This document shows, in pieces, positions 1 to 64,000 of a stretch of DNA of 64,000 nt (its first letter is position 1; each line of letters starts with the position of its first letter). This stretch comes from Candidatus Latescibacterota bacterium (GTDB lineage Bacteria; Latescibacterota; UBA2968; UBA8231). Location of the stretch: positions 2,656,001 through 2,720,000 of the forward strand of contig OZ242318.1 in the NCBI GenBank assembly GCA_965208105.1, in the 5' to 3' direction. Below the pieces are notes generated by a model that saw only the letters and a program-made list of their open reading frames with translations, was not told the origin of the DNA and searched no databases. The position numbers and the translations under genes are program-made.

Positions 1-12
1 TCGAATCGGACC

Positions 13-2232
13 CTACTCCTTGCCACCCCCTACGGCCATTACCTCGGAGGTCTGTTGCTGGGTCTTCACCAGGTTGTGGAATATCCCCTCGCGCGCCATG
101 AGCTCCTCGTGGGTGCCGACCTCCGCCACCCGGCCTTCGTCCAGAACCACCAGCCGGTCCGCACTGCGGAGCGTGGAAAGACGGTGGGCGATGGCCAAGG
201 TCGTTCGACCCCGCACCAGGCGGCCGATGGCCTCCTGGATCTTCTTTTCCGTCGGCGCGTCCAGAGACGAGGTGGCCTCGTCGAGAATGAGGATCCGGGG
301 GTCGTGCAGAATGGCGCGGGCGATGGCGAGGCGCTGTTTCTCTCCCCCCGCCAGTTTGCTTCCCTTCTCTCCCACCTTCATATCGTAGCCGTCCGCCTTG
401 GCGACGATAAACTCGTGAGCGTTCGCCGCGCGCGCCGCGCGAACCACCTCCTCGAAGGAGGCCCCTGGTTTGCCGTAGCTGATGTTTTCGGCGATGGTGC
501 CGTGAAAGAGAAAGGGTTCCTGCGCCACCAGGCCGATCCTGCCGCGCAGGTCTTCCAGCCGGATCCGGCGGATGTCCACTCCGTCGATTCGCAGGCAGCC
601 CCGGGTCAGATCGTAGAATCGGCATACCAGGGAGATCAGGGTGCTCTTGCCCGCCCCCGATTTGCCCACCAGGCCGATCATCTCTCCAGGCTCGATCTCG
701 AGGTCGACGTCTTTGAGCACCGGTTTGCCCGAATCGTATCCAAAGGTCGCCTGCTCGAAGGTCAGCCGTCCGGAGAGCCGGGGCATGGCTACGGCATGGG
801 GGTCTGCGACGGGTTCGAGCCTGGTGTCCATCACCTCGAAGATGCGCTCTGCGCCGGCATATGCCCGCATCATGAAGCCGTAGAAATCTCCGAACCACTT
901 GAGCGGCTGGTAAAGCATCCAGATGTAGGTGATGAAAGCCATCAACGCGCCCAGTGTCAGCTCCCCGTCGAGGATCTGCCCGCCGCCGATGTACCATACG
1001 AAAAAAACGCCGAAGCTCATGAAGAAGTTCGTCACCATGCTGAAGACCACCCAGTTGCGCTCGGCGCTGACCATTACACGGCGCAACTCGTCGCTGCGCC
1101 GGTCGAAGCGCTCACCTTCCCGGCGCTCCTGGGAGAAGGCCTTGACAATGCGGATGCCGCGGATGGACTCGTTGAGGTGGGAAGAGAGCTGCGACCACTT
1201 GACCGACCAGCGGCGCCAATGGCTTTCCATGCGCTTCCACACCAAGCCTCCCCCCACCGCAATGGGCGCCACCGGCAGCAGCACGTAGAGGGTCAACTCC
1301 CAGTTCATGTAGAATAGAAGCCCCAGGATACCGGCCAGCATCATGGCGTTGGAGACGATGAACGGGATGTCGACGATCAGGTACTCTTCCACCAGGTCGG
1401 AGTCGTTGTTCATTCTCGATATCAGGGAGCCGACCGTGCGCCTGTCATAGAAGCGCAGAGGCAGGTACTGAAGCGACCGGTAGAGATGGGCCCGCATGTT
1501 CTCGGTTGTGCGCAGGCCCACCCATGTGCCCAGCCACTTGCGCGCGACATCGGCCGCCCAGGACAGCAGTCCTATGGACAGCAATCCCGCCACCAGCCAG
1601 ACCAGGAGGTCGAAGTTGGCGCGCGGCGTGAGGACATCGTCGACGATGTGCCGGGTAATGAGCGGAGGGACCAGACCCAGCAAGGTCGAGATGGCAGTGG
1701 CCGCCAGCAGCAGCGCTACTTTGAGCCGATAGGGCCGCATATAACCCAGGAGCCTGCGGAGAGTGTCGAGCTTCCTCACGCACGCCGGACAGATTCCGTC
1801 TCTCTCCGGCAGCACGCGGCCACAGCGCGGGCATCGGCTTCGCTCCATTTCGGTTGCCAGGCCCGGGTCCCCGCCCTTGGAGAGCCGCTTGATGCCCTCG
1901 GCAACCTCGGAAAACTTGGGTGCGAGGGAACTGGAGTAGTAGAGGTGGATCGCCTCGTCATTGCGGGGTTCCACCTCCAGACGTCCGCCGCCCACCAGAG
2001 GCTCGACGCGGACCTCTTCGACCTCCTCGACCGGCAACTGCACGGTCCCGCCGGCGCCGTCGGGGCCGAAGAAGAAGAGGTGCCGGTCGGTCACCGCCAG
2101 CCAACGCTCTCCGAAGCGGTCCTGGCCGTCCATGTCCGTGGCCACCTGGATGATCACCTCCTCCTCCGGCGTTTTGCTGCGGCGCAGCAGGTGGCCTATC
2201 CCGGCAGGCAGGTTTTCCATGAATGGCTGCAT
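13..2232 (-). CDS. ABC exporter (fused TMD+NBD) with N-terminal PH-like domain and CxxC-x10-CxxC zinc ribbon
   Basis: Walker A GKSGAGKS, variant signature LAGGEKQR, Walker B ILILDE, H-loop IAHRLST, hydrophobic TMD, and CPRC...CPAC before the TMD. Confidence 0.92.
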   Translation of the reverse strand: MQPFMENLPAGIGHLLRRSKTPEEEVIIQVATDMDGQDRFGERWLAVTDRHLFFFGPDGAGGTVQLPVEEVEEVRVEPLVGGGRLEVEPRNDEAIHLYYSSSLAPKFSEVAEGIKRLSKGGDPGLATEMERSRCPRCGRVLPERDGICPACVRKLDTLRRLLGYMRPYRLKVALLLAATAISTLLGLVPPLITRHIVDDVLTPRANFDLLVWLVAGLLSIGLLSWAADVARKWLGTWVGLRTTENMRAHLYRSLQYLPLRFYDRRTVGSLISRMNNDSDLVEEYLIVDIPFIVSNAMMLAGILGLLFYMNWELTLYVLLPVAPIAVGGGLVWKRMESHWRRWSVKWSQLSSHLNESIRGIRIVKAFSQERREGERFDRRSDELRRVMVSAERNWVVFSMVTNFFMSFGVFFVWYIGGGQILDGELTLGALMAFITYIWMLYQPLKWFGDFYGFMMRAYAGAERIFEVMDTRLEPVADPHAVAMPRLSGRLTFEQATFGYDSGKPVLKDVDLEIEPGEMIGLVGKSGAGKSTLISLVCRFYDLTRGCLRIDGVDIRRIRLEDLRGRIGLVAQEPFLFHGTIAENISYGKPGASFEEVVRAARAANAHEFIVAKADGYDMKVGEKGSKLAGGEKQRLAIARAILHDPRILILDEATSSLDAPTEKKIQEAIGRLVRGRTTLAIAHRLSTLRSADRLVVLDEGRVAEVGTHEELMAREGIFHNLVKTQQQTSEVMAVGGGKE

Positions 2233-2250
2233 CGTTCTTCCCCGCCTCTA

Positions 2251-2412
2251 GTGTCCCGTCGCAGAGACAGGTTGACGAAATTGGGCCGCCGAGGCGCCAG
2301 GCTCACAAGGCGCCAGAGCGAGTCGTACCAGTGGTGTTCGGCGCGTGAAGGCAACGCCGTGAGCCGGGATGGATCGGCGGAATGATGGCGACATATTTCT
2401 GCGACGGGACAC
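2251..2412. mobile_element. 162-bp MITE, copy 1 (IS630-like, TA target duplication)
   Basis: TIR gtgtcccgtcgcaga...tctgcgacgggacac flanked by TA (2249-2250) and TA (2413-2414). Near-identical to the copies at 47346 and 49194. Confidence 0.9.
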
Positions 2413-4655
2413 TAATCCCTTACCGCAATGATTTCGGAGGTCTGCCGCTGCAACCGGACCAGGTCGTGGAAAGCGCCCCGTCGCCGCATCAGTTCGGCAT
2501 GGGTGCCCACCTCCACGATGCGCCCTTCGTCCAGGACCACTAGCCGGTCGGCGTGGCGCAGCGTCGACAGCCTGTGGGCAATGGCAAAGGTGGTGCGGCC
2601 CTCGATCAGGCGGGCGATGGCCTCCTGGATCTTCTTCTCGGTCTCCACGTCCACCGACGAGGTGGCCTCGTCGAGGATGAGGATGCGGGGGTCGTGAAGG
2701 ATGGCCCGGGCGATGGAGATGCGCTGCTTCTCGCCCCCGGAAAGGTTGTTCCCGCGTTCCCCGACCTGGGTGTCGTACCCGTCGGGTTTGGCTACGATGA
2801 AGTCGTGGGCGTGGGAGGCGCGCGCCGCCGCCACGATCTCCTCAAACCGGGAGCCGGGCCGGCCATAGCCGATATTTTCGGCGACCGTGCCGCTGAAGAG
2901 CACCGGCTCCTGCAGCACGATGCCGATCTGCCGGCGCAGGTCCTCAAGGCGAATCCGGCGCAGGTCCACGGCGTCGATCTCGATGGCCCCGCGGTCCACG
3001 TCGTAGAACCGGCAGATCAGGTTCACCGTGGTGGTCTTGCCCACCCCGGATTTGCCCACCAGGCCGATCATTTCCCCGCTCTCTACGTCGAGGTCGATGC
3101 CCTCCAGGACCGGTTTGCTCCTGTCGTAGCCAAAGGCAACCTGGCGGAACCGCACTCGCCCGTCCATCTGCGGCATGGGCACGGCCTGCGGGTCCGAGTA
3201 GGCCTCGGGCGAGGTGTCGATGACCTCGAAGACCCGCTCGGCGCCCGTGAACGCCCAGGTCATCCAGGAATTGACCATGGCAAACCACTGCAGGGGCCCA
3301 TAGACCATCCACATGTAGGAGTAGAATGCCAGCAGCGTTCCCAGCGTAAGCTCGCCGGCAAGGACTTCCCGGCCACCGAGGAGCCAGACGATCAGGACGC
3401 CCAGGCCGGTCAGAAAGGCCATGGTCGAGAAGAACACCTCCCTGTTGACCTCGGTCTCCACCCCCGCCTGTCTCGCCGCCGCATTCACCCGCGCGAAGGC
3501 GGCCACTTCCCGCTTCTCCTGAGCGAAGGCCTTGACCACCCGTATACCCGAAAGCACCTCGCTGGTGCGCTCGGTGAGGGCGGACCAGGCCCGGTTCCAC
3601 CTGCCGTATTGGTGCCGCATTCGCTTCCAGAACAGTCTGCCCCACAGGATCAGAAGAGGTACGGGCAGCAGGATGTAGATACTCAAGCTCCAGCTCATGC
3701 CGAAGAGAAAGACCAGGATCCCCAAGATCATCAGGCCGTTGATCACGAGGTAGGGCAACCCGTCGACGAGGAACTCCTGCAGTCTTCCCGTATCGCGGGT
3801 CACCCGCGACATGAGGGCGCCTGCCTGGCGCTTGTCGTAGAACTGCAGAGACAACATCTCCAACCGGCGGTATAGCTCGCTGCGGATATCGGCGGTGACC
3901 TGGGCGCCGAGCCAGCTGGCGACCCAGCCATGAACCCACTCGGCCGCCCAGCTGACGCAGCGAATTGCGACAAGGGCGAGGACGAGCAGACCCAGCAGAG
4001 CAAAGCGCTGGTCGACGGTGGCCGTACTCCCCTCTGCCGGAACCAGGACATCGTCCACGATGCGCCTGGTGATCAACGGCGGCAGCAGCTCCGCCCCGGT
4101 GGTTGCAATGGAAGAAAAGGCGAGGACCGCCGCCCGCGCCTTGTAGGGCCGCATGTAGGCGGCGATGCGCTTCAGGGTGGCCAGCCGCGATATACACGCC
4201 GGACAGATTCCGTCCTTTTCGGGGAGCAGCCGATTGCAGCTCTTGCAGCGGGTCGGGTCCAGTTGCGTGCTTATAACCAGCGGTGCTTTTTTTCGCAGCT
4301 GCTCCAGACCCAGCGCCACTTCCGAGAACTTCTCGGCCATTGAGCTGGAATAGGGGACGAAAAGGGTCGGCGCGGAGAACCTCTCGATCTCAAGCTGGCC
4401 CCCGCCAACCAGGGATTCGGTGCGGACGGCCTCGATCTCCGCGATGGGCACTTCCACCGGACCTCCGGAGCCCTTCTCAGGAACAATCAGCACCCGCTCC
4501 GGAGTGACCACCAACCACTGGCGGCCAAAGCGCCTGTCCTTCTCCAGGTCGCTGAAAACCCGGATCAGCACCTCTTCGTCAGCCCCGAGCACTTCCCCCA
4601 CACTGGCTTCGACCCGGGTCTCAACGGCCTCCAGGAGTCTGGTCGGCGAACTCAT
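2412..4655 (-). CDS. ABC exporter paralog (fused TMD+NBD) with N-terminal PH-like domain and zinc ribbon
   Basis: GKSGVGKT, LSGGEKQR, ILILDE, IAHRLST and CKSC...CPAC. Clear paralog of 13..2232. The stop TAG overlaps the MITE end. Confidence 0.92.
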   Translation of the reverse strand: MSSPTRLLEAVETRVEASVGEVLGADEEVLIRVFSDLEKDRRFGRQWLVVTPERVLIVPEKGSGGPVEVPIAEIEAVRTESLVGGGQLEIERFSAPTLFVPYSSSMAEKFSEVALGLEQLRKKAPLVISTQLDPTRCKSCNRLLPEKDGICPACISRLATLKRIAAYMRPYKARAAVLAFSSIATTGAELLPPLITRRIVDDVLVPAEGSTATVDQRFALLGLLVLALVAIRCVSWAAEWVHGWVASWLGAQVTADIRSELYRRLEMLSLQFYDKRQAGALMSRVTRDTGRLQEFLVDGLPYLVINGLMILGILVFLFGMSWSLSIYILLPVPLLILWGRLFWKRMRHQYGRWNRAWSALTERTSEVLSGIRVVKAFAQEKREVAAFARVNAAARQAGVETEVNREVFFSTMAFLTGLGVLIVWLLGGREVLAGELTLGTLLAFYSYMWMVYGPLQWFAMVNSWMTWAFTGAERVFEVIDTSPEAYSDPQAVPMPQMDGRVRFRQVAFGYDRSKPVLEGIDLDVESGEMIGLVGKSGVGKTTTVNLICRFYDVDRGAIEIDAVDLRRIRLEDLRRQIGIVLQEPVLFSGTVAENIGYGRPGSRFEEIVAAARASHAHDFIVAKPDGYDTQVGERGNNLSGGEKQRISIARAILHDPRILILDEATSSVDVETEKKIQEAIARLIEGRTTFAIAHRLSTLRHADRLVVLDEGRIVEVGTHAELMRRRGAFHDLVRLQRQTSEIIAVRD

Positions 4656-4666
4656 TCCCCGCCCGC

Positions 4667-4879
4667 CTAGGAATCCTGATTTACCTCTGGACCATCACCC
4701 AGATCATCCAGCTTCAAACGCCGCGGCCGGTGCCTCCTGGCATGGGGCGTTTCGATGCCGTACTGGCGGCAGAGCCGGCCGAAGGTGCCGGCGGCAATTC
4801 CCAGGGCCTTGCTGGCGTCCTTGTTGCTGGAATAGATGCGGGCGGCGCGCTCGATCCTTTCTCTGGCGATCTTCTCCAT
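4667..4879 (-). CDS. Small (70 aa) helix-turn-helix protein, Fis-like
   Basis: RBS GGAGG before ATG 4879. ASKALGIAAGTFGRLCRQYGI resembles a Fis-type HTH. Lies 11 bp upstream of the ABC gene. Confidence 0.65.
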   Translation of the reverse strand: MEKIARERIERAARIYSSNKDASKALGIAAGTFGRLCRQYGIETPHARRHRPRRLKLDDLGDGPEVNQDS

Positions 4880-4924
4880 TCCAATCCTCCAAACCGGATG
4901 CACATCCGATTCAATCCATCGATG

Positions 4925-4961
4925 AAAAAAAAACTGCAAACCCCCGAACTGGAGTCTGCAG
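4925..4961 (-). terminator. Intrinsic terminator (second of a tandem pair)
   Basis: Minus strand CTGCAGACTCC-loop-GGGGTTTGCAG followed by T9. The G-U wobbles work only on the minus strand. Confidence 0.75.
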
Positions 4962-4964
4962 CTC

Positions 4965-4994
4965 AAAAAAAAACCGCAGGGAAAATCCCTGCGG
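4965..4994 (-). terminator. Intrinsic terminator (first of a tandem pair)
   Basis: Minus strand CCGCAGGGA-TTT-TCCCTGCGG followed by T9. Confidence 0.8.
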
Positions 4995-5285
4995 CGGTGA
5001 ATCCTTGCTTTCGATTCTCTCAACCTCCGGAACTTTCCCAAGCTGCAGGATATATCTCCGACTTTCTCTCCCTGACTACGGCGGCACACGGGGTCGGACT
5101 CGCTGGCATCGCAATGGTCCCGAACCGCTGTCCGCGCCGGCTGGCAGCCACGGGAAAAGCGCGGCTCATACCTTTCATGCCCCTTTTGTGTCCTGCCTCA
5201 AAGGGATGAGGAGACATCCGACTTTCTCCTCCGGGTATGTGAATCCATCCCGATTTACAAATGAGCCTCATGGCTGTCTCGAGTC
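4965..5285 (-). ncRNA. Candidate small RNA or long leader of unknown family
   Basis: No convincing CDS. Repeated GAGAAAGTCGGA (5057-5068, 5217-5228), GGA-rich, possible -10 CATAAT near 5290, and ends in a strong terminator. Confidence 0.35.
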
Positions 5286-5537
5286 AGATTATGATGGTGA
5301 TGTTTGCCATTGTTCACGAAAAGTTGAGAGCAATACTGGAATTTTCAAACAGGGTTGAAGATAGGAGCAGCATTTGCACAATGTCAAGAGCAAATATCTT
5401 TTGCCGGCCGCAGCCGCCGCGGCTGCATTCCGCAAGTCCATCTTTCCATGAACGCCACTTTCCTTATATTCAATGTTTCCGTGGGAGGGCTCATACTCGG
5501 CCGCCAAGCGCCGCATGGTGCAATCTGCAGGAAGAAC

Positions 5538-6344
5538 ATGACCCAGACAATAGCCGGATCGGAGAAGGAGTCCCGGGAAAGGTCCTGGATCGGGCGAAGT
5601 AACCGGGAGATGGACCATTGCCTCCAGGAAGTAGACTTCGAGTCCCTGCCGGCAGAGGAGATCCTGTCCTGGGCGGACGCAAGATTTCCCGGAAGGGCGG
5701 TGATCAGCACGAGTTTTCAGTACACCGGCGTTGCCCTGATTCACATGGCCACCTCGATGGGCCTCGGACTCCGTGTCGCGACGGTCGACACTCTGCGCCT
5801 GCACCCCGAAACATATTCCTTTATTAAACAGATCGAGGACCGTTATCAGTGCGGCGTCGAGGTCTACCAGCCCGAACCCGAGCAGGTGGAATCCATGATC
5901 GAGCGCTTCGGGGAGTATCTCTTCTTCGACTCGATGGAGAAGCAGGAACACTGCTGCAGGGTGCGCAAGACCAGGCCCCACGACAGGCTCGTCAAGACCA
6001 TGGACTGCTGGATCTCGGGGACGCGCCGCGATCAGTCCGACCATCGCCGCGACCACACCCCAAAGGCCACCGTTGTTCCAGAGTACGGGACCCGCCGCAA
6101 GATCTTCAAGCTGAATCCCATGGCCGACTGGTCCGAAGAGCGGCTGCTGCAGTATATCGAAACCCACCGCATCCCCACCCATCCTCTCTACGAGCGGGAC
6201 TACCGGAGTATCGGCTGCATCATCTGCTCCACTCCCACTCTTCCCGGGGAGGACAAACGGGCAGGCCGCTGGCGCTGGTTCAACCTCAAGGACCGCCCTG
6301 TATGGGACCACAAGAAGGAATGCGGCCTGCACTACAACATCTGA
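5538..6344 (+). CDS. cysH: APS/PAPS reductase (4Fe-4S APS-reductase type)
   Basis: STSFQ, DTLRLHPET, CCRVRK, SIGCxxC, RAGRW and ECGLH. Start codon chosen by RBS and uncertain. Confidence 0.9.
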   Translation: MTQTIAGSEKESRERSWIGRSNREMDHCLQEVDFESLPAEEILSWADARFPGRAVISTSFQYTGVALIHMATSMGLGLRVATVDTLRLHPETYSFIKQIEDRYQCGVEVYQPEPEQVESMIERFGEYLFFDSMEKQEHCCRVRKTRPHDRLVKTMDCWISGTRRDQSDHRRDHTPKATVVPEYGTRRKIFKLNPMADWSEERLLQYIETHRIPTHPLYERDYRSIGCIICSTPTLPGEDKRAGRWRWFNLKDRPVWDHKKECGLHYNI

Positions 6345-7747
6345 AACCCCGCCAGCCGCCTGAACTGCCGGCCCCTGTCGGCATAGTCGGCAAACATCCC
6401 GAAGCTGGCGCAGCCCGGTGCCAGCAGCACCACGTCCCCCTCCTGCGCCAGCCGGCGCGCCGCGGCCATGGCCTCGGCCATGCTCTCGCACCCCCTCACG
6501 AGTTCGCCCCCGAACCCCCCGCTCCCGGCAATCGCCTCCTCTATCCGCCTGCCCTCCTCGCCCAGTAATATCACCGCCTTCACCCCGCGGGCGGCTATCG
6601 CCGCTCCCATTCCGGCGAAGTCCGCCCCCTTTGCCGAACCACCTGCAACGAGAATGAGAGGCTCATCGAACGCCCGTATCGCAGCCACCGCCGCTTCCGG
6701 TGTGGTTGCCATGGAGTCGTCGTAGTATTGAATGCCGCCGCGTTCGCCTACCTTCTCCAGGCGGTGGGGCAACCCGGCAAACCGCTGAACCCCGGAAGCG
6801 ACCTGGTCCGCACCCGCGCCCACCACTGCGGCGGCTGCAGCCGCCGCCGCGGCATTGCCGTGATTGTGGCCCCCCCTCATCGGGATGGCCTCGATGGCGC
6901 AGATTTTCTCTCGTTCTTCGCCGGGAAGGCGCAGCCACAGGAAGCCGTCCTCTATCCAGGAACCTGTATCCACCTCCCCGGCCGTACTGTAGGCGAACCG
7001 GCGCGCCCGGCTCCCGGCCGCAAAGGCCCGCGACCGGGCACAGTCCTGGGAGACGATCAGGCTGTCGCTCTCTGACTGGTAGCGGCAGATCGGCTTCTTC
7101 GCTTCCACGTATTCAGCCTGGTCCGCATGGTAGTCCAGGTGGTCCTCTGTAACGCCGAGCACAACCGCGATTTGCGGACTGCGGTCCAGGTCCTGCAGCT
7201 GAAAACTGGACAACTCCAGGACGGTTAGGTCGGCGGAGGTGAGCTCGTCCACGAATTCAATGGGAGGCACCCCGATATTGCCGCCCAGTCTGACGCAGCG
7301 CCGCGGACCGCCCCGCAGAATGCCGGCGCAGAGGGCCGCGGTGGTGCCCTTGCCCTTCGTCCCCGTGATGCCCAGGATGGGGGCGGGAGAGAGCTCGAAG
7401 AAGAGCCGCGTCTGGCTCGAGACCTGAGTTCCCCCGGCCTTGGCTCGCTGCAGTTCAGGGAGCAGGACACTGACGCCCGGGGTGCGAAAAATACAGTCGA
7501 AACCACCGAGGTGCCGGAGGTAGTGCTTCCCCAGATGCCAACCATCTACGCTTTCTCCCCACTCCCTTCTCAGTTCCGGGAATTCACTTTCCCTCCGGGC
7601 GTCGAATATGGAAAACCGCAGACCCTTTGAGAGAAAGAACCTTGCCAGGGCGCGATTTTCCAATCCCATGCCCAGCAGCGCGACCTTGCGGTTTCGCAAA
7701 AATTCCAGGGAGGGGTGCGCATCGGCAGGGAGGTCCGGGCGTCTCAT
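6332..7747 (-). CDS. murD: UDP-N-acetylmuramoyl-L-alanine--D-glutamate ligase
   Basis: GITGTKGKGTT, GGNIG, LELSSFQL, DHLDYH, PHRLE, DDSMAT and LAPGCASF. Confidence 0.93.
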   Translation of the reverse strand: MRRPDLPADAHPSLEFLRNRKVALLGMGLENRALARFFLSKGLRFSIFDARRESEFPELRREWGESVDGWHLGKHYLRHLGGFDCIFRTPGVSVLLPELQRAKAGGTQVSSQTRLFFELSPAPILGITGTKGKGTTAALCAGILRGGPRRCVRLGGNIGVPPIEFVDELTSADLTVLELSSFQLQDLDRSPQIAVVLGVTEDHLDYHADQAEYVEAKKPICRYQSESDSLIVSQDCARSRAFAAGSRARRFAYSTAGEVDTGSWIEDGFLWLRLPGEEREKICAIEAIPMRGGHNHGNAAAAAAAAAVVGAGADQVASGVQRFAGLPHRLEKVGERGGIQYYDDSMATTPEAAVAAIRAFDEPLILVAGGSAKGADFAGMGAAIAARGVKAVILLGEEGRRIEEAIAGSGGFGGELVRGCESMAEAMAAARRLAQEGDVVLLAPGCASFGMFADYADRGRQFRRLAGFQML

Positions 7748-7839
7748 TCCCCCTATCTCCCCATTTCTTGACAGGTCCCTCGCATGCTTCGATATTAAAC
7801 CATTTGGTGGCCGCAGCAAAGAAATAGCGATGAGGGAAA

Positions 7840-8727
7840 ATGGCTGAAGTGAAGGCCGCAGCACCCACGGAAGCCCCGCGTCGTCGCGTCCGGGAAATGG
7901 AGGTCGAAGTCGTCCGCGTCCGCCGCGACACTCCCGACACCAGTACCCTTTTTCTTTCCTCCGACACCTGCGACTATCGGGCGGGACATTTTCTCACCAT
8001 CGATCCGCACCAATTCGTTCCTCTCGAATCCTTCACCTCCTTCCTCGAGGACGTCAAAGGCCAGAGGGAGAAACCCCGGGCCTATTCCCTGGCCTCGGCG
8101 CCGCACGAGCCCCACCTGGCCATCACCATCAAGGCCGAGACCTACATCAGGGGGGAGACTCCCTATCCGCCGCTGCTCTCTCCTTTGTTGACCTACCAGA
8201 TTACAACCGGCACCCGTCTGAAGGTGCGGGGCTTCACCGGCGCCTACACCTGGCCCCCCGACATCACCGCGCGCACGGAGCGCGTTGCCCATGTCTGCGC
8301 CGGAAGCGGTATCGTGCCCAACTTCGCACTGATCAAGGACAGCCTGCACCACGGCGACGGTCTGCATCACACCCTGCTCTACAGCAGCAAGACCCGGCAG
8401 GACATCATATACTTCGACGAATTGGAAAAATTGCAGCGAGATCACCCAGCTCATCTCCGGGTGATCCATTGCATAACCCGGGAGGATCCCGCCGGCCTTC
8501 ACAACGGACGCCCCGGCCGGATCACCAGGGACCTTCTGGCCGAGGTCATAGCCGACCCGCGCAATGCGTTCGCCTTTCTATGCGGGCCGGGAATCAGCCC
8601 GTACGAGCGCAAGGCAGCCAGGGGAAGAGGGGAGGAGCCGGCACCTCGCTTCGTCGAGCACATGGCCGCCCTGGTCGAGGGAATCGGCCTGGGGAAACAG
8701 CAGGTCAAGCGGGAAAGCTGGGGTTAG
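7840..8727 (+). CDS. FAD/NAD(P)-binding ferredoxin-reductase-family oxidoreductase (no 2Fe-2S domain)
   Basis: RAYSLAS FAD motif, AGSGIVP NAD motif, FLCGP, and C-terminal ESW. Confidence 0.8.
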   Translation: MAEVKAAAPTEAPRRRVREMEVEVVRVRRDTPDTSTLFLSSDTCDYRAGHFLTIDPHQFVPLESFTSFLEDVKGQREKPRAYSLASAPHEPHLAITIKAETYIRGETPYPPLLSPLLTYQITTGTRLKVRGFTGAYTWPPDITARTERVAHVCAGSGIVPNFALIKDSLHHGDGLHHTLLYSSKTRQDIIYFDELEKLQRDHPAHLRVIHCITREDPAGLHNGRPGRITRDLLAEVIADPRNAFAFLCGPGISPYERKAARGRGEEPAPRFVEHMAALVEGIGLGKQQVKRESWG

Positions 8728-8730
8728 CCG

Positions 8731-9765
8731 ATGAAGCTGATCGTGCAGATCCCCTGCCTCGACGAAGAGGGGACCCTGGCGCAAACCATTGCAGCCATCC
8801 CGCGCCGGATCGAAGGCATAGACCAAGTCGAAGTCCTCGTCATCGACGATGGCTCCACCGACCGCACCAGCGAAGTCGCGCGCCAATCCGGGGCGGACCA
8901 CATCGTCAGGTTTCCCCGCAACCGCGGCCTGGGACATGCCTTCAAGGCGGGTTTCGACACCTGCCTGAAGCTGGGCGCCGATATCATCGTCAACACCGAT
9001 GGCGACAACCAGTACTTTGGCGGCGACATCGTCCAACTGGTCAAGCCCATCCTGGCCGGCAGAGCCGAGCTGGTCATTGGCGACCGCCAAACCCATACCA
9101 TCGCACATTTCTCCCGGGCAAAACGCTTCCTGCAGCACTTCGGCAGCCGCGTCGTCGGCCGCCTTGCCCACCTCGAAGTGCCGGATGTCGCCAGCGGCTT
9201 CCGCGCTTTCAGCCGCGATGCCGCGCTTCAACTCTCCACTTTTACGGACTTCGACCACACTGCCGAGCACGTGGTCGAATCGGGGCAGATCCGGCTGGCG
9301 GTGGTCAGCGTTCCCGTCCGCACCAATCCCAAGGCCCGCGAGTCCCGGCTCTTTTCCAGCGTCGGCGAATTCGTCTTTAAATCCAGCCTGATCAGCCTGC
9401 GCGCCTATGCCCGCTACAAGGCCATCAAGATCTTCACCGCCCTCGGTCTCCTCGTCTTCGCGCTGGGGACCCTGCTGGGGCTGCGCTTTCTCTATTTCCT
9501 GGCCTTTACCGACGAGGGCCACCTGCACGTCCAGTCCGTGATCCTCGCCGCAATCCTACTCCTCGCGGGCTTCCAGATGATTCTCACCGGCATCGTCTCC
9601 GACCTGATCGCCACCAACCGCAGCCTGCTCGAGGACGCCGTGACGAGGATCAAGAAGATCGAGCTCGACCGGCTGGCGGAAAAGGCATCGAAAACCGGCA
9701 AAGCCGCCGACGGCAAGGCCGCAGAATCAGACCGGGCGCTGCCGACCTCAGCTCCTCCCTCCTGA
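8731..9765 (+). CDS. Glycosyltransferase family 2 with C-terminal TM helices
   Basis: IPCLDEE, IDDGSTD, NTDGDNQY, SGFRAF and two TM segments. Confidence 0.88.
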   Translation: MKLIVQIPCLDEEGTLAQTIAAIPRRIEGIDQVEVLVIDDGSTDRTSEVARQSGADHIVRFPRNRGLGHAFKAGFDTCLKLGADIIVNTDGDNQYFGGDIVQLVKPILAGRAELVIGDRQTHTIAHFSRAKRFLQHFGSRVVGRLAHLEVPDVASGFRAFSRDAALQLSTFTDFDHTAEHVVESGQIRLAVVSVPVRTNPKARESRLFSSVGEFVFKSSLISLRAYARYKAIKIFTALGLLVFALGTLLGLRFLYFLAFTDEGHLHVQSVILAAILLLAGFQMILTGIVSDLIATNRSLLEDAVTRIKKIELDRLAEKASKTGKAADGKAAESDRALPTSAPPS

Positions 9766-9842
9766 ATACCCGGCCTCCATCTTGACAGTTTTCCCGGCTA
9801 TCCTCGATATTTTCCTCACCAAGGATTTATTTCCCATAAACC

Positions 9843-10811
9843 ATGGCCATACCGAAGATCTACATTGACGGGCAGGAGGGCACCACCGGCCTGCGGATTC
9901 GCGAAATGCTCGGGATGCGCACCGACGTGCAACTCCTCTCAATTCCCTCGGAGGAGCGCAAGAATCCACGCGTGCGCGCCGATTTCCTCAACAGCGCCGA
10001 CCTCGCCATCCTCTGCCTGCCGGACGAGGCAGCGGCCGAAGCCCTGGAATTGATCGACAACCCCGACACCCGGATCATCGACACCAGCATCAGCCGCCGC
10101 GTCCACCCGGACTGGGTCTATGGCTTGCCCGAGTTGAGTCCGGAGCAGCGCCGGTCCATCCATTCCGCCGCGAGGGTGGCAAATCCCGGCTGCTACCCGG
10201 CCGGATTCATCCTGGCCGTACGCCCCCTGGTCCAGGCCGCCCTCCTGGACCCGGCAACTCCCCTGACGGTAAATGCCGTTTCCGGCTACTCCGGTGGGGG
10301 ACGCAAGATGATCGCTGCCTACGAGCAGGCTCCGCAGGCCCGGAACTCTGGTGACGCCGCCGTGCCCCTGGCGCTCTACGGTCTCGACGGCCGCCACAAA
10401 CATCTCGCGGAAATGCAGAAATTCAGCCTGTCGGACCACGCCCCGCTTTTCGTTCCCTCGGTGGACCACGTCTACTGCGGAATGCTGGTCAGCGTCCCCA
10501 TTCCGGCGCCAGGCTTCAACAAGCAAGGAACCACCTCCCGTGAGATCCACGAAGTCTGGAAGGATCACTACCGGGACTGCCCCATGGTCCACGCCGTTCC
10601 TCCCGATGGCGCCGCCGCCCTGCGCAATGGCATCTTCCTCGACCTTGGCGGGTGCGCATACACCAACCGGATCGAGCTATCCGTCTTCGGCGACCCTGAA
10701 CGGGGGCTGGTCCTGGTCGGATGCCTCGACAACCTGGGCAAGGGTGCCTCCGGCAATGCCGTCCAGTGCCTCAACCTCATGCTGGGCTTTGACGAGACGG
10801 CCGGACTGTAG
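9843..10811 (+). CDS. argC: N-acetyl-gamma-glutamyl-phosphate reductase (type 2)
   Basis: IDGQEGTTGL, ANPGCY, SGYSGGG and DNLGKGASG. Confidence 0.93.
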   Translation: MAIPKIYIDGQEGTTGLRIREMLGMRTDVQLLSIPSEERKNPRVRADFLNSADLAILCLPDEAAAEALELIDNPDTRIIDTSISRRVHPDWVYGLPELSPEQRRSIHSAARVANPGCYPAGFILAVRPLVQAALLDPATPLTVNAVSGYSGGGRKMIAAYEQAPQARNSGDAAVPLALYGLDGRHKHLAEMQKFSLSDHAPLFVPSVDHVYCGMLVSVPIPAPGFNKQGTTSREIHEVWKDHYRDCPMVHAVPPDGAAALRNGIFLDLGGCAYTNRIELSVFGDPERGLVLVGCLDNLGKGASGNAVQCLNLMLGFDETAGL

Positions 10812-10828
10812 TCCTGGTCCCTCCATCC

Positions 10829-11611
10829 ATGCTCGTAGACTCCCACTGCCACCTCGACCAGCTAGCGGACCCCGCCGGCGTTATGCGGGAAGCGGCGGAC
10901 CGAGGCGTCGAACGCATCGTTGCCGTCAGCGAGGACCTTCGTTCCATGCGTGCCGTCCTCGATTTGAAGAAGCGCCGCGGCGGCGGGGTGATGGCCGGCC
11001 TCGGGCTCCATCCCGCCTGGATCGTTCAGTGCGGGGATGGGGAAATCGCTCGCTCTCTCGAATTCCTTTCCGATCACCTCAGCGCTGCCGACGAGTTGGG
11101 CGAGGTCGGACTCGACCACAAATGGGCCGGAACTCCCGACCAGCAACGCCGACAGGAAACAATCCTCGAAAGGCAGTTTGCCCTTGCCGCCGACTGCGGC
11201 AAGCCCGTCAACCTGCACTCGCGGCGCTGCCAGCGCCAGGTCATGGAAAGGGCGATTGACTTCCACCGAAACACCGGCCTCGGCGCGCAGTTGCACTGGT
11301 TTACCCAATCGAAGAAACTGGCTCGGATCTGTAATGAAGAAGGGATCTACATATCCGTCGGCCCTGCCATAATCGACGACCCCCAGGCCCAGGAAGTCGC
11401 ATGCACCGTCGCCGATGATCTGCTTCTCTTGGAAAGCGACGCTCCCGCGGGGATCGGCGGCCGAGCCAACCACCCCGCCCTGGTCCGTGCCGTGGCCGAA
11501 AAAATCGCCGCGCTCAAAGATTGTGCATTGGAAAGGGTCGCTGAAATGACCAGCGCCAATTTTGACCGCTACCTGGGCACGAGCAGGCAGGGTGCAGGTT
11601 TGACACCTTGA
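10829..11611 (+). CDS. tatD: TatD family hydrolase
   Basis: DSHCHLD, GLHP, GEVGLD, LHSR, LHWF and ESDAP. Confidence 0.88.
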   Translation: MLVDSHCHLDQLADPAGVMREAADRGVERIVAVSEDLRSMRAVLDLKKRRGGGVMAGLGLHPAWIVQCGDGEIARSLEFLSDHLSAADELGEVGLDHKWAGTPDQQRRQETILERQFALAADCGKPVNLHSRRCQRQVMERAIDFHRNTGLGAQLHWFTQSKKLARICNEEGIYISVGPAIIDDPQAQEVACTVADDLLLLESDAPAGIGGRANHPALVRAVAEKIAALKDCALERVAEMTSANFDRYLGTSRQGAGLTP

Positions 11612-11900
11612 TTTAAATGACCTACCATTGGATTCATGCCGTATTCACAGCAAGGCCCGCCATCCCGCGGTCTTACTGCCGCTCAAAGCATTCTGACCGA
11701 TTCCGCAATTTCAATTTCCCCCAGATCGGCATCGTCCTGAAAGAATCCATTTGTTCGCCTTTCGAAGTCCTTCTCGTTGCCCGCGTGAGCTTGCAAAAGC
11801 GGACTCCGGGCAAATTCCGGATGAGTGCCGTCAGGCGCCGGTTGGGAATTGGACAATCGGTGAGTTACTGATTTAAACCACGTATCGAATTGGATGGGAG

Positions 11901-12908
11901 ATGGCCACAGTCCTGGTCACTGGAGGATGCGGTTTCATCGGAAGTAACTTCATTCGCCATATGCTCCGCAAATATCCGCAGTACCGCATCGCCAACCTCG
12001 ACAAGCTGACCTATGCCGGCAATCCTCAAAACCTCGCCGACTTGAACGGTGAGGAGCGCTACAGTTTTACCCAGGGCGATGTCTGCGATGCCGAAGTCGT
12101 CGATCCCCTGGTGAAAGAGTCGGAGATTATCGTCAACTTTGCCGCGGAGAGCCACGTGGACCGCAGTATCCTGGGGGGAGCCGAGTTCATCCAGACAAAC
12201 ATCCACGGCACCTGCGTATTGCTCGAAAGCGCCCGCAAGCACGGGGTGGAGCGTTTTTACCAGATCAGCACCGACGAAGTTTACGGCTCCATAGAAAACG
12301 GAGCCTGGTGCGAGGACGAGCCTCTGATGCCGCGCAATCCCTACTCGGCCAGCAAAGCCAGTGCTGAGCTGATGGTGCGGGCCTACCACCTCAACTACGG
12401 GCTTCCCACCCTGGTCAGCCGCGCCTCGAACAATATCGGGCCCTACCAGTACCCCGAGAAGCGCGTGCCGCTGTACATCACCAATGCCATCGACGAGTTG
12501 CCTCTGCCCGTTTACGGCAATGGCCTGCAGGTGCGGGACCACCTCTATGTGGGCGATCACTGCGCAGCGATCGATCTGGTGCTGCACCAGGGCGCTGTCG
12601 GCGAGACCTATAATATCGGGGGGGACAACGACGCCACCGGACTGGAAGTAGCCCGGTCCATACTGGAACGACTGGAAAAATCCGAAGACCTGATCGAGTT
12701 TGTCGACGATCGGCTCGGTCACGACCAGCGCTACGCCATAGACTCCAGCAAGATCAAAGCGCTGGGCTGGGAATCCCAGTGCGACTTCCAGGCCGCCATG
12801 ACGCGGACCGTAGACTGGTACGTGGAACATGGGGATTGGTGGCGGGAGATCAAAGCCGGAAACGATTACCGGAGCTATTATCGGCGCCAGTACGGACGAA
12901 GTATATAG
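11901..12908 (+). CDS. rfbB: dTDP-glucose 4,6-dehydratase
   Basis: TGGCGFIGSNF, DKLTYAGN, AAESHVDRS, STDEVYG, YSASKA and GHDQRY. Confidence 0.95.
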   Translation: MATVLVTGGCGFIGSNFIRHMLRKYPQYRIANLDKLTYAGNPQNLADLNGEERYSFTQGDVCDAEVVDPLVKESEIIVNFAAESHVDRSILGGAEFIQTNIHGTCVLLESARKHGVERFYQISTDEVYGSIENGAWCEDEPLMPRNPYSASKASAELMVRAYHLNYGLPTLVSRASNNIGPYQYPEKRVPLYITNAIDELPLPVYGNGLQVRDHLYVGDHCAAIDLVLHQGAVGETYNIGGDNDATGLEVARSILERLEKSEDLIEFVDDRLGHDQRYAIDSSKIKALGWESQCDFQAAMTRTVDWYVEHGDWWREIKAGNDYRSYYRRQYGRSI

Positions 12909-13027
12909 GGTGGATCAATTACTGCAAAAGCCGGGATCTGCGGCGACAGGTTTTCAGAACGCCGACCCGGCGAAATGATTTTGAAACAATTTGATTTGGT
13001 GTGACAACCTGAATAATGGGGGAAGCG

Positions 13028-14797
13028 ATGATCCATTGGAAGCTGAATTTCCTGGGGAGCCTTGCGCTTCTGGCCCTGATGGGGCTTGTATCCGCAGCCC
13101 TTGCCCAGGACCTGGACGAGTTGCTGGAGGAAAGCGAAGAGGAGCAGCTGGAGTTGCGGCAGATACCTCGCGACGAAATCCCGGGACAATCCCTGGAAGA
13201 TCTCTCCCGCGTCCGCCTGCCCCGGGGAGAAGAGGTGGAGAAACTGCGCATCAGTCAGGACCGCGAGATCGATCCGGAAGCCTACATCGTCGGTCCCGGC
13301 GACTTGCTGCAGCTCTATATCTGGGGAGAGTGGGACCGCGCATATCCCCTGCAGGTGGATCCGGAAGGTTATATTCTCATTCCCACCATCAATGCCTTGC
13401 ACGTTTCCAACCTGAATCTGGCCGCAGCCAAACGGCAAATAGTTGCCGCCGCACAGGAGAAATATCCCAACGTACCCATTACGGTGACTCTTTCGAGTAT
13501 GCGCTTCTTCACGGTCTACCTTACAGGCGCCGTGGTGAACGAAGGCAGCGTCACCGTTCACCCGCTGACGCGCGTTTCCGACCTGATGGAAGAATCCGGA
13601 GGCTATCTCGACGAAGTCCAGGGCAGGACCATCGAAGAAACCGTGGAGGGCAAAAAGATCACCCGGGCCAGGCGCTTGAGCCTCCAACCCACGGCGAGAC
13701 GCACCATTGAGGTAATCCATCGGGACGGCACCTCTGATGACATCGACCTGTCCATGTTTCAGGCCACCGGTGATATCCGTTTCAACCCTTATTTGAAGAT
13801 GGGCGACGTCGTCCACGTGGGCTTCCGGCGCGATGAGATCTACGCATACGGCTCGGTCAACAAAACAGGCGTACAGGAGTTCCGACCCGGCGATACCGTT
13901 GGAACTCTGGTGAAGCTGGCCGGGGGTATAAGGGGCAATGCTCCACTGGAAATTGTCGAGGTCTGGCGCTTCCGCGAAGACGGTAAAACCACCTACATAA
14001 TTGACCTGAGTGACACAACCAGGACGGATGGCAGAATCGACCTCGAGGATGTGGAGCAGTTCCCCCTGGAGGCCCAGGACATGCTGTTCGTTCGCACCCG
14101 TGCCGATTGGCAACTGACGCCCACGGCAGTTATCTACGGCGAGGTTAAATACCGCGGACACTATCGCGTTATCCCCGGCCATACGCGTCTGCGCGACGTC
14201 ATTGAAAAGGCGGGAGGGTTTACTGAAAACGCTTCGCTGACTCAGGCCAAAGTGCTGCGCTCCCGCACCCGCGTTCAGGAAGATCCGGAACTGGAGCGCC
14301 TGCGTGCTCTGCAAAGAGTTACCGGTCTGGCCGATATGAGCCCGGAAGACAGGGCATATATCAAAACCAAAGGGCGAGAGGAACGCGGACGCCTCGCTGT
14401 GGATTTCGAACGCCTGTTCCTTGTGAACGATGAAAGCCAGAACCTTTTGCTCGAGAACGGCGACGTCATCTTCGTGCCGGAGCTCCGCCGGACAGTCACC
14501 TTGAGCGGCCAGTTCAAAAAGCCGGGGCTGATCGACTACGTGAAAGGCAATGAGGTTGCCTATTACGTCGAGAGAGCCGGTGGATTCGCCTGGGGTGCCA
14601 ATGAAGGCGGCGCCCGCCTGATCCGGGCGCGCACCGGGGTGCGCGAGAAGCTGGAGGGGGACCTCCCCGTCGAGGCAGGAGACGAAATCTGGGTTCCTGA
14701 AAAAGAGTACCGGGACTGGTGGGATTTCACCCAGTCTACCATGCGCACAATTGCAGAAACTCTGACCCTCGTGGTCGTCGTACGTTCTTTCCTGTGA
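13028..14797 (+). CDS. Polysaccharide export protein with multiple SLBB domains (Wza/KpsD-like)
   Basis: Signal peptide, YIVGPGDLL Poly_export motif, and repeated GxV..PG / AGG SLBB units. Confidence 0.82.
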   Translation: MIHWKLNFLGSLALLALMGLVSAALAQDLDELLEESEEEQLELRQIPRDEIPGQSLEDLSRVRLPRGEEVEKLRISQDREIDPEAYIVGPGDLLQLYIWGEWDRAYPLQVDPEGYILIPTINALHVSNLNLAAAKRQIVAAAQEKYPNVPITVTLSSMRFFTVYLTGAVVNEGSVTVHPLTRVSDLMEESGGYLDEVQGRTIEETVEGKKITRARRLSLQPTARRTIEVIHRDGTSDDIDLSMFQATGDIRFNPYLKMGDVVHVGFRRDEIYAYGSVNKTGVQEFRPGDTVGTLVKLAGGIRGNAPLEIVEVWRFREDGKTTYIIDLSDTTRTDGRIDLEDVEQFPLEAQDMLFVRTRADWQLTPTAVIYGEVKYRGHYRVIPGHTRLRDVIEKAGGFTENASLTQAKVLRSRTRVQEDPELERLRALQRVTGLADMSPEDRAYIKTKGREERGRLAVDFERLFLVNDESQNLLLENGDVIFVPELRRTVTLSGQFKKPGLIDYVKGNEVAYYVERAGGFAWGANEGGARLIRARTGVREKLEGDLPVEAGDEIWVPEKEYRDWWDFTQSTMRTIAETLTLVVVVRSFL

Positions 14798-14818
14798 AGA
14801 TTCAAGGAGCCCCGAAAA

Positions 14819-16009
14819 ATGAATAAAAATACTATCGACATTCTCGATCTGCTGGCCGCCCTGAACGCAGACAAACGCCTGATCCTCGGCGGTACGTTGC
14901 TCATCTGCCTTCTCGCCACCGGCATCAGCTTTCTGCTCCCAAAGGAGTACGAAGGCGAGGTTCAGCTTTTGCCTCCGAAAGAACAGAAAAAGGGCTTTGG
15001 TTTTGCCGACCTGCTCTCGGCCCTGCCGATTCCCTCCTTGCGATTGGGAGAGAAAGGTACGCCGGCCGATATCTATGTGGCCATCTTGACAAGCCCGACC
15101 GTGCGGCGGCGCATGGCAGAGGACTTCGACCTCATGCAGCTCTACGATGTCGACTACATGACTGACGCCATCGAAATCCTGGAAAGCAAAACCGAAGTCA
15201 ACAAAAGCGAAGAAGGCACCATTATTGTCACAGTACTGGATCGAGACCCCCAGCGCAGCATGGACATCGCGAATCACTACGTAGAACTACTGGACGCAAC
15301 AAACCAGCACTTGACCCGCCGAGAAGCCCAGGAGCGCTATGAGTTCATTCAGAAACTCAAACAGACGGAAGAAGCCAAGCTCGAGAACGCCATGCGGCGC
15401 CTGCAGGAATTCCAGGCAGAGCACAATGCCATCTCCATCGAGGACCAGGCCAAGGCCGTGATCCGGGCGGGAGCGGACTATCAGATGACCGCTACCCAAT
15501 TGCTGATCACGCGCAACAGCCTCCTGCTCTCGGGCTTCTCTCCGAGCCACCCCGAGGTACAGAAAATCGAGCGGGAGTTCCTTCTCTGGCAGGAAGCGCT
15601 GGCCTTTCTGCGCGACGGAGGTGAACTCGGGGGAAAGAGTCAACTGGGAGAAAAGATAGCCGACAAACTGAAGCTGGAAGAAAACCTCTTTCTGCCTTTG
15701 CGCAAGATTCCCGAGATGGCCCAGGAGTACGCGGTGGTCGAGAAGGACGTGCTGGTGCAGGCCGCCCTGATCAAGCTATTGCTCGAGCAGGAAGCCGAAG
15801 CCCTGATCGAAGCCAACAACACCACTACCACCGTCCAGGTTCTGGACAAAGCCACCCTGCCTGAGAAAAAGGCTCGGCCCCGGCGATTTCTGATCGTCTT
15901 CGTCGCCGGCGTTCTCAGCCTCTTCGGGACAGTCTCCTTTGTAATTGGAGGGCAGTACATGCGCGGGCTGAAGACGCGCTGGGAGAACGAATATAGAAGG
16001 GAAGCGTAA
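14819..16009 (+). CDS. Polysaccharide co-polymerase, Wzz/GNVR family
   Basis: Two TM helices flanking coiled coils, with VLDKATLPEKKARPRR before the last TM. No kinase domain. Confidence 0.8.
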   Translation: MNKNTIDILDLLAALNADKRLILGGTLLICLLATGISFLLPKEYEGEVQLLPPKEQKKGFGFADLLSALPIPSLRLGEKGTPADIYVAILTSPTVRRRMAEDFDLMQLYDVDYMTDAIEILESKTEVNKSEEGTIIVTVLDRDPQRSMDIANHYVELLDATNQHLTRREAQERYEFIQKLKQTEEAKLENAMRRLQEFQAEHNAISIEDQAKAVIRAGADYQMTATQLLITRNSLLLSGFSPSHPEVQKIEREFLLWQEALAFLRDGGELGGKSQLGEKIADKLKLEENLFLPLRKIPEMAQEYAVVEKDVLVQAALIKLLLEQEAEALIEANNTTTTVQVLDKATLPEKKARPRRFLIVFVAGVLSLFGTVSFVIGGQYMRGLKTRWENEYRREA

Positions 16010-16016
16010 CAGCCTT

Positions 16017-17528
16017 TTACCGGAGGATGGTTGGAGTCAATCCGGGGATGTGCTCGTCGAGAGGAAAGTAAGGACGTTCAAGTCTTCTGTACGATAAATG
16101 CTTGACCGTAGGGGGCGTGGGACCAGGCGTATCGAGAATGAAGATCGCCTTGGCCATGCCACCGTAGGCACGCCGGTAGTTCATCGGGTTCTTGGCGACG
16201 ACGAACTTGGCGGTGGCCGGGTCGAGCTGCACGGACCTGAACTGCTCATCCATCCAATCGTAGGTAGCGTAAGTGGTGACAAGTATTCGAACCGCTCCTG
16301 CTGTCAACACTGCAGTCGGCCCCATTTGCCCATCCACCCCCTCCCACATTCCGCCTGTGTAACGAAAACGCCCATCGCTGAGCCGAGTCACCCGGCCCCT
16401 CACCTTGACGGGGCGGCCCCACTGCGGGTCGCAGCGATGACCAAGATCGAGAGTCACCTCGCGACCTTCACCTGCCCGCTGACACGCTGCCGCCGCCTGC
16501 GGATCAACCACCGGCACCAGGGCAGTTTCTGCAACCTCCGCAGCCAGCAGGGCCCTTAGAGTCGCCACGCTGTCCCCGGCGGCGCCACCGCCGATGCAAT
16601 CCGCCGCCTCGACCAGAACCACCGGCCCGCCCTCAACCGCCTGACCCCTGGCGATGGCCTCGTCCGGGGTGCAGGTCTCCGGTTCGAGCTCAAAGCGCCC
16701 GGCCCAATACTGCTCGGCGATCCGCTGCGCCAAAGAAACGGCCCCGTCCATGTCGTCATCGGTAACCACCAGTCCACCGCTGCCCAGATCCGGCTGATCC
16801 AGGGGGAAGTGAGCCAGGAGAACACTGGTGGATACAACGCTTCCGCGACCTTCCTGTTCCTTGGCAAAGCGCATGATCCTGGCAAAGGGCCCATCGCCTT
16901 CTGTCGACGCACATATGGCGCTGGTTATGACCGGAACCTTGGCCATGGCCATGGTCGGACGGCAGCGCCCCTCCAGGGTATCGAGGAGCAACCTGGCGCC
17001 GCGGCCTCCGGTGGCAAAGGCATCGCGGTGGGGATAGGTCTCCCAGGCAAGCAATGCATCGGCGGCGGCGACCATGGCGGCGGTGACGTGAGCGTGCAAA
17101 TCCAAGGTGGCGACGATAGGCACGGCAGGACCGACCACCTCCCGCACGGCGCCGATCAAATCGCCTTCCACATCATCCACGTCCTCGGCGGCAGCCCCTC
17201 CGTGCAAAGGCAGCAGAACCCCATGGACGGGCATGGCAACACCCAGGGAATCCAGAAGTTCGGCCTTGAGCTGCGCATAGCAATCCGAAGACAGGAGCCC
17301 ACCTGGACAAGTGCTCGCATGGACCAGCGGAACCACATCTGCCCCGCGTCCGCGCAGAACCTCGAGCATTCCTCCGAGCACCCCGGCATCGCCCTGCAAC
17401 AAGTCCTCTCCCCGAAGCAACTCATAGCGCTCGAACCAGCTCATATCAATGAGCATCCCGCCGAACTGGTTGCATTCGGTATATACCGAGCCAATTGCAA
17501 CGCGGTATGCGGTCTTCGGATTGTTCAT
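16017..17528 (-). CDS. M81 family (MlrC-like) metallopeptidase
   Basis: [24 protein letters not shown] and DCIGGG. Confidence 0.85.
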
Positions 17529-17654
17529 GTTAAAAGGGTAAGCGATCCTCCCTGCTCTGAACATGGTCCGTCGTTGACACTGGTTTTCCTCCAGATGATA
17601 TTCCCCGAGATTGTTCTTCCACGAGAAAGAAAATCCCAGGAACAGGAGGAAGCC

Positions 17655-18101
17655 TTGCAACACTCCATCGTTGTCCCGGTCATCAGCAGCACGGAGAACC
17701 CTCTCCCCGCCTACGAAACTCCCGATAGTGCCGGCATGGACCTGCGCGCTCACCTGGGCGAACCTCTGGTCCTGGCGCCGGGGGAACGCACTCTCGTACC
17801 TACCGGTCTACGCCTGGAGATTCCCCGCGGTCACGAGGCCCAGGTGCGCCCGCGCAGTGGTCTGGCCCTCAAACGAGGTCTTGCCGTGCTCAATGCGCCG
17901 GGTACTATCGATGCGGACTATCGTGGCGACATCGGCGTCATCCTCATCAATTTATCCCGAGAAGAGCAACTCATCGCACCCGGAGACCGCATTGCCCAGC
18001 TGATCTTTGCGCCAGTGACCCGGGCCGAGCTGAGCATCGTGGACCATCTGGCCGACTCATCCCGCGGCGCCGACGGTTTTGGTTCGACGGGAGAACGTTA
18101 A
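17655..18101 (+). CDS. dut: dUTP diphosphatase
   Basis: [26 protein letters not shown] and [13 protein letters not shown] start after AGGAGG. Confidence 0.95.
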
Positions 18102-18127
18102 GACCTGGCAAGCAGCAGAACCGGGAC

Positions 18128-18161
18128 AAAACCAAAGCCCGCTCGTTTGCAGCGAGCGGGC
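18128..18161 (-). terminator. Probable terminator between the convergent dut and MoaD-like genes
   Basis: Perfect 9-bp stem GCCCGCTCG/CGAGCGGGC (18137-18161) followed by TTTGGTTTT on the minus strand. Confidence 0.55.
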
Positions 18162-18325
18162 CCCAAATCAGGATTTTTCAGGGAATCTACAGGTCCTGCA
18201 GGAGATCCGGCAGCCTTCGCAAAACCTGCATTGAACTCCGGGCGCGAAGAGAAGATCTACACGGCTCCGGTGACGATGGAATCCCCAGTGGCGGCGACCC
18301 GGGTCAACTCAGGTCCGACGGCGGT

Positions 18326-18592
18326 TCAGGCTCCTCCACTGATCGCCGGCAGGAAATGCACCTCGCTGCCCGATGACACCTTGCGCCGCATCCCCTCGTT
18401 GGAAATCTCGCCGTCCACCGCCACCGCCAGGGCCGGCCGAATCCGACCGTTTTCGCAAAGGCGGTCCCTGAAGCCGGGATAGGCCGCCTCGAGGGCATCG
18501 ATCACCTCGCGAACGGTGCTCCCCTCCACCTGAACCTGAGCCTGGCCATGGCTCAGCTTCTGCATCAAGGACGGGATCCACACGGTCGGCAT
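18326..18592 (-). CDS. MoaD/ThiS family ubiquitin-like sulfur carrier
   Basis: 88 aa beta-grasp pattern ending PAISGGA. Confidence 0.85.
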   Translation of the reverse strand: MPTVWIPSLMQKLSHGQAQVQVEGSTVREVIDALEAAYPGFRDRLCENGRIRPALAVAVDGEISNEGMRRKVSSGSEVHFLPAISGGA

Positions 18593-18596
18593 GACG

Positions 18597-20894
18597 TTAC
18601 CCCGCAGCGATGGGTTCCGCCGCCTTCTTCCTTTCAAGAGCCGCAACAATGCGGTCGGGGCGCATGGGCAACTCGCTCAGGTGTACTCCCACCGCGTTGT
18701 AAATAGCGTTGCAGACAGCCGCCGGGGGAGGCGCGATATTGGCTTCGCCCACACCGCGCACCCCATACGGATGGCCCGGATGAGGGACCTCGACAATTAT
18801 CGTCTCGATCATGGGCAGATCCAGGGCGGTGGGAATGCGATAGTCGAGAAAGGTCGAATTGACCATCTGCCCCTCTTCGTTGTAGAAGTATTCCTCGTTC
18901 AATGCCCAGCCTATTCCCTGCACCGAACCACCTTGCATCTGGCCCTCCACGTAGCTGGGATGGATGGCCTTGCCGGCGTCCTGAATGGCTGTGAAACGCA
19001 GAATATCGACCTTTCCGGTTTCAGGGTCGACCTTCACATCGACGATATTTGCCGAAAATGAGCCGCCGACATCCATTCCCGGGTCCACGCTTGCACGGCC
19101 GACAATGGGGCCGCCGGTCTCGTCCAGCTCGGGCACCAGCTCTTTGAAGCTGAGCTTCTTTGCCGGGTCGCTGACGTGCTGAAAGAAACCATCCTTGAAC
19201 TCCACCTGGTCGGCAGGCGCCTCCCAGAGCATGGCTGCCCGCTCGATCATCTGGTTCTTCACATCGTGTGCCGCCTCGTAGGCTGCCCAGCCAGTGGCGT
19301 AGGTCACCCGGCTGCCTCCGGTCACGTCGGTATAGCCTATGGCGCTGGTGTCCCCTACCTGGGGATTAATGTCTTCGGCCGCCAACCCCAGGACCTCGGC
19401 GAACTGCATGGCCACCGAGGTGCGGGTGCCGCCGATGTCGGTGGAGCCTTCCACCAGGTTCACCGTTCCGTCCTTGTTGACACTGGCGGTAACCGCCGAC
19501 TTCAGCCCCACGTTGAACCAGTAACCCAGGGCGATCCCGCGGCCAATGCCGGGGCCTTCCAACGGAGCCTTGAAGTGTTCGCTGTTCTTTATCTCCTCGA
19601 GGACTTCCCTGCAGCCGATGCGCGGATAGACCACGCCGTCCACTCGCCGGGTGCCCTCCTTGGCCCCGTTCTTGAGGCGGAACTCGAGGGGGTCCATCGA
19701 AAGCTGTTCGGCAAGTTCCTCCACCACCGTTTCGGTGGCAAAGGCCACCTGAGTCGAAACCGGAGCACGATAGGCAAAGCTTCGCGGCTTGTTCACCACC
19801 ACGTCGTACCCATCGACCACGGCGGCGGGAATATCGTAACACGACAAAACGCACATGGCACCTGCGAACATGGGGGAGCCCGGATAAGCGCCCGCCTCGC
19901 AGGCCAGATAGGCCTCGGCCGCCACCAGCCTGCCGCTCCTGTCGGCGCCCATCTTGACCCGCACGTAGGATCCAGGCGTGGGGCCGGTGCCTTCGAAAAC
20001 GTCCGCCCGGCTCATGATTATCTTGACCGGACGACCCGATTTACGCGAAAGCAGAGCCGCCGGCGGTTCCAGGTAGACGGGAATCTTGCCGCCAAATCCC
20101 CCACCAATCTCCTGGGGAACCACCTTGATCCTGGACACCGGATGGCCGAGGATTGCCCCGGTTTGCTTCTGGGCGACAAAGGAACCCTGGGTGCTGGTCC
20201 AGATGGTCAACTGTCCGTCCGGGTTCCACATGGCCGTGGCGTTGTGCGGTTCGATATAGCCCTGGTGTACGGTAGCCGTATCCACCTCGCGCTCGACAAT
20301 GACGTCGGCCGCGGCGAATGCCGCTTCCGGATCTCCCAATTTGTGGCGGACGTGGATGGCGATATTGCTTTTCCTGCCCGTGTCTTCGCCGTCTTCCTGG
20401 GTGGTAATATCCTCGTGGAGCAGAGGGGCGTCGTCCTTCATGGCATCGTGGACGCCAACCGCCGGCGGCAACACTTCGTAGTCCACTTCGATCAGGGAAA
20501 GGGCTTCTTCGGCAATGTGTGGGCTGGTAGCGGCCACCGCGGCGATGGCATGGCCCCTGTACAGCGCCTTGTCGGAAGCCAGGACATTGTCGCGCAAATA
20601 TTTCAGGCGCGCGGGACCTTCCCCGAGGTCGATAATTTCGTCCCCTTGAATTGGCGGAAAGTCAGAATTGGTGACAGTGGCGCGGACGCCATCCAATGCC
20701 TCGGCCTTGCTGCAGTCGATCGATTTGATCCGGGCGTGGGCGTGAGGGCTCCGCAGCACGGCGCCGTAGAGCATGTCCGACATGCGGACATCGCCGCCGT
20801 AGACCGCCCGCCCGGTAACCTTTTCCGTACCGTCGTGGCGAATTGGGCGGGTGCCGATGACTTTATAGGACCCGTTCTGTCCATTGGTCGACAT
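18597..20894 (-). CDS. Xanthine dehydrogenase family molybdopterin-binding subunit (CoxL-like)
   Basis: KVTGRA, LRSPHAHA, IGGGFGGK, EGQMQGG and GVGE. Active-site loop AYRAPV. Confidence 0.9.
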   Translation of the reverse strand: MSTNGQNGSYKVIGTRPIRHDGTEKVTGRAVYGGDVRMSDMLYGAVLRSPHAHARIKSIDCSKAEALDGVRATVTNSDFPPIQGDEIIDLGEGPARLKYLRDNVLASDKALYRGHAIAAVAATSPHIAEEALSLIEVDYEVLPPAVGVHDAMKDDAPLLHEDITTQEDGEDTGRKSNIAIHVRHKLGDPEAAFAAADVIVEREVDTATVHQGYIEPHNATAMWNPDGQLTIWTSTQGSFVAQKQTGAILGHPVSRIKVVPQEIGGGFGGKIPVYLEPPAALLSRKSGRPVKIIMSRADVFEGTGPTPGSYVRVKMGADRSGRLVAAEAYLACEAGAYPGSPMFAGAMCVLSCYDIPAAVVDGYDVVVNKPRSFAYRAPVSTQVAFATETVVEELAEQLSMDPLEFRLKNGAKEGTRRVDGVVYPRIGCREVLEEIKNSEHFKAPLEGPGIGRGIALGYWFNVGLKSAVTASVNKDGTVNLVEGSTDIGGTRTSVAMQFAEVLGLAAEDINPQVGDTSAIGYTDVTGGSRVTYATGWAAYEAAHDVKNQMIERAAMLWEAPADQVEFKDGFFQHVSDPAKKLSFKELVPELDETGGPIVGRASVDPGMDVGGSFSANIVDVKVDPETGKVDILRFTAIQDAGKAIHPSYVEGQMQGGSVQGIGWALNEEYFYNEEGQMVNSTFLDYRIPTALDLPMIETIIVEVPHPGHPYGVRGVGEANIAPPPAAVCNAIYNAVGVHLSELPMRPDRIVAALERKKAAEPIAAG

Positions 20895-20924
20895 GGGATT
20901 CCTCCTTTGGCAGGATGGGAGGTA

Positions 20925-21404
20925 TCAGGCGCCGGCGCTCGCAACCTCGGCGGCGTCGAGCACCGCGCGGACAATCTTGTCGTAACCGGTGCAGCGGCAC
21001 AGGTTGCCGGCCAACCAGTGCCGAACGTCGTGTTCAGTGGGATTGGGGTTGTGGTCGAGCAAAGCCTTTGCCGCCACCAGGAACCCGGGTGTGCATATCC
21101 CGCACTGCAGGCTGGCATGCTCCAGGAACTTCTGCTGCAGGGGATGCAGCCCCGTGGAGGTGGCCAGCCCTTCGACCGTGGTTATTTCCTTGCCCTCGGC
21201 CTCGACCCCCAGCATCAGGCAGGTGTCCACCAGTACTCCGTCCACAATGGCGGTACAGGCACCGCAGTTCCCGTCGTTGCAGCCTTCCTTGGTGCCGGTA
21301 AACCCCAACTCTTCCCGCAAAACCTCGAGCAGACTCTGGCGCGCTTCGCACAGGAGCTCGACTTCCTCTCCATTGATCTTGGTCCTCACGTGAACTTTGC
21401 TCAT
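20925..21404 (-). CDS. (2Fe-2S)-binding subunit (CoxS-like)
   Basis: GCNDGNCGAC, QCGICTPG and NLCRCTGY. Confidence 0.92.
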   Translation of the reverse strand: MSKVHVRTKINGEEVELLCEARQSLLEVLREELGFTGTKEGCNDGNCGACTAIVDGVLVDTCLMLGVEAEGKEITTVEGLATSTGLHPLQQKFLEHASLQCGICTPGFLVAAKALLDHNPNPTEHDVRHWLAGNLCRCTGYDKIVRAVLDAAEVASAGA

Positions 21405-21605
21405 CGATCCACTCCGTTTCAGATTCCAGGTCCTTCCGAAGGTTCCATCAGCCGGCGCAAGCCTTGATACAGCCTGGAAGCCCGGCAGGACAGCCGTTGA
21501 TTATTTCGTCAATCCATTCAACAATCGAGATCTGCCGTTCGGTAAAAATCCGGCCGCGTCCCATTCGGGATTCTCGGCACCATCCCATTCCCGAACCCGG
21601 GCGAA

Positions 21606-22514
21606 TCACCCGGCGGCTTCCTGCACCGCATTGGCCACGAACCCGCCGCGGGCTCGCTGTACGGCGCCGTGCAGGGCACGCTTGGTCAGCACCCCGACCA
21701 GGTGGATGCGAAAATCCGCCGGACCCCGCATGTCGGAAATCGGACGCGCAACGGCCTTGGCAGCCTCGGCGGCTTCTTCTATCGTCTCGTCGCTCACATG
21801 ACGGCCGCTGAGAAGGTCTCCGGCTTCGCGTGCAAACAGGGGCGTCGGCGCCACCGCGGCCAGGGCGATGCGGACCGCCTTGAACTCCTTGCGGCGGTTG
21901 GCGAGCTCGACGTAAGCCCCGGCCCCGACCACGGCGATATCCATCTCGTTGCGCGGAATGAAACGCAGGTAGTGGCAACCCGAGCTCTTGCGGACAGGAG
22001 GAACCTGGATGGCGACCAGCAGCTCTCCCGGCTGCAGCACGTTCTGTCCCGGAGCCGTGCAGAATTCCTCGACCGCAACCCGGCGGCGGCCGGAGGGACC
22101 GGCAATTTCGCAGGTGGCGCCGTAGGCGATCAGGGCGGGAATGCTGTCTGCGCTCGGTGAAGAGTTGCACAGGTTGCCGCCCAGGGACGCGCGGCCCTGG
22201 ATCTGAATACCGCCGATGATGGCGGCGCAGTCGGTGATTCCGGGATAGCGGTCCACCACGTCGGGGTCGTTGTAGAGCCGCCAGCAGGGCACCGCCGCTC
22301 CGATGCGCAATCCTTTCCTGGGACCGTAGGAAAGTTCATTGACCTCGGGGACGTTCTTGACGTCGACGACGCGTTCGGGCTGGAAGCGCTTCACCCTGAG
22401 CTGCACGATGAGATCCGTGCCCCCGGCGAGCACCCGGGCGCCGCCTCCCTTTTCGGCCAGAAGGTTGATGGCCTCGCGCAGGGTTCGCGGAGCTGAATAT
22501 TCGAAATCTTTCAA
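21606..22514 (-). CDS. FAD-binding subunit (CoxM-like)
   Basis: LAGGTDL, ASLGGNLCNSSP and PISDMRG. TTG start inferred. Confidence 0.9.
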   Translation of the reverse strand: MKDFEYSAPRTLREAINLLAEKGGGARVLAGGTDLIVQLRVKRFQPERVVDVKNVPEVNELSYGPRKGLRIGAAVPCWRLYNDPDVVDRYPGITDCAAIIGGIQIQGRASLGGNLCNSSPSADSIPALIAYGATCEIAGPSGRRRVAVEEFCTAPGQNVLQPGELLVAIQVPPVRKSSGCHYLRFIPRNEMDIAVVGAGAYVELANRRKEFKAVRIALAAVAPTPLFAREAGDLLSGRHVSDETIEEAAEAAKAVARPISDMRGPADFRIHLVGVLTKRALHGAVQRARGGFVANAVQEAAG

Positions 22515-22607
22515 GGATCTTCCCCCTCTCCATGAGACCTGAATGAGAGAATCAAACACCGAAAATCGGATGGCGAAAGTTAAGATAGATCAATCGCGCA
22601 ACCCATG

Positions 22608-25600
22608 TCAAGTTCCCGCCTCGGAGAGTCCGCAGGCTTCCTTTTCCCCGGGGCGGGCGCCTGCTCCCAGCCATTCCTGCAACTGCGACAGGAGCTTCAT
22701 TCCCGCCGGCACGCCTACGAGGATGATCGCGGTGGCGAAAAGGACGCCGAACCCCAGACTCGCCGCCATGGGAATCAAGAACTGCGCCTGCACGCTCCTC
22801 TCCAGGATCATGGGCAACAGGGCGAAGAAGGTCGTAAGCGAGGTCAGCAGGATGGGGCGGAATCGCTGCCTTCCCGCCTCCACAAGGGCCTCGTCAGTGG
22901 GTATTCCACGCTCCCGCAACTGGTTGAAAAAGCTGAGCAGGACCAGCGAGTCATTGACTACGACGCCGGACAGGGCAACGACCCCGAACATGCTCAGCAG
23001 GCCCAGATCCAGGCCCATGAGCACATGTCCCCAGACCGCGCCGATCATTCCGAAGGGGATGGCACTCATGATCACGAACGGCTGGGTATAGGAACGGAAG
23101 GGAATGGCCAGCAGGGCGTAGATGGCAAACATGGCAACGGCGAAGCCGCGCAGGAGACTGGCGAACGAGTCCTCGCGCTCGCGTTGCTCTCCCTCGTAGC
23201 TGTAGCGCAACCCCGGATATTCCCCCATCAGCACCGGCAGGAAGCGCTGCGCCAGATCCTGATTGATCTCGTTGGAGTTGGCGATCTGTGCATCCACATC
23301 CGCGGTGATGGTGACGGTGCGCTGGCCGTCGTAGCGGCTGATGGAGGCATACCCGTGCCCGACCTCGACTTCAGCCACCTGGGAAAATGCCACCTCCGCT
23401 CCCTCAGGGCTGCGAATGCGCATATTCTCGATATCGCCGGACGAGCGCCTCTCCCCAGCCGGATAGCGCACCATGACCCGTACGTCGTCGCTGCCGCGCT
23501 GGACGCGGAGGGCCTGATCTCCATAAAAACCCTGGCGCACCTGGCGGGCGAGATCGGCCAGGGTGATTCCCAGAGTCCGGGCCTCGGGCCTGAGGCCCAA
23601 CTTCATCTCCTGCTTGCCTTCCTGAAAGCTGTCCCTGATGTCTCCTACTCCCGGATATTTCCCCAGCTCGACCTTGAGGCGCTCCGCTGCCCGTAGAAGC
23701 TGGGAGAAGTCATCGGCCGACAGTTGTACCTCGATGGGATTGCCCGCCCTGAACAAGGCAGCTGAAAAGCTCAGCGCCTCGGCCCCTGGGATTTCTCCGA
23801 CCTGCGTCCGCAGACGCGAGACGATCTCTGTACTGGGGACGGGACGCACCTCCGAGGGCAGCAGCTCGATGGTGATCTCGGCCAGGTGGCCCTGCGCTCC
23901 GGCTGCGGCCGAGGCCGTAGCGCTCGACCTGCGGCCCATGGGCTGGTCCCCGATAAAGGTGAATACGTTGCGATAAATCGATGGCTGGTCCGCGCTCCTC
24001 CGGCCATCATACTTGTCCCTGACCATCAACGCGGCCGTCTCTATGCGTTTCACCGCCGCAGCGGTCTGCTCCGCCGTGGTGCCCTGGGGCATTGCGAGTG
24101 AGATTACAATCCAGTCCGCTTCCACCTCGGGCATGAAAACAACCTTGATGTGGCCGCCGGCGATCCAACCCAGGGTTCCCAGCATCAAGGCCAGCCCCAG
24201 GGCGGCGGTAGCCAGAGGGTTGGCCAGAGCAACCCTGAGACTGGGACTGTACCAGCGCTCGATGAGTTTTCTCAACTGCAGATCCACCAACTTCTGCAGC
24301 CTGTCGTGCCAGCGGAGGGGCACCCTCAGGACCCGGTCGAAGGTGCGGCTCAGCAGCCCATCTCCGCGCGAGGAGAGGTGGGCGGGCAAAATGAAGAGGG
24401 CCTCGATCAGGGAGACCAGGAGCATGGAAATGACGATGACCGGAATCACCGCCATGAACTTGCCCATCATCCCCTCCACGAAGAACAGGGGCGTGAAGGC
24501 CGCCACGCTGGTGAGTATTGAAAAAACCACCGGCTTGCCTACCTCCAGGGTCCCGTCGATGGAGGCCTGCAGCAGGCTTTTTCCGCGCTCGCGGTGGGCG
24601 AATACGTTCTCGCCCACGATGATGGCGTCGTCCACCACGATTCCGAGGGCAACGATGAAGGCGAAAAGTGAAAGCATGTTGATTGAAACATCGAAGGGCT
24701 GCATCAACAGAAAACTGCCAAGGAGAGAGATGGGAATGCCCATCATGACCCAGAATGCCAGGCGCAGATCCAGGAAAAAGGTCAGCAGGATGAAAACCAG
24801 CAGCAGCCCCAGCCGGGCATTGCGCAGCAGGAGGTCCAGGCGGCCGCGCAGCAGGCGCGCATCGTCGCGGGCGTAGTCGAGATGAACTCCGGCAGGCAGG
24901 TAGTCCCGCTGCGCCGCCATGTAGTCCTTCACCCATCGTGATATCTCAAGGGAGTTCTGGTCACCGGTGCGAAATACGCGCACGACGGCCGCCGGCTGCC
25001 CGTTGAAGCGCGAAATCAGGTCGCTGTCCTCGAAACCGTCGACAATGGCCGCGATCTGTCCCAATTTCAACGTGGTGCCGTCCGGCCGCGTCAGCACTAC
25101 CACGTCCTCGTACTCTCTCCCTGTGTATTTCAGGCCCCTGGTGCGCACCAGCATCTCACCGTCCTCGCTCTTGACGCTCCCTCCGGGCATATCCAGGCTG
25201 GAGCGCCGCACGGCCTCGCTCACCTGGGCCAGGGTAAGGCCGTGCCGGCGCAGGACTCTTTCGGGAACTTCGATTGAAATCTCGTCGCTGCGCACGCCCG
25301 CCAGCTCCGCCTGGGAGATGCCGTCCACATGGCGCAGGTCGTCGCGTATGCGTTCGGCTGTCGCCTTGAGAACCTTCTCCGGCACATCACCGTAGACCAC
25401 CAGGTCAATCACCTGAGTACGGCGCACGAGTTCCTTGATGACCGGCTTCTCCGTTTCCTCCGGAAAGGTGTCTATGCGGTCGATCTCGTTTTTTATATCA
25501 TTGAGCATCCGGCTCATCTCCACCCCCAGCTCCAGTTCCACCGACACGCTTCCCATTCCCTCTGCCGCGGTCGACCGGATGCTGCGGATGCCCTCCAGTC

Positions 25601-25820
25601 CCGAGAGCCGCTCTTCTATTCGCGCGCACACCCCTCTCTCCACGTCCTCCGGGGTGGCTCCAAGATAGGGGACCAGAATCTGCACCTGGTCCAGGGAAAA
25701 CTCGGGGAAGGTTTCCTTCTTCATGCCCAATATCCCCAACAACCCGGTCAGCAGCAGAAAGACCATCAACAGGTTGGCCGCCACGTGGTTCCTCGCCATC
25801 CAGACCACCGGTCTTCTCAT
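22608..25820 (-). CDS. RND efflux permease, AcrB/AcrD/AcrF family
   Basis: GIVVDDAIIVGE, RFRPILLTSLTT, 1070 aa with about 12 TM segments. Confidence 0.93.
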   Translation of the reverse strand: MRRPVVWMARNHVAANLLMVFLLLTGLLGILGMKKETFPEFSLDQVQILVPYLGATPEDVERGVCARIEERLSGLEGIRSIRSTAAEGMGSVSVELELGVEMSRMLNDIKNEIDRIDTFPEETEKPVIKELVRRTQVIDLVVYGDVPEKVLKATAERIRDDLRHVDGISQAELAGVRSDEISIEVPERVLRRHGLTLAQVSEAVRRSSLDMPGGSVKSEDGEMLVRTRGLKYTGREYEDVVVLTRPDGTTLKLGQIAAIVDGFEDSDLISRFNGQPAAVVRVFRTGDQNSLEISRWVKDYMAAQRDYLPAGVHLDYARDDARLLRGRLDLLLRNARLGLLLVFILLTFFLDLRLAFWVMMGIPISLLGSFLLMQPFDVSINMLSLFAFIVALGIVVDDAIIVGENVFAHRERGKSLLQASIDGTLEVGKPVVFSILTSVAAFTPLFFVEGMMGKFMAVIPVIVISMLLVSLIEALFILPAHLSSRGDGLLSRTFDRVLRVPLRWHDRLQKLVDLQLRKLIERWYSPSLRVALANPLATAALGLALMLGTLGWIAGGHIKVVFMPEVEADWIVISLAMPQGTTAEQTAAAVKRIETAALMVRDKYDGRRSADQPSIYRNVFTFIGDQPMGRRSSATASAAAGAQGHLAEITIELLPSEVRPVPSTEIVSRLRTQVGEIPGAEALSFSAALFRAGNPIEVQLSADDFSQLLRAAERLKVELGKYPGVGDIRDSFQEGKQEMKLGLRPEARTLGITLADLARQVRQGFYGDQALRVQRGSDDVRVMVRYPAGERRSSGDIENMRIRSPEGAEVAFSQVAEVEVGHGYASISRYDGQRTVTITADVDAQIANSNEINQDLAQRFLPVLMGEYPGLRYSYEGEQREREDSFASLLRGFAVAMFAIYALLAIPFRSYTQPFVIMSAIPFGMIGAVWGHVLMGLDLGLLSMFGVVALSGVVVNDSLVLLSFFNQLRERGIPTDEALVEAGRQRFRPILLTSLTTFFALLPMILERSVQAQFLIPMAASLGFGVLFATAIILVGVPAGMKLLSQLQEWLGAGARPGEKEACGLSEAGT

Positions 25821-27070
25821 TTTTCCGAACCTTCCGCAACCCGCACCTGCATTCCGTCGGTGACCCCGCTCAACTGAGACACCACTATGTTCTCGTCGGG
25901 TTCCATATCGACGCGGACCAGTACCTCATCTTTGCGGCTGTGCACTATCCCGGCTTTCCGCACCCGCAAAATGCCGTCCGCGCCCACGGTCCAGACCGTA
26001 TTGCCGGGACGCAGCACCAGGCGGGGGACCACCCTCACTCCTTCCACCGTGCGGCCGCCAACTTCTACGTCCACAAAGAGCCCCACCACCAGGGGGGTTT
26101 CCCGGGCGCCATAGGGGTCGTCGACCTCGACGACCAGATGCGCCATGCGGCTGCGCGGGTCGAGTTCGCCCTCGACGCGGACCACCCGTCCACTCCAGCT
26201 GTGCCTGCTCCCGGCGTACCAGCCCCGGACCACGGCCTGAGGTCCCGGGCCGGGACGCGGGTCCAGGCGCCCGCCCTCCCCCGGACCGTATATCCTGGGC
26301 CCTGGCGGGGTCGGGGCGGCCTCACCTGCCGGTTCCACCTTGGACAGCCGAGGCATATCGAACCAGGCCAGGTCCTTGTCGGCAATGGGCACGACGATTT
26401 CGGCCTTCTCAATGCTGTAGAGCTGCGCCACGGGCCTGCCCGGTGTGACGAACTGCCCCGCGTCGAGACCGGTATCGCGCACGCGCCCGTCGAAGGGGGC
26501 CAGGAGCCGGGTGCGCGCGAGATGCAGGCGAGCTTCCTTCAGGCGCGCCTCGGCGGCCGCGAGAGCTGCGCGAGCCGCCCGCAGCTGGGGAATGTGCAGC
26601 ACCAGGGAATCGGGTGCGGTCCCGGCCACGGAGGCCGCCGGATTGATCAGCTCCCATTCCCTGCGGGCAACGCCCGCCTCTCCCCTCGCCAGATCGAGCC
26701 GGTAGCGGGCCTGGGCGACATCCGCCTCCGCGCGCGCCACCGCCAATTCGTAGTCTTCAGGGTCAATCCGGGCCAGGAGATCACCCTGAAGGAAAAAGCC
26801 TCCGCGTTCCAGTTGGGGCGACTTCCACACGACCGTCCCCGATACCTGGGGCACCAGATCGATCTGGGCGCCGGGCTGCACCGTGCCCTGTCCTTCCACC
26901 ACGACCTCGACCGCGCGAGGATCCGCCTTCACGACTTCGACCAGGGGACCTCCATAGGGCTGTTCCTCCCTCCGGGGTGGTTCGCTCAACCCCGCCAGCA
27001 GAGCATAGACGGCCACGCCGGCGAGTGCGATCGCCAGCGGCAATACCCCCTTGATCAATACCTTCCTCAT
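25817..27070 (-). CDS. RND membrane fusion (periplasmic adaptor) protein
   Basis: N-terminal TM, PQVSG, APFDGRV, and ATGA overlap with the permease gene. Confidence 0.9.
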   Translation of the reverse strand: MRKVLIKGVLPLAIALAGVAVYALLAGLSEPPRREEQPYGGPLVEVVKADPRAVEVVVEGQGTVQPGAQIDLVPQVSGTVVWKSPQLERGGFFLQGDLLARIDPEDYELAVARAEADVAQARYRLDLARGEAGVARREWELINPAASVAGTAPDSLVLHIPQLRAARAALAAAEARLKEARLHLARTRLLAPFDGRVRDTGLDAGQFVTPGRPVAQLYSIEKAEIVVPIADKDLAWFDMPRLSKVEPAGEAAPTPPGPRIYGPGEGGRLDPRPGPGPQAVVRGWYAGSRHSWSGRVVRVEGELDPRSRMAHLVVEVDDPYGARETPLVVGLFVDVEVGGRTVEGVRVVPRLVLRPGNTVWTVGADGILRVRKAGIVHSRKDEVLVRVDMEPDENIVVSQLSGVTDGMQVRVAEGSEK

Positions 27071-28596
27071 TCTCTTCTCTCCGGTTCTGAAGAATCAACT
27101 GGCTCGAAGCCGCCTCCCAGGGCAAGATGCAGGTCGATCCGGGCTTCGAGGCGCTGGCGCCTCACTGCCAGCAGCTGACTCTCCGCCTCGAAGGCGCGGC
27201 GCTGAGATTCAAGCACGGTGATCAGATCGGTCAGGCCAGTGTCATAGCGATCCTGGGCCAGGCTGCCGGCGGCCCCTGCCTGCCGGACAGCCTCCTGCAA
27301 AGCCTCCTCCTGCCGCGCCAGGAAACCCTCGGCCGCCAGGGTGGACTCGACTTCAGCATAGGCTTTGAGCACGCTGGATGCATAAATGGCCAGGGCTTGC
27401 TCCGACCCGGCCTTGGCCAGATCTACTCCGGCGCGCAGCCGTCCGCCCTGGAAGAGGGGCAGAGTGAGATTGCCGACCAGGTTCCACACCGAGAAATCGC
27501 CCTTTAGCAACTCGCTCAGCTCGTCGCTGGAACGCCCTCCTGAAGCGGTCAGGCCGATGCGGGGATACAGAGCGGCGCGGGAAGCTGCGAGCCGGGAGGC
27601 CGACGCCGCCAGACGGCGTTCGGCCGCTGCCAGGTCTGGTCTGCGCGCCACCAATCCGGCGGGCAGTCCAACCGGAATCAGAGGAGGTACGGGCGGTAGC
27701 TCCCGGCTCAGTTCCACGGTGGCGGCCGGATAGCGCCCCAGCAGCAGTTCGAGTTGGCGGCGCATGGCGTCGAGCCGGCGCCGGCGCTGATGCAGAAGGG
27801 CCTCGGCCACGGCCAGGTTGGATAAAGTCAAACGCAGATCGAGGGAGGGCCGCAGGCCGCGGTCGTAGCGCTCGCGGATGCGTTCGCTGGAAAGGCGATA
27901 GTTGTCTACGGTCGATTGAGCCAGTTCCACCTGGCGCCCGGCTTCCACCGCTGACAGATAGGTCCGGGCGGTCTGAGCCGCCAGAGAAAGTTGCGCTCCC
28001 CTGAAGTCCGCCTCCGCAGCCCTGAAATCGGCCGCAGCAGCAGCCTTGCCGGCGCGCAGGCGGCCCCATAGGTCCACCTCCCAGCTCAGATTCAATGAAA
28101 CCCCGTAGTTGTTGGTCGTGGTGACCAGGACCTCTTCCCGAAAGCCGGGAATGGGAAAGCCGACAAAGTTCTGCCTCCGCCGCGACCCGTTGGCGCCGGC
28201 GCCCACCTGGGGAAAAAGCTCGGCGCCGGCGATTCTCGCCTGCGCCGCGGCAGCCTGAAGGCGGGCCGCCGCGGCCTTCAGGTCATAGTTGCGCGACAGG
28301 GCTTCGGCTACGAGATCAGCGGCGGTTGAATCGGCGAAGCTCGCCCATCGCAGGGTCTTTGCCGGGGCGCCGCCGATGCTCCCGGCCGTCCACTGCGCTG
28401 GTGGCTCGACCCCGAGATTGGGATGCTTTATCGGTGGCGGGGTAGAACAGGAGAGAAGCAGAGCAGGCAGCAGGAGGCATCGAAGTTCCCTGGATCGCCG
28501 CCGGAGAGAAGGCGACCGGCGGCCGATCCCCGGCCGCTTCGGCGCCGCCGGGCAAGTCCTCCCGCGCCGGCCGGAGCTGTCGATTATTGCCATCAT
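27067..28596 (-). CDS. Outer membrane efflux lipoprotein, NodT/OprM family
   Basis: Lipobox LLLSC, SWEVDLWGRL, LPLFQGG and ALGGG. The true start may lie downstream. Confidence 0.9.
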   Translation of the reverse strand: MMAIIDSSGRRGRTCPAAPKRPGIGRRSPSLRRRSRELRCLLLPALLLSCSTPPPIKHPNLGVEPPAQWTAGSIGGAPAKTLRWASFADSTAADLVAEALSRNYDLKAAAARLQAAAAQARIAGAELFPQVGAGANGSRRRQNFVGFPIPGFREEVLVTTTNNYGVSLNLSWEVDLWGRLRAGKAAAAADFRAAEADFRGAQLSLAAQTARTYLSAVEAGRQVELAQSTVDNYRLSSERIRERYDRGLRPSLDLRLTLSNLAVAEALLHQRRRRLDAMRRQLELLLGRYPAATVELSRELPPVPPLIPVGLPAGLVARRPDLAAAERRLAASASRLAASRAALYPRIGLTASGGRSSDELSELLKGDFSVWNLVGNLTLPLFQGGRLRAGVDLAKAGSEQALAIYASSVLKAYAEVESTLAAEGFLARQEEALQEAVRQAGAAGSLAQDRYDTGLTDLITVLESQRRAFEAESQLLAVRRQRLEARIDLHLALGGGFEPVDSSEPERRE

Positions 28597-28603
28597 CGAA
28601 ACC

Positions 28604-29707
28604 TCACCGGCGATCGACCCCCCGGCGCAGCACAGTCACAAGCCGTTCGGCGCTGTGGCCGTCCCACAGGTCCGGGATCCTTCCCTTCTTCGACTTCCCT
28701 TCGAGTACGCGAAAGGCCTCCCCGACGATGCGGTCGGGCTCGGACCCCACCAGGACATTGGTCCCCATTTCCACCGTTATGGGACGCTCGGTATTGCTCC
28801 GCAAGGTCAGGCAGGGAACCTTGAGAACCGTGGTCTCCTCCTGCAGACCGCCCGAATCCGTGAGCACCATGCGGGCATTCTCCAGGAGTTTGAGCAAGTC
28901 CAGGTATCCCATCGGACCGCTCAAGCAGACCCGTTCCATTTTCGCGAAGGAGGGGGCGAGCCCCGAGGACTCGATGCTCTTCCGGGTGCGGGGATGTACT
29001 GGGAAGACGATGGGAATCCGCTCCTGGATCCGGGCGAATGCCTGCGCAATGCCCTCCAGAGTCTGCACATCGTCAACGTTGGAGGGACGGTGCAGGGTGG
29101 CCACGGCGTACCCGCCTGAAGCCAGTCCCAGATCCTCCCTGACGGTGGAAGAGGCGGCGCGCGGACGCATCCTGACCATCGTATCGATCATGACGTTGCC
29201 GACCCGGAAGATACATGACGCCGGCACGTTCTCCGCTTTGAGATTGGCGTCGGAGTCTTCAGAATAGGTGAAAAGGACATCGGCCAGAGCATCCGTGGCA
29301 ATGCGGTTGAGCTCCTCGGGCATGCGGCGGTCGCCGCTGCGTAGTCCGGCCTCCACGTGGGCGACCGGGACATCTCCCTTGCTCGCGGCCAGGGCGCAGG
29401 CCAGGGTTGACGTGGTGTCTCCCACGACCGCGACCAGGTCGGGCTTTTCGGCCCGCAGCACCGAATCGAATCCGGTCAGGATATGGGCAGTCTGTGCGAC
29501 GGGGTCGTCGCTGCGGGCTCCTAGGTGGAAATCGGGCGGAGGCAGCTCCAGGTCGCTGAAGAAGATGGAGGACATCTCATGGTCGTAGTGCTGGCCGGTG
29601 TGAACAAGAATGGGGACGAACTCTTCAGGGTAGCTGCGCAACTCGGCGAGGACAGGGGCGACCTTCATGAAGTTCGGCCGCGCTCCGGCCACAAGGACGA
29701 TTTTCAT
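28604..29707 (-). CDS. wecB: UDP-N-acetylglucosamine 2-epimerase (non-hydrolysing)
   Basis: GARPNFMK, HTGQHYD, HVEAGLRS, PEELNR, TDSGGLQEE and TERP. Confidence 0.95.
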   Translation of the reverse strand: MKIVLVAGARPNFMKVAPVLAELRSYPEEFVPILVHTGQHYDHEMSSIFFSDLELPPPDFHLGARSDDPVAQTAHILTGFDSVLRAEKPDLVAVVGDTTSTLACALAASKGDVPVAHVEAGLRSGDRRMPEELNRIATDALADVLFTYSEDSDANLKAENVPASCIFRVGNVMIDTMVRMRPRAASSTVREDLGLASGGYAVATLHRPSNVDDVQTLEGIAQAFARIQERIPIVFPVHPRTRKSIESSGLAPSFAKMERVCLSGPMGYLDLLKLLENARMVLTDSGGLQEETTVLKVPCLTLRSNTERPITVEMGTNVLVGSEPDRIVGEAFRVLEGKSKKGRIPDLWDGHSAERLVTVLRRGVDRR

Positions 29708-29853
29708 ATGGCTCCTGGCGCAAAAGCTCGTCCTGCTCAGGGGTGGGTTCGAGGCGGAATCAGTAGTGCGGACGGTAAATATACCCACCCTTCCAGAAGC
29801 TGTAAACAACTGCAGGAGGCCCGGGCTGAAGCGGCGGGAAGGAAAACTGTTTA

Positions 29854-30624
29854 TCAGGGACCTCTGCAGGAATTGCCCGTGGTGAGGGTATGCGAGGGTC
29901 CCAGCTGCGCATGGGTGACCACCGCGTATTGCAGCCACCGGCGGCGCGCTCCCAGTTCCAGCCCCATGGCGAATCGGCGGGGGCTGGAGCGGGTTGCGGC
30001 CATCAGGCGCAGGCGCCTGTGGAGGCGATGCTCCGCGGCCAGAGCCAGGCGCGTGGGGCGCCCGCCCCGTTTCTGCATGCGGGCGTAGAGAGGATTTGAT
30101 GCGCCTGGTCGATGCTCCACCTTGGCGAAGATCTGGCGCCGCGCGAGGTTCCCCGCCCTCTGCTGCCACCAGGCGCTCAGCTTCAGACCCTGGACCAGGT
30201 CCAGGCTGAATCCCAGTCCCAGCCTCGTGTCCTGCAGCCCCCCGGCACCGTCCTGCTGCAGACGCAATGCTGTGAGCGATGCGCCTGCCGAGAGTCGCCG
30301 GGTCAATTTGCCGCCCGCTCCCACCCAGGCACTCAGCTCGCGATGGAGATCATACCCGGTGGAGCTGACCCCCGCACCTCCACCCCAAACCCCGAAGGAC
30401 CGCGTGAGCCCCAAACTGTGCCGGCGGAGCTGACGCAGGCCGAAGGGCAGGTGCTGCCCCAGGCTCCATTGGAAGCATGAGGCAGCTTTCAGGTCGGCGG
30501 GGTTGGCGTAGAGACCGTGGCGGGCGGCGAACGGCAGCGATGACTCCGGCCCGTCCAGCTCGAATGCAGCCTCCGCATCCACCGTGCCGAGCAGAACTAC
30601 GGTCCAAATACGACTGAAAACCAT
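29854..30624 (-). CDS. Putative outer-membrane beta-barrel (PorV/FadL-like)
   Basis: Signal-like N-terminus, YANPADL resembling the NPA motif, and alternating amphipathic strands. Confidence 0.5.
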   Translation of the reverse strand: MVFSRIWTVVLLGTVDAEAAFELDGPESSLPFAARHGLYANPADLKAASCFQWSLGQHLPFGLRQLRRHSLGLTRSFGVWGGGAGVSSTGYDLHRELSAWVGAGGKLTRRLSAGASLTALRLQQDGAGGLQDTRLGLGFSLDLVQGLKLSAWWQQRAGNLARRQIFAKVEHRPGASNPLYARMQKRGGRPTRLALAAEHRLHRRLRLMAATRSSPRRFAMGLELGARRRWLQYAVVTHAQLGPSHTLTTGNSCRGP

Positions 30625-30805
30625 CCGCCACTCCCCGAAGCCTGGTTGCCTCCGCATGAAATAGCAATTCGCAGGCCAATTCCAGGGCACGAGGAGCCGG
30701 AGCAGGTGGAGAAGGCAGGACGACGAGGCAACACCGCGGTGCCGTGGCCGGGCAGAACCGCTTCCCTCCCTTGACGATGGCCGTTCCGATCATAGCTTCA
30801 GCCAC

Positions 30806-31822
30806 GTGCAGACCATCATCCTCCAGGAGCCGGAACAATTCATTCGCACCGAGTCCGACGCCCCCACCGAACCCGCGCCGGGACACGCATTGGTTCGCGT
30901 CCACCGCATGGGGATTTGCGGCACGGACCTCCATGCCTTTCGCGGGCGCCAGCCTTTCTTCTCCTACCCGCGTATTCTGGGACATGAGCTCGGAGTGGAG
31001 GTGTTACAGGTGGGAGAAGGGGTGGAAGGCCTCGAACGTGGAACCCTTTGCACGATCGAGCCCTACCTGCATTGCGGACAGTGCCTGGCCTGCCGCCGCG
31101 GCCGCCTCAACTGCTGCTCCCGGCTGCAGGTGCTGGGCGTACACGTCGACGGTGGAATGCGGGAGTTGATCGTCGTTCCGGGAGAGAAACTGCATCCCTC
31201 TCCCCTGCTTACCCTGGACCAGCTGGCTCTGGTGGAGACCCTGGGTATCGGCGCCCATGCCGTGCAGCGCGCCGCCCTGGACCGGGATGAAAACGTCCTC
31301 GTCATCGGTGCCGGACCCATCGGTCTTTCAGTTGTCCAGTTTGCCCAGATCGCCGGCGCCCGGGTGATGGTCATGGAAGTCGACGACGGCAGATTGAAAT
31401 TCTGCCTTGAACGTTTCGGAATAGATCGCGGTGTTGACGGGAAGAACGATGGGCGCAGGCAAGTGGAGGAATTCCTCGGAGGGGAACTGCCCACAGCGGT
31501 ATTCGACGCAACGGGCAATGCCGAATCCATGATGTCCGCCTTCGACTACGTTGCCCAGGGCGGCCGCCTCGTCTTCGTGGGCCTAGTACAGGCCGATATC
31601 ACCTTCCACGATCCCGAGTTCCACCGCCGCGAACTCACCCTACTCAGCAGCCGCAACTCCACCAGAGGTGACTTCCTGCGGATTATCCGGCTGCTCGAGG
31701 AGGAACGCATCGATACCCGGCCATGGATCACCCACCGGGCCAATTTCGATAATGTAATCGAAGAGTTTCCCACCTGGCTCGACCCCCGCACCGGGGTGAT
31801 CAAGGCCATGATGGAGTTCTGA
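30806..31822 (+). CDS. Zn-dependent medium-chain dehydrogenase (LgoD/YjjN-like)
   Basis: GICGTDLH, GHE, CGQCLAC...NCC and GAGPIG. Confidence 0.88.
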   Translation: MQTIILQEPEQFIRTESDAPTEPAPGHALVRVHRMGICGTDLHAFRGRQPFFSYPRILGHELGVEVLQVGEGVEGLERGTLCTIEPYLHCGQCLACRRGRLNCCSRLQVLGVHVDGGMRELIVVPGEKLHPSPLLTLDQLALVETLGIGAHAVQRAALDRDENVLVIGAGPIGLSVVQFAQIAGARVMVMEVDDGRLKFCLERFGIDRGVDGKNDGRRQVEEFLGGELPTAVFDATGNAESMMSAFDYVAQGGRLVFVGLVQADITFHDPEFHRRELTLLSSRNSTRGDFLRIIRLLEEERIDTRPWITHRANFDNVIEEFPTWLDPRTGVIKAMMEF

Positions 31823-31855
31823 GCCCGACCTTGTCCCCGGCGCGGCTCGGCAACT

Positions 31856-32374
31856 TCAACCTCGCCAATAGATTGCGGTCTTGAAGCGGATTTCCCCGGG
31901 GCGAGCATCCACGGCCATACCCTTGAAATTCGCCAGGTGCGCGTCCACGTAGGCATCGAGGGCGGCGAGAATTGTGGTAAGTCCCAGGAAGAGAAAGCGA
32001 GTATTCCGCCTGGAGGCCCGGTCTTCGCGCTCCCAGGAGGTTTGCAGGCGGCTTGAAGAGCGAGTCTCGACCACGGCGGCGGTCAGAAAGCCGGTGGCTG
32101 CCGCGCCGAAGCCGAGGGCCTTCCATGGCTTCCCGTTGTAGTTCTGGCCCCAGCCAGGCAAAACGGCTGATCGCAGCATGGCGCGGTGGGGATCAGGCCG
32201 CCGCAGACTATCCCCGGCCGCCGGCTCGGAGCCCGGTTGCGCCGCAGCGATGCAGACCGGCGTGAGAAGAAGGGCCGACAGAGCCGGCAGCAGCGAGCAC
32301 CGCCCCATCGGCCGCGCGATGCTTTCAGCGCAACGGGCACCCGAGCCGGATGCCTTCCTCGATTTGATAGCCAA
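31856..32374 (-). CDS. DUF5683-like membrane protein
   Basis: SAVLPGWGQ.YN..WKA and LDAYVDAHL motifs. Confidence 0.7.
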   Translation of the reverse strand: MAIKSRKASGSGARCAESIARPMGRCSLLPALSALLLTPVCIAAAQPGSEPAAGDSLRRPDPHRAMLRSAVLPGWGQNYNGKPWKALGFGAAATGFLTAAVVETRSSSRLQTSWEREDRASRRNTRFLFLGLTTILAALDAYVDAHLANFKGMAVDARPGEIRFKTAIYWRG

Positions 32375-33266
32375 GTACGAATGCCTTTCCTTCCATTCTG
32401 GACTTTCCCGGCGGCTGTACTTCGGTGAGAAGCAAGGCCCCGTCTCCAGCCCGCACCACCAGGCCCTGGCGCGAGTCTGCCCTGAGTACCGTGCCGGGCT
32501 CGCCCTCCAGACTGGAATCCAGCCTCAGGGCGCGGTGCACTTTCAGCAGACCCGTACCCCATTCAGTGAAAGCCCCCGGCACGGGATTCGCGCCTCGGAT
32601 AAGGTTGCGCACGACCTCGGCCGGCTGGCTCCAGTCGATGCGGCCGTCTTCCTTGCCCACCTTGGGAGCCCAGCTTACTCCCGACCGGGGCTGCGGCCTG
32701 GGATTCAGAGTACCCTGTTGGAGTCCATCCACGGATTTCACCAGCAGGTCGGCTCCCAGGTCCTGCAGGCGCCCCTCCAGCTCACCCGCGGTTTCCTCCG
32801 GGCCTATGGCAACACTCTGCTGCATGAGGATGTCCCCCGCGTCCAGCCGCGCGTCGATCAGAATGGTAGTTATCCCGGTCGTTCGTTCGCCGTTGACCAG
32901 CGCCCGGATGATCGGGGCCGCTCCACGGTAGGCCGGCAGCAACGAAGGGTGCAGGTTGAGCGCGCCAAGGGCGGGGATTTCAAGCAGTTGGGGTGGCAAT
33001 ATGGAGAAGGCCACGACCACGAAGAGGTCGGGCTCGTATGCGGCCAGCCGCGCTGCCAGCCCGGGATCACTCAGATTTTTTGCCTGGAGTAGCTCGAGGC
33101 CGAATTCGCGCGCGCTCAGGGCGACCGGAGGAGGGGTCGGCCTGCGCCCGCGCCCGCGGGGTCGGTCGGGATTGGTCAGAACTGCCGAGATCTCGTGCGC
33201 GCTGGCAGCCAGCCGCTGCAGGGAGGGAACAGCAAAATCCGGCGTGCCCATGAAAACCAGCTTCAT
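32325..33266 (-). CDS. fmt: Methionyl-tRNA formyltransferase
   Basis: FMGTPDFA, NLHPSLLPAYRGAAP and LDAGD. Confidence 0.95.
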   Translation of the reverse strand: MKLVFMGTPDFAVPSLQRLAASAHEISAVLTNPDRPRGRGRRPTPPPVALSAREFGLELLQAKNLSDPGLAARLAAYEPDLFVVVAFSILPPQLLEIPALGALNLHPSLLPAYRGAAPIIRALVNGERTTGITTILIDARLDAGDILMQQSVAIGPEETAGELEGRLQDLGADLLVKSVDGLQQGTLNPRPQPRSGVSWAPKVGKEDGRIDWSQPAEVVRNLIRGANPVPGAFTEWGTGLLKVHRALRLDSSLEGEPGTVLRADSRQGLVVRAGDGALLLTEVQPPGKSRMEGKAFVLGYQIEEGIRLGCPLR

Positions 33267-33281
33267 CCTGCCGCCAGTTGC

Positions 33282-33614
33282 TCACTTGTTTTGGGCGCCG
33301 GATCTAACCCGCGAAACCGCGGAGCGCGAAAGCTCGATCCTCACGTTTTCGGCGATTTTTACTACGATGACGTCGTCTTTGAGGTTGGTGATGATGCCGT
33401 GAATACCGCCGCTCGTGACGATGGCGTCGCCCTTCTGCAACTCGTCGATCATCTTCTGCTGGTTCTTCTGCTTCCTCATCTGGGGGCGCAGAATGAACAG
33501 GTACAGGACCAGGAACATGAGGACGAAGGGGAGCAGCGAAGCAATGGGGCTTGCGCCTCCCCCCTCTCCGGGAGACGAGCCCATGGCATGTGCCGCGTCG
33601 ATAAGATTGAACAA
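33282..33614 (-). CDS. yajC: Preprotein translocase subunit YajC
   Basis: YLFILRPQ and KGDAIVTSGGIHG. Follows tgt. Confidence 0.92.
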   Translation of the reverse strand: MFNLIDAAHAMGSSPGEGGGASPIASLLPFVLMFLVLYLFILRPQMRKQKNQQKMIDELQKGDAIVTSGGIHGIITNLKDDVIVVKIAENVRIELSRSAVSRVRSGAQNK

Positions 33615-33674
33615 GGCATGATCCTTTCTGTGGGCGGGGGACTGGATTGGACTATGCAGGAAATTTAGGAAAAA

Positions 33675-36033
<2,359 letters not shown>

Positions 36034-36092
36034 TGGAAATCTTCGGAGAAATTGAACTCAATTCTGAAGGGTATCCGAAACCACCGGACAAA

Positions 36093-36767
36093 TCACCAGT
36101 TGTGAGTTCTGTGATGGTTCTTTGCAGCCCCCCAGGAGATTGAAGGGGACATTGGCTTGGCCCCTCCCTGGAACCCGCCGCAGTCCCCGCTCAGGGGATC
36201 GTCGATCCAGCGGATCATCTTCCAGAGACCATCTTCGGCCAGGCGCAGCTTGTAGTTCATGATCTGGTCGACGTCGAAGCCGTCGCCGTTTTCGTCGAGC
36301 AGGGTCATGATTACCCTGCCGCGGAATACCTCCCAGTCCTCGTCCGGGTGTCCGTCTGGATCATCCTCGTGCTGTTTGGGGTACTCCGGTCCAAGTTCGC
36401 GGCTGCGCTTGATGGGCTTGAACTCGAAGTCGAAGGTGACGAATATGTCGAAAATTCCGGGTTTGTCACTATCGCGGCTTCCACCCATTATCTCCAGTTC
36501 TTCCTCTTTTCCGTTCTCCAGGACGATATCTCCCTGGCAGTCCTCCTCGGTGAACCAGAAATCCTCGTCCAGCAGCGTTTCGTACAGATCCTTGTCGCGG
36601 TCGCGCATGGCCCGGTTCAGGTTGTCCATGAGGATCTCGGGGGTCTCGGTCGAGGGCGCCGGAGGCTTTGTAATGCCTGTCGAAGTGTGCTTTTTCGGGG
36701 CGAAGGGGTTGGAGCATGCGCACAGGACCAGGAAAGAGAGGAGAATTTGTAAAACGATGAATTTCAT
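36093..36767 (-). CDS. Lipoprotein of unknown function (possible NTF2-like fold)
   Basis: Lipobox LCAC-SNPFAP, Y..LLDEDF.F and W...RW.D. Confidence 0.65.
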   Translation of the reverse strand: MKFIVLQILLSFLVLCACSNPFAPKKHTSTGITKPPAPSTETPEILMDNLNRAMRDRDKDLYETLLDEDFWFTEEDCQGDIVLENGKEEELEIMGGSRDSDKPGIFDIFVTFDFEFKPIKRSRELGPEYPKQHEDDPDGHPDEDWEVFRGRVIMTLLDENGDGFDVDQIMNYKLRLAEDGLWKMIRWIDDPLSGDCGGFQGGAKPMSPSISWGAAKNHHRTHNW

Positions 36768-36784
36768 GATGCTCAGCTCTTCCC

Positions 36785-37543
36785 CTAATGGCCAAACTCT
36801 GCCCGGAGTTCGCCCCAGGAGCGCTTGGCCGGTGCGGCATCGCGCTGGTCCTGCCAGCGCTGTATCGCCCACACCGGGTTTTCCACCGTCGGGGTTACCA
36901 GATCCACCGCCATCCGGCCTTTGATCGAGATGATTCCGCCAGGCTCCCCCGTGTCCAACAGCTCGGGGAAATCGACTTCATACGGGAATACATAGGTTTC
37001 GAGCAACCCTTCCTCGGTGAGAATTCTTTCGTCCTTCGACGCTTCGTACCAACGGTGGAAGCGGATGGCATCGACGCTTCGAGGATCGAGCAGCGCAAGT
37101 ACGAAGCGGCGTTCCTGCTCGCGTGTCCACAGGGTATCGCGGTTGGCATTGTAGACTTCGGGATGCAGCTGGATGTCCTGGGCGTCCGGCAAAAAGAAAA
37201 AGTCCTCGCTGAGCTGGTCCATGTACTGGTTCGGACTGCGGGCTTGGGGCCGGGCTTCGAAGACTATCCGGACGTTGGCCAGAACGTTTTCCGGGCGCGT
37301 CGGCTCCAACAGCAAGAGACGTTCTCCGCTGGGACAATCCGGCGTCTGGACGGAAAAGGGATTGCCTCCGGAGGTCCTCTCCACTGGGATTTCGGCGCCG
37401 CGGCAATGGGGAAAAAGGTTCGGGTCGGTGTCCTCCGTGCAACGGCAATCCGCCTGGACGCCGTCGTCCAGGCCGCAGCCGGCAAAGGCCATGGCCCACC
37501 CGATGACCAATGGAGCTGAGAGGAGGTGCGACCGGACACCCAT
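36785..37543 (-). CDS. Lipoprotein of unknown function, distant paralog of the neighbouring gene
   Basis: Lipobox FAGC, Y...LSEDF.F and W...RW.D. Confidence 0.6.
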   Translation of the reverse strand: MGVRSHLLSAPLVIGWAMAFAGCGLDDGVQADCRCTEDTDPNLFPHCRGAEIPVERTSGGNPFSVQTPDCPSGERLLLLEPTRPENVLANVRIVFEARPQARSPNQYMDQLSEDFFFLPDAQDIQLHPEVYNANRDTLWTREQERRFVLALLDPRSVDAIRFHRWYEASKDERILTEEGLLETYVFPYEVDFPELLDTGEPGGIISIKGRMAVDLVTPTVENPVWAIQRWQDQRDAAPAKRSWGELRAEFGH

Positions 37544-37551
37544 TTCCCATT

Positions 37552-38529
37552 TCAGAATCTGAATGGAACCGGAGTAAAGCAAAGAGCGAAGACAGCCAGG
37601 CAAAGGTAGCCGAGGCGTCGGCGTCGGGGGTCGAGGGGAGTGCCGGGATCGCGCGTCGATGGATGGTCCCTGCCCAGCAACAGGAGCAGGAAAGCCAGCG
37701 CCAGCCAAACGGGCGATCCCTGCAGGCCGCCCCACAAAGGTGATAAAATATTGAATAGTCCCAGACCCAACAAGGCGGCAAAAGTGAGGCGTCCGATGAG
37801 GCGGTGGCGGCGCCCGAAGAGGGCGTAGACGATATGACCGCCGTCGAGCTGCCCGACGGGAAAGAGATTGAATGCAGTGATGAAAAGGCCGACCCAGCCG
37901 GCAAATGCCACGGGACTCAGCAGCACCATCTGGTCGGGAACGACCTCCGGCAGGAAGAGGGCGGACAGCCCCCTGAAGATGAGGGGAGCTCCCAGTTGGA
38001 TCGGCTCCCAGTGGAAGTATCTCTCCTGGACGAGGGTTGACTGAGGAAGGCCGATCACGCAGGCAGCCAGGGCAATGACGAGGCCGGCCAGGGGGCCGGC
38101 GGCGCCGATGTCGAGCAATGCCCTGTTGTTCGGAATCGGGGAGCGAATTTTGATGACCGCTCCCAGGGTTCCGAGAAACGAGAAGTAGGGCAAGGGTATG
38201 AAATAGGGCAGGGAGGCCCTGACGCCCCATCTGCGGGCGGCAAAGTAATGACCGAACTCGTGAGCCGTGAGCACGCCGAGCAATGTCGCCGCAAAGGGAA
38301 TGCCCTCGACCAGGTGGGGAAGCGAAGCCATGCCTGCAAATACATTGGCACCCTGCTGCATGGCTCCGGCTGCGACCATGGAGAAGAGGGTCAGCACGAA
38401 GAGAACGACGTGCTTCCAGGGCCGGCTCCCGCCGCTGGCGGGCGGCTTGCCCCGGGACCTGACAGCGGATGCAATCTCTGCCTGGACGGACCCCAAAATA
38501 GCAGGCCGGTCCTTGCGCCATGGATTCAA
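37552..38529 (-). CDS. Site-2 protease (M50) family membrane metalloprotease
   Basis: HEFGH, AGPLAG and NLFPVGQLDGGH. Confidence 0.9.
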   Translation of the reverse strand: MNPWRKDRPAILGSVQAEIASAVRSRGKPPASGGSRPWKHVVLFVLTLFSMVAAGAMQQGANVFAGMASLPHLVEGIPFAATLLGVLTAHEFGHYFAARRWGVRASLPYFIPLPYFSFLGTLGAVIKIRSPIPNNRALLDIGAAGPLAGLVIALAACVIGLPQSTLVQERYFHWEPIQLGAPLIFRGLSALFLPEVVPDQMVLLSPVAFAGWVGLFITAFNLFPVGQLDGGHIVYALFGRRHRLIGRLTFAALLGLGLFNILSPLWGGLQGSPVWLALAFLLLLLGRDHPSTRDPGTPLDPRRRRLGYLCLAVFALCFTPVPFRF

Positions 38530-38535
38530 GGAATC

Positions 38536-39483
38536 TCAACCTCCCCGGTGCAACTGCAGCGCGAAGCGGTGAGCTTCGCCCAGGGCCGATTTGAAAGGGG
38601 GGATGAAGGCGTATTCCAGAGTCCAGTTACTGGACCTGAGACCCATCCCCAGGGTCAGTTTCCGGTGGTGGGTGTTTTGATATCCCGCCCGCAGCACCAG
38701 GCGGGATCCGAGGGCAGTCTCGCCTCCCATGTGCAGGGTGGTCGGACGACCGGCGGCGCGATGGGTTGCTACGCTGAGGAGGATTGGGCCGAATCCGGCA
38801 TAGGTCAAGCCCAGGCGCCCCTGCATCGGGAGCCTGGTCGCCGTTCGATTCAGCTCGCTCATGCGTCCGAGGTTCCGCAGCGCAACTCCCGCGCGCATAT
38901 GGGGAAGGAAGGTGTACAGCAGGCCGAAATCCACGGCCGCACCAGTGGCTGTGCTGGTAAAGACACTCTCGCGGATCAGCTTGAAGTTGGCCCCCAGGCG
39001 CAGCTTTTTATTCCAGGCCCGGGCGTAGGCCATATTGATCACCCCGTTGTAGACGCCGAACCTTCCCAGGGGCCGGGCGCTCGGACCGGTGCGATGCTCG
39101 AGACCCTCCGCCTGTGAAACCTGGGCGGAAAATCCCACCACCCCGCGCCTGGAAACAAGAACCAGGGAGAAATGATCGTGACGAATGCCCTGGAAAAACT
39201 CGCTGTGAGTAAGCCCCACGCTTCCCCGGCCCCGGCCCTGCAAGGCCGCCGGGTTGTAGCTGATCGCCTCCATGTCCGGCAGCGCCGTCGAGGCTTCGGC
39301 CATGGCCGCGTTCCGCGCTCCGGAGCTGAGCAGCAAAAAGGGCAGGCCGCTGCCGATGGCCGAGCTCTGGACCGGCAGCCCCAGCATAGCGAGGGCAATC
39401 AGAAGGCATCCAGCTCCCGTGCTGGAACGCGCATTCAGTTTTGTATTCCTCCGGGCGCAGCCCTTTGGTTTTTCGCAGTCCAA
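38536..39483 (-). CDS. PorV/PorQ-like outer-membrane beta-barrel
   Basis: GARNAAMAE...YNPAAL N-terminal motif and DFGLLY strands. Confidence 0.75.
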   Translation of the reverse strand: MDCEKPKGCARRNTKLNARSSTGAGCLLIALAMLGLPVQSSAIGSGLPFLLLSSGARNAAMAEASTALPDMEAISYNPAALQGRGRGSVGLTHSEFFQGIRHDHFSLVLVSRRGVVGFSAQVSQAEGLEHRTGPSARPLGRFGVYNGVINMAYARAWNKKLRLGANFKLIRESVFTSTATGAAVDFGLLYTFLPHMRAGVALRNLGRMSELNRTATRLPMQGRLGLTYAGFGPILLSVATHRAAGRPTTLHMGGETALGSRLVLRAGYQNTHHRKLTLGMGLRSSNWTLEYAFIPPFKSALGEAHRFALQLHRGG

Positions 39484-39491
39484 TGGTTACC

Positions 39492-40448
39492 TCAAAAATT
39501 GGAAGTAAGGCCGAATATGCTGCCACCGCCGGCGCCCAGTTCTTCGGTGGCATAGGTGTAGTGAAACTGGAGCTTCTCCCGCCGCATGGGGCGCAGGGTC
39601 AGGCCCGTCGTGATCGAGCCCACCCCGCGGTCCGATCCCGGCACCCGGTGGAGACCGCCGCGCAAGGTCAGGGAGGAGTTGACTTCCCACTCCGTCCCCA
39701 GGTCGAGGTAGGCAGCGTCTCCAAAGTGGAGGTCGGCGGCCAGCAGCAGACTTTCCCGGAGGCGATGGGCAACCCCCACGGCAAACGTGGTCGCAAGGGG
39801 GTCATTGCTGGTGCTGACTCGCTGCCCGCCGCGGGGGACCTTCCAGCTCAACTCGGCGTTCAGGTTGCGCGCGGTGGCGGCCAGGATGGTCCGCCGGGTC
39901 AGGTGGATCTGCGTGCCCAGGTCAAATCCGTGGCCCTTGCCGGAGGCATCCTTGACGAAGGATGGGACCTTGACCCTGTGGCTGATAATCTTCATGGCTC
40001 CGCCCACCGCGATGCGGCCGCCCAGGCGCCTGCCCACCGCAACGTGGAAGGCATTCTCCAGGTTGTCCATCTCGCCGATGATGACGCCGCTGGCTGCCCT
40101 TTCCTCCAGTCCCCCCACACTGGCGTGCAACCAGGTGAAACCAAAGGCCAGCTCTCCGCGCAGGTTCAGGGTGCCGGAGATGCTGCTCTGGCGGCGGTCA
40201 AGGGAGAGGGGGCTGATCGACGTGGATAGGCCCCTGCTCCCCGTGCGGACCAGACCGGCGGGGTTCCAGTAGGGAGCGGAAGCGTCGTCGGCGACAGCGG
40301 CGAAGGCGTTGCCCATGCCGCGCCCGCGGGCACCCACGCCGGTCTCCAGAAAGGCGGCGGCGAAGCCGTCAGCGTGGGACGAAGCCGTGGAAAGCAGGCA
40401 GAATACCGAGGCGGTGAACTTCGCCCGCATGCGGGAAGATTTTTTCAA
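39492..40448 (-). CDS. PorV/PorQ-like outer-membrane beta-barrel
   Basis: FLETGVGARGRGMG...DDASAPYWNPAGL and terminal Phe. Confidence 0.8.
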   Translation of the reverse strand: MKKSSRMRAKFTASVFCLLSTASSHADGFAAAFLETGVGARGRGMGNAFAAVADDASAPYWNPAGLVRTGSRGLSTSISPLSLDRRQSSISGTLNLRGELAFGFTWLHASVGGLEERAASGVIIGEMDNLENAFHVAVGRRLGGRIAVGGAMKIISHRVKVPSFVKDASGKGHGFDLGTQIHLTRRTILAATARNLNAELSWKVPRGGQRVSTSNDPLATTFAVGVAHRLRESLLLAADLHFGDAAYLDLGTEWEVNSSLTLRGGLHRVPGSDRGVGSITTGLTLRPMRREKLQFHYTYATEELGAGGGSIFGLTSNF

Positions 40449-42202
40449 TCCAGGACCACCACTTTCCCGAAGGCCTGTTTTCCGCCGCCCAGCTCGACCC
40501 GGTAGAAGTAGACCCCGTTGGCCACGGCGGCGCCGTCGTCGCCGCGGCCGTCCCAGTTCTCCCCGTGGTTGCGCTGCCCCTGGCGCTCCTCTGCGTCGAT
40601 CAGCGTGCGCACCAGGCGGCTGGCGAAGTCGTAGATCTTTATGGTGACCTGGTCGCCCTGGGCCATGCTGTAGTGGATGCGGGTCTGCTCGTCCTGCCTT
40701 GGAGCAAAGGGGTTTGGAGCGGCATAGGTGCGAACCCGGCCGCCCAGGGTGTAGAGGCTGTCGAGGGCATTGCCCCCGCCGATGAACCCGCCGGTATCGA
40801 TGGACAGGGTCTTAACCGGGGACTTGACGATCCTCCAGCTGACACCTTCGTCGGTACTGCGGCCCATCCCGGTCTCTGCCCCCGCCCACAGGAGCTCGTC
40901 CACCGTCTCCAGACCGACGAAGACGCCGCTGAGGCGGTCGCGGCTGACGGAGTCTTCGACCAGGACGTTCGACCAGGTTCGGCCCTGGTCCATGCTTGCA
41001 TACAATCCCTGGTTGGTGGCCGCCCACACCGCATTGTCGGTAAAGGCGAAATCCCACGCATAGGCCGAGTCCGTGCTCCCCTCGAGGACCGGGCCGACGA
41101 TCTCCCAGGTTTCGCCGTGGTCGCGGCTGAAGCTGATGGAGTTGATCTGGCCCGGGACCATGACCCGGTCGGTGACCTGCGCGCCGGCCCAGATCACGGT
41201 GCCGCCGTCCGGGAGGACCTGGCGGTCGAGGCTCACCACCCAGTTGGCCCCGATATTTCCAGGAATCGGGCTTCCTTCCTCGTCGAGGCGGACCTTGATG
41301 TTTTTCCAGGTGGCGCCGCCGTCGAAGCTGCGGGCGATGCCGCTGGATGTGCCGATCCAGACCGTGTCGCCGTAGGCCAGGACCGCGAAGGTGCGGTGGA
41401 GCAGCTCCTGGTTTCGCAGGCTGTCGCTGGCGGCGCGCAGGCTTTTGACCTCTTCTCCTGGCCCCCCAGCCTGCTCCAGGCTGTCGGCCCGGGCGGCGAC
41501 GACGACCGCCTCGGTTTCGTCGTCATCAAAGATTATTTCGCCGGCGCCGTCGGGAAGGACGCGCTCCCAGGTTCGGCCTGCGTCCGCGGAGCGAACTGAA
41601 GAACCGGAAAAGAAGGCAGCCCAGACCACGTCGCCCACCAGGGCCAGGCCGAAGCAGGCATTGTTGATTTCCGTAGTGGGCCCCCTGCCGAAGCCCGCTC
41701 TGGTGATGTCAAAGATGGCAGAGTTGGGGACGTGCTGCCAGGTGGCGCCGCTGTCGAAGGAGAAACTCAGGCCGCCGCTCACCTGCTTCTTTCCGATACT
41801 GGAAATGGTGGTATCGAAGAGGGTGGCGACCCAGACCGTGTCGCCCACCGCGTCCAGGGCGCTGACCGCTCCCCGGCCCAGGCCATTGGCCTCGGTGAAG
41901 GTCACCCAGTGGGCTCCTTCGAGACCGCTGGCCCGGTTGGGATCGAGGCGGGCCAGGCCGTTCTCGGTGCCCACCCACAAGTAGCGCCCGCTCCACTTCA
42001 TATCGCCGATGTCGGTGCCGATCAGTCCCGCGAATGGCTCCGCCGTTTCCCCGTCCTGGGAAAAGCGCAGTGGAACGGCGGCTTCCGCGCCGGTGGTCAG
42101 CCGGGGAGTGCCCGATGCACAGCACAGCAGGGCAGCCGCGGCGAGAAAGAACCGGAGGATGCCCCCGGGATTGAAATCACGGGTGCGGAAGTAAAGCTTC
42201 AT
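40445..42202 (-). CDS. Secreted BNR/Asp-box beta-propeller with C-terminal FlgD-Ig/T9SS-type sorting domain
   Basis: Six SxDxGxTW-like repeats. C-terminal PNPF...IYD..RLVRTL...WDG...GVYFYR...KVVVLD. Confidence 0.8.
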   Translation of the reverse strand: MKLYFRTRDFNPGGILRFFLAAAALLCCASGTPRLTTGAEAAVPLRFSQDGETAEPFAGLIGTDIGDMKWSGRYLWVGTENGLARLDPNRASGLEGAHWVTFTEANGLGRGAVSALDAVGDTVWVATLFDTTISSIGKKQVSGGLSFSFDSGATWQHVPNSAIFDITRAGFGRGPTTEINNACFGLALVGDVVWAAFFSGSSVRSADAGRTWERVLPDGAGEIIFDDDETEAVVVAARADSLEQAGGPGEEVKSLRAASDSLRNQELLHRTFAVLAYGDTVWIGTSSGIARSFDGGATWKNIKVRLDEEGSPIPGNIGANWVVSLDRQVLPDGGTVIWAGAQVTDRVMVPGQINSISFSRDHGETWEIVGPVLEGSTDSAYAWDFAFTDNAVWAATNQGLYASMDQGRTWSNVLVEDSVSRDRLSGVFVGLETVDELLWAGAETGMGRSTDEGVSWRIVKSPVKTLSIDTGGFIGGGNALDSLYTLGGRVRTYAAPNPFAPRQDEQTRIHYSMAQGDQVTIKIYDFASRLVRTLIDAEERQGQRNHGENWDGRGDDGAAVANGVYFYRVELGGGKQAFGKVVVLD

Positions 42203-42248
42203 CAAGCTGAGCTGGGTTCTGAAATCAAGGAGAAAGGGGTCACGCAAT

Positions 42249-43076
42249 TCAGGAGTATATCGCCGCGCGGGCGCGCATTGCTTCAATGGCTTCGTAGCCG
42301 ATTCCGTAATCGCCGATGCGCGCCCCCTCGACATCGCCGTGGCTGTCGGACCCGCCGGACTTGAGCAAGCCGTAGCGGTTGGCGATCTGGGTATAGTAGT
42401 CGATCTGGGTGCGTTGGTGGCTGGGGTGGAAGACCTCGATGCCATCCAGGCCGCCGTCCACCAGCTCGGCGAGCAAGGGCTCCGGCAGATTGGCTCCGGG
42501 GTGGGCAAGGAACGTGACCCCTCCGATCTGGTGAACCAACTCGATTACTCCCTGCGCCGCAGTGTAGGGCTTGGGAACAAAGGCCGGGGCGCGGTTCCCA
42601 AGATAGCGATCGAAGGCCTCTTCCTTGCTGGTCACGAGGCCGCGATTTACCATGGTTGCGGCGATGTGCGGCCTGCCCAGGGGACTGGCGCCGGCCTCCC
42701 CGAGAACCTCCTCCAAGGTCATCTCCACGCCCAGGCTGTTCAGACGCTCCACTATGGAACTTCCGCGCTCGTGACGATGGCGGTGCAGGAAACCCAGGTG
42801 GTCGGCCAGCCGGGGGTTTTTCCACTCGAAGCAGTAGGCCAGGATATGGACCTCGCGCTCCCTGACGTGGGCACTGAGCTCGGTGCCGGGAACGACCTCG
42901 ATGTTCCGCCTGCGGCCGGTTTCCACCGCCTCGTCGATGCCGGCAACGGTGTCGTGGTCGGTGAGGCTCAAGGCCTGCAGGCCCGCGCCGTGGGCTTCCT
43001 CGACGGCCTGGGAAGGTGTTCGCAGGCCGTCCGAGCAAAACGAATGGATGTGAAGGTCGGCCAGGTTGTAGCGCAC
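42249..43076 (-). CDS. PHP-domain phosphoesterase (YciV/TrpH-like)
   Basis: DLHIHS.CSDG, TDHD, HILAY, GRPH, LAHP and GGSDSHG. Confidence 0.88.
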   Translation of the reverse strand: MRYNLADLHIHSFCSDGLRTPSQAVEEAHGAGLQALSLTDHDTVAGIDEAVETGRRRNIEVVPGTELSAHVREREVHILAYCFEWKNPRLADHLGFLHRHRHERGSSIVERLNSLGVEMTLEEVLGEAGASPLGRPHIAATMVNRGLVTSKEEAFDRYLGNRAPAFVPKPYTAAQGVIELVHQIGGVTFLAHPGANLPEPLLAELVDGGLDGIEVFHPSHQRTQIDYYTQIANRYGLLKSGGSDSHGDVEGARIGDYGIGYEAIEAMRARAAIYS

Positions 43077-43364
43077 GAATCGCCTTTGCAGCTCGGGATA
43101 TGGCCGCTCTTCGGTTTGCGGCTGTATATCCCAGAAAAACCATTGGATTACGAAATGCAAAAATAAGCACAAAACCCCTTTATCGCCACTTCACCCGCCA
43201 GTGCAAACCGTTCCGGAGATTTCCGGCCCCATATAACCCCGATTCTACATGACGGTGTTTCAAATTGCCGCCGCTGCCGTCTTCTTCAAGATCGAACATT
43301 GCCAGGGGGCACCCGGCCGGGAGTATTCTTCCCTGCCATCCAGATCAAATTCCGGCTCCCTGGA

Positions 43365-43643
43365 TCAGATGTAATTCAATCCCAGCTCCGCCACCAGTTC
43401 CCGGGTTGATTCGTCGAGAAGCGAGCAGATCAGGGTGACTCCCAGCTCGTTCTCCAGCCTGGCGGCAAAATTCTGCTGTTCGTCCCTGTAGTTGAGACGC
43501 TGAAAGCCGAGAACAGTTTCCTTGAAATCATTCGGCCGCTCATAGAGCAATAGCTGTGCCATTTCCGGCTGGTTCAGGGCGTCGGCGACGAACTCCTGGC
43601 CGAAAATCTCTTCGAGGGCTGTGCGAAGCTGGCGATGGAGCAT
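43365..43643 (-). CDS. Hypothetical protein (92 aa, acidic, helical)
   Basis: Protein-like composition. The ATG overlaps the upstream stop as TGATG. Confidence 0.6.
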   Translation of the reverse strand: MLHRQLRTALEEIFGQEFVADALNQPEMAQLLLYERPNDFKETVLGFQRLNYRDEQQNFAARLENELGVTLICSLLDESTRELVAELGLNYI

Positions 43644-43831
43644 CAGAAAGGATAGACCTCGTCCAGTTGTTTGATCAGGCGGGGCTGTTGGCGGCACCCC
43701 GCCCCATGGTCGATGACGACGGCAATGGCGGTGCGGTGGCGCCACAGGGCCACCACCAGGCCCGGGTCAATGGGCAACTGCCGCATTTCCAGGCGAAAAA
43801 TGATGAAGGCGCCTATCAGATTCTTGAGCAT
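43643..43831 (-). CDS. Hypothetical small protein (62 aa)
   Basis: RBS-like GAAGGGA. The stop overlaps the next ATG, suggesting translational coupling. Confidence 0.45.
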   Translation of the reverse strand: MLKNLIGAFIIFRLEMRQLPIDPGLVVALWRHRTAIAVVIDHGAGCRQQPRLIKQLDEVYPF

Positions 43832-43939
43832 GGCCGAGATTCCCTTCAGGACCTGGAGATGGGCAGCCGGCTGGGCAGGGCTCGTCCCGGACAGCCTCTC
43901 CGCGTCGTATTGTTGCCCGCCGGACCGCCGGCGGCCTCT

Positions 43940-44908
43940 TCAGGAGAAATAAGGCGCAATGTTCTTCTCGATGCGATCGGAGATCGGAACTGTGTCCAAT
44001 TCGGAAGAAAAGGACTCGCCCGTGACGCGTTCGAACAGATCGATGTAGCGCGCCGCCACCTGGGTGCGGATTTCCTCATCCAGCTCGGGAATGTTGTCGT
44101 CGGAGATGTTGCGCTCTTTGAGCCAAAGGCGCAAGAACTCCTTGTCCAGGCTCTCGGGCTCCTCACCGCGGGAGTGGCGCTCCTCGTAGGAATCAGCCAC
44201 CCAGTAGCGCGATGAGTCCGGAGTGTGGATTTCGTCGGCGACCGTGACCCGGCCCTGCCGGTCGAGCCCCATTTCGTACTTTGTGTCCACCAGAATAAGG
44301 CCCTGCCGGGCGGCCAACTCCGTTCCACGCGCAAAGAGGGCCAGGGCGATCTCCTCGACCTGCCCCCAGGTGTCCCTGGACACCAGCCCGCGTTCGAGAA
44401 TCTGCTGGGGAGAAATGGACTCGTCGTGGTCCTCGGCCTTGGTGGTCGGCGTAATGATCGGCTCGTCGAAGGGCTGGTTCTTCACCATGCCGTCGGGCAG
44501 GTCGACGCCGCAAAATTTGCGTACTCCCTTGTTGTAGTTGGTCCACACCGAGGTATCGGTACTTCCGGTGAGGTATCGGCGCACGACGATCTCCACGGGG
44601 AGCATGTCGAGTTCCTCGGCAACGGTGACATTGGGGTCCGGAACCGCAATCACCTGGTTGGGAGCAATATCGGAGGTTTGGTCGAACCAGTAGCGGGCGA
44701 TGCGATTGAGGACCTGTCCCTTCAAGGGAATGGTTCCGAGAACGTGGTCAAAGGCACTCTGGCGATCGGTGGCGATGAGGATGCGTTTGTCCTCGAGCAG
44801 GTACATGTCTCTGACCTTGCCCTGCCTGTAGTACTGCTGCCAGGATTCGTAGCGGGCTTCAAGCAGGCAGTTGTCGAGCTGGGATTCGATTTGCTCCTTC
44901 GATATCAT
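43940..44908 (-). CDS. purC: SAICAR synthetase
   Basis: QGKVRDMY, TDRQSAFD, TPTTKA, LVDTKYE, DEIHTPDSSRYW and LDKE. Confidence 0.95.
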   Translation of the reverse strand: MISKEQIESQLDNCLLEARYESWQQYYRQGKVRDMYLLEDKRILIATDRQSAFDHVLGTIPLKGQVLNRIARYWFDQTSDIAPNQVIAVPDPNVTVAEELDMLPVEIVVRRYLTGSTDTSVWTNYNKGVRKFCGVDLPDGMVKNQPFDEPIITPTTKAEDHDESISPQQILERGLVSRDTWGQVEEIALALFARGTELAARQGLILVDTKYEMGLDRQGRVTVADEIHTPDSSRYWVADSYEERHSRGEEPESLDKEFLRLWLKERNISDDNIPELDEEIRTQVAARYIDLFERVTGESFSSELDTVPISDRIEKNIAPYFS

Positions 44909-45322
44909 GGTTCCGGGCTCCTTGTTGTGTTTGTGCAGCACGGTGCCGGCAACGGGAGGATTGCGGCTGTTCAACCTTGATTTTCCCGGTTAATATAGGA
45001 GATTTGCCGGCGAAATCCACTCGGCTGCTCCGGTTGCCTGCTGCCCTCTTCTGGCTTTCCGGCCCGCTGCCGAACCGAATTCACCCAACCCTGCCGGGAA
45101 GTCGGCAACGCGGCAGCCGGGCTGTTTTCGGCGCTTGATCAATCTGGGGCCGGTCCTATGTTTCCCGGAGTGACGCGTACCGAGCCCTGGAGTAGATTGC
45201 ATGGACCCATTGGAGGTGGCCGGTCCCCAATTGCGGCATGCGGTGACCGTGGGCCTGGCCGCAGGCTCGCCGCCCGCTGCTGGATCTCGAGCCAAACCCC
45301 GCAAGGATAAATGGAGGCATGA

Positions 45323-45796
45323 ATGTGGTCGCGGATTTCGGCGTCTGTGATGATCGCCGCTTTGTGGGGCTGCGCGGACAGGGCGGAAATCGGTGAAACC
45401 GCAGCCTATGTCGCCCGGGTGAAGAAACTCCACCATTACAACCAGGAGATCCAGACCCGCATCGACTACTTCGCCGACCTCCATCTCGATGCCGGAGAAG
45501 CAGAGATGGAATCCGTGCGCACCTTGATTGAAGATTACGCCAGGGAGGTGAAATTATTGGGGGGACCCGATGATCCGGCTCTCCGGAGAATTCACGAACT
45601 GTACGTCCGCTCCCTCGAGGAATTCCTGGATCCGGGCAAGGATCGATCGGAGGGACCTGGGCAGCGGCGCCGTGCAGTCGCCCCAGGGTTGCGGCAGTTG
45701 CGGCGGAATATCAGAGACCTGGTTCACCCGGGTTTAAGGGTGCTGCTGGCGCGACGCAACCTGGATGGGGACGAATACGATTTGCGATGGCCCTAG
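45323..45796 (+). CDS. Hypothetical lipoprotein
   Basis: RBS GGAGG and lipobox LWGC. Its stop TAG (45794-45796) is the MITE/IS insertion point. Confidence 0.65.
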   Translation: MWSRISASVMIAALWGCADRAEIGETAAYVARVKKLHHYNQEIQTRIDYFADLHLDAGEAEMESVRTLIEDYAREVKLLGGPDDPALRRIHELYVRSLEEFLDPGKDRSEGPGQRRRAVAPGLRQLRRNIRDLVHPGLRVLLARRNLDGDEYDLRWP

Positions 45797-45910
45797 ACCT
45801 TATGTATTGACGGAGATATGAAAGACCTCCTCCGATTTCGGTTTTCGGGGGTTATCTTTGGGAAAACGGAGTTCACCCAAAGACCTATCCCCAGCGAAAA
45901 GGAGGAGGCC

Positions 45911-47050
45911 ATGCGTAAATCTACGAAATTCGTCGCCTTGGACATACATAAAGATTCGATCACCGTCGCCCTGGCCGGTGAAGGCCTCCAAGGGCCAAAG
46001 CTGTATGGAACGATACCGTCTACGGGCGCTGCGTTGTCCAAGCTGGCGGGCCAACTGGCCCGTGGTGGGACCTCGTTGCGGTTTTGCTACGAGGCCGGAC
46101 CCTGCGGCTACGGCGTCTACCGTCAGCTCACAGCCCTGGGGCACGCCTGCACGGTGGTGGCGCCCTCGCTGATCCCGCGTCGGCCGGGCGACCGCATCAA
46201 GACCGACCGCCGCGATGCTGTGTCTCTGGTGCGGCTTTTCCAACACGGCGAGTTGACCCCCGTGTGGGTGCCCGACGAAGCGCAGGAGGCGATGCGCGAT
46301 CTGGAGCGCTGCCGGGAAGACTTCAAGCACGCCGAGCGCCGCGTGCGCCAGCGGCTGAACAGCTTCTTGCAGCGCCACGGCCGGATCTACTCCGGGCGCA
46401 GTCGCTGGACCCAAGCCCACTTTCGCTGGCTGCAGACCCAGCGCTTCGATCATCCGGCCCAGCAGATCGTCTTTCAGGAATACGTGGACGCGGTACAGGA
46501 AGCCCAAGGTCGGATCCAGGGGTTGGACCAGGCCCTGCAGCAGGCGCTGGAGGGATGGTCTTTGGAAGGGGAGACGCGGGCTATGAGGGCGCTGCGCGGG
46601 GTAGACACGCTCACCGCGGTTACGACCCTGGCCGAGTTGGGGGACCTCACCCGCTTTGACTCGCCGCGCCAACTGATGGCCTTCGTCGGTCTGGTCCCCA
46701 GCGAGCATTCCAGCGGCTCCCGCCAAAAGCGAGGGGCGATCACCAAGGCGGGCAACGCCCACGTGCGGCGCGTGCTGGTGGAAGCGGCCTGGTGCTATCG
46801 CTTTCCCGCCCGCAAGACGGCCGCCTTGCAACGACGCGCCGAACAGACCGCACCCCCCATACAGGCCATCGCCTGGAAGGCACAGAAACGCCTGTGTGGA
46901 CGCTATCGACGGCTGAGTGGGCGAGGGATGCCGAAGAACAAGGTGTGCTGCGCGATCGCGCGGGAGCTTTTGGGTTTCATCTGGGCCATCGCCTGGGAGC
47001 AGAAACGCCCCGGCCGCCTCGTGGCCAGGAGACCTCGGATCGCCGCCTGA
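45911..47050 (+). CDS. IS110 family DEDD recombinase/transposase (379 aa)
   Basis: RBS GGAGGAGG. ALDIHK, YEAG and KTDRRDA (DEDD), plus GLVPSEHSSG in the C-terminal Tnp domain. Intact frame. Confidence 0.95.
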   Translation: MRKSTKFVALDIHKDSITVALAGEGLQGPKLYGTIPSTGAALSKLAGQLARGGTSLRFCYEAGPCGYGVYRQLTALGHACTVVAPSLIPRRPGDRIKTDRRDAVSLVRLFQHGELTPVWVPDEAQEAMRDLERCREDFKHAERRVRQRLNSFLQRHGRIYSGRSRWTQAHFRWLQTQRFDHPAQQIVFQEYVDAVQEAQGRIQGLDQALQQALEGWSLEGETRAMRALRGVDTLTAVTTLAELGDLTRFDSPRQLMAFVGLVPSEHSSGSRQKRGAITKAGNAHVRRVLVEAAWCYRFPARKTAALQRRAEQTAPPIQAIAWKAQKRLCGRYRRLSGRGMPKNKVCCAIARELLGFIWAIAWEQKRPGRLVARRPRIAA

Positions 47051-47103
47051 TAAGCTCATCGTCTCAGAAGCCGGCATAGGACCTTTGCTCATGTAAATCG
47101 AAA

Positions 47104-47274
47104 CGGGACAGAAGGGACCGGTCAGGAGAATCCTCGAAGACACTATGAGGCGCCTTTTCAGGCTGACCCTCGACCATAGACTGAGGCCGCTCCGCGACGC
47201 ACCCAGGACAGGCGGTAGCCAACCCGCGAATATCAGTCGGATCAACCGTCGCTACAGCGTCCCTTCTGTTGCCG
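47104..47274 (+). ncRNA. Putative bridge RNA / seekRNA of the IS1111-type element
   Basis: An 11-bp closing stem (47108-47118 with 47259-47269) encloses two internal-loop hairpins. The loops contain GACACTA (reverse complement of target TAGTGTC), CCATAG (vs target CCCTAG) and ATATCAG (donor end). Confidence 0.72.
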
Positions 47275-47345
47275 AACAAACTCATGCAAAGATAACACCC
47301 GAAATGACCACCCCGGAGGGGGTTGACAACCGTCAATACATATCA

Positions 47346-47507
47346 GTGTCCCGTCGCAGAGATAGGTTGACGCAATTGGGCCGCCGAGGCGCCCGGCTCA
47401 CAAGGCGCCTGAGCGAGTCGTACCAGTGGTGTACGGCGAGTGAAGGCAACGCCGTGAGCCGGGATGGATCGGGGGAATAATGGCGACATATCTCTGCGAC
47501 GGGACAC
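47346..47507. mobile_element. 162-bp MITE, copy 2 (left TA junction interrupted by the IS110 element)
   Basis: 19-bp perfect TIR gtgtcccgtcgcagagata. Same length and orientation as copy 1. The right flank reads TG instead of TA. Confidence 0.9.
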
Positions 47508-47517
47508 TGGCAGATTA

Positions 47518-48999
47518 TCAGGGAAGCAGGCGAGGTCGGATGAGAGGTACCCGGAATTGCAGTGCGGACATGAGACCGCTATAGAGAAAGCCGGCGTGGA
47601 AGAGCAGAAGGAAAGGCAGACCCAGGTAGAGATCGACCGACCATGCGCTGTAGAGAATGAAGCCGAAGTAGACGGCCATGGACAACTCGAGGAAGGCCTG
47701 CGCGTTTCTGCGAGCGCTGTATTTCCATTTCCTGACCGAGCTGTCCCGGTGAACCACTCCGTATTTGGGAGTGCGTCTGAAATCGCTCTTATGGCCGATC
47801 AACCCCTCGACCACCGCCCGGGAGTTGTTGATGCACAGGCTCATCCCCAGGGCCATCAGCAAGGGCAGATACTTGATCTGTGCCTTCCAGTTGGAATAGA
47901 GAGCCCGCTGTGAGGCAATGTAAAAACCGGAGATGGCCATGGTCGCCAGGGTGAACAGGGGCAGGTCGACGATGAGCAAGCGCTCCCACCCCAGGTGTGA
48001 ACGGATATTCACCACCGGCAGGCTCAGCAGGGCCACCAGGAGCATCAGGATATAGCAGATGTTGGTGGTGAGATGGAAAGTCGCCTCGATTTTCACCCTG
48101 AGGGGGAAGCTGCTGCCCCAGATTCGCGGCAGCAGCTTCTTTGCCGTCTGCGCCGAACCTTTGGTCCAGCGGTGCTGCTGCAACTTGAAGGCGTTTATTT
48201 CGACGGGGATTTCTCCAGGAACCGAAATCTGGGGCACATAGAGAAACCTCCAGCCTGCCAGTTGGGCCCTGTAGCTCAGGTCCAGGTCCTCGGTAAGGGT
48301 ATCGTGCTGCCAACCTCCGGCATCGACGATTGCCCGCTTCCTCCAGATGCCGGCGGTGCCGTTGAAATTGAAGAAGCGACCGGAGCGGTTGCGCGCCGTG
48401 TGCTCGATCATGAAGTGGCCGTCGAGGAAAATCGATTGTATTCGGGTCAGCAGGGAGTAACGGCGGTTGAGATGGCTCCAGCGCATCTGCACCATCCCGA
48501 TCCGGGGATCGGTGAAATAGTGGATGACCTCGTGCAGAATCCCGGGTGGAGGAACGAAGTCGGCGTCGAAGATGAGAACAAACTCCCCCTTGGCCTTTTC
48601 AAGGCCGGCCGCCAGGGCTCCGGCCTTGAAACCCCTGCGCGAACCGCGGTTCATGTACTCGATGTCGAGCCCCTTGCCGGCGAGGCGGCGGGTAATTTCG
48701 CGGGCCTTCTCACAGGTCTCGTCCCGGGAGTCGTCCAGGACCTGTATTTGCAAGCGGTCGCTGGGATATTCGATTCTGCTTACCGCTCCAAGAAGTCGTT
48801 CTACGACGTGAAGCTCGTTGTAGAGGGGAAGTTGAATGGTGACGGAGGGCAGGGTTTCGAAGCGCTCGCGGGGAAGAACGGGAGCGTCCTGGTGCTTGTA
48901 GAACAAGTGCAGAATCAGGTAGCGGTGGGCACCATAAATAGATAGCAGGCCTATCACCATGCAGTATAGGATCAGGATGGAACTTTCCCAGAATGTCAT
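47518..48999 (-). CDS. Processive GT2 glycosyltransferase (cellulose-synthase-like)
   Basis: QVLDDS, FKAGAL, FDADF, TEDLD and QQHRW (D,D,D,QxxRW) plus TM helices. Confidence 0.9.
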   Translation of the reverse strand: MTFWESSILILYCMVIGLLSIYGAHRYLILHLFYKHQDAPVLPRERFETLPSVTIQLPLYNELHVVERLLGAVSRIEYPSDRLQIQVLDDSRDETCEKAREITRRLAGKGLDIEYMNRGSRRGFKAGALAAGLEKAKGEFVLIFDADFVPPPGILHEVIHYFTDPRIGMVQMRWSHLNRRYSLLTRIQSIFLDGHFMIEHTARNRSGRFFNFNGTAGIWRKRAIVDAGGWQHDTLTEDLDLSYRAQLAGWRFLYVPQISVPGEIPVEINAFKLQQHRWTKGSAQTAKKLLPRIWGSSFPLRVKIEATFHLTTNICYILMLLVALLSLPVVNIRSHLGWERLLIVDLPLFTLATMAISGFYIASQRALYSNWKAQIKYLPLLMALGMSLCINNSRAVVEGLIGHKSDFRRTPKYGVVHRDSSVRKWKYSARRNAQAFLELSMAVYFGFILYSAWSVDLYLGLPFLLLFHAGFLYSGLMSALQFRVPLIRPRLLP

Positions 49000-49193
49000 C
49001 TTTCTATCATGGGAAATGAGGTGTGGATAGTGTCCCCTCCCGATACTTCCATGCGGCTACCCGGCAACGGCATCCTGACCGGAGGCGCGGGGCTGATCCG
49101 CCCGAATTCATCAACGCGGCTCCTCCGCGCGCCCCGCATGCCTGGCGTCTTCAGCCGGTCAGATTCTGCAGCTATTCCCGAGGCGACGCCCTA

Positions 49194-49355
49194 GTGTCCC
49201 GTCGCAGAGATATGTTGCCATTATTCCGCCGATCCATCCCGGCTCACGGCGTTGCCTTCCCTCGCCGTACACCACTGGTACGACTCGCTCAGGCGCCTTG
49301 TGAGCCGGGCGCCTCGGCGGCCCAATTGCGTCAACCTATCTCTGCGACGGGACAC
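49194..49355. mobile_element. 162-bp MITE, copy 3 (inverted relative to copies 1 and 2)
   Basis: 19-bp perfect TIR flanked by TA (49192-93) and TA (49356-57). The reconstructed empty site is CTAG. Confidence 0.92.
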
Positions 49356-52300
49356 TAGGCGGCGCGGCCGCAGCATTTTTTGAACTTCTTTCCGCTGCCA
49401 CAGGGACACGGCGCGTTGCGGCCCACTTTGGGCTGGGCACGCACCGGTTGGCGCACGGCCGGTGCCTCCCGGGCGCTGCCCGACGCGGAGATCCGGCTAT
49501 CGTTGCGGGCGGTGCCAGGGCTGGCCGGAGTGCTGCCGAAACCCAGGTTTGTAGCCTCGCGATGGGTGGAGCTGTAGTCACCGGCGGGAATCTGGCGCTG
49601 GCCCAGGTCAGTGGCATCAAAATCGATACGCAGCCTGAAGATGTGCCGCAGGGTCTCCTGCTCGATCCTGGCGATCAGACTTTCGAAGAGATCGTATGCC
49701 CCTTTCTTGTACTCGATCAGGGGGTTTTTGCCCCCCACGCCGGCAAAGCCCACACCCTCCTTGAGCTCGTCCATTTCATACAGGTGCTCCTGCCAGCATG
49801 TATCGATGGTGTGGAGCACGATGGCCTTCTCCACCTCCCGGAAAGAATCCTCGCCGACCAGATCCAGGCGCCGGCGGTAGGACTCCTGCACGCTGTCGTT
49901 GAGTTGGCTGCGCAACTCGTCGTATGAGATGTTGGCGCGCTCTTCCTCCGCCGTGGGAAGCCCCATGAAAAAGGTATTGCCGATTTCGCCCTGCAGGCCC
50001 TTCCAGTCCCACTCTTCCGAGTAGACCTGTGGATCCACATATCCCTCCAGGCACGAGTCTACCGTGGACTCAACCATCTCGGCGACCTGTTCGGCGGCGG
50101 TATCGTGCTCCAGGAGATCGTTGCGGCGGTTGTAGATGACCTGGCGCTGCTGGTTCATTACGTCGTCGTAGTCGAGCAGGTGCTTGCGGATCTCGAAATT
50201 TCGCGCCTCGACCTTTTTTTGCGCCCGCTGGATGGACCTCGTGACCATCGAGTGCTCGATTACCTCCCCCTCCTCCGCCCCCAGGCGGTCCATGACCGAG
50301 GCGATGCGTTCGGATCCGAAGAGGCGCATCAGATCGTCCTCGAGAGAAAGAAAAAAGCGCGAGGAACCCGGATCGCCCTGGCGGCCGGCTCGACCGCGCA
50401 GCTGTCGGTCGATGCGGCGAGCGTCATGGCGCTCGGTACCGATCACCTGCAAGCCGCACGGGTTCTCAACCAGGTGAGCGCGCAGGGTCTCGCCCGAGGG
50501 CATGCGGTCGTCCAGGGTAAGCGCCGACTCGAGCAGTTGTCGGTCCACCCGGACCACCGAAGGATCCAGCTTGATGTCGGTTCCGCGGCCGGCCATGTTG
50601 GTGGCAATGGTCACGGTGCCGGGTTGTCCGGCCTGGGTGATGATCTGGGCCTCCTTTTCGTGGTAGCGGGCATTGAGGAGCTGATGTTTAACCCCGTTGC
50701 GCGTCAGCATGCGGCTTAGAAGCTCGGAGACCTCCACCGAAATGGTGCCTACGAGTACGGGCAGCTTCAGGTCATGCAGCCGGCCGATCTCGTCGATGAT
50801 CGCATTGTACTTCTCGCGCTTGGTGCGGTAAATCAGATCGTCCATGTCCACCCGGCGGACGGGCCGATTGGTCGGCACGACCACCACTTCAAGATTGTAG
50901 ATCTTGTAGAGCTCCTCCGATTCCGTTTCGGCAGTCCCGGTCATTCCGGCCAGCTTGTCGTACATGCGGAAGAGGTTCTGCAGGGTAATGGTGGCGATTG
51001 TCTGGGTTTCCTGCTGGATCTTGACCCCTTCCTTTGCCTCCAGGGCCTGGTGCAGGCCATCGGAAAAACGCCGCCCCGGCTGCGGCCGGCCGGTCGACTC
51101 GTCGACGATCACCACCCGACCGTCATCCGTGACCATGTACTGGACGTCTTTTTCAAAGAGGGTGTAGGCGCGCATGAGCTGGTTGATATTGTGAACCGCC
51201 TCGCTTTTCCGGGCGTGGTTGCGATAGGCTTCCTCCTCCCCGAGCGCGCGCTCGTCAGGGTCAAGGTTCTCGTCGCGCTGAATTCGGTCGATGTCAGCGC
51301 TGATGTCGGGAAGTATGAAGAGGGCCTGTTCGTCGGGTGAGAGCAAATCCCGCCCCTTGTCGGTCAGATCGATGGTATGGCTCTTCTCGTCGACCACGTA
51401 GTAAAGGGCCTCGTCGAGCTCGCCCATGCGCTTGTCGCGCATGTAGTCGGCTTCCACCCTGGCAATCAGGCGCTTGGTGCCCTCCCCCTGCAGGATCTTC
51501 ATCAGGCGGCGGTTCTTCGGAGCACCGCGCACCGCCCGGAAAAGGTCAATCCCCACATCGTAGTCGTCCTCCTCCTCCAGGCGCTTTTTCTCCGTGTTGG
51601 CGATGACCCTGTTCACCAGGGAAGTCTGGGCACGCAGGAGCTTCTGTACAAGAGGCTTGAGGTCGCCGTAGCGGTTGCTCGATTCCGGCACCGGACCGGA
51701 GATAATCAGGGGGGTGCGCGCATCGTCGATCAGGTTGGAGTCCGCCTCGTCAATGATGGCGAAGTTGAACTCCCGCTGCATTATGTCCTGGCGCCGGGAG
51801 GCCATGTTGTCGTAGAGATAGTGGAAGCCTACCTGGTCCTTGGTGGCGTAGACGATGTCGGCGGCATAGGCTTCCTTCCAGGTAGACTCCTCCCAGGAGT
51901 ACTCCTCGGGGACACCTTCCGGCACGGGCAGGTAATAAGCTTCGGCACCCCCCGTCTGGTGCGCGTCCTGGATAATTCCAACGGACATGCCAAGGAAGTT
52001 GTAGATCGGCCCCATCCACATGGCGTCGCGCTTGGCCAGGTAATTGTTGTGAGTGACCAGGTGGACACCGCGTCCGGACAGGGCATTGAGGTATAGTGGC
52101 ATGGTGGCCACCAGGGTCTTGCCCTCGCCGGTGGCCATCTCGGCTATCTTCCCCTGGTGCAAAACCTCGCCGCCGAAAAGCTGAACGTCGTAGGGGACCA
52201 TTTCCCACTCCATCGTTTCACCCATCACATCCCACTTCCGCCCCAGCAGCCGGCGGCATGTCTCGCGCACGAGGGCGAAGGTGCTGGGCAGAATTTCGTC

Positions 52301-52609
52301 GAGGACCTCAGCCTCAATCCGGCGGATCTCCCGCTCCAGAGCGTCGAATTCGTCGTTGAGCCGCTCGCGCTCGTCGGGGTCCATGTCGGAACGGAGTTTG
52401 TCCGCCAGGGCGCTGGATTGGCCGGCGCGGTCTCCGATGCGGGCTCGAAGCCGGGCTCTGAACTCGGCGGTTTTGGCCTGGAGCTGTGCTGGGCTCAAGG
52501 GCGCGTATGCCGTTTCGAATTCCTTGATCGCCTCGATTCGGGGAGCGCTTTTCCTGAACTGGCGATCAGCCTGCGATCCGAACGCTTTTTTAAAGATTGC
52601 TCCTAGCAT
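49355..52609 (-). CDS. secA: Preprotein translocase ATPase SecA
   Basis: EMATGEGKT, IDEADS, IATNMAGRGTDI, QLRGRAGRQGDPG, and SEC-C motif CPCGSGKKFKKCC. Confidence 0.97.
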   Translation of the reverse strand: MLGAIFKKAFGSQADRQFRKSAPRIEAIKEFETAYAPLSPAQLQAKTAEFRARLRARIGDRAGQSSALADKLRSDMDPDERERLNDEFDALEREIRRIEAEVLDEILPSTFALVRETCRRLLGRKWDVMGETMEWEMVPYDVQLFGGEVLHQGKIAEMATGEGKTLVATMPLYLNALSGRGVHLVTHNNYLAKRDAMWMGPIYNFLGMSVGIIQDAHQTGGAEAYYLPVPEGVPEEYSWEESTWKEAYAADIVYATKDQVGFHYLYDNMASRRQDIMQREFNFAIIDEADSNLIDDARTPLIISGPVPESSNRYGDLKPLVQKLLRAQTSLVNRVIANTEKKRLEEEDDYDVGIDLFRAVRGAPKNRRLMKILQGEGTKRLIARVEADYMRDKRMGELDEALYYVVDEKSHTIDLTDKGRDLLSPDEQALFILPDISADIDRIQRDENLDPDERALGEEEAYRNHARKSEAVHNINQLMRAYTLFEKDVQYMVTDDGRVVIVDESTGRPQPGRRFSDGLHQALEAKEGVKIQQETQTIATITLQNLFRMYDKLAGMTGTAETESEELYKIYNLEVVVVPTNRPVRRVDMDDLIYRTKREKYNAIIDEIGRLHDLKLPVLVGTISVEVSELLSRMLTRNGVKHQLLNARYHEKEAQIITQAGQPGTVTIATNMAGRGTDIKLDPSVVRVDRQLLESALTLDDRMPSGETLRAHLVENPCGLQVIGTERHDARRIDRQLRGRAGRQGDPGSSRFFLSLEDDLMRLFGSERIASVMDRLGAEEGEVIEHSMVTRSIQRAQKKVEARNFEIRKHLLDYDDVMNQQRQVIYNRRNDLLEHDTAAEQVAEMVESTVDSCLEGYVDPQVYSEEWDWKGLQGEIGNTFFMGLPTAEEERANISYDELRSQLNDSVQESYRRRLDLVGEDSFREVEKAIVLHTIDTCWQEHLYEMDELKEGVGFAGVGGKNPLIEYKKGAYDLFESLIARIEQETLRHIFRLRIDFDATDLGQRQIPAGDYSSTHREATNLGFGSTPASPGTARNDSRISASGSAREAPAVRQPVRAQPKVGRNAPCPCGSGKKFKKCCGRAA

Positions 52610-52671
52610 TTTGTCACCTCTATGGTGACTCCCGGGAAAGCTGGCGTCCCGGGAGCGATCCATTCAGGCCT

Positions 52672-53418
52672 TCAGCGTCCACTGGCCAGGCGCTGGGCAA
52701 GCACGGCGGGCAGGCCTGCTGCGAGAATTTTTCTTTGCGCCGCGCCGATGTCGTAGGCGACGCGGACGAATTCCAGGGTCTGGCGCTCGTCGTCCCAGAT
52801 CAGAAAGCAACTGCGCGAGTCTCCGTCGCGGGGCTGACCGACACTGCCGACGTTGACCAGGTAGCGCCGGTTCTCCTCGATTGCGAAGGCCTCTGCCGGA
52901 ATTCCGGCCATTTCCACCTGGGTCCGGTCCTGGATACATGCAAAGGGATGGTGTGAATGACCAACAAAACAAAAACGGGCATCGGTGGCATTCAGGGCGT
53001 CTATGGCGTCGGCGCGGGACAGCACGTATTTCCAAAGGCCGGGACAGCGCGGTTCGGCATGGACAAAGAGGGCGTCCCCGAAGGACCTGGTCAGGGGAAG
53101 AGCGGCCAGGTAGTCGCGCTCGGACGGTGCCAGTTGATCCGCGGTCCAAATGGCCGCCTGGCGAGCATGCTGGTTGAAATAACCCAGGTCCACCAGGCCG
53201 ACCGCCGCAGCGTCGTGATTGCCGAGCAGGGTCTGGTCGGTCAGGCGCCTGATCTGTTCGAGACAGGCCTTGGGATCAGCCCCGTACCCGACGATATCCC
53301 CAAGGCAGATCCACCTGTCGATGCAGTGCTGACCCGCCGCACCGCAAACCGCCTGCAAAGCCTCGAGGTTGGCGTGGATATCCGAGAGTATGGCCGTGCG
53401 CATGGATCGATATTCCAC
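52672..53418 (-). CDS. Calcineurin-like metallophosphoesterase
   Basis: SDIHAN, GDIVGYG, GNHD, GHSH and NVGSVGQPRD. Confidence 0.88.
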   Translation of the reverse strand: MEYRSMRTAILSDIHANLEALQAVCGAAGQHCIDRWICLGDIVGYGADPKACLEQIRRLTDQTLLGNHDAAAVGLVDLGYFNQHARQAAIWTADQLAPSERDYLAALPLTRSFGDALFVHAEPRCPGLWKYVLSRADAIDALNATDARFCFVGHSHHPFACIQDRTQVEMAGIPAEAFAIEENRRYLVNVGSVGQPRDGDSRSCFLIWDDERQTLEFVRVAYDIGAAQRKILAAGLPAVLAQRLASGR

Positions 53419-53424
53419 CAGGAT

Positions 53425-53889
53425 TCAGAGCGGCAGTCCTTTCTGGCGGACAATGGCGTCGAGGATGCCGTTGATGAACGCATAGGACTGTTCGGTGCTG
53501 TAGGTCTTGGCCAACTCGATCGCCTCGTCGATGGAAACCCGCACAGGAATGTCGGTGAAGTAAAGTATCTCGGTCAGGGCAAGTTGCAGGATGATCCAAT
53601 CGATCCGGGCAATGCGCTCCTTGCGCCACTGGGTGGCGGTGGAGCTGATCAATTCTTCCAGCTCAGGGGCGTGGGCGCCAACCCCGTGAATGATTTCGGA
53701 GGCGAAGGCGAGCACCGGGACGGAAAGGTCCAGGGACCCCGCCAGTTGGCCCATGCTCGCATCGATGTCACCGGGCGAAGAGGCGTCCCAGTAGAGTGCC
53801 TGCAGGGCAAGCTGGCGAGCGCCGCGGCGGTTGTCCGGGGGCGCCTCGTCCACTCCCAACAACGCTTCGATTTCCCCTTCTACAACCAT
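53425..53889 (-). CDS. nusB: Transcription antitermination factor NusB
   Basis: RRGARQLALQALY, IDEAIELAK and FINGILD. Follows ribH. Confidence 0.93.
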   Translation of the reverse strand: MVVEGEIEALLGVDEAPPDNRRGARQLALQALYWDASSPGDIDASMGQLAGSLDLSVPVLAFASEIIHGVGAHAPELEELISSTATQWRKERIARIDWIILQLALTEILYFTDIPVRVSIDEAIELAKTYSTEQSYAFINGILDAIVRQKGLPL

Positions 53890-53890
53890 G

Positions 53891-54358
53891 TCAGGAGAGG
53901 TTATCCATCAGACTGGCCATCTCGATGGCGTTGAGCGCCGCGTCCCAGCCGCGGTTGCCCGCGCGGGCACCGGCGCGCTCGATGGCCTGTTCCACGTTGT
54001 CCGTGGTGACAACCCCAAAGGTAACCGGGGTGCCGCCATCGAGCCCTACCCGGGAAATTCCCTTGGCGACCTCGGCGGCAACGAAATCGAAGTGGGGGGT
54101 GTCACTGCGGATGATTGCGCCCAGGCAAATGACGGTGGCAAAGCGACCGGTGGCAACCATTTTCTGGGCTACTACGGGTAGCTCGAAGGACCCCGGGACC
54201 CAGGCAATCTCGATGTCCTCCTCCACTGCGCCGTGGCGCTGCAGGCAATCCAGGGCGCCATCGAGGAGCTTTGCAGTGATAAGCTGATTGAAACGGCTTA
54301 CAACGATGGCGAACCTTTGCCCCTGTGCGGCCAGGTTGCCTTCATGCACTTTTGGCAT
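53891..54358 (-). CDS. ribH: 6,7-dimethyl-8-ribityllumazine synthase
   Basis: [21 protein letters not shown] and FGVVT. Confidence 0.95.
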
Positions 54359-55634
54359 TGTCTCGGTCTCTCCTGTCGTCCAGTTCCATTTCCGCATCCG
54401 CGTCGGTTTGCAAGAGAGTGGTATGTCCCATGCGGTCGTACTTGGTGCGCAGGTAACGGAGATTGTGGGGATTGGGCGAGGCCTGGATGGGCACTTGCTC
54501 GACAACCGTGAGGCCGTATCCCTCAAGTCCTACGCGCTTTTGGGGGTTGTTGGTCAGGAAGCGGACCCGGCGCAACCCCAGGTCATAAAGCACCTGGGCG
54601 CCAATGCCATAATCCCGCGTGTCCACCGGAAGGCCCAGGGCGCGGTTGGCCTCGATCGTATCCAGCCCCTGGGTGCGCTGCAGTTCGTAGGCCTTCAGCT
54701 TGTGAAGAATGCCGATGCCGCGCCCTTCGTGGTGCTGGATGTAGACAACCACTCCCCTTCCCTCCGCGGTGATCATTTCCAGGGAGCATTGCAGCTGGTC
54801 GCCGCAATCACACAAAAAGGATCCCAGGGCATCTCCGGTCAGGCAGCCGGAGTGCATTCGCACCAGTGTATCCTGGCCGCTGCTGACGTCCCCCATTACC
54901 ATGGCGAGGTATGGAGTGTCGTCCACCAGACTGCGGTAGGCATAGAGCTCGAATGTGCCGAACCGGGTGGGCATGGTGGAGCTGGACTCCAGTACGATCA
55001 GCTTCTCACTGCGGCGGCGATAGGCTATCAGGTCCTTGATGGTGGAGATTTTGAAGTTGAACCTGCGTGCGAAATCAAGCAAGTAGGGGGTGGAGGCGAG
55101 GGCCCCGCTGTCGTCGAGAATGGCCGAGATCAGACACGCCGGCTGGCACCCTGCCATCAAAGCCAGGTCAACAGAAGCCTCCGTATGTCCGGCGCGCTTG
55201 AGCACGCCGCCGTTCTGGGCCTGAAGCGGGGTCATGTGACCGGGCTGGACAAAATCGGCGGACCTGCTGTTCGGGTCGGCCAGGGCCTTCACCGTCAGGG
55301 CACGCTCCCTGGCGGAAATTCCCGTGCCCTCGACCTTCACCGCGTTTACGGTCCCCATGACCGAGGCGCCTCTGGGCCCCTGGCCTCCGGGCATCCTCTC
55401 CAGCTCCAGGGACTCAATCCGTTCCTTGCTGAGGGTTACGCTGAGGGGTCCGCCTGCCCGGCGCATCATGAAGTTGACGGCCTCGGGGGTGGCCAGTTCG
55501 GCAAGCATTATCAACTCACCCTCGCCGACGAGTTCGGTGCCGTCGACGTCGAGAGCGCGCTCGTCCACCAGCACGACCATGGTTCCGTTCTGCAAGTCGT
55601 CCAGGACTTCCTCTATGGTATTGAAGTCAGGCAT
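54342..55634 (-). CDS. ribBA: RibBA fusion: degenerate-looking DHBP synthase domain plus GTP cyclohydrolase II
   Basis: C-terminal HSGCLTGD...CDC, EGRGIG, AYELQ, DTRDYG and TNNPQK. The N-terminal half keeps PGH and RAGHTEA but lacks RENEGD, the GxxC Cys and CE. Confidence 0.88.
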
Positions 55635-55673
55635 GGCATAAGGACCCGCGGCAACCCGCCGGCCCATCCTGTT

Positions 55674-56318
55674 TCAAGCGAACCCCGTCTCGCGCAACTG
55701 TTCGAAAGTCAATCCCCGGCCGGACTCTCCCCTGGTTTGAAGCAGTCGCTCGACGTAGCGGGCGATGATATCCACCTCCAGGTTGACCGGATCGCCCTTG
55801 TGGCGGCGGGACAGGTTTGTATGGCTAAATGTATGTGGAATAATGCTTACCGTAAAGCCCTTGCCACCTGCCTCCACCACCGTCAAGCTGATACCGTCTA
55901 CGGCAATGGAACCTTTGGAGGCAATGTAGTGCTGCAACTCCGAGGGGGTTTCGATTTCAAGGATCCAGCTGTTGCCTTCGCGCTGCAAGCGGCGGATGCG
56001 GCCGACGCCGTCGACGTGGCCGAGAATCAGGTGGCCTCCAAGCCGGTCCTGAAGCTGCAGGGAACGCTCCAGATTCACCCCGGTACCGGCCCGCAACCCT
56101 CCCAGCGTGGTGCGCTTAAGTGTCTCCTCCACCGATTCCACGGAAAAACTGCAGGAACCAAGGTCGACCACTGTCTGACAAACCCCGTCGATGCAAATGC
56201 TGTCGCCGACGCGAAGATCCGCCAGGGTGCGGCGGGCGCCGATTTCGAGGCGCTGAAACTCGCCCCGGCGCCGAAGCTGGCGGACCACTCCGACTTCTTC
56301 GATCAACCCTGTGAACAC
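55674..56318 (-). CDS. ribE: Riboflavin synthase
   Basis: MFTGLIE N-terminus, VNLER, GGHLILGHVD and DGISLTV. Confidence 0.95.
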   Translation of the reverse strand: MFTGLIEEVGVVRQLRRRGEFQRLEIGARRTLADLRVGDSICIDGVCQTVVDLGSCSFSVESVEETLKRTTLGGLRAGTGVNLERSLQLQDRLGGHLILGHVDGVGRIRRLQREGNSWILEIETPSELQHYIASKGSIAVDGISLTVVEAGGKGFTVSIIPHTFSHTNLSRRHKGDPVNLEVDIIARYVERLLQTRGESGRGLTFEQLRETGFA

Positions 56319-57400
56319 GGGTACCTTACCTTTGCAGTGTAGAGAATATCGGAGCCCAGACGCCGGGTTTCAACTTCTTCCAGTTGGATGGCGTCTTCCA
56401 CCTTCCTGATTCCCAGGTCGGCAACGGCGCCGATGCCTCTACCCAGAATGCTCGGTGCGAGGTAAACCATCACCTGGTCCACCACGCGGTCTCGCAAGGC
56501 AGCAGCGGCCAGTTGGCTGCCACCCTCGATCATGATACTCGTCATGCCTTGCGCGGCCGCCCTGGCCAGGGGCAGGTGAAGATCGATGCGCTGGTTTTCA
56601 TCGGCATCGAAGGTCCACACCTCTACCCCGCGGGCGGCGAAGGACCGGCGCCTCTCCGATGGAGTGGAATCAGCCGTAAGGAGAATGGCCCCCGCGCGCC
56701 GAAAGACGCGGAAGCCAGGCTCCAGGGTCAGGCGGCCGTCGACGACCATGGGCCGGGGATCCCTGCCCTTTGCGTGGCGGACATTCAACCGTGGATCGTC
56801 GGCGGCCACAGTGCCTGCGCCTACCATGACGGCGTCGACCCAGCTGCGCCACCGGTGGGCGTGGGCGCGAGCCTTCGCACCGGTGATCCAGCGCGCCTCT
56901 CCGCCACATGCGGCGATTTGTCCGTCCAGGGTTTGGGCAAGCTTGAGGATTACCTGTGGCATGCCCGAGCTGCGATGCTTGACGTAGGCGGCGTTCTGGC
57001 GCCTGGCCTGGGTTTCGAGAAGGCCGACCTCGACGGCAATGCCAGCGTCCCGCAGTTGCCGCAGGCCGGCGCCATTGACCCTGGAATCGGGGTCCTGCAT
57101 GGCGCAGACCAGGCGCTCGATCCCCGCCGCGATCAGGGCATGGCTGCAGGGGGGAGTGCGGCCGTGGAACGAGCAGGGCTCCAGGGTACTGTAAAGGGTG
57201 GCGCCGCGAGCCCGGTGCCCGGCCTGGTCCAGCGCATGGACCTCCGCGTGCGGTCCTCCCACCTGGAGATGGGCGCCCTCTCCAAGGACCTGGCCGGCAA
57301 GCACGACCACCGCACCTGCCAGGGGATTGGGGCTGACCCGGCCGCGGCCTCTTTCCGCCAGGCGCAGGGCCCGGCGCATGTAGGCCTCATCCTCCCTCAC
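56303..57400 (-). CDS. ribD: Bifunctional pyrimidine deaminase/reductase RibD
   Basis: PNP, HAEV, LEPCSF.GRTPPC, TLDG and IEGG. Confidence 0.95.
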   Translation of the reverse strand: MREDEAYMRRALRLAERGRGRVSPNPLAGAVVVLAGQVLGEGAHLQVGGPHAEVHALDQAGHRARGATLYSTLEPCSFHGRTPPCSHALIAAGIERLVCAMQDPDSRVNGAGLRQLRDAGIAVEVGLLETQARRQNAAYVKHRSSGMPQVILKLAQTLDGQIAACGGEARWITGAKARAHAHRWRSWVDAVMVGAGTVAADDPRLNVRHAKGRDPRPMVVDGRLTLEPGFRVFRRAGAILLTADSTPSERRRSFAARGVEVWTFDADENQRIDLHLPLARAAAQGMTSIMIEGGSQLAAAALRDRVVDQVMVYLAPSILGRGIGAVADLGIRKVEDAIQLEEVETRRLGSDILYTAKVRYPCSQG

Positions 57401-59472
57401 TTCGCGTGCAGGATCAGTTGTTGAGCGCCGATGTTGTCGAGCTGGTCCCAGGCCTGCACCGCGATGACATGTTCACCGGGAGACAGATCCGTCAACGTGA
57501 ATTGCGCGGTCTCGACGCGGCTGTCGAAGACCCCATCCGCGGGGGCGATCTGGTGGACGCGCTCGCCGTAGTCAATGGTGTACTGCGCCTTGCGGACGGG
57601 GGTGATGCTGTCCTCGATTTCCACCTCGATTATCGTCCCGCCATCACCCCCGGAGCGCAGAACAATGACGGGAGGACTGTTGTCTATGGGGAAAGGCTGG
57701 CTGATGCGCTCGGACTCCAGTGCATCCCTGTCCGGGTTTTCCGGCCGGTCCGAGGCAACCAGCCTGATCAGGGTGGGTCCCTCGGGCATGGTTTCCGTAT
57801 CCCAGATCACCGAAGTCTGGGTCAGGCCCTCCTTTGCCAGCTTCCACTGCTTTTGTCCAACGCTGCGCAGGTAGATGCTGTAGGTCAGTTCGTCGCCATT
57901 GGGGTCCTGTGCCTGCCAGCGCACGAGGCGCAGGCTCTTCGGCTGAGGTGGAGCCCGGCGCGGGGGCTGAGCCTGGCCGGGGTTGGCTCCGGCGGCCTGC
58001 TGATTGCTGTTGTTCGCTCCGCCGGGGCTGTGCCGGTAGGGATAGGTTTCCAGCTTGAGGATCTCAGGTCTTAAATTGGTTTGCTGCCCCGATATCGTGA
58101 CCTCTTTGAGCACGGGTGTCGTATTTTCGTCAGACGACTTGAGAAGGGCGCGGTACTGCAGAAAGCGCGCGGCAGGGCTGTCGATCGGCATCCCGCTCCG
58201 AGCCAGCTGCGGCGACCACTGGCTCCAGGTCTCATCCGGTTCGGCGCTGTTGCCGGAGCGGGTCTGAAAGGCAATCTCGGTACCCCCGGGAATCTCCGCG
58301 CGCCAACTCAGGTGCCCCCAGCGCGAATGCAGCAGAAAGTCTTCCACCGACGAATCGAAATGGCCTTCGCTGCGGTGCCCTGATTCCAGGCGCCAGAGCT
58401 GGCCGGCCTGAGCCATGCCTGCGTATGTAATCCCCATGGAGGATTGCAGCAGGCGGCTGGGGTTGTGCTCTTCGAATTGCACCAGGGAGGTGGGATCTCC
58501 CGACCGGTCGAAGCGGAGGAGCTGGGCAGGCTTGGAAACTGCGGCCATCAGGCTGCCCCGGCGGTCCACGATCAGGTCGAAGATGGTGGTCTCTTCGTCC
58601 TCCCAGACGGGGTGGACCGCGCCCCGCCGGTCAATGCGGTAGAGGACGGAGGTAATTGGAGGCCCGCCATCTTCTCGGACAGGCGCCAATGCACTGGCAT
58701 AGAGATGGCCGTCAGATGCGGCGACCAGGTCGGTCACCTCCTTCTGGTCGACCTCGCCGAGGAGACGGGTCTCGCCATCGAGATCGATGGCATAGATGCG
58801 CCCGGCCCCCGACGTGCCCGCATAAAGGCGCCCTGGCCCAGCCTGCAGGGTCATTACGTGCCGGTCGGGCGGGTCGTAGAGGACCTCCGCTTCGCCGCCA
58901 GGCGGTATGGAAAGCACCTTCCCTCCCTCGCCGGTGGCCGCGAAGAGCCGGCCTTCCGCCCCGAAGGCAAGGTCCCAGACATAGTGCTCGCCGGTGTGGG
59001 TCAGGGTAGTTGCTCTGCCTTCGAGATCGATCTTGTAGATCAGGCCGTCGGGAGCCGTCCCGGCGTATAGATGTCCGTCGGGACCCATGGCCAATGCGTG
59101 AATGGCGATTTCGGGCGAGTCGAAGAGAAGCTCGCTCTGACCGGCCGCATCCACCTTGAAAACCTTCCCCGCGTCGCCTGTGCCTGCATATATGGTCCCG
59201 TCCGGACCTTCCTCCAGGGACCAGATGCGCTCGGCATCGAGTGCGGCAACTCTCTTCAGCTCAGGTGCGAGTCGCAACAAACCGTCTTGGGAAATCGAAA
59301 TCCCCATGGCCTCACCTGAAGCGAACGCTTTCAGGCCGTGCTGTTGCCAGATATTGGGGCGCACAGCCTGAGCCGATGCGGTCAGCGCGAGAATTGAAGC
59401 CAGCCCGGCATAGAGCCCCATGGAGATGTCCGCTCCCAGGCACCGGTCCCTCAAGCAGGTGATGAAATTCAT
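57397..59472 (-). CDS. Secreted beta-propeller protein with C-terminal Ig/FN3-like domains
   Basis: Repeated DG.(L/I)YAGT blades, WSQWS...ARFLQYR, DPNGDELTY and IDNSPP. Confidence 0.7.
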   Translation of the reverse strand: MNFITCLRDRCLGADISMGLYAGLASILALTASAQAVRPNIWQQHGLKAFASGEAMGISISQDGLLRLAPELKRVAALDAERIWSLEEGPDGTIYAGTGDAGKVFKVDAAGQSELLFDSPEIAIHALAMGPDGHLYAGTAPDGLIYKIDLEGRATTLTHTGEHYVWDLAFGAEGRLFAATGEGGKVLSIPPGGEAEVLYDPPDRHVMTLQAGPGRLYAGTSGAGRIYAIDLDGETRLLGEVDQKEVTDLVAASDGHLYASALAPVREDGGPPITSVLYRIDRRGAVHPVWEDEETTIFDLIVDRRGSLMAAVSKPAQLLRFDRSGDPTSLVQFEEHNPSRLLQSSMGITYAGMAQAGQLWRLESGHRSEGHFDSSVEDFLLHSRWGHLSWRAEIPGGTEIAFQTRSGNSAEPDETWSQWSPQLARSGMPIDSPAARFLQYRALLKSSDENTTPVLKEVTISGQQTNLRPEILKLETYPYRHSPGGANNSNQQAAGANPGQAQPPRRAPPQPKSLRLVRWQAQDPNGDELTYSIYLRSVGQKQWKLAKEGLTQTSVIWDTETMPEGPTLIRLVASDRPENPDRDALESERISQPFPIDNSPPVIVLRSGGDGGTIIEVEIEDSITPVRKAQYTIDYGERVHQIAPADGVFDSRVETAQFTLTDLSPGEHVIAVQAWDQLDNIGAQQLILHAK

Positions 59473-59476
59473 GGAT

Positions 59477-61258
59477 TCACGGCTTTCCCAGGGTCAGATC
59501 CAGGGTCTGTGCCCCGGAAAGGACGTACTCGGTACGGATGCGCTTTCGCAGGACGACTTGACCGTGGACCGGCCCAAGATGGCCCGAGGAACGCTCCTCC
59601 TCGAGAATGGAGCGGACCGAGGGCGGCAATCCGGGGAGCTCCCTGCCCTCGAGGGTGAGACTTGGTCCGCTGCGGTAGAGTTCGACGATCAACTCGTCGT
59701 TGCGTTCGTGGTACTCCATCAATTCCAGCAAATGGCCACTGTCCCTAGGCCGAAAGCCGTCGGGCAGGCGCGCCCGCTCCCACCTTTCGCCGGCCGCGCC
59801 GCTTCCGACGCGCAGAAGCAGAGGCCCTGCCTCCAGGTCTGAGGGCAAGGCGAGTTCCAGCCGTTGCTCGACAGGCGGGCGGCGGTAAGGCTGCAGGACG
59901 ACCTCGAGGTCAAGGGTCTCACCAACTTCGAGGTCCGGATTTACAACGCGCACGGAGCGCACCACGGCGCCTTCGATATTTTCGCTCAGCTCCAATTCAA
60001 ATCGCAGCTCATCCAGTTCCAAGCCATGGAAAGGGGATTTGGCGAGGATGTTCAACGGCCTCATCACTTCCTCTGCGGCGTTGAAGACGGCGGCGGGTCC
60101 ACCGTAGACCTGCTCCCACTGCACACTGCGGCCGTCGCTGAGTTGAATATGGGCACGCATCAGCAAGGTGGAGGCGCCGAACAGCTTCTCCGCGGTCTCC
60201 ACGGTTTTGAGCAATACGAACCAGGCAAGGCGCGGCGTCAAGTCCCGGTGGCGAAGGAGTTCAAAACGGTAGGGCTCGACCATTGCGCTCGTGGCGACCC
60301 CGATCTCCACCGGCAGCATGTCGGGAACGGCGCCCAGCATCCCGGCAATGGCGGCGACGCGATCCTGGCGAATGGCCCCCACCGGGCGGGTGGCGGCCCC
60401 GAGCTTGAAGGAAAGAAACCGGCTGGGAATTACGTCGTAAATGTAGGCCTGGGTCATCGGCATGTCCGTGGAGCCGCTGAGCATCATGGGATGGCCAAAA
60501 GCGAGGATGCGGTCGCCGTCGACATGGGTCAGGGTACCGATGCCCGTGGCACTGAGGTCGCCGGCGATCAGTTGAACTCCGATTGCCGCCCCGGGTAGGA
60601 AGGGAATCTCTCCCTTGTCCTGGGCCTGCCCGCCCGGACTGGCCTGGACCCGCAGGCCCAGAGGCCGCAGGATATCTCCAAGGACCGCGGCATCGCCAGC
60701 GCTGATACCCGTGACCCACACGGGGGTGGCCAGAGGTTCGAGGGCAACCGGGCCGTGAACCTCCAGGTTTCCGAGGGTCTCTTCTACGAGGGCGGCCGCG
60801 GTTGAATCCAGCTCGAGATGCGCCCGGACGCGCTGCTCCTCGGGAAGAGGATCCATGCTCCGATCCATAACCTGGAGCATCTCGTGGACAGGAGTGATGC
60901 CGCAGATCGGAACTTTGGAAAAGGGAAAGGCATAGGCCACTGCGCCGATCATACGGCCATCGATGTAGACCGGACTGCCGCTCATTCCGGCAATAACCCC
61001 GGTTCGCCCCAGGGGACCGCCGGAGAGACGGGCGAGAATCAGGTCGCGCTTCGGACCGAGAATGCCCTGGGCGACACCGAGAATCTCCGCCGCGAAGGTG
61101 TCGATGGCGGCACCTTGAAAAACTGTTTTGCCGATGCCCCGCATACCACGGCGCAGTTCGCCGGCTGCCATGAAATCGGCCGCCGCCGGGAGCTGCGCGG
61201 GGATTCCCGGACCGAGCGACAGAAGGACGAGCATCGAGATGCCCTGGCGCAAACGCAA
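59477..61258 (-). CDS. SpoIVB-like peptidase S55 domain protein
   Basis: GVIAGMSGSPVYIDGRMIGAV and GTLT...AFGHP, with a signal peptide. Confidence 0.8.
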   Translation of the reverse strand: MRLRQGISMLVLLSLGPGIPAQLPAAADFMAAGELRRGMRGIGKTVFQGAAIDTFAAEILGVAQGILGPKRDLILARLSGGPLGRTGVIAGMSGSPVYIDGRMIGAVAYAFPFSKVPICGITPVHEMLQVMDRSMDPLPEEQRVRAHLELDSTAAALVEETLGNLEVHGPVALEPLATPVWVTGISAGDAAVLGDILRPLGLRVQASPGGQAQDKGEIPFLPGAAIGVQLIAGDLSATGIGTLTHVDGDRILAFGHPMMLSGSTDMPMTQAYIYDVIPSRFLSFKLGAATRPVGAIRQDRVAAIAGMLGAVPDMLPVEIGVATSAMVEPYRFELLRHRDLTPRLAWFVLLKTVETAEKLFGASTLLMRAHIQLSDGRSVQWEQVYGGPAAVFNAAEEVMRPLNILAKSPFHGLELDELRFELELSENIEGAVVRSVRVVNPDLEVGETLDLEVVLQPYRRPPVEQRLELALPSDLEAGPLLLRVGSGAAGERWERARLPDGFRPRDSGHLLELMEYHERNDELIVELYRSGPSLTLEGRELPGLPPSVRSILEEERSSGHLGPVHGQVVLRKRIRTEYVLSGAQTLDLTLGKP

Positions 61259-61640
61259 AGTGGAATCTCTCCCCTCAAAAGGCTTGAAATCTATGCAGCA
61301 CCATCCTGAAAGTCAAGCTCTGCCAGAGCGGATCGAAAGCTGTAACAGCTTGATAAAAAGCAAGATGTAACCCTCCTCCGTTTGCCTCCGGTGCCATTCT
61401 CCCGCTTCCAGGATTACCTGGGGGCAGCCGATTTCAGGACTCGAGGCGATGTTGGAGATTTCCGCCGCCCCGGGGACGAAGAGTGATCGGCAACGGCAGC
61501 AGCCATCGAGGCGTGGACAAGGTTGCCGGTGGACCCCATTTTTCTTACAGGCTCTTTGCAGCAACTCGGCCACATTGCGCCAACCCAATCCACCCGAGGT
61601 CGTTTCCTCGCAGCTCGGCCCCAATGAAGACTCGAATACG

Positions 61641-62555
61641 GTGAACCCCCTTCTGGAAAAAATAAAACAGGGCATGGCGCGGACCAGGAAGGCGATGTCC
61701 GGGAGGATTGCCGCCCTGGTGCCTGCGGCAGGCCACCTGGACGAGGACGCCGTAGACGAGATCGAAGCCCTTCTCATCGCCGCGGACGTGGGGCTCGATA
61801 CCGCGGTGGAGATCATCGACGAAGTGCGCGCCCGCCGGGACAAAATCGTCCGTCCCGAAGACCTGACCGAACTGCTGAAAGCCGAAGTTGCCCGGGTCTT
61901 CGCGCCGGATCCGCCATTCTCCTTCGCGGCACCTCCGGCGGGAAGCCCTTGCGTGATCCTCGTAGTCGGGGTGAACGGGACGGGCAAAACCACCACTGCA
62001 GGCAAATTGGCCAAGCGCTACGTTGGCGCCGGCCGAAAAGTCCTGTTGGCAGCCTGCGATACCTTCAGAGCGGCGGCCATATCCCAGTTGGAAGTGTGGG
62101 CCGAGCGCGCCGGGGCCGACATGGTGCGCCCCCGGCCGGGGGCCGACCCTGGGGCCGTGGCATTCGACGCACTGGCTGCGGCACGGGCAAGAAAGATGGA
62201 CGTGCTGATAGTGGACACCGCCGGCAGGCTCCACAACAAGGTAAATCTGATGGAGGAGCTGAAGAAGATCCGGCGGTCACTGAGCAAACAGGATCAGGCT
62301 GCGCCGCACGAGACGCTTCTGGTACTGGACGCAACGACGGGGCAGAACACCCTGTCGCAGGCACGCGAGTTCGACCGTGCTACTGGATTGAGCGGATTCG
62401 TGCTGACCAAGTTGGACGGCACGGCAAAAGGGGGAATCGCCATTGCCCTGCGGCGCGAATTGCAGATTCCCGTGAAACTGGTAGGGGTAGGGGAAGGATC
62501 GGATGATTTGCACCCCTTCAACGGAGAGACCTTCGCCCAGGCCCTGTTCGAATAG
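61641..62555 (+). CDS. ftsY: Signal recognition particle receptor FtsY
   Basis: GVNGTGKTTT, DTFRAAA, DTAGRLH, TKLDGTAKGG and GVGE. GTG start inferred. Confidence 0.95.
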   Translation: MNPLLEKIKQGMARTRKAMSGRIAALVPAAGHLDEDAVDEIEALLIAADVGLDTAVEIIDEVRARRDKIVRPEDLTELLKAEVARVFAPDPPFSFAAPPAGSPCVILVVGVNGTGKTTTAGKLAKRYVGAGRKVLLAACDTFRAAAISQLEVWAERAGADMVRPRPGADPGAVAFDALAAARARKMDVLIVDTAGRLHNKVNLMEELKKIRRSLSKQDQAAPHETLLVLDATTGQNTLSQAREFDRATGLSGFVLTKLDGTAKGGIAIALRRELQIPVKLVGVGEGSDDLHPFNGETFAQALFE

Positions 62556-62679
62556 CCCGGGAATTCCACCCGGAGCGCCGCCTCCCGGCCCGGTTTACCT
62601 CCCACATGCCCGACCCCGCGCCCTGCTTTTCGGCAGCTTCGGCGCCTTCGATTCTCCATCGGATTTCCGTTGAGGCGCA

Positions 62680-63804
62680 TCAGAGGAGCTGCGCGGTTGT
62701 TTCAAGCGCATTGCCGATCTCCTCTATGACAGTTGTATCTTCCTCCTCCTGCAATGCCTCCCGGAGCGCCAGGCGCGCTTCCTCGCCCCCCAGTCTGCCC
62801 AGGGCCCATGCCGCGTGACCTCTCACCAGGGGCTCTTCATCTCCCAATGCCCTGACCAGAGCGGGAACCGCCCTCCGGTCTCCCGAATTGCCCAGGGCCA
62901 CCGCCACGTTGCGCAGCAGGCCGCGGCGCTTGGGCCGCTTGGCGGGACTGCGGCGAAACTGGGAATTGAAAGCTTGGGGATCCATGGCGAGCAGGCGGGT
63001 CAGGGAAGGGACGTCGAGGCCGGAGCGAGCTCGGAAAGCCGGCTCGGACGCGGCTTCCGCTTTGCGATTCCAGGGACACACGTCCTGGCAGATGTCGCAG
63101 CCGAAAATCCAGTTGCCCATCGCGGACCGCAGGCCGGGGGGAATGGGACCCTTGAGTTCGATGTTGAGGTAGGCGATGCAACGGCTCGCATCGAGGACGT
63201 AGGGCTCGGGAAAGGCCTGGGTGGGACAGGCCTCCAGGCAGCGGGTGCAAGTTCCGCAGTGGTCCGTGGCCGGTTCGTCCCACTCCAATTCGAGATCGAG
63301 AACTATTTCGGCCAGGAAGAAGTAGGACCCCTTCCGGGTGTTTATCAGGCAGGTATTCTTGCCCCACCAGCCCAGGCCGGCGCGCTGCCCCAGCTCGCGC
63401 TCGAGGACCGGAGCCGTGTCGACATAGACCCGGCCTGATACCGCTTCCCCGGCGGCCTCCACGATGAAGTCCCACAACTCGAAAAGGCGCTCCTTGACCA
63501 GGTCGTGGTAATCGTCGCCGCGAGCGTAACAGGCCACCGAACCCCGCAGTGGAGATGCCGCAGCCGGCGTCTCCTGGAAATAGTTCATCCCCAGGCAGAT
63601 CACCGTTTTCGCACCGGGCACCAGTTTCCCCGGGTCAAAGCGCTTTTCCATGTTCCGTGCCAGGTAGTCCATTTCCCCGGCGAATCCCAGGGCTACCCAC
63701 CTGGCGTAGAACTGTGCTCCGGGGAGAGGATCCGCGGGAGCAAAGCCTACCAGGTCGAAGCCCAGTCCTCCGGCCTGGCGCCGAATTTTCTCAGTGAGGT
63801 TCAC
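62680..63804 (-). CDS. queG: tRNA epoxyqueuosine reductase with C-terminal HEAT repeats
   Basis: YARGDDYH, VDTAPVLER, CGTCTRCLEACPT and GCDICQDVCPWN. Confidence 0.93.
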   Translation of the reverse strand: MNLTEKIRRQAGGLGFDLVGFAPADPLPGAQFYARWVALGFAGEMDYLARNMEKRFDPGKLVPGAKTVICLGMNYFQETPAAASPLRGSVACYARGDDYHDLVKERLFELWDFIVEAAGEAVSGRVYVDTAPVLERELGQRAGLGWWGKNTCLINTRKGSYFFLAEIVLDLELEWDEPATDHCGTCTRCLEACPTQAFPEPYVLDASRCIAYLNIELKGPIPPGLRSAMGNWIFGCDICQDVCPWNRKAEAASEPAFRARSGLDVPSLTRLLAMDPQAFNSQFRRSPAKRPKRRGLLRNVAVALGNSGDRRAVPALVRALGDEEPLVRGHAAWALGRLGGEEARLALREALQEEEDTTVIEEIGNALETTAQLL

Positions 63805-63812
63805 GCCTGGAC

Positions 63813-64000
63813 TTACCGGAACAACCCGGTGATGTGGTGAAAGACCATCTGGTTGAGATCGTTGAAAGTGACCAGCACCATGATGAAGAGCAGGATGACC
63901 AGGCCAACCTGCTGCACGATTTCGCGCTGGCGCAGGGAAAGGGGGCGGCGCATCACGGCCTCGAGAGAGAGGAAGAGAAGGTGACCGCCGTCGAGCACTG
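63813..64000 (-). CDS. rseP: RIP metalloprotease RseP, 3' end only (truncated by window edge)
   Basis: LDGGHL motif followed by a TM segment and FND. Confidence 0.75.
   Translation of the reverse strand, partial: VLDGGHLLFLSLEAVMRRPLSLRQREIVQQVGLVILLFIMVLVTFNDLNQMVFHHITGLFR

Follow-up and report, generated by a model that had tools for sequence, protein, structure and literature searches.

How does an insertion sequence (IS) come to sit at the very tip of a MITE, between its flanking duplication and its inverted repeat? The question is raised by a 64,000-nucleotide stretch of Candidatus Latescibacterota bacterium contig OZ242318.1 (assembly GCA_965208105.1, positions 2,656,001 to 2,720,000; hereafter the window), in which a preliminary description had placed an IS1111-type element with a 3′ non-coding RNA region at the end of one copy of a MITE.

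An IS1111-type insertion sequence at a MITE tip

The elements concerned lie at the following window positions.

45797–47346, + strand: IS (1550 bp, one copy of the AG core counted), with ends common to all 12 genome copies
45795–45796, + strand: AG core at the left junction, with a second copy at 47345–47346
45801–45813, + strand: left subterminal inverted repeat TATGTATTGACGG, complementary at 13/13 positions to 47330–47342
47330–47342, + strand: right subterminal inverted repeat CCGTCAATACATA, pairing with the left repeat
45911–47050, + strand: DEDD transposase, 379 aa, motif GLVPSEHSSG at residue 260
47346–47507, + strand: occupied MITE, 162 bp, terminal inverted repeats of ~21 bp; the IS core and the MITE share the first G of the MITE
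2251–2412, no strand assigned: free MITE copy 1, flanks CTA ... TAA
49194–49355, no strand assigned: free MITE copy 3, flanks CTA ... TAG, which serves as the empty-site model

The left junction (45791–45813) reads CCCTAG/ACCTTATGTATTGACGG and the right junction (47330–47357) reads CCGTCAATACATATCAG/TGTCCCGTCGC, where the slash marks the point of insertion here and below. Removal of 45797–47346 in silico leaves CCCTAGTGTCCCGTCGCAGAGA, an exact match to the end of MITE copy 3, read from 49189. The IS entered a TA-flanked MITE of 162 bp at its end, between TA-G and TGTC. The preliminary description was accurate on this anatomy: AG stands at both junctions, deletion of the IS restores the end of copy 3, the insertion falls exactly at the TSD/TIR boundary with its AG core, and four unoccupied TAGTGTC or GACACTA sites remain in the window (2249–2255, 2408–2414, 49192–49198 and 49351–49357), the second of which reads TTAG rather than CTAG. 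The IS limits are a matter of convention, and 45795–47344 would be equally valid under the rule given in the accessible text of PMC11187229.

Judged from its sequence, window 45797–47346 is an intact IS1111-type insertion sequence, as had been proposed; it was compared with IS5075/IS4321, IS621/ISCro4 and ISEc45. The open reading frame at 45911–47050 matches PF02371 (E 1.6e-22), PF01548 (E 1.3e-12) and the NCBIfam model NF033542, "IS110 family RNA-guided transposase" (262 bits, cut-off 140). Both the DEDD (RuvC-like) N-terminal domain and the PF02371 C-terminal domain with its GL-P----S(t)G motif were found. Passages of PMC11187229 define the IS1111 family by subterminal inverted repeats of 11–13 bp, 7- and 3-bp extensions and a long 3′ non-coding region, with transposases of 330–350 aa (379 aa here). 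The repeats, extensions, 3′ non-coding region, domains, guide order and single target and orientation of the present IS all agree with the family. With the repeats taken as 12 bp (ATGTATTGACGG and CCGTCAATACAT), asymmetric terminal extensions remain, AGACCTT (7) on the left and ATC (3) on the right, a count in which the ambiguous AG is given to the left end by convention. The ATGTATTGAC part of the left subterminal repeat is kept in relatives. Non-coding DNA amounts to 296 bp downstream of the open reading frame (47051–47346) versus 114 bp upstream.

The MITE is small, non-coding, terminally inverted-repeated and multi-copy, and forms a strong palindrome with a hairpin-like alignment. IS630 elements target CTAG and duplicate TA, and the TA/CTAG flanks of the MITE suggest that it is of IS630 type. 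To that extent its earlier labelling as "IS630-like" holds. A search for an autonomous partner found none: the genome contains no autonomous element with the MITE inverted repeat and no inverted-repeat pair 300–3500 bp apart except neighbouring MITEs, and its own IS630-type IS (HTH_32 + DDE_3) has other repeats, GTGCKCTGTTAA. The idea that the insertion probably immobilises the MITE is not supported. Because the last bases of the IS are ...CAG, the right junction restores the MITE inverted repeat (GTGTCCCG...) in full, with only the flanking TA changed to CA; as that repeat remains intact, immobilisation is not implied. The far flank of the occupied MITE is TG, not TA.

Genome copies share one junction and one orientation

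Twelve IS copies with both ends are present in the genome. Eleven are full-length (1548–1550 bp, 96–100% identity), one has a 120-bp internal deletion, and the transposase frame is unbroken in 10 of the 12. All 12 carry AG at both junctions and CTAG/TG at the insertion point, and 10 of them occupy the same site, CTAG/TGTCCCGTxGCAGA of one MITE family. This tally of flanks bears out the proposal that the IS is aimed at MITE ends: in 10/10 copies on the 162-bp MITE the IS right end faces the MITE, and both MITE ends are used (7 copies on one end type, 3 on the other).

The eleventh copy sits at CTAG/TGTTGTGTCC, the equivalent position at the end of a second MITE of 119 bp whose inverted repeat shares only TAGTGT with that of the first; the altered base in its target would form a G.T wobble with the guide described below. 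Copy 12 (genome 3964968–3966516) is a rearranged hybrid for which simple insertion cannot account. Its right flank comes from within an IS630-like IS (source CAACCAG/TGGTCGC, seen in 9 intact IS630-like copies) and its left flank is unrelated.

That the IS and MITE adjoin in 10 of 12 copies could also mean that they form one composite unit, or that the MITE inserted beside the IS. We regard this as extremely improbable, given that 188 MITE ends lack the IS and that the IS is found at either MITE end and on the second MITE as well. The usual CTA of the MITE lies beyond the IS and the MITE side reads CA instead of TA; hence the IS landed within a TA-G/TGTC junction that was already there. The orthologous site in a genome of the same genus (G001) spans 68 bp, versus ~1770 bp in the window, and contains neither MITE nor IS.

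A predicted guide RNA in the 3′ non-coding region

The 3′ non-coding region contains a candidate guide RNA with the following parts.

47108–47269, + strand: predicted seekRNA/bridge-like RNA, outer stem 47108–47118 with 47259–47269
47138–47145, + strand: guide 1 (AGACA + CTA), on the first internal loop's 5′ strand; it complements TAG+TGTC of the target's top strand
47174–47179, + strand: guide 2 (CCA+TAG), on that loop's 3′ strand; its sequence is that of the target's top strand to the left of the cut
47194–47252, + strand: second stem-loop, stem GCGACG (47194–47199) with CGTCGC (47247–47252)

The predicted fold has two internal loops. In an RNAalifold consensus of 32 sequences, 14 of the 34 pairs show compensatory changes, and each of six outer-stem pairs was altered on both sides in 3 to 11 sequences. 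A segment complementary to TAGTGTC, which the preliminary description's RNA-guided scheme called for, is present as guide 1 and is unchanged among the 12 genome copies. Guide 2 reads CTC+TAG in 9/12 copies and CCA+TAG in the window copy; its TAG is constant and the preceding base mostly corresponds to the C of CTAG. The complement of the top strand (guide 1) lies 5′ of the match to the bottom strand (guide 2), with TAG in both, and the available part of PMC11187229 describes the same order, overlapping at the cut, for IS1111-family seekRNAs.

[quoted passage not shown] Of 26 unique relatives, 22 have a heptamer identical to their right end and the other four agree with it at 6/7 positions; in one relative (L055) both read ATAACAG. 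The second loop presumably binds the donor. By eye, its 5′ strand shows partial complementarity to the IS left end (4–6 of 6).

Several other candidates were rejected. The longest match to the target, ACGGGACA (47103–47110), is not a guide: it is kept in relatives with other targets and forms the outer stem with 47259–47269. CCGTCGC (47246–47252) is the stem of the second loop, and was ruled out as a guide. A "handshake" reading of the bases that follow the guide 2 TAG was also dropped, these being AC in the window copy and AT in 10/12 copies. An Rfam scan of the 3′ region returned no family; the only hit nearby, to MIR918, was spurious, falling on the palindrome of the MITE and scoring 28 bits where the gathering score is 268. 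At the computed circle junction, a simple scan for a sigma-70-like promoter (at least 4/6 + 4/6, spacing 16–19) gave none, and the host's promoter type may differ. Contigs from one RNA run overlie parts of the IS, including 47054–47155, which cannot demonstrate transcription. Contigs from public runs break at repeats, and none spans 45797–47346, the empty site or the circle junction of right to left end.

Guide 1 covaries with the target in relatives

Eighty of 233 stretches were kept as relatives, drawn from many phyla according to their record titles. The search pattern for guide 1 recognised 44 of 84 right-end records, with the other 40 excluded from the covariation count; the recognised records yielded 33 unique guide/flank pairs. 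The five variable bases of guide 1 formed a mean of 4.21/5 Watson-Crick pairs with the five bases right of the insertion (5/5 in 17 pairs, 4/5 in 10, 3/5 in 4 and 1/5 in 2), compared with 1.50 +/- 0.19 and a maximum of 2.18 when the pairings were shuffled 2000 times. For example, guide 1 is GCGCACTA for target TAGTGTGC in G001, and CGACACTA for target TAGTGTCG in a second genome, G030. TAG was constant in all 33 recognised guides, a count to be read with the search pattern, which favoured TAG.

The covariation bears directly on whether the transposase protein might instead read the MITE inverted repeat or hairpin itself, leaving the complementarity in the 3′ region unused. The strong palindrome of the MITE would suit such recognition. 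Direct reading is nevertheless very unlikely, since the five variable guide bases follow the flank over 33 pairs at a level far above the shuffles, one RNA fold is kept across the transposase clade, and the same IS is found on the second MITE, with only TAGTGT in common between the two inverted repeats; dependence on the seekRNA has also been shown by experiment for other IS1111 members, as reported in passages of PMC11187229.

Very probably, then, the transposase is directed by an RNA from the IS's own 3′ non-coding region to (C)TAG/TGTC at the TSD/TIR junction of the MITE. [quoted passage not shown] The target, with AG as the exchanged core, would span the TA duplication and the start (GTGTC...) of the MITE inverted repeat. 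The MITE inserts into CTAG, and each new MITE would therefore yield two landing sites, one per end and in opposite orientations. The RNA would be made and bound by the transposase, and recombination would proceed via a circle at the AG core.

Recognition is short, and relatives are tuned to other elements

In relatives, the guide bases that precede TAG in the left arm agree poorly with the left flank actually present, and because of this only ~8 nt are specified. Recognition spans just (C)TAG + TGTC, and nothing indicates that the MITE is sensed beyond that word. The guide matches the eight bases at the MITE tip, so nearly all copies sit there. The genome has 198 MITE ends, 10 occupied by the IS and 188 free. 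A CTA flank is present at 10/10 occupied ends versus 118/188 free ends; among the latter, C stands at −3 in 155, T at −2 in 164 and A at −1 in 163. There are 87 free CTAGTGTC sites, 72 (83%) in MITE ends and 15 elsewhere, and occupancy of this word (10/82 in MITE ends, 0/15 elsewhere) does not differ significantly by our own estimate.

These figures could be read to mean that what the IS reads is a short word, CTAGTGTC, which falls mostly in MITE ends by chance, with no evolutionary tuning. The ~8 specified nucleotides, the 15 of 87 free sites outside MITE ends, the non-significant occupancy and the left-arm mismatches would all be expected of such an element. The relatives argue otherwise and make a chance association unlikely. 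At least 13 relative loci from 9 other assemblies lie on the ends of TA(G)-flanked inverted-repeat elements, as do the relatives in G001, G016 and G030, and these carry differently tuned guide 1 sequences on different elements. The target of one relative is a full IS630-type IS (DDE_3 domain, E 2.8e-22), and the constancy of TAG in the recognised guides, allowing for the search pattern, points the same way. This target was the only one of 74 right flanks of relatives (that of L041) to match IS630-like coding sequence; with 1.1 kb of flank taken for each, the count says little about the remaining relatives.

We tentatively suggest, as a reading that falls somewhat short of probable, that one clade of IS1111-type elements lives on other mobile elements, as a transposon of transposons, with TAG fixed and the 5-nt right guide retuned to the MITE or IS family of this kind that abounds in each host genome. 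The TAG in both guides agrees with a TA duplication followed by the G that opens IS630/Tc1-type inverted repeats. The relation between IS and MITE may be reciprocal, in that the DNA of guide 2 must read (C)TAG, the preferred target of the MITE; one older IS copy in the genome is split by a MITE exactly at the guide 2 (C)TAG.

For one selfish element, another here serves as a landing pad that lies outside genes and is present in many copies, and the mobile-element targets of the IS1111 family now include the TSD/TIR junction of TA-duplicating MITEs. Natural targeting by core and one arm only, over ~8 nt, fits the "half-match" described for IS621 in the accessible text of bioRxiv 10.64898/2026.08.31.748434. 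With one RNA scaffold, a constant TAG and five target-tracking bases in 33 pairs, the relatives form a natural data set for the retuning of seekRNA/bridge guides.

Comparison with known systems

A literature search for such a pairing found IS1111/QMITE2 and nothing on IS630-type ends; the logos in the supplement of PMC11187229 (>300 IS) may already include ends of TA elements.

IS4321 and IS5075, which insert in Tn21 inverted repeats (according to a title cited in PMC11187229), resemble the present IS in their subterminal repeats and 3′ non-coding region, and in entering another transposable element's terminal inverted repeat at a fixed position and in one orientation. Their target is the 38-bp inverted repeat of the Tn3 family, whereas the present IS targets a small TA-duplicating MITE at its TSD/TIR junction. 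The transposases are ~25% identical (24.6–24.9% over residues 65–365, E 1e-8), and the present IS resides in an uncultured environmental bacterium.

IS1111 of Coxiella burnetii has 20 of 21 copies in QMITE2, and strain comparison reveals unoccupied MITE copies, as set out in the available part of PMC5896051. There too, an IS1111-family element has nearly all of its copies in one MITE family. The QMITE2 target described in that source is a GTAG palindrome 10–20 bp inside the MITE with 7–11-bp variable direct repeats, whereas the present IS cuts at the outermost base of the inverted repeat, with the TA duplication forming part of its target.

For ISEc11/ISXne4, ISKpn4 and ISPa11, passages of PMC11187229 describe seekRNAs derived from the 3′ non-coding region and natural retargeting through guide changes only. 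The arrangement is similar, in that the complement of the top strand comes first, 5′ of the segment matching the bottom strand, and the two overlap at the cut; the sequences and targets are different, and here the predicted guides both keep TAG constant and only 5 (+3) bases appear to vary.

IS621/ISCro4 of the IS110 group (PDB 8wt6, 9t56) share the two-loop guide RNA logic predicted here and a 2-nt core common to donor and target. Their RNA, however, lies 5′ of the gene, they lack subterminal inverted repeats, and only their C-terminal domain matches the present transposase (residues 221–293, 27–38 bits).

ISEc45 is the nearest annotated IS (48.2% identity over 94% of the transposase). Its E. 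coli plasmid copy combines ~11-bp subterminal repeats with a 3′ non-coding region, and its left junction has TAG, but the repeats and the non-coding region have diverged from those of the present IS.

Set beside IS4321/IS5075 and IS1111/QMITE2, the latter as described in the accessible text of PMC5896051, the present IS is a new member of an existing IS1111 habit and not a new mechanism.

Insertion of the IS in a MITE end

The IS1111-type element (IS) at 45797-47346 lies in the tip of a MITE, a TA-flanked repeat of 162 bp with terminal inverted repeats of ~21 bp. This reading, put forward in the preliminary description, was borne out in every detail checked. The window sequence reads CCCTAG/ACCTTATGTATTGACGG at the left boundary and CCGTCAATACATATCAG/TGTCCCGTCGC at the right (slashes mark junctions), with AG at both. 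In silico removal of 45797-47346 yields CCCTAGTGTCCCGTCGCAGAGA, as in the MITE copy at 49189, whose end is undisturbed. The transposase matches PF01548, PF02371 and NCBIfam NF033542 (262 bits) and contains the motif GLVPSEHSSG; a non-coding stretch of 296 bp lies 3' of its ORF.

Features of the IS and MITE (window positions)
2251-2412; 47346-47507; 49194-49355: MITE copies (n=3)
45801-45813 and 47330-47342: subterminal inverted repeats of the IS, 13 bp, perfect
45911-47050: transposase ORF, 379 aa, DEDD, the sole long ORF of the IS
47108-18 / 47259-69: predicted outer stem, both sides changed in 3 to 11 sequences per pair
Predicted first domain: closed by GGAG/CTCC and CCTC/GAGG, internal loop with both target guides
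47138-45: guide 1, AGACA-CTA, 5' strand of the predicted first internal loop
47174-79: guide 2, CCA-TAG, 3' strand of the predicted first internal loop
47194-99 / 47247-52: stem of the predicted second domain, 3' strand with ATATCAG
47230-36: ATATCAG, equal to the last 7 nt of the IS

At the orthologous site in G001, a genome of the same genus, 68 bp separate the two flanking genes, with neither MITE nor IS between them, so both are insertions; the IS separates the MITE from its CTA flank, and therefore the MITE came first. Since the IS terminates in ...CAG, the right junction reads CAG/TGTCCC. The suggestion that the IS immobilises the MITE was not supported by the sequence, because the inverted repeat stays complete and only the TA on the IS side is lost. 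On its far side the occupied MITE is flanked by TG, not TA (47508-47509), which makes that end a poor target for a second IS. The neighbourhood includes a family-2 glycosyltransferase gene (47518-48999, minus strand; PF13641, E 2.4e-27), and the two ORFs on the other side (44990-45796) gave no Pfam match. The terminal TAG of ORF 45323-45796 is part of the IS target, its stop codon overlapping the CTAG site of the MITE.

Distribution of the IS and its free targets in the genome

Searched as a single contig of 4.85 Mb, the host genome contains 12 two-ended copies, 11 of them full length (96-100% identity) and one lacking 120 bp internally. Some fragments are present as well. The transposase ORF is undamaged in 10 of the 12, and CTAG/TG is found at the junction in all 12. 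The preliminary description had inferred that the IS is programmed against the ends of this MITE family and had named the flanks of other copies as the test; ten of the 12 lie at CTAG/TGTCCCGTxGCAGA, the end of the same family, and with a guide that matches the TSD/TIR junction, where the TA duplication meets the MITE inverted repeat, this central inference holds. Seven of the ten occupy one type of MITE end and three the opposite type, always with the IS right end towards the MITE. One further copy is inserted in the end of another MITE, of 119 bp, at CTAG/TGTTGTGTCCTGC; guide 1 is invariant across the 12 copies, and this insertion is therefore a tolerated near-match (G.T) rather than the work of a retuned guide.

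A hybrid copy (G000:C1:3964968-3966516, outside the window) has as its right flank the interior of a 1162-bp IS630-type IS lacking the initial ~417 bp, and on its left unrelated unique DNA ending GCGCTAG. The junction of the right flank reads CAACCAG/TGGTCGC in nine intact IS630-type copies. We read this copy as a probable product of secondary rearrangement; it could have arisen by IS-mediated deletion, through a half-match event or from recombination of two copies.

Ten of 198 recognisable MITE ends are occupied by the IS. In the 188 free ends, the triplet just outside the inverted repeat has mostly C (155), T (164) and A (163) at its successive positions and reads CTA at 118, which indicates that the MITE occupies CTAG and is flanked by a TA duplication; the CTA flank is present at all ten occupied ends. 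A CTAG target with TA duplication is the habit of IS630. Free CTAGTGTC sites number 72 in MITE ends and 15 elsewhere, and free TAGTGTC sites 92 and 87, respectively. Further TA-element families beginning CTAGTGC... offer 33, 20 and 9 free sites (CTAGTGCCTGCTTG, 33; CTAGTGCGCTGTTA, 20), and none of the 12 two-ended IS copies lies on their ends. These data fit recognition of ~8 nt, (C)TAG+TGTC, in which the last C may be T; the distribution of copies gave no sign of sensing deeper into the MITE.

Several TA/CTAG-flanked element families are present in the genome (for example, locus L127, G000:C1:2748956-2750317). One is the 1162-bp IS630-type IS (eight full-length and two truncated copies; inverted repeat GTGCKCTGTTAA), with HTH_32 and DDE_3 domains and a transposase split over two frames. 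About 18 loci match the MITE at positions 37-133 only (~88%), so its interior is common to another element.

Predicted guide RNA and covariation with the target

No Rfam family matches the IS 3' non-coding region. Alignment of this region in the window copy and in relatives from three genomes (G001, G016 and G030) revealed a conserved scaffold with a few variable patches, and the fold was predicted with RNAalifold from 32 sequences. The guide 1 strand is complementary to TAG-TGTC, and the guide 2 strand is a copy of the target top strand left of the cut. The same guide order and overlap are described, in passages of PMC11187229, for IS1111-family seekRNAs (guide RNAs from the 3' non-coding region), in which the top-strand complement comes first and the two matches overlap at the cut.

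Relatives were encoded by 233 stretches, of which 80 loci were kept (57-85% amino acid identity); their record titles name Latescibacterota, Gemmatimonadota, Gammaproteobacteria, Nitrospirota, Bryobacterales, Desulfobulbaceae and others. Guide 1 was recognised by pattern in 44 of 84 right-end records, the other 40 being excluded, which left 33 unique guide/flank pairs. On average, 4.21 of the five variable guide-1 bases paired with the five bases right of the cut (5/5 in 17 pairs, 4/5 in 10, 3/5 in four and 1/5 in two), compared with 1.50 +/- 0.19 for shuffled pairings (maximum 2.18 in 2000 shuffles). Examples are G001 (target TAGTGTGC, loop GCGCACTA) and G030 (target TAGTGTCG, loop CGACACTA). 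The three variable guide-2 bases matched the real left flank poorly, as expected if that flank is arbitrary host DNA beside the MITE. In 22 of 26 unique relatives the second-loop heptamer is identical to the IS right end, and in the remainder it matches at 6/7; it covaries with the right end in one case, L055, with ATAACAG in both. Two loci of one Gammaproteobacteria assembly (L061 and L063) each have two right ends 77 bp apart, ATATCAA then ATATCAG, which suggests that the IS end beside the MITE target was duplicated, in tandem or in part.

An older, diverged IS copy on the minus strand (G000:C1:3999575-4001432, outside the window) is split by a MITE, precisely at the TA within the guide-2 sequence of this IS copy (..CGAAGT/TA/GACCGAGG), and a new IS later inserted in the opposite end of that MITE. 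The DNA encoding guide 2 necessarily resembles the MITE's own target. Two truncated copies of ~170 bp (G000:C1:3931342-3931508 and L039, G030:C2:3730528-3730696) start at or beside the guide-2 TAG and extend to the normal right end; the former adjoins the end of a third TA-element family, of TGCCTGCTTG type. They may simply be remnants, or they may represent a sub-element that was mobilised by way of a pseudo left end, as part of PMC12288879 reports for ISPpu9/MITEPpu9.

Targets of relatives and public reads

At 13 relatives' loci, spread over nine other assemblies, an inverted partner of the right flank lies 49-1162 bp downstream and is followed by TAG; a partner of any kind occurred in 21 of 78 records, eight of which were not counted. 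The 13 therefore also sit on the tips of TA-flanked inverted-repeat elements, and at L041 the targeted element carries a DDE_3 domain and is a complete IS630-type IS. Targeting of TA-flanked element ends is possibly clade-wide on the basis of these 13 loci; most loci carry too little flank to tell, and this possibly wider pattern merits a proper survey.

Contigs of four public sequencing runs were compared with the window. A 1407-nt contig from X1 spans the left flank into the IS (44800-45820) with 0 differences, and a 1997-nt contig from X4, a separate study, links the IS right end to a MITE in the opposite orientation, which fits use of both MITE ends. None of the contigs spans an empty site or a circle junction. 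X16, an RNA library, gave contigs on parts of the IS and none on single-copy flanks, at most a weak hint of IS transcription given 12 copies and possible DNA carry-over. X3 and X4 (two further studies, one labelled sponge metagenome) partly covered single-copy flanks with 0-5 differences (44800-48400), so the organism or a close relative is present in more than one data set.

Comparison with known elements

The IS is a real, well-defined IS1111-type element with a guide matching the TSD/TIR junction of the MITE, and it is very probably active. It agrees with the IS1111 criteria in sections of PMC11187229 as to subterminal repeats, a non-coding region downstream of the gene, the GL-P----SG motif, guide order and a single orientation, as well as 7/3 terminal extensions when AG is given to the left end. 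The transposase sequence places it less clearly. The nearest named relative of the transposase is the ISEc45 family (48%), in which subterminal repeats and a 3' non-coding region also occur. IS5075/IS4321 share ~25% identity over residues 65-365 of the 379; IS621 and ISCro4 match in the C-terminal domain only. The literature searched, which did not cover published target logos for >300 IS, contained no account of IS630-type ends serving as targets. Targeting of other mobile elements by the IS1111 family is already published: Tn21-family inverted repeats are insertion sites of IS4321/IS5075 (cited in part of PMC11187229), REPs are targets of ISPa11 and ISPpu9 (passages of PMC11187229 and PMC12288879), and 20 of 21 Coxiella IS1111 copies lie within the MITE QMITE2 (from a section of PMC5896051).

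Follow-up and report, generated by a model that had tools for sequence, protein, structure and literature searches.

A Probable Guide RNA Gene in an IS110/IS1111-Type Insertion Sequence Found at MITE Tips in a Latescibacterota Genome

Introduction

Does the noncoding DNA behind the transposase gene of an insertion sequence (IS) in a Candidatus Latescibacterota bacterium encode an RNA that directs the element to its target? A first-pass annotation of the window (the whole stretch of 64,000 nucleotides analyzed here, from contig OZ242318.1) had read positions 47104–47274 as a bridge RNA or seekRNA, with guide segments matching a MITE end and the end of the IS itself. In the IS1111-type seekRNAs described by Siddiquee et al. 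(2024; PMC11187229), a match to the target’s top strand stands 5′ of a match to the bottom strand and overlaps with it, and 93% of IS1111 elements are predicted to carry a bridge RNA in their right end (PMC11208160). Here we describe the anatomy and conservation of the region, the covariation within its helices, and the covariation of its loops with target flanks and IS ends. We conclude with high confidence that 47104–47274 encodes the guide RNA (a bridge RNA or long seekRNA) of an IS110/IS1111-type IS at 45797–47346. All features of the IS and its RNA are given on the + strand.

Results

The Insertion Sequence and Its Transposase

With the right-hand core AG included, the IS (45797–47346) measures 1550 bp; it is inserted without target duplication. 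The genome holds 12 copies, 95.7–99% identical to one another, which share the junctions ...CTAG/ACCTTATG and CATATC/AGTG (12/12, same orientation). The left half of the target, CTAG (45793–45796), is invariant at 12/12 left junctions, and the core dinucleotide AG (45795–45796) is the sole sequence common to both junctions. Such site-specific and orientation-specific insertion without target-site duplication, with all 12 junctions alike and empty MITE ends reading CTAGTGTC, is that of an IS110 family member. Exact 13-bp subterminal inverted repeats, located by an inverted-repeat search, occupy 45801–45813 and 47330–47342, each 4 nt inside its IS end, and agree with the 7–17 bp repeats given for the IS1111 group in PMC11208160, which lie a few bases inside the ends. 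The noncoding DNA of the IS amounts to 296 nt from the stop codon (47050) to the IS end versus 114 nt upstream of the gene.

The gene itself (45911–47050), identified by Pfam, homologs, and motifs and preceded by GGAGG upstream of its ATG, encodes an intact transposase/recombinase of 379 residues. The two Pfam transposase domains, PF01548 (DEDD_Tnp_IS110; E = 1.3e-12, 48.2 bits against a curated cutoff of 29) and PF02371 (Transposase_20; E = 1.6e-22, 80.1 bits against 21.3), provide the N-terminal DEDD/RuvC-like and C-terminal Tnp domains of the IS110 family sensu lato. Residues D11, E61, D99, D102, G260, P263, and G269 are invariant in a 16-sequence alignment, and S264/S267 nearly so; the G..P....SG serine motif reads GLVPSEHSSG, and the protein thus has both the acidic residues and the serine motif, their correspondence to IS621 being taken from a published list (PMC11208158) and a partial alignment rather than from structural superposition. 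Sequence matches in the PDB are the ISCro4 and IS621 recombinases, the similarity to the IS621 protein being low (E = 2e-5) and confined to the C-terminal domain. Homologs are 370–379 residues long, and the 379 residues found here compare with 330–350 given for the IS1111 family in PMC11187229. Across 79% of the query, the transposase shares 24.6–24.9% identity with IS4321/IS5075-labeled proteins (E about 1e-8), and across 94% it shares 48% with an ISEc45-labeled protein; placement in the “IS1111 group” therefore goes by architecture and does not signify a close relationship.

The Target Site at MITE Tips

The MITE that provides the target has BLAST bounds of 47345–47508 (no strand assigned) and the terminal inverted repeat GTGTCCCGTCGCAGAGAT; the element proper is probably 47346–47507 (about 162 bp), flanked by TA. 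Its 89 full-length genome copies present 178 ends with conserved C-T-A-G-TGTCCCGTCGCAGA termini, unoccupied ends read CTAGTGTCCC, and from one nested case we infer a TA duplication by the MITE. The IS target is CTAG/TGTC at the MITE tip, where 10/12 IS copies are found, the remaining two lying at the look-alike sites CTAG/TGT(T) and CTAG/TGG. Insertions number 10 among about 107 MITE tips versus 0 among 13 other CTAGTGTC sites, counts too few to show reading beyond 8 bases.

In this genome each IS copy carries one RNA gene and two decayed remnants are also present, but we found no intact orphan copy of the RNA gene outside the IS anywhere in it. This differs from ISPpu9, which has extra stand-alone RNA gene copies (PMC12288879). 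Two fragments, at 4001325–4001432 and 3931342–3931510, were first suspected to be “half-match” recombination products at guide-encoding DNA, an idea rejected on reading both. The former is an older IS remnant, 85% alike, which a MITE interrupted by inserting at the remnant’s own (T)TAG, and its other half now borders the IS copy at 3999607 on the left; the latter is a decayed IS remnant with small deletions. In one old IS remnant a MITE is inserted exactly in the 3′ target guide, a young IS copy then occupying that MITE’s other tip.

Fold and Conservation of the RNA

The RNA gene (171 nt, 47104–47274) is delimited by its fold, model matches, and covariation, and the covariance-model match (47100–47279) falls within the noncoding stretch after the transposase, an IS1111-like placement. 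Every base and coordinate of the fold that had been drawn by eye is present in the sequence. An outer stem (47108–47118 with 47259–47269) encloses two domains. Domain 1, the target-binding module (47125–47193; helices 2–5, from covariation and RNAalifold), consists of the helices GGAG 47125–47128/CUCC 47190–47193, CCUC 47132–47135/GAGG 47183–47186, and GAGG 47147–47150/CCUC 47168–47171, with the cap GCCT 47152–47155/AGGC 47160–47163. Domain 2, the donor-binding module (47194–47252; helices 6 and 7, from RNAalifold and from covariation such as CG:44 and UA:20 at columns 219/233), comprises the stem GCGACG 47194–47199/CGUCGC 47247–47252 and the hairpin GCGG 47212–47215/CCGC 47224–47227. The RNAfold minimum-energy structure reproduces all of these stems but GCGG/CCGC, in place of which a neighboring 3-bp hairpin is chosen. 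The strands of the internal loop of domain 1, described earlier as 11 × 11, are as drawn, but RNAfold adds the wobble pairs G47136–U47182 and U47146–G47172, so that a 9 × 9 loop can also be read; these closing pairs find only partial support in relatives (columns 49/180 and 72/168). Taken as a single sequence the fold is not significant (z = −1.57; 12/200 shuffles fold at least as well), and it is the comparative evidence that lifts the RNA above chance. An Rfam scan of 45000–48000 gave no match over 47104–47274 even at E ≤ 10, and four chance-level matches elsewhere.

Using a covariance model built from the fold (R1), we obtained a + strand match directly 3′ of the transposase in 73/75 related loci, namely those with at least 200 nt of downstream sequence among the best 80 of about 580 transposase relatives kept for locus analysis. 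Matches reach E ≤ 1.1e-15 in 72 loci and 6e-6 in another (L118); in two (L073 and L091) no R1 match was present despite downstream sequence. The proteins of the related loci are only 53–69% identical to that of the window. The first-pass annotation had proposed RNAfold and a covariance model as checks, and compensatory changes are indeed seen in 7/7 helices across 64 distinct related sequences, with double changes at 28/38 pairs. Pair cells are paired in 94.1% of 2357 cases versus 77.4% in shuffles and 37–45% in slid controls, and 0/500 shuffles reach any of the measures; the outer stem has double-sided changes at 11/11 pairs and 95% of its cells paired. The alignment behind these values is fitted to the structure of R1. 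On a separate MAFFT alignment (23 sequences), RNAalifold predicts helices 2–7 (6/7), 15/27 pairs being compensatory, and the outer stem is absent from that prediction. The guide segments sit in internal loops of the consensus fold and are not buried in stems, which had been named as an outcome that would tell against the reading.

Could the conserved helices act as DNA, either as recombinase-binding sites or as an IS-end hairpin? The region is indeed noncoding DNA of the IS right end, and the heptamer of the IS end recurs in it. Many helix positions, however, have G-U or U-G pairs (UG:41 at columns 72/168, UG:15 at 18/278, GU:8 at 13/282), which would be A-C mismatches on the other strand, disfavored in duplex DNA; such pairs, for instance those at columns 72/168, fit the + strand for an RNA. 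In addition, the RNA element stops 70 nt short of the IS terminus, and homologous systems act as RNA (PMC11187229; PMC11208160). We thus consider a DNA-level function extremely improbable and favor a guide RNA.

Target Guides in the First Loop

The 5′ strand of the domain 1 loop contains GACACUA (47139–47145), which, as previously noted, is the exact reverse complement of TAGTGTC at 47344–47350 and is complementary to the + strand T-AG-TGTC, that is, the flanking TA and the first MITE bases. The 3′ strand contains AUAG (47176–47179), identical to the top-strand CTAG save at −4 and so matched to the bottom strand. The two strands match opposite target strands and overlap at the core, as in the loops of bridge RNAs and seekRNAs.

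Both strands covary with the flanks, the test of loop against target that the first-pass annotation had called for. Over 43 nonredundant loci the 5′ strand has a mean of 4.37 matches to the right flank among 6 variable positions versus 1.74 ± 0.17 when permuted (maximum 2.44, 5000 permutations), and the 3′ strand agrees with the left flank at 2.81 of 5 versus 1.93 ± 0.13 (maximum 2.40). These loci remain after 24/73 rows were dropped, in which the 5′ loop strand is misaligned by a large cap insertion (L100-type subfamily) or the flank is missing, and then 6 duplicates; L061, L059, and L104 were kept despite evidently wrong end calls and lower the observed values. Concordance of the 5′ guide with the flank (43 loci) is 0.86–0.98 at T, A, G, and +1 to +4, 0.53 at +5, and 0.26 at +6. 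The TAG portion of the loop is almost fixed (within the same 0.86–0.98), this motif being nearly alike in all relatives. The perfect guide was said earlier to extend over invariant MITE bases alone; this is right and also suits the family, the right-side guide of the relatives being just T + AG + 4–5 nt.

For the 3′ guide, family concordance is 0.79 at −4, 0.95 at −3, and 1.0 at the core, and no signal for reading of the left flank is seen at −5 to −7 (0.26–0.44 in the 43 nonredundant loci). The earlier claim of a 5/6 guide, CCATAG, consequently stands in part: only positions −4 to −1 (CTAG) act as a guide in the family, and the match of “CC” (47174–47175) is probably coincidental because of the low concordance at −5 to −7. 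The A47176 mismatch (target −4, versus C45793) is a derived change in 2/12 copies; the guide is CUAG in 10/12 and AUAG in the window copy.

Donor Guides and Handshake-like Bases in the Second Loop

The 3′ strand of the domain 2 loop contains AUAUCAG (47230–47236), which is confirmed to repeat exactly the final 5 nt of the IS right end together with the core AG (47340–47346). The corresponding segment equals the right end of its own locus at 7/7 positions in 54/60 loci, with three heptamer types changing along with the end; the motifs used to locate the right ends in this count were selected with the guide variants already known, which is only partly offset by the inverted-repeat search, in which ends were located independently. 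The 5′ strand, AGGAC (47205–47209), is complementary to core G and the left end ACCT save for one central A·A mismatch. This guide reads GAC in 12/12 IS copies, all identical here, and GUC in nearly all relatives, among which L127 carries the same GAC mismatch. The guide tracks position 3 of the IS left end, with G as the guide base in 7/7 loci that have C there, and in this clade the donor 5′ guide usually leaves the first core base unpaired (A opposite A). The fourth guide had been described as weak, and it is short family-wide (GUC + 0–2 nt), with a nearly invariant U replaced in the window. The second loop thus matches the donor on both strands, the 5′ strand being short, partly covarying, and mismatched here.

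Next to the core-pairing segments are bases that match the other recombination partner. The dinucleotide AC (47180–47181) equals the first two bases of the IS left end (45797–45798); its first base is A in 69/69 loci, in each of which the IS left end likewise begins with A, and its second matches the left end in 18/69. U47237 equals the first right-flank base (T47347), and this position equals flank +1 in 24/52 nonredundant loci versus 12.2 ± 2.5 when permuted; where it is not A, the match holds in 17/17 loci. By analogy, A47180 and U47237 resemble the handshake guides described for IS621 (PMC11208158).

These covariations bear on whether the conserved structure might instead be a 3′ UTR element, acting in mRNA stability, termination, or translational control of the transposase, with incidental matches to target and ends. 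In dozens of loci, whose targets differ, the loop bases vary in step with flanks and IS ends, as those of a purely structural UTR element would not, and the three terminator-like sites in 45600–47600 are no more than in shuffles, none being on the + strand of 47050–47346. The position directly after the stop codon and the lack of an Rfam family would suit a UTR element, and guiding and protein binding are ascribed to the RNA by homology; we nevertheless judge a UTR element highly improbable and retain the guide RNA.

Transcription and State of the IS Lineage

Weak support comes from RNA-library contigs of three studies, 90–99% alike, which cross the transposase stop codon into the RNA (one spans 46763–47228; the others are X3 record 21 and X6 record 29). 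They derive from other samples, may contain DNA, and show no RNA start, end, strand, or level; their uncovered parts and missing flanking genes carry no meaning. A scan of the IS and its surroundings (45600–47600) gave no sigma-70-like promoter. In ISEc11 and ISEc21, the junction of right and left ends forms a promoter (PMC11187229), and a promoter is present across the computed right-end/left-end junction in 52/57 relatives; none scoring at least 8 of 12 was recognized in the window IS or L049. The recombinase-RNA pair had been called intact, which holds for the open reading frame and the fold only, transcription and activity being putative; the junction promoter of the 52/57 relatives is not recognizable here.

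The RNA family could accordingly be genuine and this IS lineage or copy weakened, moving rarely or only with help in trans, a reading that we regard as unlikely and under which the pair would not be the intact, potentially reprogrammable one first proposed. In its favor are A47176 in place of the C of CTAG, invariant at the target (2/12 copies, at a position with family concordance of 0.79), the donor 5′ guide GAC in all copies versus GUC in nearly all relatives, and the junction promoter unrecognized at 8 of 12; help in trans has a precedent in that a seekRNA is able to act in trans (PMC11187229). On the other hand, copies with the A47176 variant occupy normal CTAG sites, L127 shares the donor-guide mismatch, and the near identity of the 12 copies (95.7–99%), together with the full 379-residue open reading frame in 10/11 copies tested, argues for recent activity of the lineage despite that mismatch.

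Discussion

If the element works as IS621 and ISEc11 do, the transposase transcript most likely yields the RNA as its 3′ portion, to which the DEDD recombinase would bind. Domain 1 would serve as the target loop, GACACUA pairing with the + strand T-AG-TGTC and (C/A)UAG with the − strand of CTAG, both overlapping the AG core. Domain 2 would serve as the donor loop, in which AUAUCAG of the 3′ strand would pair with the right end of the IS and the core on the − strand, and AGGAC of the 5′ strand would pair imperfectly with core G and the left end ACCT in the circularized element. A47180 and U47237, placed after the core-pairing segments, may match the other partner in the manner of the IS621 handshake guides. 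Recombination at the AG/CT core would then insert the IS in one orientation and without duplication between the flanking TA and the tip of the approximately 162-bp MITE. Transcription of the RNA, recombinase binding, the circle intermediate, and catalysis are proposed here by homology.

The element resembles the IS1111-family elements ISEc11, ISPa11, and ISKpn4 and their seekRNAs, as described in PMC11187229, in its noncoding DNA behind the transposase gene, subterminal inverted repeats that short terminal extensions separate from the ends, fixed orientation without duplication, and the order of its target matches and their overlap at the insertion point. It also has the GLxPxxxxSG motif, and the size (about 170 nt) and downstream position of its RNA, already thought to fit IS1111-type RNAs, agree with the long form of about 150–170 nt (PMC11187229). 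Whereas the text of PMC11187229 places the stress on target matches, the present RNA, known here from sequence alone, also conserves a second loop for the donor, in which covariation with the IS ends is seen. Similar to the IS621 bridge RNA (Durrant et al., 2024, PMC11208160; Hiraizumi et al., 2024, PMC11208158), it has two internal loops, for target and donor, one loop strand per DNA strand, and a two-base core at which the strands overlap (CT, equivalent to AG on the strand read here). The long guide is likewise on the 5′ loop strand and the short on the 3′ strand, handshake-like bases follow the 3′ guides, and the recombinase has a DEDD domain and a Ser-containing Tnp domain. In contrast to IS621, the RNA lies 3′ rather than 5′ of the gene, the strand order is reversed if named by transposase direction, and the first core base is usually unpaired in this clade’s donor 5′ guide (PMC11208160; PMC11208158). 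When named by the core, the geometry is that of IS621, the long 5′ strand pairing with the 5′-AG-flank strand and the short 3′ strand with the 5′-CT-flank strand.

The gene annotated as “IS110-like element ISEc45 family transposase” in an E. coli plasmid record is followed right after its stop codon by a homologous RNA (R1, 24.4 bits, E = 1.7e-7); the helices of this RNA are the same, and its 3′ loop strand contains a UAGA motif. ISEc45 differs in its distant sequence, other ends, and other target. IS4321 and IS5075 reportedly target Tn21-family terminal repeats (Partridge and Hall, 2003). IS1111 inserts into QMITE2 of Coxiella (PMC5896051), and the present IS, like IS4321/IS5075 and IS1111/QMITE2, settles at one set position within repeats that belong to a MITE or another mobile element, many copies of which are occupied in a single genome. 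Unlike those cases, the site here is the junction of flanking TA and MITE terminal repeat, not an internal palindrome, and the MITE family and host are other ones. ISPpu9 with Ssr9 (PMC12288879) offers a further parallel, an IS110-family element in repeats with a small-RNA gene downstream of its transposase.

The RNA is well supported as a new natural example of the mechanism described in 2024, not a new mechanism, and the clade or ISEc45 may already be included in Supplementary Table 5 of PMC11208160 or in the target logos of PMC11187229. Its target, donor, core, and handshake-like bases are all legible from the sequence, a reading backed by about 70 relatives with different targets. These relatives form a small natural “reprogramming table,” with T-AG + 4–5 nt on one side and N-T-AG on the other, which could guide the choice of orthologs and guide lengths for engineering. 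More tentatively, the ISEc45-like clade may specialize in the tips of small transposons, with TAG fixed and the next 4–5 guide bases tracking the abundant TA/CTAG-flanked MITE of the host; the relation is perhaps reciprocal in this genome, the MITE’s (C/T)TAG preference making the guide DNA of the IS a MITE target. The IS is seen here to have found a safe and abundant landing site, with about 97 free MITE tips bearing the exact 7-mer.

The Insertion Sequence and Its Copies

The IS110/IS1111-type insertion sequence (IS; 45797–47346, + strand) contains one intact gene (45911–47050, + strand), preceded by 114 nt and followed by 296 nt of non-coding sequence, and an inverted-repeat search identified an exact 13 bp subterminal repeat (45801–45813 with 47330–47342). 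The 379-residue recombinase carries both IS110-family Pfam domains (PF01548, E 1.3e-12; PF02371, E 1.6e-22) and has thousands of homologues of 370–379 residues; sequence searches with it matched the solved recombinases of ISCro4 (E 1.7e-8) and IS621 (E 2.1e-5). Asp11, Glu61, Asp99, and Asp102 are invariant in a 16-sequence alignment, as are the glycines and the proline of GLxPxxxxSG. Upstream of the IS, the TAG stop codon (45794–45796) of a 157-residue ORF (45323–45796) is part of the target CTAG, so that the MITE (a ~162 bp repeat whose tip is the IS target) and the IS directly follow its last codon.

The host genome, a single contig of 4.85 Mb, contains 12 IS copies, of which one has an internal deletion and 11 are full length (95.7–99% identity to the window copy); the 379-residue ORF is kept in 10 of the 11 copies tested. 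The 12 copies agree in their junctions, ...CTAG/ACCTTATG on the left and CATATC/AGTG... on the right, without duplication. AG is assigned as the core, since nothing else is common to both junctions.

A Structured RNA Downstream of the Recombinase Gene

RNAfold analysis of 47104–47274 reproduced the structure drawn by hand in the first-pass annotation: an outer stem, then domain 1 with an internal loop flanked by two CCUC/GAGG helices, then domain 2 closed by GCGACG/CGUCGC. The folding energy of this single sequence is not unusual (z −1.57), and Rfam contains no family matching it. A covariance model, R1, was built from five sequence variants in the host genome and the hand-drawn pairs, and was searched in the best 80 of ~580 relatives found via the protein (53–78% identity). 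Of 75 loci extending 200 nt or more past the stop codon, 73 have a + strand match directly 3′ of the gene (72 at E ≤ 1.1e-15, one at 6e-6), the exceptions being L073 and L091. The same RNA recurs across relatives, and its pairs covary. In the 73-row alignment (64 distinct), 94.1% of pair cells hold standard pairs versus 77.4% when shuffled, a proportion that drops to 37–45% when partners are slid by 1–3 columns; both sides change in 28 of 38 pairs, represented in all seven helices, including 11/11 in the outer stem. GCGG/CCGC and GUGG/CCAC alternate in the domain 2 hairpin (CG:44, UA:20), and G-U pairs are frequent, consistent with the + strand. Because the 73-row alignment is fitted to R1, we also aligned 23 diverse members with MAFFT alone and applied RNAalifold, which predicted helices 2–7 unaided (15 of 27 pairs compensatory) and missed the outer stem, its sequence being too variable for MAFFT. 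Given the RNA covariation, a 111-residue ORF overlapping the guide RNA and the MITE (47145–47480, + strand) is most likely spurious. Relatives of the L100–L121 type (e.g. L100:2681-2892) have a 20–30 nt insertion with an extra hairpin in the target-domain cap, as a result of which their 5′ guide is misaligned in the model alignment.

Each IS copy in the host genome accounts for exactly one RNA gene; beyond these, the 4.85 Mb contain two decayed remnants and no intact orphan RNA gene. A promoter search of the window IS gave no promoter-like site. When the right and left ends are joined computationally, a TTGACA-17-CATCAT-type promoter appears in 52 of 57 relatives; it was not recognised in the computed junctions of the window IS and L049, two elements with a different left end in common. 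RNA-library contigs from three studies contain related copies (90–99% alike), and some continue from the gene past the stop codon into the guide RNA, which is compatible with co-transcription and proves nothing.

The Target Loop Follows the Flanking DNA

Loop bases covary with target sites on both sides of the IS. Loop strands were taken from the model alignment and IS ends from conserved end motifs, most of them independently recovered as inverted repeats, leaving 49 of 73 rows usable (43 non-redundant). The reverse complement of the loop 1 (domain 1) 5′ strand agrees with T, A, and G at frequencies of 0.93, 0.98, and 0.86, and with flank positions +1 to +6 at 0.88, 0.88, 0.93, 0.88, 0.53, and 0.26. 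Averaged over loci, 4.37 of the six variable positions agree, versus 1.74 ± 0.17 with flanks permuted (5000 permutations, highest value 2.44). Left-flank agreement of the 3′ strand is 0.79 at −4, 0.95 at −3, and 1.0 at the core, and is near chance farther out, for a total of 2.81/5 versus 1.93 ± 0.13 permuted (maximum 2.40). These frequencies give a family target guide of N-T-AG for the left side and T-AG followed by 4–5 nt for the right. The 5′ target guide of the window RNA, GACACUA (47139–47145, + strand), matches T-AG-TGTC and has exactly the family length. Relatives with other targets include L062 (TAGTACTAC), L058 (TAGGAGCCT), L064 (TAGCGTGCA), and L070 (CAGAACGG); in L070, a core-adjacent change is matched in both loop strands.

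The left target guide occurs in the genome in three forms: CUCUAGAU (nine copies), CCCUAGAU (one), and CCAUAGAC (two, the window copy and the copy at 2923415). Only CCAUAGAC mismatches the invariant C of CTAG. The latter copy (L011, G000:C1:2923415-2924981) is 95.7% identical to the window copy overall, yet its last 313 nt are identical, rare guide variant included, a pattern that suggests sequence exchange between IS copies.

The Donor Loop and Handshake-like Bases

At 54 of 60 loci, the 3′ strand of loop 2 (domain 2) repeats the last five right-end bases together with the core; at the other six it has one or two mismatches. Altered right ends, ATGAGAG at three loci and ATAACAG at a single locus, are mirrored by the RNA. 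The 5′ strand is short. In almost all relatives it places GUC opposite the core G and the first two left-end bases, usually with an A facing the first core base, and one or two further bases track the left end (G in 7/7 loci with C at left-end position 3). The window IS pairs AGGAC with ACCT-G at 4/5, with a central A·A mismatch common to all 12 IS copies and also present in L127. The weakness ascribed to this fourth guide is therefore real, partly a family trait, the guide being short throughout, and partly an oddity of the window IS, where GAC contains the mismatch.

After strand exchange in IS621, two bases adjoining each 3′ guide form pairs with the other DNA partner (PMC11208158). In the loop 1 3′ strand, the core is followed by A in 69/69 loci, and every left end starts with A; in the window RNA, the handshake-like AC (47180–47181, + strand) matches both first bases of the left end. 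The corresponding loop 2 base equals the first right-flank base in 24 of 52 non-redundant loci (permuted 12.2 ± 2.5). It matches in 17/17 loci where it is not A, representing fewer than 17 independent events because many of these loci share one subfamily. The window RNA has a handshake-like U (47237, + strand), matching T47347.

The MITE Tip as Target

The right flank is a MITE tip (TGTCCCGTCGCAG...) in 10 of 12 IS copies, always in the same relative orientation, and the remaining two lie at the look-alike sites CTAG/TGTT and CTAG/TGGT. The 178 ends of the 89 full-length MITE copies read C-T-A-G-TGTCCCGTCGCAGA, each base being kept in 137–176 ends. TAGTGTC occurs 179 times genome-wide, 97 of these as free MITE tips; the full CTAGTGTC is present at 13 of the other sites. 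Two more MITE copies in the window, at ~2250–2413 (G000 2658250-2658413) and 49193–49356 (G000 2705193-2705356), carry no IS.

Outside the window, at G000:C1:3999575-4001432 (loci L006, L015, L018, L028), an older IS remnant, ~85% alike, is split by a MITE exactly at the (T)TAG of the remnant's own 3′ target guide; a young IS copy was afterwards inserted at the other tip of the same MITE, and the old RNA-gene halves flank the pair. Set against the family consensus, the remnant halves point to TA duplication by the MITE. Such duplication is typical of IS630/Tc1-mariner-type elements preferring CTAG. This one nested case also suggests that the MITE itself inserts into (C/T)TAG of guide-encoding DNA. 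On the minus strand at window 47137–47146, the sequence encoding the 5′ target guide itself reproduces the target (ATAGTGTCTT), differing from the real site solely by A for C at −4. As the window-copy guide variant AUAG (47176–47179) would match this A, RNA genes of IS copies would in principle be perfect targets for this variant; none of the 12 IS copies is inserted in one.

Relation to Known Elements

According to Siddiquee et al. (PMC11187229), IS1111-type elements have a downstream non-coding region, transposase-bound RNAs of ~82–96 nt and ~150 nt, and a top-strand match lying 5′ of, and overlapping, the bottom-strand match. The window RNA, as known from its sequence, fits all of these listed features. 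If CT, the core on the window − strand, is used to name the strands, the arrangement of the window RNA is also that of Durrant et al. (PMC11208160); the apparent strand reversal would be due to gene direction relative to the ends. In that paper, 93% of IS1111 elements are predicted to carry a bridge RNA in their right end, so one is expected here. The nearest IS-named protein in a plasmid collection is labelled 'ISEc45 family' (48% identity), and a homologous RNA directly follows its gene (R1: 24.4 bits, E 1.7e-7); IS4321/IS5075-labelled proteins are ~25% identical to the window recombinase. IS4321/IS5075 elements reportedly home to Tn21 repeats. IS1111 within QMITE2 (PMC5896051) is a further precedent for members of the family homing to the repeats of other mobile elements.

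The observation made in the first-pass annotation is confirmed and its interpretation supported: the element joins the bridge/seekRNA-guided IS110/IS1111 elements as a new, well-documented member, with an IS1111-like architecture, a distant recombinase and a MITE tip as its target. TAG-flanked, inverted-repeat-bounded elements of 67–244 bp lie at the right flank in 10 of 56 loci, the window included, versus 2 of 168 control probes. Eight relatives from other phyla (L056, L057, L068, L094, L100, L106, L116, and L117) seem also to sit at the tips of small inverted-repeat elements, because their first 14 right-flank nt recur inverted 67–244 bp downstream, in most cases with TAG directly after. 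What is somewhat new lies at the level of the clade: an almost fixed TAG anchor in the target guide, recurrent TAG-flanked small elements at the right flank, and one nested case pointing to MITE insertion into guide-encoding DNA.
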